64,000 bases of DNA from Macrostomum hystrix (GCA_950097015.1 CATNEN010000005.1:4526001-4590000); one strand, 5' to 3'. Shown: positions 1-64,000, counted from the stretch's first letter. The notes: a model not told the origin generated them from the letters alone. Numbers and translations: made by a program.

Positions 1-1805
1 TGAGCGCTTCAGCGGTCGCTCTGAACCAGCATCGCTCCAGACGCTCCAGATCGTCGCCACTTGCCGCGCTCATGTAGAACGCCTCGCCTCCGCCCCCGGC
101 GTGCAGGAAGAAGGCGTTGTCGCGCCTATCAAGCTGCTCTCGCGGCGGCAGCACCCGAATGACGCACTTGTACAGCTTCTCCTTCAAGGAATAACTGAGC
201 CAATCGTCGGCAAGCACCGGCGGCAGCTCAAATAGTAATAGATCTTCCCCACGCAATGCCAGAAACACATCCTGCCATAGGCGACTGCGCAGAGGCGATT
301 CGTGCAGCGTCAGGCCGAACCAACCGGTGTAGTGCACCGGCATCGACGAACCGGAATGCTGAGCAATCGAATGAGCATTCAGTCTGGCAGCTTGAGCATC
401 AGATAGCTGTCTAATATTGGCGCGAATCGCTGCGTGCCATTGCTCAGCTGAGTAGTCACCAGAATTTGTGGTCGATTGAAAACGCAAACAACCGGTTGAG
501 TGTCCGCTCAGTGCGACAACTTCCAGACAGTCGGGCGGGCGCGGCTTGTCAGTGCCGGCTGCGTGACGACGCAGCCTGGCAAATAGCAGCGGGACTGTCA
601 TCAGGTTGGCCCAGCTGATTTTTGTCGACGTTGTAGACGACGCTGGAATGTCGCTCTGCTCTGTCGACGAGTTCGCCTGAGCTGATCGACGATTGTAGCT
701 AAGTAGTAGTCTAGCAGCCTGTTTAAGTAGTGTAGAAGGCATTTTATTTACGCCGATGCTAACTTTATATTTTTCACAACATATCGGCAGGAAATTACAA
801 ATAATAACCAGATAAATATATTTTTTCGAAACATATCGGCTGTAGAACATAACTAGCAAGATTTTTGACAAAAACTATAGTAGTTCATCGTACAATAGTT
901 CTTTTCATAAGCATAAAGTTTTCAGTACGATAAAAACAAATCTGTGTAAAAAATCGAAACTTTTTCAAAACATATCGGTTAATGAAAACAAATTCAATAC
1001 TTTAATATCGCCCGTTGTCGATAAACATTGGCGTGACTAATAAAAGCTAAAGACAAAAATATTCTAAAAGTTGTCTAGATATATATATATTTCGATACAT
1101 ATCGGCGAATGAAAACACTTTAGCAATGAATCACAAATTCAATACTTTATTATTATCCGTTTTATAAAAATATTGTGCGATCAAAGATTATATAGAAAAT
1201 ATAATATCTATGGGCGTGACTAATAAAAGCTTTTTTAAAAAAAAATTATCATTATTTCGTAATTAACAAAATATCAAAGTCTTTTGTTTTTCGATACATA
1301 TCGGATTTACCTGTCTGTAGTGTTTAACCAGCAGAGTAACCTGTTGACCAGCATTTCGCAGCCTAGCCACAGCCTCAGTGTGGCTAGCTCCATCAACGCA
1401 GGCCTGGTCTATGCGTAGAATAGCGTCGCCAACAAACAAAGGCGGCGATCGCTTTTTTCCTTCTCCGCTGCCATCGCCGGCACGGTCGCCAAGCTGCAGT
1501 CGAGACACCAGAATTGGTAGGCCGCATTCGGAACCGCCGCGAATGCTGAAGCCGAAACTGCCGCGATGATTGCGACAGAGCGACAGCTCGCGAACCAGCG
1601 ACAGACCGGAACGATCGAACTGATTCGTATCCGCTGTAGCGGCAATGCTGGAGTCCCACACGGCGATGGATTCTTGAACTGTGAGACTTGTTGGCGTCAG
1701 GACCAGGCGTACAGCCAGTTCTAGACCGCGAACAATGTCATCTGATTCAACTAGGTGGGGCTCGCCAGAGATTAAAGTACAGGGCCCAGTTAAAGACAAG
1801 GCCAT
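1..1805 (-). CDS. SNTG: Gamma-syntrophin-like (split PH + PDZ + PH2), 5' part; gene runs off the window start. Exons 1805-1311 and 718-<1
   Basis: Exon 1 encodes MALSLTGPCTL...VRLVLTPTSLTVQE and a PDZ domain (FGFSIRGGSECGLPILVSRL...LFVGDAILRID...HTEAVARLRNAGQQVTLLV). The exon at 718-1 translates to W..LMTVPLLFARLRRHAAGTDKPRP..LEVVALSGHSTG...QWHAAIRANI...WQDVFLALRGEDLLLFELPP, the gamma-syntrophin PH pattern. Donor GTAAAT at 1310, acceptor AG at 719-720. Confidence 0.85.
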
Positions 1806-1835
1806 CTGGATGACCACTGCTGGATTTAGAACCGG

Positions 1836-2560
1836 TTGCTAGGGCATATTGAACTTTTTCAGAGGATTTTAGAGACTGGGATTATCACTTTAAGGATTAA
1901 GGAGACTGGGATTATCACTTTGAGGATTAAGGAGACTGGGATTATCACTTTAAGGATTAATGAGACTAGGATCTTCAGTTTAAGGATTAATGAGACTGGG
2001 ATTATCAGTTTGAGGATTTAGGAGACTGGGATTATTAGTTTGAGGATTTAGGAGCCTGGGATTATCAGTTTGAGGATTTAGGAGACTGGGATTATTACTT
2101 GTAGTTTGAGGATTTAGGAGACTGGGATTATTACTTGTAGTTTGAGGATTCAGGAGACTGGGATTATTAGTTTGAGGATTTAGGAGACTGGGATTATTAG
2201 TTTGAGGATTTAGGAGACTGGGATTATCAGTTTGAGGATTTAGGAGACTGGTATTATCAGTTTGAGGATTTAGGAGACTGGGATTATTAGTTTGAGGATT
2301 TAGGAGACTGGGATTATCAGTTTGAGGATTTAGGAGACTGGGATTATTAGTTTGAGGATTTAGGAGACTGGGATTATCAGTTTGAGGATTTAGGAGACTG
2401 GGATATCAGTTTGAGGATTTAGGAGACTGGGATTATTAGTTTGAGGATTTAGGAGACTGGGATTATCAGTTTGGAGATTTAGGAAACTGGGATTATCAGT
2501 TTGAAGATTAGGAAACTGGGATTAACAGTTAGAGGATTCAGTAGACTGGGATTATCAGCT
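1836..2560. repeat. Minisatellite, 30-bp unit GGAGACTGGGATTATTAGTTTGAGGATTTA
   Basis: Directly visible tandem array upstream of the SNTG acceptor, with degenerate edges. Confidence 0.95.
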
Positions 2561-3595
2561 AAGGTAGAAACAGAAAAAGTGCACAGCAATGAACCTGCTG
2601 CAGTAACTGTAGCGAAAAAAAGAAAAGATAAAAGTTATCGCCAGAGAGGCAAAGACCAAGGCAGGATCAAATTATCCACGCTGCCGCTGCCGCTGCTGTT
2701 GCTGCTGAAAGCGGAAAATTGATTGACATACAAGCGACTGCGGAATGGCTAATGATACATCATCGCCTAATTACGAGTGTACAGTTGATGAGGGGTTGCA
2801 TGTAGACTTCGCTTTGGGGTATAATTTGCCAGTGCCACCCATAAAGTAATTCACTAAACAAATGTAACCATAGCCCTAATAATTACAGTTTTAGAAAAAA
2901 ATTAAGACGAATCAACTTGTCGTAAAAAGAACTAGAATTATAAAGAATCGCAAACAGACAGTTACATTGTCAAACTACACCTAGGAAAATGCAAATAGCA
3001 CTTTTTAATTGCACAATATCGTGCTAGCTTTCAAATACTAACAGAAATAGTTAAAATTGTTAACAGTAGAAAGACGATATAATATATTCCCACTGGGAAA
3101 TTTAAAACGGAGCATTTAAAATAGCCACTGCCTATTTCATGTTTGCTTACAAACCGAATCAACTGACCGATTTCTGTGAAAGTCCATCATTTGGATGAAA
3201 CTTTACCCTGTTGACTAGGACAACTATAGGTTTTGCCATTCAATCTCAGTGTTTTGTCATTCATACTCAGCCCCCATAGAATTAATCCAGTCAGTTGGCG
3301 CGGTTTGGCCCATAGACTATCGCTCTGTGCCATTCAATCTCGGGTTTTGTCATTCAAACTCAGGCTTTATAAGCTCGGTCTCTCAAACGCAGTCCTCCCA
3401 AAGACAGCTAAATTACAAATTTCTTCTATACCATTTGCTTACATGGCCCAATTACTTACATGGGCCATGTGCTTACATGGATAATTGTTGAATATCTAGA
3501 CGATGCCGATGTTTTGTGATTCTGGAAGTTCTCCGATCGGATTGTCGGAGCACATCCCCCGTGGTCTACTGTTAAACATGAATAAAATGTTAAAT

Positions 3596-6500
3596 TCACA
3601 GCTCCAGTAGAATCTCTCCGCCTTCACTTGCCAAACGGGTGACCGACTGCACATCTGATTGGGCACTGTCGAAATGGTGCGTCATTGCGAAGTTGTCTAT
3701 GGCCCAAGTTGATTGCCTAGCGGTCAGGCTGGGCATGACCTGATCCAGGCTTGTGATGCAACGACGAAATTTGAGACGGCCAGTTTTCAGATTAAGCCAG
3801 AGTTCGAGCCAACGCCGCTTCTGCTGAGGTAATTGTCGACGCCTCTTCGGTGATGGCGGCGATGTTGAGGTCTCATTGTCATCATAGTCGCTGTTGTCTT
3901 CACTACTACTACTACCACTACTACTACTACCAGAATTAGTATTATCTTTTAATGTTTTGCCAACGGATGCTGCGCCGTTGATAACAATCTGGCTGGAATC
4001 GTCTACAGTTTCAACCACAATCACCAGGGTGTCGATTAATCGACACTCGTCGATTAGAATGAAGCGAACAAAGCGTTGAACAAATTGACGACGCACAGGA
4101 GGACTGCGCAGGAAAGCTGGGACTGAAACAGCCAGCTCTTCAATATGGCAAAAGCTGCTGCTGCTTGTACGATTGCTAGGACCGTCGGATGTTGCTGGGC
4201 CATTATCACTGAATGCCCAGTTGAATGGGGCAGCGTATTCAAGATTTGCTGCTCCTCCTAATAATAATAAATCAATAAATAATTAATTGATTACACCTGC
4301 CCCATTTGGGCCAGATGTACAGCCAACAGCACAGCTGCAGCTATTGCGCGGCGCATCTGAAGGCTGCGTACAGCTGTTCAGTCCATGGACTGGGGGGGAC
4401 GCCACACCCATCCTCGATTATATCCCTGCTAATGCTGATTTAACAGTTGGGTGAACTGAACACAAATTGTTTCGGTGGAGTCTGGAATCGAACTCACAAC
4501 TTAAAGGTCGTCGGGAGTTCGATTCCTAGCTCGACTGGAACAATTTGTGTCTTTTAGCAAGGTGTTTAAGTTTACCCAGCTGTCAAATGGGTACCAGCAT
4601 TAGCTAGGGTAATTGAAGGTCGGTGTGGGTTTCCCCCCAGTCCATGGACTGAACAACGGATGAACACCTGCGGTCGTACTGTTGGCTGCCCAATTATAGT
4701 CAGACACGAGGATACAATGCGACAAGCGCCAACTAACCTCGCCTGCAGTAGAACATGGCAGTGCTGTGCGCGGAGCCAGTCAGGTCAGAATAATCGTAGA
4801 CTGGGAGTTCCTCGGAATCAGCGGAAGTGTACAACCGATGCGAATAGCTCAGATAGGCATTGTCAGTGTAGAGATAGTTGCACGGACTGCATGTAACAAT
4901 GCCAGATAGGCCTGTTAGAAGCTGTTCTCCGTTATCAGAGTTTAGCTTGGCAAAAGCATTACCAGCCTGTCTGTCGGTGTCAGCCAATAGCAGCGGGCCA
5001 AAATGGCAGCCAATCAGATCGCAGCAGCACGGACTAGGATATGGCTCATTATCTGGCGAATGCGAATGGCCGTCGCGTAGAATCGAGCGCCGATTTAAAC
5101 TCAGTCGCTGGGCGCGATAGAGATCGGTCGGAGTGAATTGGTTGAAATTGAGAACAGACGAAGTCGGATAGTACTGCGTGTACTTTAGAAATAGGCACAG
5201 ATCGCAGGGAAGCGTTGCGCCGATAGGGTTGGAATGGGAGAAGGTTCTGAAATATGGGTAAAATTAGAATTACTTCTAATATAAGTTTCAGATTTAAAAA
5301 ATATCTGATTAAACACAGGGTTTGTAGCCAAGTAGCAAAAAATAACAATGAGGTCAGAAGTTCGAATCTTTGCTCAACAGAGTGTCTGTCTCTATATCTA
5401 ACTATTTATCTGTCAATCTATCTGATTGATTCTAGAAAGAGGTCTTCTCTGTGTGCGTGGATCGTTGCATTTCGTCTACCTATTCCCAGGACCAGTGATA
5501 GAGTACTTTCTCTGCCTACGTTATATTGTTAATTTAAGTTTGAGCTGAAGCTAATACATTAATAAATCAAAAACCGTCAAAAAAGGCAGCTGTCAAGCGC
5601 CTTCACTGTTCGACTGGAACCAACGGTGCAGCATTTCTTACAGCAGGGCTGACCTGCCTGCTTTCAGGTGCTCGGCATCGGGGACTGCTGTTGATCAGAG
5701 TTCCCACCTGCCTGTCGCAGCCATTCTGCCTATCGAGTGCGTCCAACTGCACTTATGGTCCGATGAGACCACTTTTAGCTGGGTCTACTGCCTCTAAATA
5801 ATTGAACTTTTTTTTCACTGCCGCAGTACTAAAAACATGCAAGTTTTTTTAACTTGAGCCTTTTTAGTGCTCGTTCTGCTATTGGTTGAAACCATCTTAG
5901 TGTGTACACTTTACTGCCCCTCTAACTGGTTTGTACTGCAAGCCCTGACTTTGGTCATTCATTCTGCTAAAAGTACGTATGGGCTTAAGCCTATTCATGA
6001 ATATTAAATGTCTACTTTACTGTCAATATATAAGCTTGCTCAATCGTTTAAAAATAAACAGATCCGTCGATATTACTTAAAACGAAGAGGTCTTCTCTGT
6101 GTGCGTGGATCTTTGCGTTTCGTCTACGCTCATCTACGCTCGTATTTATCCTACTCGTATTTTCTTATGCAGGAGGTGTAATGACCGTTGTGTCTACATT
6201 GGAGAGACAAGAGTAGCCGAAAGTCCGACTGCAAGCCCACCTGAGCGACATTAGACTGGCAAAAGATACCCCGGTCTCACATTTTCGCTCTACAGGCCAC
6301 AGCCTGTTGGATTTACGGTTCATGGGTCTCTGGTACCTCAGCCCTGAATGTGAGACGCACAAAGAGGCAACTAAACGCAGGAGAAGAGACATGGAACTCA
6401 GACCCATTAATCTCCTGCAAACTCAGACCCAAGCTGACCTGAACTCCATTGACAATAACCGTAGTGCGTGCGGACCGCTCTGGACGCATTGTACACGAAA

Positions 6501-9500
6501 TCCGTTCGGTTATGGCTGACAATGCCAGTGACTTAAGCACAGTGGCAGCGTACACACGCTCGCGCTCTCTAAAGGACATTCAATGTCCATCCAAGCTAAT
6601 TCCATCCAAGCTGATAAATGACCAATAATTCGCCTTAACCATTGACAGGACTCTGGGTGCATGTGGCATTGCCTGTTTTATTTTTAACGTGCCCGTGTTA
6701 GCTAATTTTAAATGTACAGTTCTAACTTTAAACCAATACGGTTTTGAAACTTCCGTATTACAAGTGATCGCTTAAACAATTTATTTTTGTTTACCTTATC
6801 AAAATATACAGACCCTGAGAAAGGCCCATTTTTGGCAAAAAATGGGTCCATCGTAATATATACTCGCAGTTAAAATATCTGCATTTTAAAACATCTAGAC
6901 TGTGTGTGCGGCTTGCCTCTAAGGGGCTTTCGTCTATCTTCTCCCAGGACCAGTGCTCAGTGTTTTGGGCTTTTCGGCCTTTTTGGCTTTTCCTTTTTTT
7001 ACTTTAGGCTTCTATGCCCAACGACCAACGCTCGTGGTACTCAAGACGCCATGAGCACCGTGGTCGTCAAGAGTCAGACTGGGGCTACTCGGTGACAAAC
7101 CGTCCCTCAAGAATTAGCCCAGAAAGCCGACGGCGCCAAGAGAACACACGAGACCGCTCTCAAGACCAGTCAGGCCCGAGACGCTATCGTGAGGAATTCA
7201 GCTCACAACACACCGACAGACGAAACGGCAACAGAGTCCGAGGGAACCGCCCACAGAGTGGCACTGTGTGTGTGGTTTTTCCTTTTCGCATATCTATCTA
7301 TCAACAGAAGCGGCCCGCATTGCACGGCTCGTCAAACAGCTTTTCCGTTCAGCCCACCACCTCGAGAACTGGCATACGGTCCCACCGGGCGTGCAGCGTA
7401 AGACAAAACAACTAAAAAATTTTATCCGCCCTGCCATGCCATCGGACGCCTGAAAACCAACGCAGAGACGTGGGAGACCAATACACAGGACACTATGGAG
7501 TCCCACTACGAATCCTGCATCCTCCGTCTCTGGGCGGCGCTCGAGGAAGCAACTGCAACATTCAGCCAGAACGACATTCTCACCGGCTGGCAGATCGGTT
7601 ACCGATGGGCATCGAAGGACGCAGGGAGACGTTTTAACAGTTCTCCTATACAACTGATTGTCCCTGAGCTTAACCCCGAGCCAGGTAAGGCAAATGCCTC
7701 TGTTTCGCGAACAAACAACCATCCTAGGCCCAATGATGGGCTCGGGTCTTTAGTCAGTGAGTTGATCCAACAGACGGGTTCTACCCAATTAGAGGGCAGG
7801 CAATTAACCTCGATGATTTTGGATGACCCGACGGCGCATGAACAACTAGACCCTGAGTTTGCAAATCCCATGCAACGTGCACTGGACTGGTGAAGCTTTA
7901 ATTAAGAGCCCTGCTTACTCACTTACAATGAGGGAGTCAACTACCCTCGTACCACTGAGCCACAGCTCCAAGTACAAAGTTGCTAACCGCAGGGTCCAGT
8001 TGCCTGTACCCAGGGGCTGGACACGGGGGTGGTCTGTGACCAGATATCCCTACTTGCATCTGGTGAGATCGCCACTAACGCCCATCCAAGCATCTGTGAC
8101 ACACCCGCTGAGGTCAATTCGATCTGCGACCCGCAACCGCAGGGTCCAGTTGCCTGTGCCCAGGGGCTGGACACGGGGGTGGTCTGTGACCAGACATCCC
8201 CGCCTGCTAACACCGAGCATGACGTTGGCGGTCCCTGCCGTACTCGGCCTTCCACAGCCTTTACAACTGTCCACCGCGGAACAAAAAAGGACTGAAAACT
8301 CTCTCCACTGACAAAACACACTGTGGTGATTGGAGATGAGAGCCTGTCCCTTTCCGGGACCAAATACCCTGAAATTCAGTTTGAAATTTTTCCGAACCTG
8401 AAGGCCGAACACTTATCTAAAATCATGAGAGAACAAGCTGCCTCTCCGTGTTCACTAGCCAAAGCTGTGATCCTGTTCCCCAGGGGCCACGACCTTTCCA
8501 GGCAATTCGAGGGGGTTCTTGACAAGCAGCTAACGACAATCGTCAACCACTGTCGGAAGGCATTACCAAAGGCAAATACTTACAAACTAGACTTTGTGAT
8601 GCGCCGGACAACGTTCGAAAGACTGCTGAGAAAATGAACCGCCACCTACAGGACATCAACCGAAGGGACCACATCCGTCTCTCACGGATGTGCTAGAGTG
8701 CTAAAATCCGGTGGAGTCTACACTCGAAAAGGCGGGCACCGGCGTCAGTGTTGTATTCAACTTTCATGGCCCCGTAACCAACTGCAACTTCGGAAAAATG
8801 TGAATTGGAAGGTGAAATATCAACTGTGCGAACATTTGTTACTACCAAATAATTTGTAATGAACTGTGTACTGTGAACTACGCTTGCTATGTGCTTCTCT
8901 ACTTCCAAATCATATTCACTGTTTTTGTTGCATTCGTTAAATAAACTCGTTTCCTACAGTTTGAAAAGGCGTGCGGTAATGCCACCGCCATTACCGCACG
9001 CTTTTTGGACTTCTCTTAAGTCCAACGCATACGAAATCACCATAGACATTTGTCATTACCGCAGGCTAAAAAGTATTATACCGCAGCTAGGCGAGATGAT
9101 AATGTACATGGCCTGGACAGATCTGGCCATAAACTATAAAATTTTAGGAAACCAATAGACAGGCATGGCTCTCTAAACATATTCTGTGCCCTTTAAAATT
9201 CATGCTGGAGTTAAGAGTTGACTGCGGATGTACATATATTACATGCATTAGCAGAGCAGAGTCAACTTAAATATCTATATCTACAACTATGGACGATGTG
9301 CTCTTCACATCGGATTCTGACAGCGACACCGCCATCACAGACGATTCTGATCCAATGCAGTCTGCTGAAGTAGGAAACGATTTGCAGGAAAGTGGTGAAG
9401 ATGTCGCTATCGATGAAGGAGACGATTTGCAGGAAAGTGGTGAAGATGTCGCTATCGATGAAGAAGGAGACGATTTGCAGGAAAGTGGTGAAGATGTCGC

Positions 9501-12500
9501 TATCGATGAAGAAGGTGACGAGTGGATGGAAGTAGAGCCTGGCAATGATGTTGGCGGCGGTGGAATGAACTCTGTTGGCATTACTGGAATAAACCCAAGC
9601 AATGAGCTTCCTGACGATCCGGAAAACATTGAATTTTTTCTGAGACTATTCCTGACCAACCAGCTGCTAGACAGCATTGTGCAGTGGACGAACCCAAAGG
9701 CATGGTTCGAATATGAACAAACATCTCTCGACGGCCAAGAAATGCCGACAGTTCTAAAGTCATGGAAGGATACTAACCGTGACGAGATCTCTAAGCTTCT
9801 GGTCATGCACCTGTTCATGGGAATCTCCCGAAAGCCGGAATTACACGACTACTGGAGCATCAGTGACATTCACTGCACACCGTTTTTCCAGTCTCCATAT
9901 GCCCTCACACGTGACAGATTCAAACAGCTGCTCTTGTTTCTTCGGTTTTACAACGCACGAGAACCAGTCACGGATGATCCGCTGCACAAAATTCGGCCAC
10001 TAATTCAACTGGCTCAGCGGCTCTGCAGCAACGTTTATCAGCCAGAGCAGCAACTTAGTGTTGATGAGTCTCTCATTCTGTACAAAGGAAGGCTTCAGTT
10101 CAGACAGTGCATACTATCAAAGAGAGCACGAGTTGGTATAAAATTGTACTGCGCTTGTGAATCGACTTCTGGATATTTATACAGCTTTCTGGTGCACTCG
10201 ACTGCAGAAGAGAATTCCCGCTTTGGTGAAGACCTCGGCTGCGATCAACTGTCTCTGAGCGAGTGAATAGTAGTTAAACTGTGTAAGGATCTGCTTGATT
10301 TAGGCTACCACGTTTTCGTGGACAAGTGGTTTGCCTCTGCCAGACTTGCCAGTGTTCTGTACGAGCGCAGCACACTTTTCACAGGAACTGTTCGAGCCAA
10401 CCGCGGAGTGCCTTTGTCGCTCAGTGGACGTTGTCTTCATGAGAAAGCATCCTCTGCTAGCCATGACGATCTCAGAGCGGAAGGAGAGCGGCTTGAAGAC
10501 GATCCTCATGCTCGACACCCATGGCTCAGCTGACAAAGCCCAGGTACTGCGAATTCGCAAGAGCGGTAAAGTGGTGCTGGTGCAGAAGAGCGCATCGAAT
10601 TTGCTATTCAATCGCTGCATGGGAGGTGTTGACCGACTAGACGCCATGCTGAAGCCGTACGACAGCTGTCGAAAAACGTATAAGTAGTTTCACACGTTGG
10701 GATTGCACCTCTGCCTACACAATGCATGGGTTGTGTATTCAAAGAACGGTGGTCGCTTACCATTTTTAAACTTTCTGGAGCGATGCATTGTTTATTTGGT
10801 GGAATCGACTGGCCCTGAAAGGCTGAGAGCAGCGCCCAGGATGCTGACAGGTGTCGCTGCCCAGCAGGAACACCACTTTCCATCAAGGCTTCCACCAAAC
10901 GACTCCACACCAAGACCGGCAAAGCACTGCCGCGTGTGCTACAGCAGGGGCAATGCAAAGCGCACTGTTTTCTGCTGCACCGTGTGCCCAGGCGCCCCTG
11001 GACTTTGTCCCAGATCCTGCTTCGAGGAGTGGCATGCGAATCACAAAGTAACTAAAGCTACCATCATAGGATGCATTTCGAATGTATCTGAGTTATTGTC
11101 TGTTGCAAGCTGTTCTATATTTTCTTTACGATATAAAACTGTAGTTGGTTGGATCATAAAAGTTACTGCACATCGTAGAAAGGGGACCATGCATGCAAGA
11201 GCACATGCGCTGTAAATTGGTGACAGAATACCAGGTTGTTAAATTTTAATTTTATATGTTCTGCTAGGACAATTTGCCTAAACTGCAATCAGCTTTGTCT
11301 GGGTTTTGCTACCATGTTCATTTAAGCTTAACTTTGGAAAGTTTTTTCGCTAATTTTAAACCAATGTTGATGCGTATCCTGTTACCCTCAAATCTACTGC
11401 TATACAAAGCAAACTTGCATGTTCTGTTTTATATGAAATGGTTCACTGGCAGTCAGTAAAGTTGTATACTGTAGATCTCTTCTGAATTTTCACTAACACC
11501 TTTATTTATCCCTTTGCTGCTCTCACTGTCAAATTTGATAATTTTGAGCATGTGCTCTTATTTGGTTCTTTATCTTTTTTCTAGCATATGAATTAAATGC
11601 TTGCAATGCGCTTGGCTACAAAAAGTCGTTTTTTTCTCTCGTTAAAATAAACTACTAGCATTTTACATATCAGTCAGTCTGTATTTTGCTTATTCCTTCG
11701 CTCATATTCACTCGAAGTAAACTCGTGGCAGGTAAACGAATGCAAGATAGACACACTTAGCCGTAGTATCTAACTTGGCCAGCGTTTTTCGTCGCTTTTC
11801 GCTGTGCGCCTTCCGTGTGTTCTTCGCCATTTCGCCTCGCTTTGTGTTTGGCTGGTCACTAACGAGCATCCTTAAGAAACAAGGACACTCGGTCCACTCC
11901 ATCCGTAACGCCAAGAAATCAGCACTCATCCAACTTAGCTTTTTCACCGACCGCCAGTGGGACTTTGGCTTCCGCAACTGCAATAATGAAACCTGTCGGG
12001 TGTGTAGACAACACGGCTACTTCGGCCAGATCTGTCCAGGATTCATTTCCACCAAGATGATTTAAAGAATTTGCCAGAAGGTCCGCTGTGACTCCAGAAA
12101 CGTGGTTTATTCAATCCTATGCAGGAGCTGCAATGACCGGTGTGTCTACATTGGAGAGACAGGAGGGGCTCTCGAGGTCCGATTACAAGCCCACCTAAGC
12201 GACGTCAAACTGGCCAAAGATACCCCGGTCTCAAGACATTTTCGCTCTACAGGCCACAGCCTGTTGGATTTACGGTTCCTCAGCCCTGAATGTAAGACGC
12301 ACAGGGAGGCAACTCAACGGAGAAGAGACATGGAGCTCAAACTCATTAGCCTCCTACAAACTCAGATCCCTGCAGGTCTCAACTCCATTGACACTAATCG
12401 AAGTGCGTGCGTCCCTATAATCATTCCTTACATGGACCACTCTGGGCGCTTTGTACACAAAGTCCGTTCAGTTATGACTGACCATGCCAGCGATGTGAAC

Positions 12501-15500
12501 ACGGTGGCTGCGTACACCCGCGCACGTTCTTTAAAAGACATTTTATGTCCATCCAAACTCCCTCCGCTAATGAATGCTCAATAACTCACTTCAACCCTTT
12601 ACATGGCTCTAACTGCACGCGACAAAAATAAACTTATTTTTTCGAACCCATTGAACTTTTACGTGCATCTCATCAATAGTTTTAACCTCCTATGCGTATT
12701 TAAGCGCGCCTAAATAACAATCTCGTCAGTAACTAAAATATACCCTGAAGAAGGCACAGCTTTGGTCGAAAATTTGGTTCCTCATTAACTAAAACACCCA
12801 GCACTGTGTGCGTGTGGTTTTTCCTTTTCGCATATCCATCTATCTATCTTATCTTATCTATCTATATGGAGCAAGCTAATAGTTATTTTGGGAAGAGATG
12901 TCACACTGTCATATTAAATGCTGTCATATTAAATGCATATTGAATGTCACACTGTCATTATAGAAATGTTTATACTCTCTTGAGAATTCGCAACTAGATA
13001 AATTGCGTGTCTAAAGTACTAATCTAGCACTTTTGAGTTTCACCAAGTAGATGCTGCTACTCTAACATCGCTAATTGAAAAAATGTCCGAAACACACAGC
13101 CAGCTGATGTGTAAATTAATACATAACTCATCAGATGTTTTGGACTAGCAGTAAAATATAAGCTTTAGGAGTAATTCTGTCCAAATTACGATTATGTTAC
13201 TTGTACAATTAGTTTTGGATTTTTTTCGGCTTAATCAAGAGTAGGGTTACAATCCTGTAAGTCTGAGTTAGAGAGTGGCATTGTACTATACTCGTAGTTT
13301 CCCGCGTCAGAGTGAATTCACTGAAAATTTTAATCTAGAGTGGCAATACTTTCATCTATTCTCAGGAGAGATAAGAACGGGAGGGATGAGACACGGGAGA
13401 GATGAGACATGGGAGAGATAAGACACGGGAGAGATGAGACACGGGAGAGATGAGAAACGGGAGAGATGAGAAACGGGAGAGATGAGAAACGGGAGAGATA
13501 AGACAGGTTAGAGATGAGAAACGGGAGAGATGAGACACGGGAGAGATGAGACACGGGAGAGATGAGACACGGGAGAGATGAGACACGGGAGAGATGAGAC
13601 AGGGTAGAGTTGAGACACGGGAGAGATGAGACACGGGAGAGATGAGACACGGGAGAGATGAGAAACGGGAGAGATGAGACAGGGAGAGATGAGAAACGGG
13701 AGAGATAAGACAGGGTAGAGTTGAGACACGGGAGAGATGAGACAAAGGAGAGATGAGACACGGGAGAGATGAGACAGGGAGAGATGAGAAACGGGAGAGA
13801 TAAGACAGGGTAGAGTTGAGACACGGGAGAGATGAGACAGAGGAGAGATGAGACACGGGAGAGATGAGACAGGGTAGAGATGAGAAACGGGAGAGATAAG
13901 ACAGGGTAGAGTTGAGACACGGGAGAGATGAGACACGGGAGGGATGAGACAGAGGAGAGATGAGACAGGGTAGAGATGAGAAACGGGAGAGATGAGACAC
14001 GGGAGAGATGAGACACGGGAGAGATGAGAAACGGGAGAGATGAGACAGGGAGAGATGAGAAACGGGAGAGATAAGACAGGGTAGAGATGAGAAACGGGAG
14101 AGATAAGACAGGGTAGAGTTGAGACACGGGAGAGATGAGACACGGGAGAGATGAGACACGGGAGAGATGAGAAACGGGAGAGATGAGACAGGGAGAGATG
14201 AGAAACGGGAGAGATAAGACAGGGTAGAGTTGAGACACGGGAGAGATGAGACAGAGGAGAGATGAGACACGGGAGAGATGAGACAGGGTAGAGATGAGAA
14301 ACGGGAGAGATAAGACAGGGTAGAGTTGAGACACGGGAGAGATGAGACACGGGAGAGATGAGACAGAGGAGAGATGAGACACGGGAGAGATGAGGCACGG
14401 GAGAGATAAGACACGGGAGAGATGAGGCACGGGAGAGATGAGACTGGGTAAGAGTAGGTTTTGAAAGTTGGGTGTAGTTTTGGGAGCAATTGGAAGGCCG
14501 TATCTGGCCAGCAGGCGAAGGTTGCTGAACCCTGATGTCAAGTGACATTGCCGCAGATTCAAATGAAATGCACAATGTCTAGAACACAGACCTGCCAGAC
14601 AGCGTAAATGACAATCGTTGATTCAATGATTGTCGCTCAGCCAATCCCAAGCCTTCCGCGGACAGTTGCTGATCGTCTTCAGAGTCGGTGTACTGATGGT
14701 CATCATCGTCATTGTTTGCCGAATTCCGTCTACGCAGATTGTCCTCCACAACTAGCTGGTCATAGACGTCGTCGCACAGTTTATCACCGAATGCATTCTC
14801 GTAGAATTTCAAGCTATCATCCGGATGATAATTGTAGGCCAAGCCGCACGGACAGAGGCGCAATCGGCATAGTCGATCTCCGGGAAATTTCTTACGCAAC
14901 GATTGCTGACTAGTTGAATCGTTAAGGCCTACTTTTATAAGACGAATCACACCGAAACTGGTCGAATCGCAGGTAATTAAATAGTCGCCTTTGAAAGCGA
15001 CACGCGAGGCGCCAAGCGCGCCTAGCGACATTGCGGGCAGTGTGACCGACTTTCTACCGTCGGAGACTACATCGGATACTGACGAGGACATTTGGAAGCG
15101 ATCGGATTCCTGCAGTGGGATTTTAGTAGAAATTCAGGAGAATGATTAAAATAAAATTAGTTAAATGACTTGTGGACTGCGATTAGCAGTGCGAAAATTT
15201 GGGAGACTGAGATCATCAGTTAAGGGGATTTGGAAGACTAGGATTATCGACATTTAGAGGATATGGGAGACTAGATTAATCAGTTAGGGAATTTGAGAGA
15301 CTGTGATTATCAGCTAGAGGATTAAGGAGACTAGGATTATCAGTTAGAGGATTAAGGAGACTAGGATTATCAGTTAGAGGATTAAGGAGACTAGGATTAT
15401 CAGTTAGAGGATCTTAGCTACTAAGATTATCTGATAGAGGATCAGAGAGACTGCGATTATCAGTAAGAGGATTAAAGAGAAAAGGATTATCTGAAAGAGG

Positions 15501-17834
15501 ATTTTATAGACTGGGATTATCAGATAAAGGATTTAAGAGACTAGAATTACCGGTTAAAGGATTTTTAAGATTTCAGGATTTATTCGAACTGTAGGATTTG
15601 GGAAAAGTTTAACAGGCAAAAAGGTGATTTCAAACTAGATTCTAAGAATCGCCTACACAAGAAAGTAAGAAATGTAATGTAAGTACAAACTTACAAACGA
15701 TTCAGAAGCGGCAGGCGCTGATGCAGAAGGCTCCTCTAATTGACATAGCCAAACGTGCCGGCGACAGGTGACAATTCGGCGGGCCGCCAAATCGCTGGCA
15801 CACTGACGACAACCATTAGAGAGGCTGGGCAGACTGATCAGTATACGACGATGAGGCAGTACGGGTGTTGACACGCAGGCGATGCTGCAGCCGTTCTGGC
15901 CACCATCGCCATGATGATGACGCGACTCAGTCACACAGATTGGCTGATGTCTCATTAGGGCCAGAGGAGAAATGTCGTAGGCCACGGCTAGATTGGCACT
16001 AATAAAGGAGATTGATGGGGATGATAACTGGGTCTAGGGGGTTAGAGAATATGAGTCTAGGGGATTATAGACTGCAAGTCTAGGGGATTAGAGACTGCAA
16101 GTCTAGGGGATTAGAGACTGCAAGTCTAGGAATTATAGACGGCAAGTCTAGGGGATTAGAGACGGCAAGTCGGGGGGATTAGAGACTGCAAGTCTAGGGG
16201 ATTAGAGACTGCAAGTCTAAGGGATTAGAGACGGCAAGTCTAGGGGATTAGAGACGGCAAGTCTAGGGGATTAGAGACTGCAAGTCTAGGGCATTAGAGA
16301 TTGCAGGTCTAGGGGATTAGAGAATATGAGTCTATGGGATTATAGACTGCAAGTCTAGGGGATTAGAGATTGTAGGTCTACAGGATTAAAGACAGTAAGT
16401 CTAGAGGATTAGAGACTGCAAGTCTAGGGGATTAGAGACGGCAAGTCTAGGGGATTAGAGACTGCAAGTCTAGGGGATTAGAGACTGCAAGTCTAGGGGA
16501 TTAGAGACTGCAGGTCTAGGGGATTATAGACGGCAAGTCTAGGGGATTAGAGACGGCAAGTCAAGGGGATTAGAGACTGCAGGTCTAGGGGATTATAGAC
16601 GGCAAGTCTAGGGGATTAGAGACGGCAAGTCAAGGGGATTAGAGACTGCAAGTCTAGGATATTAGAGACTGCAGGTCTAGGGGATTAGAGATTGCAGGTC
16701 TAGGGGATTAGAGAATATGAGTCTAGGGGATTATAGACTGCAAGTCTAGGGGATTAGAGACGGCAAGCCTAGGGGATTAGTGAATAAAATTCTAGGGGGT
16801 TAGAGAATATATGTCTAGGAGATAAGAGAACACAAGTCTATTGGATTAGAGAGAATACGTCGAGGGGATTAGAGAAAAAAAGTTTAAGGATTGGAGAAGA
16901 TAAATCTATGGGATAAGGGAATAAGTCCAGGGGATTAGAGAATATAAGAAGACTAGGGTATAAGGGAAAATTTCTAGGCAATTAAAATTCCTTTCTAGGG
17001 ATCCGAACTTATACTCGTACAACTAAAGAAAATAGGTGTATAAGTTCCGGAAAATACATAAAAGAAATCTGAAAATAGACAGACAACAACAGAAATAGAA
17101 AGTAGGTATCTAGGACGGGGCTGAGTGGCAGAGCGGTTAATGCGTTTGTATCTTGCACCTAAGTCCCCGAGTTCGATTCCGCGGCGAGGCCACAATTATT
17201 TGCCCTCCCCCCAAGTAGAGAAGGCTTGGGGGCTTGTCGTGCAATTCACGCCCTTGTGGGCCAACCTCCAAGGTTGTTGAGTCAACCTCCAGAATGTTGA
17301 ATAGTGTACACTGCCTGACGATGAGAAAGTCAGGTCAGATATGTACACACCTGTGTGCGTGCGTGCTCAGGAGTCAGCCAAATGGGCAGAATTACCAAAT
17401 TATGTGCCATCGCCTGCAGCACTCCTGCAATTATTATTATTAGGCATCTAAGGGAATCAGAATAGACACTTAGTATTGGTAAGCATTAATTATTGATCAG
17501 GGGCAAAAGAAACTGTGTTGACAAACCTAGGCTTAGCCGATTTCAAATCGACATGCCACAGCATTAGCTGGTATTTGTTAGCAAACAGCTCCTCATCGCC
17601 GTCCTGATTGAATCCGACGCCGTCAGAGCCAGAGCCAGATCGATAGGAGCACAACAGTTGACCGTTTGCTAAGAAACCCAGAAACACGTTGGACATCCAA
17701 TCGGTTGGCGCTGCGTTATCAAATAGGCTAGATAGTTTCAGGCGAATAACAGCGCTAAATGATCGCCGATGACATCTAGACTGTTGTCTACAATGAATTA
17801 GGCCGAGCTCTCTGTTTAGAAGCCGACGCTGCAT
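3596..17834 (-). CDS. DCAF15: DDB1- and CUL4-associated factor 15, about 766 aa. Exons 17834-17527, 15998-15695, 15109-14592, 5246-4738, 4257-3596
   Basis: N-terminal VFLGFLANGQLLCSYRSGSG..KYQLMLW resembles DCAF15 IFLGFSKCGRYVLSY. Also HRRILIS..CRQC, CLFLKYTQYYP, HIEELAV and TLVIVVETVDDSSQIVING...WLNLKTG match my recollection of DCAF15 motifs. Five GT-AG exons are phase-consistent (308+304+518+509+662 nt). Confidence 0.8.
4293..4665. mobile_element. Palindromic foldback/MITE-like element filling most of DCAF15 intron 4
   Basis: Imperfect inverted arms about 130 bp long: CAGTCCATGGACTGGGGG at 4379 versus CCCCCAGTCCATGGACTG ending at 4651, and GGAATCGAACTC (4484-4495) versus GAGTTCGATTCC (4515-4526) around a 19-nt loop. 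The left flank is homologous to 56786-56855. Confidence 0.75.
6165..6910 (+). pseudogene. Degenerate 3' portion of a Penelope-like element (GIY-YIG, C-terminal motif, 3' UTR), tandem upstream copy
   Basis: Aligns by eye to 12118-12800 (CVYIGET, HL.DI.LAKDTPV, DLRFMGLWYLSPEC, LNSID, VAAYTRSRSLKDI), with frameshifting indels and a degenerate hammerhead-like motif at 6811-6848. Confidence 0.85.
7014..8692 (+). mobile_element. 5' half of a Penelope-like retroelement ORF: Arg-rich N-terminus, HHLENW/RWA region and SGNH-hydrolase-like domain; frameshifted
   Basis: Joining ORFs 7014, 7268 and 7495 gives ...ARLVKQLFRSAHHLENWHTVPPGVQRK..L.NFIRPAMP..LKTNAETWE....ESHY...TGWQIGYRWASK, which I recall from N-terminal regions of aquatic-animal PLEs. 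8323-8637 reads VVIGDESL...QFEIFPNLKAEHL...VILFPRGHD, an SGNH-like pattern. Family call is from memory. Confidence 0.6.
8693..11871 (+). mobile_element. piggyBac (PGBD4-like) DNA transposon, decayed; ends not resolved
   Basis: Transposase relic at 9289-11215 flanked by non-PLE sequence. A TTAA at 11872-11875 coincides with resumption of the PLE reading frame, but no convincing TIR pair was found. Confidence 0.6.
9289..11215 (+). pseudogene. piggyBac transposase pseudogene (DDD triad and C-terminal Cys-rich domain)
   Basis: Motifs SVDESLI, KRARVGIKLY, FVDKWFAS, TGTVRANR, MGGVDRLD and CRVC...C..CP..PGLC...CFEEWH. Interrupted by TGA at 10264-10266, a frameshift near 10440 and TAG at 10685-10687. 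Confidence 0.93.
11876..12870 (+). mobile_element. 3' half of a Penelope-like element: linker, Cys knuckle, GIY-YIG endonuclease, C-terminal motif, 3' UTR and (TATC)n tail
   Basis: One frame with a single TAA (12063-12065): SIRNAKKSALIQ...GFRNCNNETCRVC...RCDSRNVVYSILCRSCNDRCVYIGETGG...RLQAHLSD...PVSRHF...ELKLISLLQTQIPAGLN, then PIIIPY...VAAYTRARSLKDILCPSKL; stop at 12584. Tail tatctatc at 12830-12866. Confidence 0.88.
12742..12778 (+). ncRNA. Candidate minimal type I hammerhead ribozyme in the PLE 3' UTR
   Basis: acc-CTGAAGA (12745-12751), stem II aGGC..GTC, GAAA (12768-12771), palindromic AATT stem III, then T-GGT closing stem I with ACC. Matches the minimal dimeric hammerheads described in PLE pseudo-LTRs. 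Confidence 0.6.
13375..14445. repeat. Minisatellite, 18-bp unit GAGATGAGACACGGGAGA, in DCAF15 intron 3
   Basis: Directly visible tandem array with extreme purine skew; same family as 22190-22860 and 39630-40800. Confidence 0.95.
15190..15580. repeat. Minisatellite, 30-bp unit GGAGACTAGGATTATCAGTTAGAGGATTAA, in DCAF15 intron 2
   Basis: Visible tandem array related to the 1836-2560 unit. Confidence 0.9.
16035..16970. repeat. Minisatellite, 23-bp unit AGACTGCAAGTCTAGGGGATTAG, in DCAF15 intron 1
   Basis: Visible tandem array with a degenerate right end. Confidence 0.95.
17117..17441 (+). mobile_element. tRNA-derived SINE, copy A (DCAF15 intron 1)
   Basis: A box TGGCAGAGCGG, B box GTTCGATTCC, shared body and (ATT)n tail; TSD-like TAGGTATCTAGG / TAGGCATCTAAGG. 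Confidence 0.85.
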
Positions 17835-18589
17835 TTAGCTTTAGCTAGAAGAAAGAATGATCGAGTAATATACTCGTAGGATTGCTCAGATTTGAAGTCA
17901 CTCTATGTACGTAAATAGAAATAACACTTAACCCAGATTTAAAGCGGCGCTTTTAAAGGCTGCGTGTACAACTGATCAGTCCATGGACTGGGGAGACGGC
18001 GACATACACAAACTCACCTAAATTTCTAACCTGCAGTTAATTTTGGTACTGGAATAATGAGAATAATGTGTCTCGCTTAAAGTCATAGTAAACATTTTGT
18101 TACAATTAAACAATAAGAACTAAATAATTTTTAATCACATCAAATAATAGAAATAAGCTTCACAAACGAATGTATTTAACAATGAATTCGTTTATTTTTG
18201 TTTAATAAATTATTTAAAAAATTAATCATAGCGAGGCTATTAGTATGATTAACTGTAATTAAATTGATTAATGTTTAGTATGCGGGATATACATTACTAA
18301 ATTAGGCGATGCTATTAAAAGCAAAGTAAAATTTTGAGAAATTAGCGTTTAAAAAAGTTAAAAGAAATTTGAAACACGTTTTAGCATGGGCATAGCAGAT
18401 ATACAAAAAAGGATATACAAATATCTATTTCATTAGCATGTTCGAGTAACACACAAGTCTTGGATTTACAGACAAAATTCTACGCGAATCTAGATTATCT
18501 ATTTCACTAATATTGACTTATCTCCCAAATACAAGATTATGTATCAGATTGGAGATAAACAACCAACTTAAAAGATTTGGGATTACCCA

Positions 18590-18900
18590 CCGTCATGCCA
18601 AATTTGGGTTTGACTACCGTCACAGCAGATTAGGATTAAGTAACGAAATCACAAATTAGGGATTAACTACTATCGAGCCAGATTAGGGATTAACTACCGA
18701 GAGACCAGATTAGGGATTAACTACTGAAAGAACAGATTAGGGATTAACTAACGTCAGACAAGATTAGGGATTAAGTACCGGTAGACCAGATTAGGGATTA
18801 AGTACCGTTAGACTAGATTAGGGATTAACTACCGGTAGACCAGATTAAGGATTAAGTACCGTTAGACTAGATTAGGGTTTAACTAAAACTGACCAAATTG
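18590..18900. repeat. Minisatellite, about 27-bp unit containing CAGATTAGGGATTAACTAC, between TTC14 and DCAF15
   Basis: Visible array with 27-bp spacing of AGATTAGGG. Confidence 0.85.
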
Positions 18901-19109
18901 TGTCTTGATAATTAGGAGAACGGATTAGGGATTAGCATCCAACAAACCACATTGTGTCTAAAAAAATTAAAACTAGTATTTCATTGATTAAAGATGATTC
19001 CGAGCTTTCACGCCTAAATACAATGTCTAAGCGCCGACTGACAATTGACTCGCACCATTAAACCATATTAAGCATGAACGAACAATGGCCATTGAAAGCG
19101 AATCGATTT

Positions 19110-22100
19110 CTAGTCCAAGTCAATATCCCGCTTCTTCTGCTTCAATTCGGCCAGGAAATTTTCCAATTCAGCCAGAGTCTCCTCCGGACGCGGCTGCTCG
19201 GATGACTCCGGCTGTGGTTCCGACTTCGATGCAGCTGACGGAGCTGGCGGCGATGCCTCCTTTGACGTCGACCGGCTTGAGATTGGAGAATTAGCTGCCT
19301 TCGCCGGCTTACTTAAATCGCTATTTTTAGCCTTGGAAACCACAGGACTTATCTCTCTTTTTTTATTAGTATTATTGCGCGATTGGATAACACGGGCCCG
19401 CGTGAACTGCGGCGAGCGCGATCGTGAACGCGATAGTGAACGTGAATGTGATCGTGAACGTGAACGCGATCGTGAATAAGAACGACTTCGTCTGCCGCCG
19501 TAGCGACTATTGTAGAAGAATCGACCGCGGCCGCGGCCTCGACCGTAGAAGCCACCGCCGCCGCCGCGCCCTCTGGAATTCCAAACGCGACCCCGCGCTG
19601 GGCTACGGCTGCGGCTACGGCTACGGCTGCGGCTGCGGCTACGACGACTACGACTTTGACTACGGCTACGATCACGACTGCGGCTACGACTCCGGCTAGG
19701 ACTAAGGCGATAATTGCGTCGATTGTCTCGAAGCGGGTGCGTCGGCGGTGGCTGCTGAACTGTTGATGACGAAGGCTTCGCACTGGCTGAATTAGTTGGA
19801 CCTGGACGCATTGACGAATAGAAACGCGGATGCAATTGATGACGCTGCGGCGGCTGCTGCTGCTGCTGCGGCGGCGGAGGCTGCTGCTGTTGCTGCTGCT
19901 CTTCGCGGGACGGTGACAATCTCTGTCGACTGGTTCCAGCATCGCGGCTAGGCGAATAACGCCTATGCCGTTCTTCAATTTCTCGAATCTTCCGCTGCAC
20001 AGCTGTCAATCGTTCGGTTTCAGTAGAGGCTCCTGACTGAGGCTGCCTACCGCTGCTAGCTGAAGGGGCAGGAATATGATCTGGTTCATCGGCAATAACT
20101 GGCACTAGTTTGGCTGTTGAACTTTTAAAGCTCTCGTCATGGTGCCTCTTGACGACGCGAGACGATGCTGTTGAAGGCGCGGCAGGGACAGTGGCAGACG
20201 ATGATCGAATACCGCCCTCCGCACTGCCAAGCGCTGCTAGGGGCTTCCAAAGAAGCTGTGCCTACAATAGCAGAATGTGTCATTCATTAATCGTCCACAA
20301 TTGCGATTTAAGAAATCCTTAAAACTTTTTACGAATTGCCAGTTTTAATAAGAGTCACTTTGCTAAACTGATTCAGTTTTTGTTGCAATTTCTTCTAAAG
20401 TGTCTCCCTTTCTTAGAAATGTTCCTGTTCTTAGAGTTTTCACATCTATCTTTGTGATAATACTTTTTCTGCATTCAATTCTTGCTGAACTGCATTCGAT
20501 TCTTGCTGAACTGCATTCGATTCTTGCTGAACTGCATTCGATTCTTGCTGAACTGCATTCGATTCTTACTGAACTGCATTCGATTCTTGCTGAACTGCAT
20601 TCAATTATTGCTGAACTGCATTCGATTCTTGCTGAACTGCATTCAATTCTTGCTGAACTGCATTCGATTCTTGCCAAACTATAGTAAAAGTAAAGTAAAA
20701 GCAGGGGCTCGGTGGCAGAGCGGTCTAACGCGTTAGCCTTTCGCACCAAGGTCCCTAAGTTCGATTCCACGGCTAGGTCACATTTATTTGGGGCGCAGCC
20801 GCAGAGAGAAGAAGGCTTCGGGGCTTGTCGTGCAATTTACGCCCTTGAGGGCTAACCTACAAGGCACAGGGAAGCGTACAGTTTCTGACAATGAGAGAGT
20901 CAAGGCAGATGTACACACCTGTGTGAGCGTTTGCCTGCGTACGGTATTCTGTGTGCGTGTGTGTTCAGGAGTCAGCGAAATAGGCAGAATTGCCTTCTCG
21001 CTGGCTGCGGGTCTAGTGTCACCAAATGATGAGCCACTGCCCGCAGTATCTATATCTTAATGCGACATGGTAAACCAAGTTAAGGATTGTCCTAAGGGGA
21101 AGATATGAGTCCACAGTAGAACTACCAAGGGGGAATTCCCCCTGACAATTTTTTTTGCTGCACCTGAACGGAGCAACGCAAGCACACGAAACTCAAGAAC
21201 ACGGGCAAACTTTTTGTTGCGCATCTTCTGAAACAAGAATCACGTCGCCAGCTCTTCAGACCGTCAAGATATTTAATGGTTCTGGCTGAAGGTCGGATTT
21301 TTCCCATAAGCGCTAGTGTATTTCTATATACCACTATACACGAATTAGCACTGCGCCTCGGTGCAGCCTTGCCAGGCCTTCCAACTTTATCAGAAAAGCA
21401 CCTGAATGTGCCTGCATCATCTCCGTCTTCGGTGGTCACCTACCTTTATCTAGACGGAATTGCTGGACCTTCAAGACTACAAGAGGTGGAACTATGTCGC
21501 TATGACGTGAATGACCTGACTTGAATTTCTCCATTTTCACTACTCAAGCCTAAATATCAGGCGCAGCTCAACCAGAGTACACCACTGCCTAGACTGTCGA
21601 CCAATCAGTCATCACCCAACGGCAAAAAAATTTACAGGCGGGGGGAGAATTTCGGGTAAATCTAATTCCGGGATTCGATTATCTAATCCTAGAAATACAT
21701 TTTAGGACAGTTGCATAGAAATAAGCAGAAAGAAATGGTCAAGCGAAATGTCAAACACCCGATGCGCCAACTAATACTAGCAAAGGAAAAGAAAATTTGT
21801 TACGGCTTAGAACAGAATGGTAGACCTTATTCACAGAGAATGAATGACAGTAGTTGAAGCTTATTTTCTAGACTGGATTCCTGTATAAGCATTGAAGAAG
21901 AATTGACGCGAACACAGCAAAAAGAAACCTTTCACATAATAGATAGTGAATTCCATTTAATCACTTAATTCCAAGAGGAAGCCCTGCATAGTAAATCCCT
22001 TCTCGTGTGTCAGTCAAATGCTAATACTCACACTTCAATTCCAAAAGTGCAATAATACTAGATATGCAACTACAAAGTCTATGCCGCGACTTCGCTATAC

Positions 22101-25100
22101 GGAAAAGCCAGTTAAAAAAATTCAGTTCAGCACACAATGACTTGCTTTAGATTATGCGTAATCGAAGAAACAAAACCCCCGTGTCTTCTAACTCCGATTT
22201 CCAATCACAACCGTGTCTTATCCTACCCGTGTCTGATCGTTACCGTGTTCTATCTTCCTAATCTCTTGTCACTCCCGTGTTCTATCTTCCTAATCTCTTG
22301 TCACTCCCGTGTTCTATCTTCCTAATCTCTTGTCACTCCCGTGTTCTATCTTCCTAATCTCTTGTCACTCCCGTGTCTAATCACTCCCGTGTCTAATCAC
22401 TCTCGTGTATAATCACTCCCGTGTATAATCACTCCCGTGTCTAATCTCTCTCGTGTCTAATCACTCTCGTGTCTAATCTCTCTCGTGTCTAATCACTCCC
22501 GTGTCTAATCACTCTTGTGTCTAATCACTCTCGTGTATAATAACTCTCGTGTATAATCACTCTCGTGGCTTATCTTCGGAATCTCTTATCACACCCCTGC
22601 TTAATCACTCGTCGTCTCGTGCCTTATCTTCCTAATCTCTTATTACACTCGTGTCTAATAACTCCCGTGTCTTATTTTCCGTATCTCTTATCACTCCCGT
22701 GTCTTATCACTCTCGTATCCTATCTTCCAAATCCCTTATCGCACCCTTATCCCATCTCCCGATTGTCTCGTCTCTCCCGTGGCTAATATCTCCACTGTCT
22801 CATCTCCCTAAAGACTTATCTCTTACGTATAATAATCATATCTTCTCTCATTGTTTGCCTCTCCTTGCCCATTCGTTGTTAAATTGAGCTTGATTTCGAA
22901 TTTTGAATTTAAACCACAGTAGGTAGATTCAGACTCGAAGTCTACTACTATAAGTAAGTAACAATACATTTTTGAAATCTTACCTGATTATTGTCAGAAG
23001 ACGTTGCGGGTCGTTGGAGGAGTGCGTTTGTTACACTTGCCGTCTTAGTTGCCTTACAAGGCGGCGACTGCGACTGCCGCTGCTGCTGCTGCTGCTGCGG
23101 AGCAGACTTTCGAATAATAAAGTCTAAAAATCATTTTTATATGTACATTGTGTACAAAACAAAATACTGAAACTAAATTTAACAAAAAATTTGACAATCC
23201 AACTGCGAAAACTTACTCTCAAACTCCATAAAATCTTCATCAGCTTTTTTGTCTGCAGTTGTCTGCGACTGGCCGGACGACTTAACTAACACAACACGGC
23301 GAACTTCTGTTGGCGAACCAACCGGGCTTTTATCTTCCTGCTGCTGCTGCTGTTGTTGTTTCTGCTGCTGTTTAACAGCATGCCCCAGTCTAGACTGAAA
23401 TGACATTGAAGAAAACTTTCCACCGCCAGATTCTGACACCCTAGCATCAGACTGACGTTGGTGCTGATTACCAGACGAGGAAGATGGAGGCGGCGTGCCA
23501 CCGGGTGAAATTTCCATATCGGCCTCTTCAACCACATCTGGTCCGGGATCGTACTGTTGAAGTCGATCGCCTGGGCGTCTATCACTATCCGGTCGTTGCT
23601 GATCGCGATGCGACGAACGACGCGGACTGCGCTCGCGTTCAAGTCGACTATCTCGACTGCGTCTCTGTTTAGCCTCGTCTGAGCCAGAGTGCTGATAATC
23701 TCGATGATGGCCGGAAAATTGATCGCGATTTTTAACGTCATACGGACTGCGATCTCGACGAATTTCAAATCGACCCGGATCGTATCGATCTTGATCTTCT
23801 CTATTGGAATGATATGACTCTGCCTGGTGGAATGCATCGCGACCAGAATCTGATAGATCATATTCAGGCTTTCGATCATATCGATCGTAGCCTTCTCTGG
23901 GTACTCTATCGGAGTATTCTCGACTTTCTCTATTGTAGCGATTGTGACTATCTTTATTCAACGGCTTGTCGTAATGTCTGCGATCGTCAATAAAAAAAGG
24001 ACTCGACTCTCTAGCTAACTGATCGTCTTTCATCCTTTGACTGGGTTCTCTATCGAGTCTATTGCGCTCGCCAGAGTTAGGTGATTGCATAGGCTCTGCG
24101 TCGTAATGGTCACGAATAGCAGATCTGGAACCCTTCACAGCCTGACTAGGATAGCCTGATTCAGTGTGACTATAACGGCTGCGACTTCCAGTGCCGACAT
24201 AATTTGCATCGCTGTCAAAGTGTTCACGATCGAATCTGTCACGGTCTAAAGCTGCGTGACTTCTATCTCTATTGGATCGGATTCGACCGCCACTAAAGTC
24301 GTCATCTTTTTCGCGACTTCTCTGATAAGGACTTGGAGTCCGGTCAAATTGAGCGCCAGGCTTTCTATCAAGAATCTCGCGGCTTGGCGGCTTCCTATCG
24401 AAACTAGAGCCGCGACCGCCACCAATGGTGTGACCTCTGCTAGTAGGACTGTGCTCATAGTCTCTCATAGGACTGTGCCGACTACGACTGTGACGCTTTT
24501 CACCTTTGCGACTTAACCCCTTTTTATGCGCCTGCTCACTCGACTTTGATGAAGAAGACGACGACGATGCTGATGAAGAAGCTGACCGAATTGAGGAGCT
24601 TCTTTCACGAGTGGACTGCTTTCGAGAATAGGCTCGTTCCAAAGCAGCAAAGCCTCGCTCTTTGTTATCTGAATTGCGCGACTTGGGATTCTCCAGTTTG
24701 ATTCGCTTGTCAACTAGTCTAGCATCCTCGGTGGAGGCAGGCGGTGGACGAAGAGCGTGCGGTAGCGAGCTGACTGGATCCGCACGTCGCTGCACTGACG
24801 AAGAAGACGACGATGATAGCTGGGCTGTCACTGGAGGCGGTGGAGGTGGCCCGGATGTCTTTGACTGCGACGGCGCGGGAGAAAAACTCGGCGAACGACG
24901 CTTCCGTTGCGGACTAACTGAGTGCTGCGATTCGTTGCGTCGGCGACTTGTTTTGTGATCCTCTTCGACTCTAGATCGATGTCGGCTGTAGAAAAAAATG
25001 AAAATAAAAACATTATTTAATAATTTTAAATAGTTTAAAGGTATTTCGTAAATATGACTCACCTCTTTCCAGTAGCGGCACTATTATCAGAGACAATTGA

Positions 25101-28100
25101 CGCAGCCTTACTTGGCACATCGACTGGCGCGTCGGCGAACTCTTTGTAGATGGAGTTCAAACGCTCAGATAGGATAGCCTCATCTCCGCTAGCTTCCACT
25201 AGGGATCGATAATACAGCTGGAGCATTTCGGCTTCGGTGAAATTCGTCTGCAAGTAGTTTTTTTTTAATAACATAATTAAAGCTTTGAAAAGCAAGAAAT
25301 GAGTTAACATAAAGGCTGATGAATAGAGCCAGAGGAAAGGACTGAATAGAGCCCGAGGAAAGGGCTGAATAGAGCCTGAGGTAGGGGCTGAGTAGAGCCT
25401 GAGGTAGGAGCTGAATAGAGCCTGAGTAAGGGGCTGAATAGAGCCTGAGTAAGGGGCTGAATAGAGCCTGAGTAAGGGGCTAAAGAGAGCCTGAGTAAGG
25501 GGCTGAAGAGAGCCTGAGTAAGGGGCTGAATAGAGCCTGATGAAGGGGCTAAATAGAGCCTGATGAAGGGGCTGAATAGAGCCTGAGTAAGGGGCTGAAT
25601 AGAGCCTGATGAAGGGGCTGAATAGAGCCTGAGTAAGTGGCTGAAGAGAGCCTGAGTAAGGGACTGAAGAGAGCCTGAGTAAGGGGCTGAAGAGAGCCTG
25701 AGTAAGGGGCTGAAGAGAGCCTGAGTAAGGAGCTGAATAGAGTCTGAGTAAGGGGCTGAATAGAGCCTGAGTAAGGGGCTGAAGAGAGCCTGAGTAAGGG
25801 GCTGAATAGAGCCTGAGTAAGGGGCTGAATAGAGCCTGATGAAGGGGCTGAATAGAGCCTGATGAAGGGGCTGAATAGAGCCTGAGTAAGGGGCTGAATA
25901 GAGCCTGATGAAGGGGCTGAATAGAGCCTGATGAAGGGGCTGAATAGAGCCTGAGTAAGTGGCTGAAGAGAGCCTGAGTAAGGGACTGAAGAGAGCCTGA
26001 GTAAGGGGCTGAAGAGAGCCTGAGTAAGGGGCTGAATAGAGTCTGAGTAAGGGGCTGAAGAGAGCCTGAGTAAGGGGCTGAATAGAGCCTGAGTAAGGGG
26101 CTGAAGAAAGCCTGAGTAAGGGGCTGAAGAGAGCCTGAGTAAGGGGCTGAAGAGAGCCTGAGTAACGGTCTAAATATAGCCCGAAGGTCGTATTAGGAAA
26201 CAAGAACTCACAGCCCTGACATCCTTAAGCAGTTGGCTAGCTAGCTGCAGTTTCGGATCATAATGGAGTGCCCGTATGCAATAGAGAATGGTCGATTTGA
26301 CGTCAGCCTTCTGTGCATGGCTGTAATAAAGATACAATTGGTTACGAAAGAGAATATGATCAAATAGCTAATTACATATGACACCAAAAACAACTCACAT
26401 TTCAGCTAGCGACGCCAAAGTCTTAGCTAGATAAATTCGCGCATTCTTATGCGACGGTTTAGTTTTCAGTGCTGCTTCAAAATCTGTCACAGCTTTCTCG
26501 TGCGAGCCGCTAGTAGCAAAACTGCAATTTAATTGTTTTAGGAATTGCTAGTGTTGAAAACTAACTGGCGAACAGTTTTTTAAATAGAAAACTAAATTAC
26601 TCACAGAGCTCCCCTAGCAACTAGAGCTTCGGCATTGTCGGGATCGAATGCCAAAGCGCTCTCATAGCACTGGCTAGCTTGAGGCAAAGCGCCAGCTCGA
26701 AAATATTCCACACCTTTGGCCACGGAGCGCAGGGCGAGGCGACGATTTTGTGAGTCGCGCAACTCTTTAGCAGTCTGCGATTGGTCGATTTTAAGGCTGA
26801 AAATTTCATTAAAAATACGTATTTTTTTCTGCGTTCCTTACCGAGACAACTAAAATAGTTTTTAGCCAATTGGTTAGAGCGTAAGAAGTAAGGACTATTG
26901 AACGTGAGGTCGGGAGTTCCAATTTTAGCTTTAAAAAAGCCTGGAATTCGGTTGAACAGTTTCCGGCAAATCCACCCAGAGAGATCGTACCTTTCTCTCA
27001 CCAAGATCATTTCCAATTTCCGAGCTAAAGTGATCCGGGCAAGAATCCAGTTATTTTGTTAACAATAACTTACCTATTAACCGAATGCAGAAGACTAATA
27101 ATAGGTTTCTCGTCGATGCCCAATTTACTACAAAGAATAGAAGCAGCGCCGGGATTCTTAAATTCAGTCTGGTTGACTAGGAAGCCGTGAAATGATCCTG
27201 CAGTCTCTTTAGTTAACAGATTGTATAGTCTAGGCATTTCGTTTGACGATAGAATGTCCTAAAAATTAAAAGGTGGATAGACATAATATGGTTGTTATAA
27301 AAAGGTAGGTGTTGAAAGGGCAGCATTTCACAAAACAAAAACAGAACAAAGACAAAGGCACTTACGAGTTTAATCTTGCTTAAATCACTCGGCAAATCCT
27401 GTTGCAAAAGTGACAGACTAATGGGATGATCGTTAGGGCAGTCTAGCACCATGCAGCGCAGTAGATCGCCAATACGTGCGTCTTGTGCTAGCTGACGCGG
27501 AGCGTTCATAAACAGACATACGCCCTGTTTAATCGGTAATCGTTTAAAAAGAAATGCAAGCCACCAAATAATGTGCCTGCTGGCCACAGTCTTTCTTCAA
27601 ATATGCATATGGATGTCTAACGATACTTAGAAAACAAACGGTTTATCGACTTTTCAACTTCGAACAATAAATAAGAACCAAACCTTGATATCCAGATCAC
27701 GCAAATCACGTTTCAATTTGCAAGCATCGTCGCACGCTAAGATAATAACATTCATTGACGAATATTGATCCTTGGACACTAGGCGACAAACTAGGATGTC
27801 ATACTTTTTAACACTCTGAAATGATAGTTTACGATGCTAAATATCTGACTTAAAAAATAGCAACATGCAAAAAGCTCTACTTACAAGTAGAAACTGCTGC
27901 CTACGAATATGAGCAGGCGGATCCATAAAAGTTTCCAGTGGCAAAGACAAAGCGCAATGCTTCCCATTGCCAGTTTTAGATTCGACATCTGCATTGGCAT
28001 CGCATCTGTCTGGCATTGCAGCTGAATTAGACGCATGCTTCACTAGCAGCTGTTCAACCTGACGCCTGTGCGAACTTAATAGCTGGCTAATTTCGCTGCG

Positions 28101-28161
28101 CGATAGACTCCTACTACCGGCTGGATAGCTGGCATAGCTCTGGCTCTTGGCAAATTGCGAA
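19110..28161 (-). CDS. TTC14: Tetratricopeptide repeat protein 14 (S1-like + TPR) with a long RS/RD-rich tail, at least 1470 aa; first exon not found. Exons 28161-27885, 27815-27684, 27524-27366, 27258-27074, 26796-26605, 26521-26399, 26320-26212, 25247-25063, 24985-23217, 23123-22984, 20261-19110
   Basis: LETFMDPPAHIRRQQF, RIGDLLRCMVLD...LSLLQQDLPSDLSKIKL, FKNPGAASILCSKLGIDE, ALRSVAKGVEYFRAG...YESALAFDPDNAEALVARGALFAT.GS.EKAVTDFEAAL...HKNARIYL all parallel TTC14. All splice phases are consistent. Attachment of the last two exons rests on phase and GT-AG fit only. Confidence 0.85.
20479..20677. repeat. Minisatellite, 21-bp unit TTCTTGCTGAACTGCATTCGA, about 10 copies, in the last TTC14 intron
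   Basis: Visible tandem array immediately before SINE copy B. Confidence 0.95.
20704..21046 (+). mobile_element. tRNA-derived SINE, copy B (last TTC14 intron)
   Basis: GGTGGCAGAGCGG A box, GTTCGATTCC B box, body homologous to 57217-57560. Confidence 0.85.
22190..22860. repeat. Minisatellite, 16-bp unit TCACTCCCGTGTCTAA with a 32-bp dimer variant, in the last TTC14 intron
   Basis: Visible pyrimidine-rich array related to the CTCCCGTGTCT family. Confidence 0.9.
25315..26170. repeat. Minisatellite, 23-bp unit AGAGCCTGAGTAAGGGGCTGAAT, in a TTC14 intron
   Basis: Visible array occupying most of intron 25248-26211. Confidence 0.95.
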
Positions 28162-29685
28162 CTAAAGGTTTTGTAAAAGAAAAGTTACTTCTTATTTAAC
28201 AGCTGGCTCTGGTGTCACACAGATTTTAACAAGAGTGTCAGCCATTTCTAAAAAATACACACTTTTTGAAGTTTAAATACCACTAATAAGTCTGACTACT
28301 AGAGTCTCTGGCAACTCAAAAAGTAGGAAAATATTATCCCTAGTGGAATAAGTTTTCAGCTACAGCAATCCTAAGGTGGAGTGGAGTGGACAGTGCATTA
28401 TGGCGCTTGATGAACTTTGTTGAATTTAATAAATTCTCACTATTTGCTGCTGCCTTTTTTAATTACATGCTGTGCTGTGTATTCTTGTTTGGGATTACAC
28501 TGGCTGCAGTATGTAGCGCTTGATAAGTTAAGTTCTCCCATCCTGCGCCAGACAAACAAAACATGTGCCAGATGCTTTCAGCAAAAACTACAGATTCCAT
28601 AAGGGAATGTTACTAACCTAATAATTTGTTTGCTTAAAGTGTATTTAATTGTCATATAAATGTAAAGAGTAAAAAATAGTTTTAATGTATTATATTACAG
28701 GTGTTAACTGTTAAGCTGAAGACTCACCCTGCAGAGAAAGGAAAAAGTTATAATAAAGTTTCTTGTCAGAAAATTGAAATTAAATGACCTTACTTACTAC
28801 CTTAGCTACTGTAGATAGCACAAGAAACTTGGAAAAGGCCTTATTTTCAAAACAGCTACAGCATTTGTGGGCTATACACTTAACCGAAATGCTAGGGTAA
28901 CAGCTTTTTAATAGTAAAGCCAATAAAGCATCTTACCAAATACTCAGTTAGAAGCTTTTGTGCACTATTTATATTAAAAAAACTAAATTTGCACTGATAT
29001 GTACTAGTCTGCCCCAGGGTGTGCCTAGAAAGGAACAGTGTGCCACAAAAACAGCCATTGTATATCACAATTTTCTGATCTAACTGCTATTTCCCTAACT
29101 ATAGCAGCATACATTATACTTTAACACAGATGTTGGCATACAATTGGGTAGATAATAAAGACTTCTATACAACATTGCCAAAGCATGTTGTATGGATAGC
29201 ATGGCATAGATTGTGGGAATGACTGATGGAACTTACTAATGAATAGATTTGGGTAAACAGATAAAAGGTTAAAAATTGTTAAAAATTGAGCATAAGCCCA
29301 ATGCTTTGTCCAGAACCTATTTCAGCAACATACACTTGCCATATGCAATGTATCAACACTGAGAATGCCAACACTGGGCATGCACTAATTGATCCAGACT
29401 AGAAATAGGCTTGAAAAAAAATAGGGAAATATGTCCAGGACATTAGCTGGGTAAAACAGCTCAGAGTAGCATGGTGCAACACGCTACAATTTTTTAAGGA
29501 TACATAAGCTAAAGCTGTTTTAGCTTAGCATAGCACTCTTTTGAGCCAAAATTTTATATTCCCTAGCAGACAGTAAACTTTATACAAACAATAGAAAATA
29601 GGAGAAAAGAGTGCTTAAAAACTGGGGTTAGGCCACTTTATAAGTTATAAAACATGCAGTATTGCTTTAAATGATATAAATATAT

Positions 29686-30143
29686 GGTAGTTGTTATTTG
29701 TCCAGTTAACCAGACAAAAAGCTGTTTTATTATTTGTCTGGTTAACCAGTTCACCACCCAAGGACTTAATTTCTCCCCTTTCAATGAGCAGGAGCAACAA
29801 TCCTCCCAAAGACCACTCTTGCCCTGCTGAGAGCCATCTTGAGTCTTGACCTCACAAAGACCAAACTATACTATTGAACTAAGTTAGTCCCTGAAACAAC
29901 TGAATTTCTGGAAAAGGTTTTAATATTTTTAATTAGCTGATAAGCAAAAATAATTTGAGACAAAAACTTCAAATCTGAATGACTATCTTTTTGCAGCTTG
30001 TTAATTAGTTTATCTTACAAATGATAGAGGTTCTTGTGGTAGCGCTACAACCCCTTATAACTTAGTTATAAGTTATAACTCAGTTAACCGGATGAATAAT
30101 CAAATGGCTATTTGTCCAGTTAACCGGACAAATAACAACTGCC
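29686..30143. mobile_element. MITE-like element with imperfect TIRs of about 60 bp
   Basis: GGTAGTTGTTATTTGTCCAGTTAACCAGACAAA... at 29686 versus the reverse complement of ...TTTGTCCAGTTAACCGGACAAATAACAACTGCC ending at 30143. Confidence 0.65.
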
Positions 30144-31658
30144 TAAATATATATGCAAAAATATAGTCTCAGTTGCTAAGTTGAGCTAAAAAAGCAATGG
30201 CTAATATACATGGCAAAACATATTGCCAAAAAATGCAGCAAGAATTGAGTAGTCATAGTCATATTAAATAATAGTTAAGCAAAACTTCTGATCTTGTTTC
30301 TACAGCTTTAGTACAAAAGTTTATTTGACTTTAGTATTTACCAAATGAATATATATAAAACAGTACTTACTATCTTTGATCCATTGATAAACTGCAAGTT
30401 CTTTTAGATTTTTAATAGTGCAAGAAACAGACTTCTGATTCTGTAGTGTAAGTCCAGCACTTTATTTATATATCCAATATATATAGATGTAGTTTAGTTT
30501 AGTTGCTGCTTAGGCAACTAGGAGAGAGTTAACATATTTAAATTAAAGCATAAATTTATTTTATTGATAGCAGGCAGTCGCGGACGGTAATTATAGTCCG
30601 CTAAGACTCGATTTCAGAGCACTGAAATCTGTAAGAATTAAAAAAACTGAAACTTCGTAATGACTAAAACAATGAAGCAGTGTGATTAACTGACTAAAAA
30701 GTAAGAAGATCACAAAGTTTTATTATAAGATGCTGCTTATTGTAATCATAAGAATGTTGTTACGATTCCCGATTTTGTCAGTCCCATACGATTAGTACGA
30801 AAATTTCGACATTTATTTAATATGATAAATATATATTAGGCCCTGTGAGCTGGGTCCTCGACAAACGAAATCAAATAACTGAACCCTATAAAAAATAACG
30901 TAATAACAAAAGTTTCTACGTTTTTATTTTTTAATAACGCTTTTACACTAGCAGTTTACAATTTAACTAAAAAACAAAAAATCAAACTATATTTAATGCT
31001 TTTTGAAGCTAACAATATGTTTCATGTGACAAATCTGAGTAGCTTAAATTATAATTTTTTACAGGAATAAAACTTTACAGATTTAGGCGGATAAAAACTT
31101 TACAACTGAACCTGTGGCGTGATGGCAAGGAAAGTAAAAACCTATAGAATTTTACATGCTCAAGTAACAGTCCAGAATTAAAGAAAATTCTGGTTTTATC
31201 AGTTTAGGTCTGTATATAAGACTAGGCAAGCAAATCTATAGACTACACTATCGATTTCGATTTAATTTTTCATGTTGTTAAGTGCATAGTTTTTTCCTAG
31301 AATTTTTTCACTAAAGGTAATGCATTTACTTAAGCTTTTTCTTTTAGTTTTCTTTTTTTCATTATGAACTTCTTAAAACCAAATGCTCTGCATACAAATG
31401 GACTATATTGTTGAAATTAATTAATTTGCTAAGTCTGTAGGTTTCTAGGCTAATAAGTTATTTTAATATAATAATACAATTAAACATCAATTTGAAATGG
31501 ATCACTTGCTATACCTGATTTTTTTAATGCTAATACATGGATAGGATTAGTATAATACCAAAATGCTAAATCTTTCATTTTTAATTGTTTTAATTGTTTA
31601 GGCCTATTTTTTAAATCATCATTTGGTTACATTCATTGTTATAATTTTAATATGGATA

Positions 31659-32301
31659 GGGTAAAGTATCATCAACCGAACAGTGTATCTTCAAAACCGA
31701 ACAAGAATTTTGACTCCTTCCTTGGTCTCGTGCAAGACAGAAACAAGCTATTGTGTTTCACAGAACAACTAATTTGAAAGTAGAAGAAATTATCTACAAG
31801 CTGAGGCATGATGTGCAATGAAACATTAAGAGGAAAGAAAGATATTGATGTTTCAGTAGAAATTTTTATTGCAAAAGCATACTTTTTAACAACATTTTTT
31901 CAGTATATACTTTAGACAAAGATTGTATGTGGTTGCTTGCCAATTAAATGACCATAAGTGTAGTTATTTATAGAGCATGAAAAATGCTATCAAATGACAT
32001 AATTCATGATAGTTCACTCCTTAAAATAAGATTAAACCACTCACTCAAATTGTAAAACCAAACATCTAATTCTCTGTTTGGTTTGAAGATACATGAAAAT
32101 CATTGTTCAGTTTTAGATAAAAAGCAGGAATAATTTATTTTCTATTTGACAAAATGGCAAAAGCAGATACTTTTTAGAAAGATGTAACTGTTTTCTATAA
32201 CTTGGCTTTTGATTTATCATCATATCTTAAATAGAAAATCTGTAGCTTAGGTTTGAAGTTAAAAAAATACACATTCTTGTTTGGTTGATGATACTTTACC
32301 C
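31659..32301. mobile_element. MITE with 24-bp TIRs flanked by TA
   Basis: TA|GGGTAAAGTATCATCAACCGAACA ... TGTTTGGTTGATGATACTTTACCC|TA; 23/24 TIR match. Confidence 0.8.
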
Positions 32302-32369
32302 TATTGTTATTTTTCAGGTAATTTTTCAACTTTAATTTTAACTTAAGTATCAAAGTTAAAGAGCTAAGT

Positions 32370-34606
32370 ATGCAGACAGTAACAAACATGCTGCAAGGCA
32401 ATCCATTTTCTACTCGAGTTGGTCAGCTAGTTGAGCAGGCTACAGATGGTGCCCAATCTTCTGAAGACTGGGTCCTATTAATGGCTATTTGCGATGCTGT
32501 CAATGATTTTGAGGAAGGTCCTAGAGATGCCCTGCGAGCTATTCGACGCCGTTTGACATTGTCAGCTGGGCGAAGCAACAGTGCCATCCAGTATAGCTTG
32601 AGTGTTTTGGAGACTTGCGTTAAAAACTGTGGCTTTAGGTTTCATCTGTTAGTTGCCAAGTAAGTACTTCATACCCCCTCAGATCCTCAAATTTAATTGT
32701 AACCCTCTCAGATCCTCAGATTGAGCTGCAAACCTCACAGATCCTCAGATTGAGCAGCAACCCTCACAGATCCTCAGATTGAGCTGCAACCCTCACAGAT
32801 CCTCAGATTGAGCTGCAACCCTCACAGATCCTCAGATTGAGCTGCAACCCTCACAGATCCTCAGATTGAGCAGCAACCCTCACAGATCCTCAGATTGAGC
32901 TGCAACCCTCACAGATCCTCAGATTGAGCTGCAGCCCTCTCAGATCCTCCGAATTCGTTTACTTTGACTAATATGCTGTCTTAAATGTGATCCAGGCGCG
33001 ACTTTCTAGACGAACTTGTTCGCCTAATCGGTCCGAAGAACGAGCCGCCGCAGCAAATTCAAGATCGTGTACTTGGCCTTCTCCAGGCCTGGTCTGATGC
33101 ATTCCGTGGTCGGCCGGATCTACGCGAAGTTGAACGCCTAGTCGAAGAGTTGCGCTCAAAAGGCGTGGAATTCCCAATGACTGATCTAGACGCGATGGCG
33201 CCAATCAATACGCCGGCTAGATCGGTTGCCCTAGATCACGCCAGCGATTTTGGCGCCGAGTCTGGACCCGTGTCACCGAATCGACGAAGTCAGCAGCAGC
33301 AGCAGCAGCAGCAGACTCATCATCATCAGCCGCAGTATTATCCTCAGCAGCATCGTTCCATGCAACAGGCGCGTCCAGCCAGCGCAACACCCAGTCCTGA
33401 GCAGTTGGCTAAGCTTCGCTCCGAGCTCGATGTTGTTCTTGGAAATGTTAAGGTATGATTATAACAAAAAAATGTTTCCACTCGAAAATTTTTAACCGTT
33501 TTTAAATCTCATCGCTGCGACAGGTTTTCAACGAGATGCTAAACGAGCTGACACCAGACACCGTGCAACCTGAAGACCTATCCTTACTGCAAGAGCTAAA
33601 TCGTACTAATCGTCAGATGCAACAGCGCATTGTAGATCTAGTCGATCTAATAGCCAATGACGAAGTTGTCGGCGAACTTCTAAGAATCAACGACGATTTA
33701 AACAATGCTTTTCTACGATTTGATCGCTTTGAACGCTACAGGGGTGCCAACAGGTTCGATGTTGTCTTTTAAGTGTGAATTATTAATTTCTAGAATTTAG
33801 ATATAATTCTTTATCGCAGTTTAGTCTAAGTCTTCGAAATCCTTTGTGAGACATCGGTAGTTTAAATATTCTTTCCTTAAGCAATACGCTATATTCCCAA
33901 ATGTAGGTACCAGAATGAGCTAATTTAGAATCTTCCTGTATGTATGCTCCGGATTTTGTTTGTTTTTTTTGTGCCCTTCTATCTGTCTATCTCTAAACGA
34001 AAAACTCGCAGGCAACCGCAGCAACAGGTTCAACAGCAGCCTTCTTTTAATCCAATGTTTGATCGTCCAGACGCTCAGTCTCAGCCTCAGCAGCAGCTGC
34101 CGCCTCCGACAGAGTCGCAATTGATGCCACCATTGATAGATTTTTCGACACCAGACGAGCAACTGCAACAGGCACCGCAGCTTCAGCATCTAGCACTTAG
34201 TCAGCAGCTAGCCGGTCTGCGAGTGACGCCCGCAGCCTCTCAGCAGTCGGATCAGCTAGAGCAATCAGACGAATTCGACATGTTTGCAAGCAGTCGCCAG
34301 GCATTTGATCGCAGTCGTGCCGGTATGAGCGGGCCGGCTGCTTATTCGGGTGTTGAAGAGCAGCAAGTGGCCGGTGGACTGCAGAACGGGATGGCTCAAC
34401 GCATGGTGGCAGCGGTTGGATCAGGCCAACAGCAGCCGTCAGCCGCAGCCGGGGTGTCAAGTGCCGATTTTAATCTATTTCTTCAACAGCAACAACAGCA
34501 GCATCAGAATACTTCTGGAAATTCTACAGTCGCCGCTGGTTCTGAACGTTCGCGCACTCTCAAGCATCGAGACGATCAGGGCGAAGATACTCTATTTGCG
34601 CTGTGA
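32370..34606 (+). CDS. TOM1: Target of Myb1 (VHS + GAT). Exons 32370-32659, 32996-33452, 33524-33753, 34012-34606
   Basis: MLQGNPFSTRVGQLVEQATDG..SEDW..L.AICD.VN..EEGPRDALRAIRRRL...VLETCVKNCG.RFHLLVA (VHS); QLAKLRSELDVV.GNVKV..EML.EL...LLQELNRT.RQMQQRI..L...NDDLNNAFLRF.RFERYR (GAT); C-terminus DTLFAL. Confidence 0.95.
32675..32950. repeat. Minisatellite, 29-bp unit CCCTCACAGATCCTCAGATTGAGCTGCAA, in TOM1 intron 1
   Basis: Visible array making up most of the 336-nt intron. Confidence 0.95.
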
Positions 34607-36250
34607 ATTTCTAGGGTCCGTTGAAATTTCTTGTTCTTGTTATTATTAGGGCGATCATATTATTTTATAGCTTATAGCTTCGGACTGAGTTTTTGTGATA
34701 AGAGCTTTCTTGTTGTTACTTTTGAAATAATTATAATCAAACAATGTAGTTTATAGATTCTGCCTTGATAATTCCTAGCTTCTAAATTAGTAATTGAATT
34801 TCCTTACAAGCCTTAATTTCGCTATTAAAACTGTTAGGGTAAGAATTTCCGTAATTCTATTTTACTGTCGTAAATAAAACGAATGTAAATAGAACTAATT
34901 AATTTAAAAGTTAGGCGAATTTTTTTTCATTACTGTGGCATAAACTAATATCTTGTGATAACAATGAAATTAACATACCGCTAAGTCAAGGACCTTAAAA
35001 TATAAATATTCAGTTTGACATTACACTAAATCTTTACAGTACCCTCTGCCATCTCTATAAACAGTTTTTTACTAGCTTTGTTTCTTGACATATGCCAAAT
35101 AGGTTAGAACTGATTTTTATATCTTCATTATTATTATTATTTATTGGCATGTAAATACAACTACATGTTCCTTCTATCATCGCCATAATAGCTGGAGGTC
35201 CATGACCATTAACTTTGTTAATTTTGTAATTCAGGCAACAGTGGAAATATGTTTGTAAATCATTATATTGTAAAGTTTTAATACGAGTTCATAAATTTAT
35301 TTCTACATTTTTAGATTACTTTATGTTATGACATTTTTTCTTTTCTCGTAGATTTTCAATTCTGTTTTTTAAATCCGCGTTTCTATGTACCAATTGTGTC
35401 TCACTGTTTTATTTACCTCCAGTTTTTTTTCTAACTTTATAATTACTCAAGAAACCATATGAATAATTAATCCAGAAACAAATAATGTTAAAGGATTATA
35501 GATTAACAAATCTAAGAAAGACTAGCCGGTGCTTCGAGGTTTTCGAGTACAATAAACGTTTCTTTTATAAGTTAATATCTGATAAGAAATTTTTTGTTAT
35601 GCATTAGTTGCAGTAAATCACTCAGAAACTTGTGGTATTTTGTTTAGTGCTGGTTATTTGTGCATTGCTATGGAGAGGCATCGTGGAGAATGCACCGCCA
35701 CCCCTAATCGTCTACTGTTATGACTGTTCCGAATCAGTAATTCTTGATAATTATTTAAATTTAAATTTGGCTTTAAATATCTTTAAAATTAATGATATCA
35801 CACACAAAAACTTTCTTGATAAAAAAATTCTTAGTGTAAAATTTTTAAAGCACGTTTAGTTGGTTAGATTTAGGCTCATTTACTCGTAGATTATCGAACG
35901 CCTATTCATTTACTTGTTGTAGTCACATTGATTTCTTAACTAAAAGGATGCTACAGTCGACTTTCGTATAATTTTTTCGGCGGAAATTCGTTGAAAAAAT
36001 AGCATTCCGTAGATAAGTTTTTGAATTTTTGAAGTAATTGCGCATAAATGCGCATGAATTATGTCCCAGTCGATGTACGAGCGTATAAGAATAGTAAAGA
36101 AGGCTAGAATATGATAGTCAAATTGTAACGAACATATTTATACTGCGTTCTCGAATATTCCAATGTTCAATTGATACATTTAAAGGTATGTGACTATAAA
36201 TAAGTAGTCTGGTGAGTCAATGACCAAAAAAGGATAAGGTCCGTGGTAGT

Positions 36251-37068
36251 CACCAAGGATCACTAAAGAAAAAATCGGGCCTAAAAATTATAGGTATTAC
36301 TGTCGCAAGACTTTCTGGAAAACTGCAACCTCTAGCTCTAGCTGAGCATTTACATACAGTTGCTTGCACTCAGCCGCCCCCACATATTGTAAGGTTAACT
36401 CTATTATTGAAATACAAGTACCTAGCCGAAAACGGACGGGACACATTGTTTTTTGAAAAAATTGTTTAAAGGCAGATTTTCACAAAAAATGCACTAGCGA
36501 TATAGTAAGTTTTCACATTTTTCACGTTAAAATATATCGATAACTTTTTAACGGAAGAACATCTGAGGCTGTGCTTTAAGAATATATATTATAAACATTT
36601 GCTTGATCGAATTTTATAAATATTAATTCATATATAATTGATCTTCATTATATTCTTGTTTATTTATTTATAAGAAATCACAATAGCAACCGATCATACA
36701 TAAAATTAGCCTAATAGCTTGGGGCTACTGATTTATTAATGAAAAATTAAAAAAATGGGATTAGTCACGTGATAGCTATTGACAGGGAATTGTGCTTAAT
36801 GAGAAATAAGCGAAAATTAAATGAAGATCACTTTTTCATGAATGAAGCCTTCTAACATTCGTTCAAGCAAACTGTTTTGCAATATGTATTATAGAGCATT
36901 ATAGATCTGCTTCCAATAAATAATTATGTACATTTAAATGTGAGTACTAGAAAAGTTCCTACATCTCGCTAGAGCATTTTTCCGTAAAAAATCTGCCTTT
37001 AAAATTTTTTCACGAAGTAAAAAAGAAACGAAGTATCTTGTCCTTTTTCTTCTTAGTGGTCCTTGGTG
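36251..37068. mobile_element. Old foldback/MITE-like element with long interrupted inverted repeats
   Basis: CACCAAGGATCACTAA (36251) versus TTAGTGGTCCTTGGTG (ending 37068); TTTAAAGGCAGATTTT..AAAAAATGCACTAGCGATAT (about 36465) versus the reverse complement of about 36960-37002. Confidence 0.55.
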
Positions 37069-37712
37069 CCTAACTGCAATACTGCAATATAGAAGTCGTG
37101 CAAATATTTTATATTAGTTGGAACAAATTTAGTCGGTTAAATAGCGATCGCGAATCGCTTATGTGAGCAGCATCAATAGCACAGTTATTGCGATTTTCAC
37201 GAGCGCAAATACGGACGTACAAGTGAGAGTTCGGGTACTCTATATACACAATACGAATCGTTGTTAGCGTTTGTTATCCAGTGCAAAAAAGGTTTGTGTA
37301 TTTTTATTGCCTTTACTTTTTACTGTGACTTTGACTCAAGGACCACTAAGTCTACTCCTAGCGGTCCTTGCTTTTACTTGACTTTCTATTATTTGGTTTT
37401 ATTAAAAGTAATAAAATCTGGCCTAACGGGTTTACTGCGACGTTAAAGAGTTAAACGAATTCAAATTGTTGTTTTTCTTAACTAAAGGATTTTTATTCCT
37501 TAATTATAATTTTTACTCAGCAATAACTACAATTTTTACTGAAGCATACATATCTATCTTTATATTAAGGGTTATAATTTTTACAAAAAGCTATGCTCAT
37601 CATTTAACTTAAGAATCGTTGTGGTATTTATTTTGCTAACGCGTAGTATGTCATTTAGGGATATACGTAGACTGCGATTTAAGCGTGACTATATCTACTG
37701 TGACGGGACTCT

Positions 37713-38306
37713 ATGGCTGGAAGCATCGATGACGTTGACGACCTGCTTGATCAGATTGAAGGATCTTTACAAAATAAATCTAATTCTTCCAACAAAAGCA
37801 CTACGATTTCATTTGGTCAAATTGAAAAAACTGGCCCATCAAAAGCTAACGATGCCAGCGACCTACTAAAATCGCTCGATGAAATGGAAACGGAAGGGAA
37901 GAAGAACAAGCCGAGTAAATTAGCAAATGTTGCAACGACGTCGATTACTATCCAATCAACGGAAACTCCGACTTTAAAATGTAGGTTGATATTCCTAGCT
38001 GGGCCGAAGGAGATGCAGTATGGTCACTGCAGCCTTATTCAGGAAAAGTCTTGTGACAACATGCACTGTATGAAGTGCGACTTTCAAGTGCTACTTTTTC
38101 AAGGGCAGCAATGGATGCCCTCTGTGAACTACATGTTTTTTCGAAACTTCATGCCAGATAGGCAAAATCTCAGCAAGAAACTGACAAGGTCGGCTGATCA
38201 TACCGCTTATTGCTGCCAGTGCTCCTGGATAAGTGTATCAAGCAAGAAACAGCTTGGACAGACTGAGTCGTTTCAGTGGTGTTGCAATTCTCACAAAGCT
38301 GGATGA
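37713..38306 (+). CDS. CFAP418: Cilia- and flagella-associated protein 418 (C8orf37, retinal maintenance domain), single exon, 197 aa
   Basis: DDVDDLLDQIE N-terminus; KC..IFLAG...CDNMHCMKCDF.V..F....W..SVNYMFFRNFMPD...L..KL......AYCCQCSW. Confidence 0.92.
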   Translation: MAGSIDDVDDLLDQIEGSLQNKSNSSNKSTTISFGQIEKTGPSKANDASDLLKSLDEMETEGKKNKPSKLANVATTSITIQSTETPTLKCRLIFLAGPKEMQYGHCSLIQEKSCDNMHCMKCDFQVLLFQGQQWMPSVNYMFFRNFMPDRQNLSKKLTRSADHTAYCCQCSWISVSSKKQLGQTESFQWCCNSHKAG

Positions 38307-39629
38307 CTTTCTTAAGATTGCCCTCGTGGCCACTAGTGGATAGTTTTTTGATTGTGTCCTAATACTAAAAAACGCGTTCTGTATAATATGTGAAGATTTT
38401 GTTAAATAAAATAAGCTACTATTATCAGTGGAGTAATAATTTTTTCTCTTTTTAGCTTCAGTCTGCTTTTTAATTCATTCCTTCTGTCGAATATCTATAT
38501 ATGCAGTTGAGAAAAACTATTGCGTTGTTCAGTACTGAAAATCGGAATGAACTTCGATACATATTTTTCATAATAATCAAATTAAAGTTTCTTCGATGCA
38601 AGTAAATGTACATCTCAAATTAATTTTTTGCAGAACTAGGCCCCTACTTCAGTAGACAGACTTATTGTATATATTGTTTGGACAAAAAAAGAAAATACGT
38701 AAGTCGAAAAACAGCATATTGTGTTTATTTTATACACGTGTTTTTCCCTTTACACTCTGGTTGTAATGGTTTTTTGTCTTATTTTAACTGAAACAATTGA
38801 TATTTATTATTTAATCATTGCCTCTAGTTAAAAAAACCGACAGCACGCAATTATAAATTATGAGCATATTATTACTATTTTATATATGTTCTTAATGTGT
38901 TGACTGAACATTCGTTACTTTCAATACTTCTTTTCATGATTTTCATGTCTGTTAGAGCAAGCTATACGAGCGTACATCCAGGTCTGCTTTCATACTTGCA
39001 CAGCACAATGTTCTTGTTCTGTTTGCTTTGAATTTTTTTGTTGTTAGAAACTTTCTGAAGCATCTATATATGCATTAGAAAAAATATAAAGTCACAAGGA
39101 AATATATTTCAAGTCCAATCTAAAATAGCTCGTTGTTATTTCACTGATAACAAGCATAAATTATGCAATGTGTTCTCTTGGAAATTTTTGCTTTATTTTT
39201 ATCTGAGGCAGGCTATAAATGAAATTCGTTGCTAATTAATTCTCGATTAGGAGTTGTAGGAAGGATAAGTCAAGAAAAAAATCACCAGCAATGAACTGGA
39301 TAGATACTAACAGGATAAAGTGTTACATCTGTTAATCTTATTATATGGTCTTCGGGACTATAGTTTGATACTGATAGTTACCAGCTACATTAGTCCAGTT
39401 GTGAAGACATAAATAAGGCAGATTAAACCAGTCGACCATTTTCATATTCTCTTTGCATGGAACTCTCGAGTCAAAAGCAATGGCTTGAACTTTTTTTTAT
39501 CAAAGTTGACAACTGACTTCACAGCAAAGATCGGGAAACCGACCAGCGGGCCAGATACGATCGGCGAAGCTTCCAAAACCTTGGTCCTTGGACTCATGGC
39601 CTCTTTCAATTGCTGCACATGCACCCTGC

Positions 39630-40800
39630 CCCTGCCTCACCTCTCCCGTCTCAAATCTCCCCTGACTCATCACTCCCGTGTCACCTCTCCCCTGCCACAT
39701 CTCTCCCGTTTCTCACCTCTCCCCTATCTCGAATCTCCCCTGCCTCATCTCTCCCCTATCTCGAATCTCCCCTGCCTCATCTCTCCCGTGTCTCACCTCT
39801 CCCCTATCTCGAATCTCCCAAGCCTCATCTCTTCCGTGTCTCATCTCTCCCGTGTCTTATCTCTCCCCTGTCTCATCTCCCGTGTCTCATCTCTCCCCTG
39901 CCTCACCTCTCCCGTCTGAAATCTCCCCTGACTCATCTCTCCCGTGTCTCACCTCTCCCCTATCTCGAATCTCCCATGTCTCATCTCTTCCGTGTCTCAT
40001 CTCTCCCGCGTCTTATCTCTCCCGTGTCTCATCTCTCCCCTGCCTAATCTCTTCCGTGTCTCATCTATCCCGTCTTATCTCCTTTGTCTCATCTCTCCCG
40101 TGTCTCACCTCTCCCCTGACTCAAATCTCCCCTGACTCATCTCTCCCCTGACTCATCTCTCCCGAGTCTCATCTCCCGTCTCATCTCTCCCGTGTCTCAC
40201 CTCTCCCCTATCTCGAATCTCCCAAGCCTCATCTCTTCCGTGTCTCATCTCTCCCGTGTCTTATCTCTCCCCTGTCTCATCTCCCGTGTCTCATCTCTCC
40301 CCTGCCTCACCTCTCCCGTCTGAAATCTCCCCTGACTCATCTCTCCCGTGTCTCACCTCTCCCCTATCTCGAATCTCCCATGTCTCATCTCTTCCGTGTC
40401 TCATCTCTCCCGCGTCTTATCTCTCCCGTGTCTCATCTCTCCCCTGCCTAATCTCTTCCGTGTCTCATCTATCCCGTCTTATCTCCTTTGTCTCATCTCT
40501 CCCGTGTCTCACCTCTCCCCTGACTCAAATCTCCCCTGACTCATCTCTCCCCTGACTCATCTCTCCCGAGTCTCATCTCCCGTCTCATCTCTCCCGTGTC
40601 TCATCTCTCCCGAGTCTCATCTCCCGTCTCATCTCTCCCGTGTCTCATCTCTCCCGTGTCTCATCTCCCGTGTCTCATCTCTTCCGTGTCTCATCTCTCC
40701 CGTGTCTCATCTCCTCCGTGTCTCATCTCTCCCGTGTCTCATCTCCCGTGTCTCATCTCTCCCATGTCTCATCTCTCCGGTGTCTTATCTCTGCCGTGTC
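39630..40800. repeat. Minisatellite of the TCTCATCTCTCCCGTG family (about 18 bp) with a 404-bp higher-order duplication
   Basis: Visible array; identical 63-aa pseudo-ORFs at 39944 and 40348 show the 404-bp offset. Confidence 0.93.
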
Positions 40801-41459
40801 TCACCACACGAATTGCTTCCTTTGGGCTGAGATTCCAAGCCCCGAACTCTCGGTCAGAAGTCTGAAGCTCATAACACTAGGCACTAGGTTACAGGCTCAG
40901 TTAGCTTGGAAAGAAACAAATTAGTGCAAAATATTTAAATAAGTTACTTAACACGATAATTGGTAGAATAGTATCGTACTGCGCTAAACAACACGAGCTA
41001 GGAATTGTCTTGAAAGTACATTTTTATTGTAGCTACACTGTGTATTTTGTTTGTTATTTTAATTAGTATGCAAACGAAAATTGCACAGCAGTTTCAGGAT
41101 AGGGACAGAAGCTATATTTTTATTTAGGGCTTAACAGACACTTTAAATTGTAAAAAAATTCACGAAACAAATGCAAACAATAGGGCCAACACTGGTTTTA
41201 TATGGAGATATCAGAGTCATCATGGGTACTAAGGCTTCTGTTATAAAGATTCTGTCAATCAGATATTAACGGTAAGTTACTGGTACAACAGTCATTGTGA
41301 CGAATTTACTACTAGATTATAGAATATTAACGCACCTCTTTTTGGGTAGACGCTTGTTTAATATACATTAGTAAAGAAACTTTTCTAAAAAAAGCATAGA
41401 ATAAGAAATAAAGGACGAGAAAATGTGGGAAGAAAGGGCGACTAGAGGGTTAGAAAGAA

Positions 41460-41695
41460 CCGCGAAAGGGGTAGAAAGAATCTTGGTAGGGGATAGAAAG
41501 AATCTTGGTAGGGGATAGAAAGAATCTTGGTAAGGGATAGAAAGAATCTTGGTAAGGGATAGAAAGAATTGTGAGAGGGTTAGAAGGAATGGCGAGAGGG
41601 GTAGAAGGAATGGCGAGAAGGATAGAAAGAATGGCGAGAGGGTAGAAAGAATGGCGAGAGGGGTAGAAAGAACGGCAAGAGGAAAAGATAGAAGG
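41460..41695. repeat. Minisatellite, 22-bp unit TAGAAAGAATCTTGGTAGGGGA, just downstream of the PSMC3 stop
   Basis: Visible purine-rich tandem array. Confidence 0.85.
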
Positions 41696-41814
41696 GAGAT
41701 ACAAAAAAATAAAAAATGAGTCTTAAATTATACCGAAAAGAAACCTAAATAAGAGAACACAATTCGCCTGACATCACGCGAGTCCGCGGGTCCAACTTTA
41801 ATAACAAGCACACT

Positions 41815-48789
<6,975 letters not shown>

Positions 48790-50199
48790 CCTTTTAAATT
48801 TCTAAAAAAACTTGCGATTAAATATATTATAAAGCGATGAAGCACTGAATTATTAGACTAAAAGTAAGTCTAAATGTTTACACTAGTTGCAGTGTAGACT
48901 GCAGACCACAAATTGTCGATTAGTGAAATGACAGCTTTTAGCTAATAGAAATGTGTTCAAAAGCGAAGCAGTTAGAGCTAACAGATCAAAAATTAGTGCT
49001 TTAAGAAAGATTACACTTTATGATATTAATAATGTACTTTACTTTCGTTCTACAACTACGCTACAACAATATGTATAGTCACATAGTGACGTGATTGAGC
49101 AAAATAGATTTAAACAGTAAGAGTTCTTAGAAAAGAAGGATTTATTTACTTTAAATGATAAAGGAAACATTTTTGGTATTTATTGATAACCTTAAGACTT
49201 AATGACCTCATGCTTTGACAAAAGTACATTTGCGTCTTAGCAATTTGTTTATATACTTTAAAGAGCAGCTGTTTAAGCCTGCATTTTTCACGGAAACCCG
49301 GGCAACGGTTAAGTCAAGTCAAAAACAACAACTAGGGGCCTAATATCTATGGTTTCGTTCGTGGAGTTTCTAATAGTTTGCGATATTCTGACATTCGAAA
49401 AGTTAGAAAGTTTTAGCCTTCTTCCCTTGAAAATATATCAAACTAGAGGGTATAAAAGTCATTTAATTTTATGTTTGTATCGTAATAATACTGCTTACTT
49501 ATCTGATACATTACTAGACTATGACCGAAATAGCTAGGGAACAGACCAATGGTTTCTCTTTTTACTTGTTTGCAGTTTTATGCTCTTCTGTCAATTTATA
49601 GATCACTCCTGGCTATGCTATGCCTATGCCCATTCTTTATCATTATATATATTAGTATACTATAAAGGAAAAGTTTTAGTTTTTAATATACTTTAGTTAC
49701 CATAGTCCATAAGGTGGAAGGCCTTCTGTTTACAATTTGGATTTGCAGCAAATATTGTGTGTTGCATTGAGCATATATTTATGTAAATATAATATTTATA
49801 TATAGCTATATCTTTTTTAAAAATGTATAAAGATTGTATAAGAAGTAAAGTCTTTGCAAAACTTCTGATTTTGTTGTTAAGAGGTTTGGGTCTAAGACCC
49901 GCGGGTCAGCCCTGGGAGGGGCTCTTCCGCTGTAGGTACTGTATATTTATTGGATACGATTGACGTAAAATATTTTACACGATAAAAAAAAACGAATGGA
50001 AAATATTTTTTGGTATATTGAGTGCGCATGATTGGGATAAAAAATGGGTCCTCACAAAGATTAGGACATTAGGATAAAAGAGGAAATCTAAGACAAGCGC
50101 ATAGTACATATGAATTTGCAAAGCCTAGCCAACCCCCAAATTGGTTAGGGTATCGCATTTTCGCATTTGTAATTTAGCAGAAAGATTAGAGCTTAGTAA

Positions 50200-50525
50200 T
50201 TAGATTGATAGCTTTTGGCGCATCGCAAGGGGAGCAGCCTAGGTGAGTTATAGGTAGATTGAGATTGTAGTGCGTTTTTTTGCATTGGAGGGTTACAGAA
50301 AAATTGATGGAAAAAATTTATTTGAGAGTTTGTAGCTAGATTGGTAGTCCTGGCGCATCACACAAGGAGAGCAGCCTAGGGTTTACATTGGTAAATTGGT
50401 TTGACAGATTTACATTGGTAAATTGGTTTGACAGAAGAATTGATGGGAAAAAAAAGCTAGATTGATAGTCCTGGCGCATCACACATAAGGGGAGCAGCCT
50501 AGGGTTTACATTGGTGAATTGGTTT
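50200..50525. repeat. Three degenerate direct repeats (GATTGATAGTCCTGGCGCATCAC..GGAGCAGCCTAGG), spaced about 120-135 bp
   Basis: Copies near 50203, 50338 and 50459. Confidence 0.7.
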
Positions 50526-52560
50526 GGTTTGGTTTGTGTCCGCAAAAAACGACTCCGTATCGGAGGGCATAGGGCATTGCAAATTTTTAGTAAAATAATC
50601 TAATGATCATTGAATTCTTAAAGTGATGCGAATTGGACTGGCAGGGCCTTGCAATGCTGAGCCAATACTGTCCCGTGCCCATAAACTAGCCTGAACCCTA
50701 AAAAAATTGTACTTTACCTTTCCAGTTCCAGCCCATTGTTAGGTAAACTGTCAGACACCCACCACCCCGCCTAATTTCTATAGCCTACTCTTGCCAAAAA
50801 AATATGACCCCCCAGTGGTTCTAAGCCTATTCAATTTCTATCTAAATCACTTAGAGAACATCCTCCCCTGCCCTCTAAAGTGACAGTGACAACTGCCCTT
50901 TATACCAAATTATGCTTCAGCCAAATAATAAATCAACAAGCCCAAGCCCATACGCCCACCCCAATCTAGTTCAAGCTTGAAATCTTCGTAACTCAAACCT
51001 AGAAAACACTTCTCACCCCAATATCACCTACTTGCAGTAAGCTGGTAAGAAACTTGCCAAATGACCCAAAGGAATACCTGGATGGCTTAGTGTCTAGTGC
51101 CGGGACTTGTTATTTTTTCCACTTTTTTGCCAAACTAAAGAGCAAGCACAACATGAGATAAACTGCTGCATATGTTGGGTGCTGGAGATTGTTTTTTGGT
51201 TGCTGTTGCAGCAACAGCTGCCTCTTTTAGTTTGTCCTGCCTGGACCCCTGGGCGCTGGTGTAGCAGCAGCTATTCTCCTCTCCAGGATTTCCCAGAGGT
51301 GATGTAGAACAGGCATTCTGGACCCCGGTTTTATCCTAATCGGATCAGGGCGCCTGTCTAGGGTGCAAAACTTCTGATTTAGTGAGTTAGCTGGCTGGGC
51401 ATAACCACCCACCTCAACTAGACAAAGGCAGGGGGTATAGAATAAGTGCAAGTGCAACTGTAATACACCTCTGGTGCACACCACAACCACATAATTTATT
51501 TTCAGCTTAGGATAAAAACTAGCTATCAGGTAGTTTTCTATAAGGAAAATTAAAATTCTAAATGCAGATAGTAATAACTGTAATATTTATTTTAAAGAGT
51601 GATCTTTAAGTTAAAGCATTGCTACATCTTAGAAAACTTATCTTATTGTTTAAATATGTATAAGCTTAGTTGTGACATGCAAATAATATTTAATCTGTTG
51701 GCTATGTTGCCCTAAAGTGATTTAAAATGCACTGAACCTGGAAGCAGAAAATTAACTTGTTTTGTACAACATTTTAATAATACATAAAAAGTGTTCCTTT
51801 GTGATTTCTAAATACATATGGATATAAAATACCTAGACTATTTGAGGGAAAATAATAAAGGCAGAAATACTACCTAATCCTTGAGATCATTGTTAAAAGT
51901 TCTTTATAAAGCCTTTAAATATTTCTAGAAATGCCTACATGGTATAAATAATTTGCCACCATATATTATATGCAACCCAGACAATATTAAATAAATTGTA
52001 TAAAATTCTAATAAATTAAAAAGTAAATTTATTTTCTTTTATAAAAACCAAACCAAAAGTTTTAAATAAACTGATTAAAAATGAAGCTCACAAAAATAAT
52101 TTTATATAATATAATGTAATTAAAAAGTTATAGTTCTTTATCACCACAGAAATAACTTTTTGACATTTGTGAAAGAAGAAATTGTCATAAATCATAAAAT
52201 TGCCCTATAAAATATATATCAATTAACCATTTATAACTGACTAAACTTTGGCTTTTATGTTTCATATTTTTATAACTTGATATTGTCTAGCTGTACAACA
52301 ATAAATATTTGAAAATAATTTCTAGAACTAGTATTAAAATTTAGTTGAATCTTCAGTTCCATTATCTGTTATGCTCAGCATTTTGTTAACTTAGGAGATA
52401 ATATATAACTAGAGATTAGCTTTTTACTTTAAAATAGACATATAACAAGAATTTTATCATATTTAGGGAGATATGACAATAAACTTTCTTGTGTCTATAT
52501 TTTGCAGACAAACATTTCTTTAATCAAATCAATTACTTAACATCTTTCCAGTCCTTAAAA

Positions 52561-53952
52561 ATGAAATCAGCAATTTTGTTTCTTCCATTTCTGGCTATAT
52601 GCTACTCACAACTAGACATTGTGCTGGCCAGCTCTATTTGCAGAAGTTTCTCACTGACTGTGAAAAATAGTAATTGCAGTAACCTAAGCACAAATATGTC
52701 ATATTTTAGCCAGTTTTGTGCTGACAACAAAGGGACCTTGGATGAAAGATGCTGTACAAATGGTTCATCTCTTGTAGGGTAAGAAGACTATTTTTGGTTT
52801 TTTTATTTTCTATCCCATTGCTTTTTTAATATATTGTCGATTCTCCAAATAATCTGATTGGTCAATGAAGGGAACTGTCTGTTTGATTCTCCAAGTAATC
52901 TGATTGGTCAATGAAGGGAACTGTCTGTGATTCTCCAAATAATCTGATTGGTCAATGAAGGGAACTGTCTGTTTGATTCTCCAAGTAATCTGATTGGTCA
53001 ATGAAGGGAACTGTCTGTGATTCTCCAAATAATCTGATTGGTCAATGAAGGGAACTGTCTGTTTGATTCTCCAAGTAATCTGATTGGTCAATGAAGGGAA
53101 CTGTCTGTTTGATTGCCCAAATAATCTGATTGGTCAACAAAGCGAACTGTCTGTTTGATTGTCCAAATAATCTGATTGGTCAACAAAGCGAACTGTCTGT
53201 TTGATTCTCCAAATAATCTGATTGGTCAATGAAGAGAACTGTCTGTTTGATTCTCCAAAATTCTGATTGGTCAATGAAAGCAACTGTCTATGGCATTTAC
53301 TTAGTTATCTATTAATTATTATCTATCTGTCATCATTATACTAAATGCTATATTTAGAAAAGAAAAAATTATGTAATGTCATTTCAGACTAGACTTATCG
53401 TCATGTTCACTTTTGAGCTTCGAGAAAAATTCTATTACTGGTTTAAACTCCAGTCTAGCAGCCGATATTTTATTGTTAGCTCTGGGACCTGATAATCCGA
53501 AACTGGCATTACCAAAACCAGATGACTTTCTTGGTCAGATAAATTTGCAACAACTGCTTATGCCAATAAATGTTGGCTGTCCACTTGGTTGGTTAGTTAA
53601 ATCCAACTCATCTAATTACCAAACCAATCTCGGCACAATGGGTGATGTTATCCATATTGATGAAGATTTTGTAACGTGTCTGCCGCCGGCAAATCCTTGT
53701 TCAACTGGTCAGGCGTGCCCTATTAATAGCAGTTCGGAGTGTAAAGTTACCGGGCCGGGTTTATTTGCCTGTCCCTGCCTACCTGGCTACACGGGCTACA
53801 GGTGCATGCGCAGCGGGGGACAATTTCCCTACAGCAGTTCCGGTATTGGCTGGATTGGCAGCGTGTTAGCCGGCTGTCTCATCGCCTGGTTGCTAGAGAG
53901 GCGAAGCGTTGCTAAGGGTATCGTTGATCGGAGTCAGTCGGCGTCCAGTTGA
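52561..53952 (+). CDS. ATRAID: All-trans retinoic acid-induced differentiation factor (APR-3; signal peptide, LRR-like, EGF, TM). Exons 52561-52778 and 53388-53952
   Basis: Signal peptide MKSAILFLPFLAICYS; RCCTNGSSLVG|LDLSSCSL; QQLLMP.NV.CP.G; EGF-like CPINSSSECKVTGPGLFACPCLPGYTGYRCMR; TM segment followed by RRSVAK. Phase-2 GT-AG junction fits. Confidence 0.88.
52840..53285. repeat. Minisatellite, 44/46-bp unit (90-bp dimer) TTCTCCAAATAATCTGATTGGTCAATGAAGGGAACTGTCTGTTTGA, about 10 copies, in the ATRAID intron
   Basis: Visible tandem array. Confidence 0.95.
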
Positions 53953-55739
53953 TCGGTGTACAGAATCGATATGTTGATTGGAGTTATGGAGTTTTTTGTA
54001 CTGCGCAATCATTGACATTAAACCTGAAGATTCTTTCAGTCAATAGTTGATTTTTTGCTCCGTTATTATTGTAGATCAACTTATTTTCGTTTATTTCGTG
54101 AGGAAATAATTTTGAACTGAATTAATTAGTGTTACGTCATACTTCCGTTATTTTTATCGTTTTTAACAAGATTTAGTTTGCCAGTTTGTTAGAATCTCGG
54201 CCTAATATACTTCTTTCTATTTTTTTCCCAATTATTCAGTGTACATAAGTGTTTCAGTTATTTTTTATGTCAAAGTCAAATTCGCAATCTGTTTCATTGT
54301 CGTTGAAATAAATTTGTTCACAGAAAATTTTCGATTAATATATATATAAAATAGTTGATTTTCAAATCTCATTTTCTTTGAGTAATTCATGTGACTATCA
54401 AAGAGCTAAAACTGATTTCATATCTTTATTCAATAGTTTGAGTTTGACCTCGCTTATCTTTTTCAAAGATACGATGAGAAAGTTCAGAAATTAGCAGTCA
54501 ATTCTCAGTTCAATGTTCGCGCTGCGATAAGAAACGCCATGTTTAAAGACTAAAAACGTTCTTAGGTTTGTTTTTGTAATCTAATTTTAATTTAATAATT
54601 TATTTAATTTCGCATTCTAGACAAGTCTGCGTTTTTCTTCTATTTTCAGTTGAATTTCTCGGCTAAAGCGAACTCATAGCTAGCTATAGGTAGTTTGAGT
54701 ATAACATATATGAAATACTGGTACTCTATGCACTTGAATCGCCTACTCTGTCTCTGAAACACTCGGCGCTGGTTCTATCTGTGCGCATTGTATACGTGTG
54801 TGTGTGTGTGTGTGCGCGCGCGTTCATTCTATTTCACTAGCTCACAATCTATTCGGTTCAATTTTATTTCTGTTGCCAGAGTAAACTTAAATTTGTCTGG
54901 GCTTTATCGTCTCTATATATCATTATTTGTTCACTGCAGCACCTTGGTTCACCTGCTCGTCTAATGCCCCTTAGCCTTCTGCCTTTGTCTAAATTTTTAA
55001 CAATCTATCTTTTAAATTAGTTCATTTCAAGGTCTTCTGTCACAGTTTAAGAAAGCGTCATTAATTGAGCAGTCGAGAAACTATCAAGTAATATTGTAGC
55101 TTAGGTAGCTTAAGTTTAACAAAAGTTGAACTTTGCACTATTTTTTCTAGTTTTCTTTTATGCCCTATTTATTTAGTCACATGTGCCAATTATGTGAAAA
55201 CGAGTTGATTGGCTGATAAATAGTCAAATGTCTGTGGCATGAGTCATTGGCAGTAGTCGGGTTTAGACTAGCAAACGCATAGCGTTGCGATTCGGTTTCG
55301 ACTGGTAGTACGTATAAAGAAAGAAATCTTTGCTTCTAGAGCGTGTTGATTTCAAGTTTAACCAATAATGTCACTTTTCGCTTGCGGTAGACCTCTGTCT
55401 CTCTTTTAAATATGGTAGTTTGCATGTTGACTTTAACTGCGTACATTTATTGCGCGCATTGATTCGCCGGTACTTCTTCAAGGTGCGCAGCTGTCTCTCT
55501 GTCTCTCTGTCTCTCCTTGTCTCAAACCCACTACTCTCCCTATTCAATAGAGAATTTAGATTTCGTCTGTCAATTCTCTGTAACCATTTATGCTTAATCA
55601 CACGTTGCGACTCGATGAGTAATCAATATAGAAACTTGTTTCAATTTCTTCAGCAAACTGACTTCGCAGATCAGATGTTACGCCAACTGTGAAGCTGCAA
55701 GACAACAATAAACAAGAGAACTAAAAACAAGCAGAATCA

Positions 55740-58700
55740 ATGGCAACTGCGTCATTTCATGCGTCCCAATTGACTGGCGGTGAGCAGCACGATCATAGCG
55801 ATCTGTTGGACAACGAAGATCTTGACTCCGATCTGTCTAGCGATGGCGAACGCTTGCCGGTAGTTCAGGGCACCCTGAGCAAATGGACTAATTACATCAC
55901 AGGCTGGCAGAGCAGATTCTTCGTGCTGAAAGACGGCACACTAAGCTATTTCAAAAGTCCAGAAGAGTCCGCATTCGGCTGTCGCGGCGCCATCTCGCTG
56001 ACTCGCGCCCTGATAACGCCGCACACCCTTGACGAGAATCGTTTCGACGTGTGCGTCGGCGAACACATCTGGTACCTGAGATGCGACAGTCGTGACTTGC
56101 GCAACACCTGGATTCGCGCTCTAGATAGTCACCGCACCTGTCAGGAGTCTGGCCTTGGATCCGAGTCTAGCCTCAAGCGACACAACAGCCTGCTGAGCTT
56201 AACATCCGGCAGTCAGAGCATCGCTAGCCAAGGCAGCTTTCGACGGGGTCACGGAGTGCGCGAGAAACTAGCAGAGATTGACACATTCAGAGAGATGCTA
56301 GTTAGACAGGTGGACACTTTGCAGGGCTACTTTGATCTGTGCGGTCAGCTGGCTGCCGCTCCGCGCCCCTCCGTTGACATCGAAGACGATGTTGTTGTTA
56401 ATGGTCGCAGTGATTTGGTTGATCACGACAGCGTCAGCAACAATGGCCACATCGAAGCGAACGGTGACGATACAGATGAAGAAGACGATCCGGCTGCGGC
56501 CACCATCACTGCGGCGACTGTCGCTGCAACTGGCGCTGCTTCGCAGTCTGCCGGTAGTAACACTGGCGGCACCTCACTTTTTTCATTCTTCAGTAGGCGG
56601 AGTGCCGCCACTTCTGCCGCCTCGCCAGTTAGAGGCGACTCGACCGCCGCAGCGTCAGCAGCCCAGAGTCAAAGCAAATCGCCAGTTGATTACGATAGCT
56701 ATGTTCGGCTGCTGAGACAGCACGGTGGACACGCTGTGGACTTCAAAGGCGAAGCTAATACCTTTCGGGTTAGTTCATTAAATAACTGCCATTCTTGCCA
56801 AATGAGCAGCCGACAGCAGTCGCAGCTATTGCGCGGCGTATCTGAAGGCTGCGTAAAATAATAATAATTAAAATAATTGCACGAGGGCTGCGGGCAATGG
56901 CACACCATTTGGTGACACTAGACCCGCAGCCAGCCAGGAGGCAATTCTGCCCATTTCGCTGACTCCTGAGCACACACGCACACAGATACTGTACGCAGGC
57001 ACACGCTCACACAGGTGTGTACATCTGCCCTGACTTTCTCATCTTCAGGCAGTGTACCCTAGCATTGTGCCTTAGAGGTTAGTCCTCAAGGGCGTAAATT
57101 GTAAATTGCACGACAATGGATGTTGGTGCTTCCATCACATCTTAGGCTGCGTACAGCTAGCTGTTCAGTCCATGGACTGGGGGACTCTGCCCCAATCGTC
57201 AATTATCTACAACTGAGGGGTCGGTGGCAGAGCGGTTAACGCGTTTGCCTCTCGCACCAAGGTCCATGAGCTCGATTCCACGGCGAGGCCACATTTATTT
57301 GGGGCGCAGCCGCAGAGAGAAGGCTTGGGGGCTTGTCGTGCAATTTACGACCTTGAGGGCCAACCTCCAAGGCACAGTGAGAGTGTACACTGCCTGACGA
57401 TGAGAAAGTCAGGGCAGATGTACACACCTGTGTGAGCGTGTGCCTACGTACAGTATCTGTGTGCGTGTGTGCTCAGGAGTCAGCGAAATGGGCAGAATTG
57501 CCTCCTTGCTGGCTGCGGGTCTAGTGTCACAAAATGATGTGCCATTGCCCACAGCCCCCCTCAATTATTATTATTATTATTATCTACAACTGATGCTGGC
57601 AACCGTTTAACAGTTGGTCGGAAGCAGTGCAGATTTATGCCTGTTGCTTAAGTATAGACAAGATGTATGGAAATTATAACTATAGATTCAAAGGCTGCGT
57701 ATTGCAGTTCAGTCCGTGGACTGGACTACGCTTAAGGAATAAAGTGTCTCCTGCGGATTAATATTTGAACTCCTTAAACTCTTTAAAAACATCACCTAAA
57801 TTTTGGCTGCATTATCTAGGCCACCACAGCGGGCATTATTCATCAAATGTCCAGCTGCCTAGAGCTAATGACGCAACGCGAGGAACAATGGAAGAAGCGC
57901 CTAGACAGAGAGATGGAACGCAGGCGCAAACTCGAAGATCTGGTGCGTCAGCTGAGACACAAACTGGAATTAGCCGAGAAGCGAGCCGGCGATCCCATGG
58001 GGCCAGACTTCGAGGAGGGACCGTGCTGTCAGCTGGACGAAGAGGAATTCTTCGACGCTATCGACGCCCAGTTAGACAAGATGGACATCGACGCCAGCAA
58101 TATGAGCCGGTTGAGACAGGCCCGACTGCCCAATCACAGCTTGGACCCGGCGCATCCTCTAACCGAGGAGATTATGCGAGTGTGCCAATCGCATTGGGAT
58201 AATTGGGGCGCCTCGTGCGCCGGTATGGAACTGCTGGAGAAGGACGGCGAGTTGGCTGTTTATAGGAAACAGCTGGAGGAAGAGGGTGAGTTGCCTCCCT
58301 GCTCACCATTGTGCTCATAGCTTTAACAGTGGAAAGACTGTTTCAAATAACCACATCATTTTTTTCTGTATCTCCCAAAATATTTAACCAATCGGCATAA
58401 AAATCCAGAACACGGGCAAACATTTCAAAATCACTAATCGCAATTGTCGAGATTCGCGGCATAATATTTCTGCTCACAAAATTTCATCATGTAACCGTGT
58501 GTCGTCAATTATTGTTAAATATCTTAGATTGTTGAAATTGTTCAGAGCAATGTTGTTCTTGTCATCAGGGTCTTCGACAAGGGTGGGGATTTTTTTATTC
58601 AACGTGGTGGACATTGACGAAAATCATTCATTCGATTTTGGAGCTATAGTGAACTAGGCAGTTAATATTTGAAATACAACCTCTGTCTTTCTACTGTTAA

Positions 58701-61700
58701 TCAAATGTGTTTGTGTTGTGCCCTGATTAATTGAATCTATTTAACATAGTTACTTTCGTTAACGATTCGAGTTTCTCGCTAACTATAGAGCACATAAATA
58801 ATCAATATTCATGCGATTGCTGTTTCTGAGCCCCCTCGTACTGGCGCCTCCCTAGTAGTGGTGCCCCTTTGTTGTGGTGCCCCTCGTAGTGGCGCCCCTT
58901 TGTTGTGGTGCCCCTCGTAGTGGCGCCCCTTTGTAGTGATGCCCCTAGTAATGGTGCCCCTTTGTTGTGGTGCCCCCTAGTAGTGGCGCCCCCTAGTAGT
59001 GGAGCCCCTTCGTTGTTGTGCCCCCTAGTAGTGGAGCCCCTAGTAGTGGCGCCCCCTAGTAGTGGTGCCCCTTTGTAGTGGTGCCCCCTAGTAGTGGAGC
59101 CCCTTTGTTGTTGTGCCCCCTAGTAGTGGAGCCCCTTTGTTGTTGTGCCCCCTAGTAGTGGAGCCCCTAGTAGTGGCGCCCCCTAGTAGTGGTGCCCCTT
59201 TGTAGTGGTGCCCCCTAGTAGTGGAGCCCCTTTGTTGTTGTGCCCCCTAGTAGTGGAGCCCCTTTGTTGTTGTGCCCCCTAGTAGTGGAGCCCCTTAGTA
59301 GTGGCGCCCCCTAATAGTGCAGCCCCTTTGTTGTTGTGCCCCCTAGTAGTGGGGCCCCTAGTAGTGGAGCCCCTTAGTAGTGGTGCCCCCTAGTAGTGGA
59401 GCCCCTTTGTTGTTGTGCCCCCTAGTAGTGGAGCCCCTTTGTTGTGGTGCCCCTCGTAGTGGCGCCCCTTTGTTGTGGTGCCCCTCGTAGTGGCGCCCCT
59501 TTGTAGTGATGCCCCTAGTAATGGTGCCCCTTTGTTGTGGTGCCCCCTAGTAGTGGCGCCCCCTAGTAGTGGAGCCCCTTCGTTGTTGTGCCCCCTAGTA
59601 GTGGAGCCCCTAGTAGTGGCGCCCCCTAGTAGTGGTGCCCCTTTGTAGTGGTGCCCCCTAGTAGTGGAGCCCCTTTGTTGTTGTGCCCCCTAGTAGTGGA
59701 GCCCCTTTGTTGTTGTGCCCCCTAGTAGTGGAGCCCCTTTGTTGTTGTGCCCCCTAGTAGTGGAGCCCCTAGTAGTGGCGCCCCCTAGTAGTGGTGCCCC
59801 TTTGTAGTGGTGCCCCCTAGTAGTGGAGCCCCTTTGTTGTTGTGCCCCCTAGTAGTGGAGCCCCTTTGTTGTTGTGCCCCCTAGTAGTGGAGCCCCTTAG
59901 TAGTGGCGCCCCCTAATAGTGCAGCCCCTTTGTTGTTGTGCCCCCTAGTAGTGGAGCCCCCTATTAGTGGGGCCCCCTAGTAGTGGTGCCCCTTTGTAGT
60001 GGGCCCCCCCCAGAGTCGCTCCCTCCTTGAAATAATCTTGGCGAAGCCATCGCTATAATGGAATCCAAACTTTATGTACTGTATGCAGATTGATCAGTGA
60101 ACAATAGGTATTTATTTCTCCAAATATGTCATACGAATCTCATTTATGTTTATTATCTCTTTCTATAGCTTAATTGTTACTTAATTTTATTTTTCCTAGA
60201 ATTTTTCTGGAAAAACATATCCTGTAACTTTGAAATCTGTTGTTCAAAATGAAGATAGAGTTAATTCTTTAGTGTTTCAGTTGATGTTGCTAGGGCTTGG
60301 GTTAAAAATTTTTGTTGTCCTGCCATCCAGTCCGTGGACTGGACGGTGGCAGTATGCAGACTTTGAAAATAGCTTCAGGTGTCTTCAGCGATCGCAGCAA
60401 CAAATCAATTTCTGAAATCATATTTCTCATTTACACCGCTATAACAAACTCCTGATTTCCAGATAGCGGTACGTCCTACCTGGTAGTTATTGACTTTCTG
60501 TTCATTATTAGTACTTTGTGTGTTTGAGTCATTTTAGTCTGTCTTTTGTTTTCTTAAGCATTATGGTTGTGAAATATGTGAACTCAGAATTGCTTCAAAT
60601 TTTCTGCTTAGATTTCATTACAACATCGCTTATATTTATCTCTTTAACAGAAGCTGTACAAGAGTATTTTGTTACGAGATTTGCGGGACAATTTTTCACA
60701 CTTTAAACAGTTGTAAAAGTCTTTTTTTCTGAATAAAATTGTCTTCAATTTAACTAGTTTTGATTTAGCATTAATCGGTTACAATAGTTATCTCAATTAA
60801 TTTTTAATAATGTAGAATTTGATGTGCAATTTTGGTAGTTATTTAAATCGCTGCCTAAACTCACTTCACTACTTTATTTCATTCGATGAAAGGTAGATAT
60901 GTGTTATATTTCTTAAATTCTGCCCGAATGAGGCAATTCTGCCCATTTCGCTGACTCCTGAGCACACACGCACACAGATACTGTACGCAGGCACACGCTC
61001 ACACAGCTGCGTACATCTGCCCTGACTTTCTCATCGTCAGGCAGTGTACACTTTCAATGAGCCTTGGAGGTTGGCCCTCAAGGGCGTAAATTGCACGACA
61101 AGCCACCAAAGCCTTCTCTCCGCGGCTGCGACCCAAAACGAATGTGGCCTCGCCGTGGAATCGAACTTAGGGACCGTGGTGCCAGAGGCAAACGCGATAA
61201 CCGCTCTGCCACCGACCCCTGTGTTTTTATATTCCTTCTTTGCTAATTCGAGAGAACATCATAAAACTCTTTTGGTAAATAAAAGTACACCAACTTCTAA
61301 AAGTGCATTTGGGCTCTTTAAAAGTATGTACTACAATAGTTCGTGCAGACTTTTTTCTAAATATGTACTCGTACGAACTTTGTTGTTAAATGTTTTTTTC
61401 ATTAAAATTTGGATTTTAGGAATCTCTATCTCTCTGCCCTCTTCTGATTGGTTCGCCAATTGGTCCACCCTCCCTTATCTAATCGCAGCCCCAACCTCCT
61501 CTATGTAGTCAATGACATTGAGCGCCTTATCTTTATTTTTTGTATTTATATACTCGTAATACTGTCTGCCGGCCAGCGTAACGGAAATTAATTAAGTAAC
61601 TATTTCGCGACATATGTCTCCTTATTTTAAAAGTACAAAAAATCGGTCATTTATTTTCAAAGCGCGCCCACCCCACCTACTGGTCGCAATGTAGGCATGA

Positions 61701-62230
61701 TTATCGATCCAATTCTGGCCACCTACACTGTATCCGGTGTGTCGGCCAGGGAAGTAGCAGAATATTTCTGGGATCTGCACTATCGCCTGGACTGGGAGCA
61801 CACTTTAGACTCGGCTCCCATTGTTGTTGACACTCTGGCCGCTGACACTGTCCTGCTGCATCAGATCTATCGTCGGGTTTGGCCCACTGCCCAACGCGAC
61901 GCCGTATTCTGGTCACACATTAGGCACGACGAGCTGCGCACGATGGTAGTGAATTATAGCACGGAATACAATGCTCCACCGCTAACAAACGGTCGTCAAC
62001 GAATGCGACTCAATGTTAGCATGATCTGCGAGACTGAGCTGCCGCCTGAGCTGCCAGCCGATCGTCGGCATATTCGCTGTCGGATTCAGTACGCGGCTAA
62101 TATTAACCCGGGCGGCTGGGCGCCGGCCACAGTGCTGCGCCAGGTAGCCAAACGGGAATATCCGAAATTTCTTCGCCGATTTACAGCCTACTGCACCGAG
62201 AAGGTGAAGAATAGGCCTGTGCAGCTGTAA
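55740..62230 (+). CDS. CERT1: Ceramide transfer protein (PH, serine-rich, coiled coil, FFAT, START). Exons 55740-56768, 57820-58285, 61695-62230
   Basis: PH GTLSKWTNYITGWQSRFFVLKDGTLSYFKS; KRHNSLLSL; REKLAEIDTFREMLVRQVDTLQGYFD; DFKGEANTFR|ATTAGII; FFAT EEEFFDA; START DPILAT..V.GV...E...YFW...W...TL...HQIYRRVWPTAQRD...NPGGWAPATVLRQVAKREYPKFLRRFT. Splice phases are consistent. Confidence 0.95.
56857..57113 (-). mobile_element. tRNA-derived SINE, copy C (5'-truncated), in CERT1 intron 1
   Basis: Reverse complement of the SINE body with an (ATT)n-like tail at 56857-56876; flanked by AGGCTGCGTA direct repeats near 56847 and 57144. Confidence 0.8.
57217..57580 (+). mobile_element. tRNA-derived SINE, copy D (full length) with a 15-bp TSD
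   Basis: A box GGTGGCAGAGCGG, B-box variant GCTCGATTCC, (ATT)n tail; TSD ATTATCTACAACTGA at 57202-57216 and 57579-57593. Confidence 0.9.
58830..60010. repeat. Compound minisatellite (GTAGTGGNGCCCC(C)T[A/TT] subunits of about 14-18 bp) with a higher-order duplication of about 570 bp, in CERT1 intron 2
   Basis: Visible array; the variant GTAGTGATGCCCCTAGTAATGG occurs at 58933 and 59503. Confidence 0.93.
60931..61220 (-). mobile_element. tRNA-derived SINE, copy E (3'-truncated), in CERT1 intron 2
   Basis: Reverse complement has AGGGGTCGGTGGCAGAGCGG, GTTCGATTCC and the shared body. Confidence 0.85.
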
Positions 62231-62551
62231 TTTCACCTACAATCTAGCTAGAACTATTCTGAACTGTTATAAAAACTCGGCCTAGTTGTCCTCGGTTGCT
62301 TTCTGATCGCTTGTTTATTTATTAGCTTTGCGGCAGACGGGAAAATACGTTTCTTAGAAAAAAATCGATTTTTGCACGTTTAAATAGTGATTCGATGTAA
62401 TTTTTAAAGAAGCATTTTCTAAGAAACTTGGTTTCCCGTCCTTGAACTCCTATTGGTCCGTGTTGTTTGTAATTTTTTAACTAGTATTTTGCTATCGCTT
62501 TGTTTAGCTTTTGTTTAATACACTGTGATCAATTAGAAATTCTACAAAGAC

Positions 62552-62695
62552 TTGCCAAGGTTGTCGTTTTCAAATTCAAATTATCAACGGCCGTTTTTAT
62601 GACTATACTTCATCAATTTAGAGAAAAAAATGGTGCCAAGCATTTTTTGTAGCATTTAAACAATTTGTATTGCTATAGAAACGACAACCTGGCAA
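62552..62695. mobile_element. Tiny MITE-like element downstream of CERT1
   Basis: TTGCCAAGGTTGTCGTTTT versus the reverse complement of GAAACGACAACCTGGCAA. Confidence 0.5.
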
Positions 62696-63284
62696 ATATT
62701 TTGACACAGATCTGTCTTTGTTTAAAGAGTTTTATAATTAAAAATGTTATCATAATATTATTTTGCCCTCATTAAACTCGTCCGACCAGTGAAAAAAACA
62801 ATACGATAATATTATTTTTTGTTTCAAAATAAATATTGCATTGTGTGCGAAATTTAATCTTCATTTAATAATGTAATATTGTGAATTGTGAGTCTTTATC
62901 GTCTGTACTGTATTTTTTCAGTCTTAAACAATAGGCATTAAATATTTAGTGATTCAAAATATTGTTCTTGTTTTCTATGGCAGCACAAATTCAAAGTGAT
63001 TTCCCCCTTGATTTAGTTTCTTTGTTTAATCATTTCGTCTCGTTTTTTAATTTAACTTAATACTGAAATTTCTAGACCTAATATTTATTTACTAACGGGT
63101 GATTTTGTTTTATTTTTCGCTTCATTTCATAAAAGCTTTCAAGTTGTTGTAAAAAGTTTTGCATAAAATCAGCACGTGTGACCATTTATTCTGCTTGCGA
63201 ATGCTGAAAATTACTAAATTTACCGCTAATTTATTGCTCGTTTATCGTTTTTAATAACTTTATCTGAATATTCCGTGTCTTGTC

Positions 63285-63310
63285 CACCTGTCTCTCTGTC
63301 TGTCTTTCTG

Positions 63311-63346
<36 letters not shown>

Positions 63347-63347
63347 C
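63285..63347. repeat. (GTCT)n microsatellite
   Basis: Directly visible. Confidence 0.9.
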
Positions 63348-64000
63348 TCTATATGTCTATACGCTATGCTCCTATCTTACCCGGCTTGTAAAATTATTCT
63401 AGTAACAATACTTAGTACCATTTCAATACGCAACCCTAAGAACATAATTCACAATTTTGTCCTGCACTTTTGTAAGTTTTGGCAATTAATCTCAAAAGAT
63501 GTTTAATTATGTTGTTGTAAAAAAACTGTTTTACAAGATACAAGCGACACTATATAGTGTGATGATTTGTATACTATACACTATGCCACATAATGAATAC
63601 GTTACGAATAATAATAATAAAATAAGTCGTTATAAGTCACTGTTCTCGATTTATAAAACAATATAAGAAAATAGAAATTGTCAAAGATGCCTTTATGACA
63701 ATAGGAATATTTGTATGAATGCTTAGGCCTAGCACTGATTGAACACAGATTGCCTTTTGTCTCAATTGATTTTCTGTGGTTCATTAATGCGTCTAGAACT
63801 CGTCACCGTTGGGTGTGGCGCCCGATGTATGCACTGAGGCAAAAGTACATTTTTCTACTCCAAGCCAGTTATTAAAATCAAAGCGTTTCAGTGAGTTAGG
63901 GCGTTGTCCGGATAGCTGATTCTCAGACTAACGGACAGTCACTTTTGTCATTCGATTTCATTGACCATATCTTAATTGTAAGCTGAACTTCAGAGAGGCA

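Follow-up and report, generated by a model that had tools for sequence, protein, structure and literature searches.

The window, a 64,000-nucleotide stretch of Macrostomum hystrix DNA, carries on its + strand the remnant of a Penelope-like element (PLE) ORF1, followed by a piggyBac remnant, a PLE linker with a Cys knuckle and a GIY-YIG endonuclease (EN), a 3′UTR, a 38-bp tail and a (TATC)n tract. A second PLE, a 5′-truncated 3′ end at 6085-7013 that was overlooked in the original prediction, lies immediately upstream. The features of the locus and the evidence for each are as follows.

6085-6127, + strand: PLE tail-like motif before the upstream copy; direct repeat of 5437-5479 (95%)
6163-6650, + strand: degenerate GIY-YIG remnant, pseudo-LTR-like tandem partner; 85-93% identity to the EN of other copies
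6651-7013, + strand: 3′UTR of the upstream unit, junction and 5′UTR of the next unit; collinear with copies L037 and L002 (77-87%)
7014-8692, + strand: PLE ORF1 pseudogene; tblastn to the intact C37 ORF1, residues 124-649, E 6e-93
7265-7302, + strand: 38-bp PLE 3′-terminal tail within ORF1; 95% identity to 12807-12844
8323-8692, + strand: SGNH-fold domain of ORF1, C-terminus truncated; alignment, profile search, AF2/Foldseek
8693-8934, no strand: unique filler; no other match in the genome
8935-9104, no strand: short interspersed MITE-like repeat; at least 6 other copies, 96-100% identity
9101-11334, + strand: piggyBac transposon remnant; Pfam transposase and homology to copies
11267-11786, no strand: dispersed repeat; C38:8268120-8268640 at 89%, three C7 copies at 75-78%
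11791-11865, no strand: short dispersed repeat abutting the PLE 3′ fragment; at least 5 copies, 76-89%
11859-12065, + strand: end of the ORF2 thumb and RT-EN linker with CX4CX2C knuckle; homology to other copies, translation
12066-12584, + strand: GIY-YIG coding region, slightly shortened by an in-frame deletion; Pfam, identity to intact ORF2
12585-12806, + strand: 3′UTR with a hammerhead-like motif at ~12743-12780, helices I and II weakened
12807-12866, + strand: 38-bp terminal tail (12807-12844) running into (TATC)n; direct repeat of 7265-7302

The segment at 7014-8692 had been described as an N-terminal ORF region. It does belong to a PLE, but it is a separate ORF1 and not the N-terminus of the reverse transcriptase (RT) protein. 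Along the pseudogene, an Arg-rich N-terminus is followed by a conserved helical region and then, at the C-terminal end, by an SGNH-like domain; the ORF also contains two repeats spaced 150 bp (7985-8207). The damage amounts to 4 in-frame stops, no fewer than 3 frameshifts and the 38-bp insertion at 7265-7302, where the PLE tail has replaced about 25 nt of ORF1; copies L002 and L037, though collinear, are without this tail. Pfam gave no match on the ORF1 pieces of the window and no significant family on intact ORF1, and the C-terminal region of ORF1 likewise drew no match in a word-based search of proteins. By a full HMMER search, 314 homologues of ORF1 were obtained from public data. In other organisms, the homologues directly precede an ORF2 with RVT_1 and GIY-YIG and occur in tandem.

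The SGNH assignment of the ORF1 C-terminal domain, originally made by pattern only, was borne out by profile and by fold; the link is seen only via homologues and a profile. In the profile search, PDB 4c1b (a LINE ORF1p esterase) scored E 9.5e-5 and PAF-AH 1e-3. An AF2 model of the L035 orthologue, which is 77% identical to the window domain, had a pLDDT of 77.8, and the top Foldseek matches of this model were all SGNH/GDSL enzymes (TMq 0.70-0.73, E 1e-4). Pfam Lipase_GDSL_2 scores of the homologues reached 1.8e-6, below the gathering score. The alpha/beta/alpha fold of SGNH proteins is thus indicated by the predicted model and the profile. In the alignment, the window domain and its genomic relatives read GDE for GDS, PWGQD/PRGHD and DLVSL. 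Of the SGNH catalytic residues (Ser in the block I GDS, Gly, Asn, and Asp-x-x-His in block V), the Ser and the DxxH His are absent from the window domain and from the genomic relatives; both are kept in 94 of 126 ORF1 homologues elsewhere. Because both residues are lost, the window domain is predicted to be a pseudo-esterase, catalytically dead.

The best solved-structure match of the C-terminal profile, ZfL2-1 (the CR1/L2-type LINE ORF1p esterase, PDB 4c1b), has in common with the PLE ORF1 the SGNH fold and its C-terminal place in a gag-like ORF1. It differs in belonging to another retroelement class (non-LTR with AP endonuclease) and in being catalytically active, and its identity to the PLE domain is low. 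A PLE-associated SGNH-like ORF, also without catalytic residues, is known from the EN-minus Athena-L PLEs/Terminons of bdelloid rotifers (PMC5408684), the likeness being one of description. Athena elements have no GIY-YIG, are telomere-associated and carry the GDSL-derived domain in other ORF positions (PMC5408684).

The upstream unit at 6085-7013 is head-to-tail and collinear with ORF1 (7014-8692), as in tandem PLE arrays. The same EN-UTR-ORF1 collinearity was seen at C32 and C38, and positions 1-292 of the C37 copy repeat the element's own 3′ region. The EN remnant of the upstream unit corresponds to ORF2 residues 584-756 (tblastn) and is 76-100% identical, in pieces, to 12115-12559. The motif class of 6085-6127 recurs at 6900-6955, where the unit junction lies, and at 12803-12844. 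The partial tandem or pseudo-LTR arrangement with a 30-40-bp tail that is typical of canonical EN+ PLEs is therefore found here, with 38-bp tails at 7265-7302 and 12807-12844.

Downstream of the gap, the 3′ part had been identified as PLE linker and EN starting at 11876. The identity holds; the start does not, since homology to all other copies begins exactly at 11859. The Cys knuckle reported earlier was read directly from the translation of the window linker as CNNETCRVCRQHGYFGQIC, and CNNETCRVC was read in the window and in other copies. By its residues, the linker fits the Cys-knuckle linker described for the Neptune and Nematis clades (PMC8557442). A premature TAA at 12063-12065 ends the thumb/linker frame. 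The GIY-YIG call was likewise upheld: Pfam GIY-YIG was matched at 12102-12584 with E 0.001, below the gathering score, the window domain shares 57% identity with the EN portion of an intact ORF2, and Pfam GIY-YIG is carried by the ORF2s adjoining ORF1 homologues in other taxa. At the DNA level, the EN region is 82-84% identical to other copies. The window copy thus has the C-terminal GIY-YIG of a canonical EN+ PLE, in a frame with one premature stop upstream.

The hammerhead-like motif proposed for the 3′UTR is a candidate ribozyme of the family that is mutated in both window copies. Across at least 10 copies in the genome, its 37-nt core shows 95% conservation. Well-kept copies contain CUGANGA, a GGCC/GGCC helix II, GAAA and a palindromic AAUU/AUAU segment, and helix I shows one compensatory change between families (GACC/GGUC versus UACC/GGUA). 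Better-kept copies fold into the expected hammerhead shape, whereas both window copies are mutated and do not fold so. In the mutated motif of the upstream 3′UTR (~6812-6850), the core reads CUGAGAA...AAAA as against CUGANGA...GAAA, and this RNA gives no hammerhead fold. An Rfam scan of 5000-14000 at E<=1 returned no hammerhead and only a spurious lncRNA match. The predicted (TATC)n tail is present at 12836-12866. Copies of the family sit in (TATC)n microsatellites, and long (TATC)n tracts, which show up as ORFs of YLSI repeats, border other 5′-truncated copies; the (TATC)n microsatellite is likely to be the target site.

As originally stated, the 64-kb window has no detectable PLE RT: tblastn with two intact ORF2s matched only residues ~560 onward. 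A search of the window's remaining large ORFs for RT yielded none and turned up only one with a PH domain (55740-56861). PLE sequence stops 43 codons short of the ORF1 stop; where it restarts, at 11859, it is already within the distal thumb/linker part of ORF2. The window copy is without about 1.4-1.6 kb, namely the last 43 ORF1 codons and ORF2 residues 1 to ~519. The lost segment would have included the end of ORF1, the frameshift region, the N-domain and every RT motif.

The layout of the full element was read from intact relatives, and consists of pseudo-LTR, 5′UTR, ORF1, ORF2, 3′UTR and tail. Intact ORF1 (~650 aa) begins with an Arg-rich N-terminus, continues into a conserved helical region and ends in an SGNH-fold domain. 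ORF2 is in the -1 frame and encodes an N1-N3/DKG N-domain, RT, CX4CX2C linker and GIY-YIG; in the sister family it is preceded by an A_AAA_AAC slippery heptamer. The 3′UTR contains a putative minimal dimeric-type hammerhead motif and is followed by the 38-bp tail. The motifs LVTLDVESLYTNIP, FLQIKGTSMG and YIDDIF were read in L035 and L036, and the C24 ORF2 matched Pfam RVT_1 at 4.5e-9. The PLE-type RT of canonical EN+ PLEs (N1-N3/DKG, RT motifs 1-7, thumb) is thus a property of the family and is absent from the window copy, which is a remnant.

All seven other loci found with the 5′ half (C38:20.33M, C37:3.206M, C38:4.606M, C38:16.216M, C1:6.64M, C38:31.46M and C32:1.456M) carry RT downstream on the same strand, in a genome search that scores the best candidates only and that very degraded RT-less copies could escape. 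This supports one of the two alternatives put forward originally, that the RT was deleted. The other was an endonuclease-only, non-autonomous PLE family, against which an RT between the two halves elsewhere was to count; such a family (ORF1, knuckle and GIY-YIG) would be mobilised in trans by RT-encoding relatives. This idea fails because all seven other loci found keep RT, and no second ORF1-to-knuckle junction was seen among the matches found (14 to the 5′ half, 32 to the 3′ half). The two halves do share order and orientation, and Chlamys non-autonomous PLE derivatives keeping only 3′ ends are known (PMC8557442). The junction is, however, filled by 3.2 kb of unrelated repeats, ORF1 is interrupted by its 4 stops and by several frameshifts, a premature stop lies in the EN frame and both window hammerheads are mutated, which leaves such a family barely credible. 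We are highly confident that the missing RT is a trait of a single locus and not of a family.

The 3.2-kb gap (8693-11858) is composite: at least five different unrelated sequences make it up, not piggyBac alone. Inside the repeat at 8935-9104 there is a hairpin, formed by the inverted repeat 8964-8981/8989-9006. The piggyBac said to sit in the RT position is present as a remnant, with Pfam DDE_Tnp_1_7 at E 9e-40 (9289-10266) and zf-Tnp_2 at 5e-7 (10697-11215), but it spans only ~9101-11334 and is not the whole filler. Its transposase gene is interrupted twice, once by a frameshift and once by an in-frame stop, and related copies include C30:566238-568214 at 79-91% identity. An inverted-repeat search for the piggyBac termini gave no credible TIR, and no TTAA ends were recognised; the ends were set solely by homology to other copies. 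The repeat at 11267-11786 may be related to the piggyBac end. The piggyBac itself has no PLE remnants on either side. Its place in the gap would suit an RT loss caused by the piggyBac insertion itself, through a process such as aberrant transposition or excision repair, but we consider this very unlikely, as other sequences separate ~9101-11334 from both PLE breakpoints and TTAA-flanked TIRs were not recognised.

Two routes to the present arrangement can be envisaged. One copy may have undergone an internal deletion or rearrangement, with nested insertions later, or a 3′-truncated fragment and an independent 5′-truncated insertion may share their order and orientation by chance. Under the latter, a 3′-truncated tandem fragment (6085-8692) would have been joined by a 5′-truncated PLE of another subfamily (11859-12866), inserted in a nearby (TATC)n, and no single copy would have suffered a deletion. 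PLEs are typically 5′-truncated (PMC8557442), L038, the best relative of the 3′ half (88-95%), is itself 5′-truncated, the unique sequence at 8693-8934 could be original host sequence and the subfamily signals differ. Against this, the 95% likeness of the tail at 7265-7302 to 12807-12844 hints that 7303-12844 is one insertion unit, and identity to L035 is similar in both halves (78% versus 82-83%). Independent insertion is a possibility of some weight, which we hold tentatively and at less than even odds. The upstream EN is nearer to L035 (92.7%) than to the downstream EN (~83%), and identity to L002/L037 is ~89% to the left of the 38-bp tail in ORF1 and ~78% to its right, a drop blurred by region-specific rates. 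These observations argue that at least two insertion events would have been involved at the locus.

On both sides of the gap the window copy is pseudogenised, with many stops and frameshifts. Single-locus internal coding loss, nested TE insertions, stops and frameshifts are equally features of generic TE decay, from which the locus differs in nothing of substance; this is the ordinary reading. The locus is ordinary transposon debris, one broken copy of a two-gene PLE, and the region 6085-12866 is very probably a nest of old, dead Neptune-type Penelope-like retrotransposon copies.

An SGNH ORF1 in Neptune-type PLEs is already known, having been published in 2013 (PMC3905857). Neptune-clade PLEs with an ORF1p SGNH esterase include RepBase Neptune1_Ren (Amphimedon) and BRIDGE1_FR (Takifugu) (Schneider et al. 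2013, PMC3905857 and its supplement). As here, these have a separate ORF1 with C-terminal SGNH upstream of the RT/GIY-YIG ORF. Pseudo-LTR or tandem structure, tail, 5′ truncation, 3′ hammerhead motif and microsatellite bias are common to PLEs (PMC8557442) and to the copies studied here. The present lineage differs from the Neptune SGNH in having lost both the catalytic Ser (it reads GDE) and the His of DxxH, and the window copy is additionally without the RT segment and pseudogenised.

Being a decayed nested transposon copy, the locus has little consequence for biology at large. For annotation, it indicates that an RT-less look can stem from decay at one locus, that boundary calls are confused by tandem partial copies, that the gap filler in such copies can be a mosaic of several repeats, and that the ORF1 of this genome's two-ORF, probably Neptune-type PLEs is easily taken for an N-terminal domain. 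The window copy is a dead relative of the sister-family lineage, in which the intact two-ORF copies at C37:3.206M and C38:4.606M and the 5′-truncated copy at C1:5.55M share 99.6-99.8% mutual identity. Judged from these sequences, the chances are evenly balanced that the sister family transposed recently even though its ORF1 SGNH has no Ser/His, in which case esterase chemistry would be dispensable and the domain structural (binding/assembly). If true, a young PLE lineage with a dead SGNH ORF1 would bear on the open role of the retrotransposon esterase.

The locus is made up of decayed pieces of a Penelope-like element (PLE) separated by filler, which was segmented by genome searches with both gap borders. 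The features are as follows.

6163-6650, upstream of ORF1: second GIY-YIG/3′UTR segment, more decayed (repeat search of the window)
7014-8692: ORF1 remnant
7265-7302, inside ORF1: 38-bp tail motif, 95% identical to the element terminus at 12807-12844
8693-8934: unique filler, unmatched elsewhere in the genome
8935-9104: short repeat, many copies elsewhere in the genome at 96-100% identity
about 9101-11334: piggyBac-related DNA (genome searches with gap borders)
9289-10266: DDE_Tnp_1_7 of a piggyBac transposase remnant (Pfam, 9e-40)
10697-11215: zf-Tnp_2 of the piggyBac transposase remnant (Pfam, 5e-7)
11267-11786: dispersed repeat (genome searches with gap borders)
11791-11865: short repeat (genome searches with gap borders)
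12102-12584, + strand: GIY-YIG endonuclease (EN) remnant (Pfam, E 0.001, under the gathering score and thus a weak match)

The PLE pieces described in the original prediction were present, but the upstream GIY-YIG/3′UTR segment had been overlooked. The linker knuckle CNNETCRVCRQHGYFGQIC and the GIY-YIG region were read in the translation of 11859-12587, with a premature TAA at 12063-12065 in this frame. ORF1 is interrupted by four in-frame stops, by several frameshifts and by insertion of the 38-bp tail. At the last of these, a PLE 3′-terminal tail alone sits within the ORF1 of another copy, displacing ~25 nt; this is an insertion with extreme 5′ truncation or else a template-switch junction. 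An internal duplication with 150-bp spacing (7985-8057 and 8135-8207), encoding (P/R)VACAQGLDTGVVCDQTS, is likewise found twice in ORF1 of the sister family, the intact two-ORF copies in the same genome.

The lack of reverse transcriptase (RT) had been attributed either to deletion or to an RT-less, endonuclease-only family. When two intact ORF2s were used in tblastn, only residues from ~560 onward were matched in the whole window, and the predicted absence of RT was thus borne out. The 220-Mb assembly (42 contigs; the window is C5:4526001-4590000) was searched with the 5′ half (7303-8692) and the 3′ half (11876-12870) as DNA queries, giving 14 and 32 matches, respectively. Wherever both halves occurred, intervening sequence was present between them. 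The PLE N-domain, RT (LVTLDVESLYTNIP, FLQIKGTSMG, YIDDIF) and a nested Ty3/gypsy element lie between them at C38:20.33M (L035/L002), and 1.43 kb coding for a DKG motif and RT at C38:31.46M (L036). The search was extended with RT and the ORF1 C-terminal domain as protein queries. All other ORF1-domain loci found (C38:20.34M, C37:3.206M, C38:4.607M, C38:16.217M, C1:6.640M and C38:31.462M) have RT downstream on the same strand, as does the C32:1.456M copy. For the loci covered by these searches, an RT-less family is therefore refuted: the window holds a single RT-deleted locus.

The Ty3/gypsy element inside the C38:20.33M copy has an intact-looking 1469-aa gag-pol ORF (L035:4422-8831, - strand; C38:20335421-20339830), which terminates in a long (SAGQ)n-type repeat.

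Two long ORFs are present in each of the sister copies at C37 and C38:4.6M. Their ORF1 is 653 aa counted from the first ATG, its stop lies 82 nt past the opening of the ORF2 frame, and ORF2 is in the -1 frame relative to it. Within this overlap (L014:2387-2468, from the C37 copy), the heptamer A_AAA_AAC is in the correct register at L014:2429-2435 (C37:3206693-3206699), and a -1 slip there yields ORF2 reading KKLDSSG.... It is a classic -1 frameshift heptamer and a candidate slippery site. A frameshift with a pseudoknot can separate a PLE ORF1 (Craig et al. 2021, PMC8557442). Given the two-ORF layout, 7014-8692 is a separate ORF1 and not, as first read, the N-terminal region of the RT protein. 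Measured against the C37 reference, the window is missing 43 codons from the end of ORF1 and 519 from the start of the ORF2 frame, ~1.6 kb in all (~1.43 kb versus L036).

PLE homology restarts precisely at 11859 in all comparisons. A transposase remnant does lie in the gap, but piggyBac DNA is only one of five distinct filler segments and no TIRs were recognised in the inverted-repeat search; the description of piggyBac in the place of RT is thus only loosely true, and these data hold no evidence for piggyBac as the cause of RT loss. The 8935-9104 repeat is 160-170 bp long, contains a hairpin (8964-9006) and has at least six near-identical copies across contigs; it may be MITE/SINE-like and recently active.

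The upstream EN is 92.7% identical to L035 and only about 83% to the downstream EN; therefore the two ENs are not twin pseudo-LTRs of one insertion. The same EN-3′UTR-5′UTR-ORF1 collinearity is found at C32 and C38 as in the window and is a typical partial-tandem PLE arrangement. Because the tail inside ORF1 matches the type of the downstream copy, and identity to stretches L002/L037 falls across it from about 89% to about 78% (the drop is not sharp), there are hints that 7303-12844 originally formed a single insertion unit attached to an older fragment. One copy with internal loss is moderately favoured; origin from two independent fragments is a real but lesser possibility. Neither revives an RT-less family.

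No hammerhead was found in an Rfam scan of 5000-14000 (E<=1). Even so, no non-coding stretch is better conserved than a 37-nt core (95% identity across at least 10 copies), and well-kept copies have the consensus CC-CUGA(A/C)GA-A-GGCC...GGCC-GAAA-(AUUU/UAUU)-GG and a minimum-free-energy fold of type-I hammerhead topology. The compensatory change in helix I between families (GACC/GGUC vs UACC/GGUA), the palindromic AAUU or AUAU segment and the type-I fold, as judged from sequence and folding, fit the dimeric PLE hammerheads of PMC8557442. In the window, the motif is mutated in both copies, and neither folds in this way. Long (TATC)n surrounds other truncated copies, and the (TATC)n at the 3′ end here most likely represents the target microsatellite.

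The SGNH-like domain of ORF1 had been assigned by pattern. ORF1 homologues in public data number 314 (E<=0.001), with conservation at residues about 85-200 and about 460-633. In other organisms, ORF1 is directly followed by a 722-735-aa ORF2 with Pfam DUF8422 and HTH_animal matches; the 735-aa ORF2s, in tandem arrays, additionally match RVT_1 and GIY-YIG. Several homologues have sub-threshold Lipase_GDSL_2 matches (best 1.8e-6), and the canonical blocks GDS, G, GxN and DxxH line up in the alignment. Its profile matches PDB 4c1b, the ZfL2-1 LINE ORF1p esterase (E 9.5e-5), and PAF-acetylhydrolase (1e-3). The L035 orthologue, which shares 77% identity with the window domain, was modelled with AlphaFold2 (pLDDT 77.8, pTM 0.74), and the model's top Foldseek matches in PDB were exclusively SGNH/GDSL enzymes (TM 0.70-0.73). 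The fold assignment is sound. Both Ser and the DxxH histidine are kept in 94/126 homologues and absent in 13/126; the lineage of this genome has GDE in place of GDS and no DxxH histidine. Athena-L PLEs are known to contain inactive GDSL derivatives (PMC5408684). Schneider et al. 2013 list Neptune1_Ren and BRIDGE1_FR as PLEs with an SGNH esterase ORF1, an architecture that is already published (PMC3905857). In P0111, a 734-aa metagenomic homologue, a NADAR domain (Pfam 6e-12) is joined to a C-terminal SGNH domain; PLE ORF1s thus vary in modular fashion.

Just downstream of the PLE lies a 16-bp satellite, GGAGAGATGAGACACG (about 68 copies, 13365-14444), and a related reverse-complement-like array with the opposite-strand motif is at 39629-40803. 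At least 10 different mini-satellite arrays occur within the window; the 30-bp arrays at 15161-15554 and 1862-2558 share the core GGAGACT(G/A)GGATTATCAG. A 373-aa ORF with a PH domain (55740-56861, + strand; Pfam 3e-14) probably represents an exon-rich stretch of a host gene.

The original observation was largely correct, but the reading as an RT-less family was not. What the locus holds is ordinary: a nested, decayed copy of a Neptune-type PLE with two ORFs, the first bearing an SGNH domain, and elements of this kind are already known. Its young sister family comprises C37:3204265-3209584 (L014+L046), C38:4603851-4609170 (L044+L013), C1:5549626-5553276 (L045) and C38:16.215M (L008/L009/L050), 98.1-99.8% identical to one another, with both ORFs intact at two loci and a 5′-truncated copy in a different flanking context. 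The catalytic Ser and His are missing from its ORF1 SGNH domain, which is predicted to be catalytically dead; such a domain in a young PLE family would be only a mildly new point.
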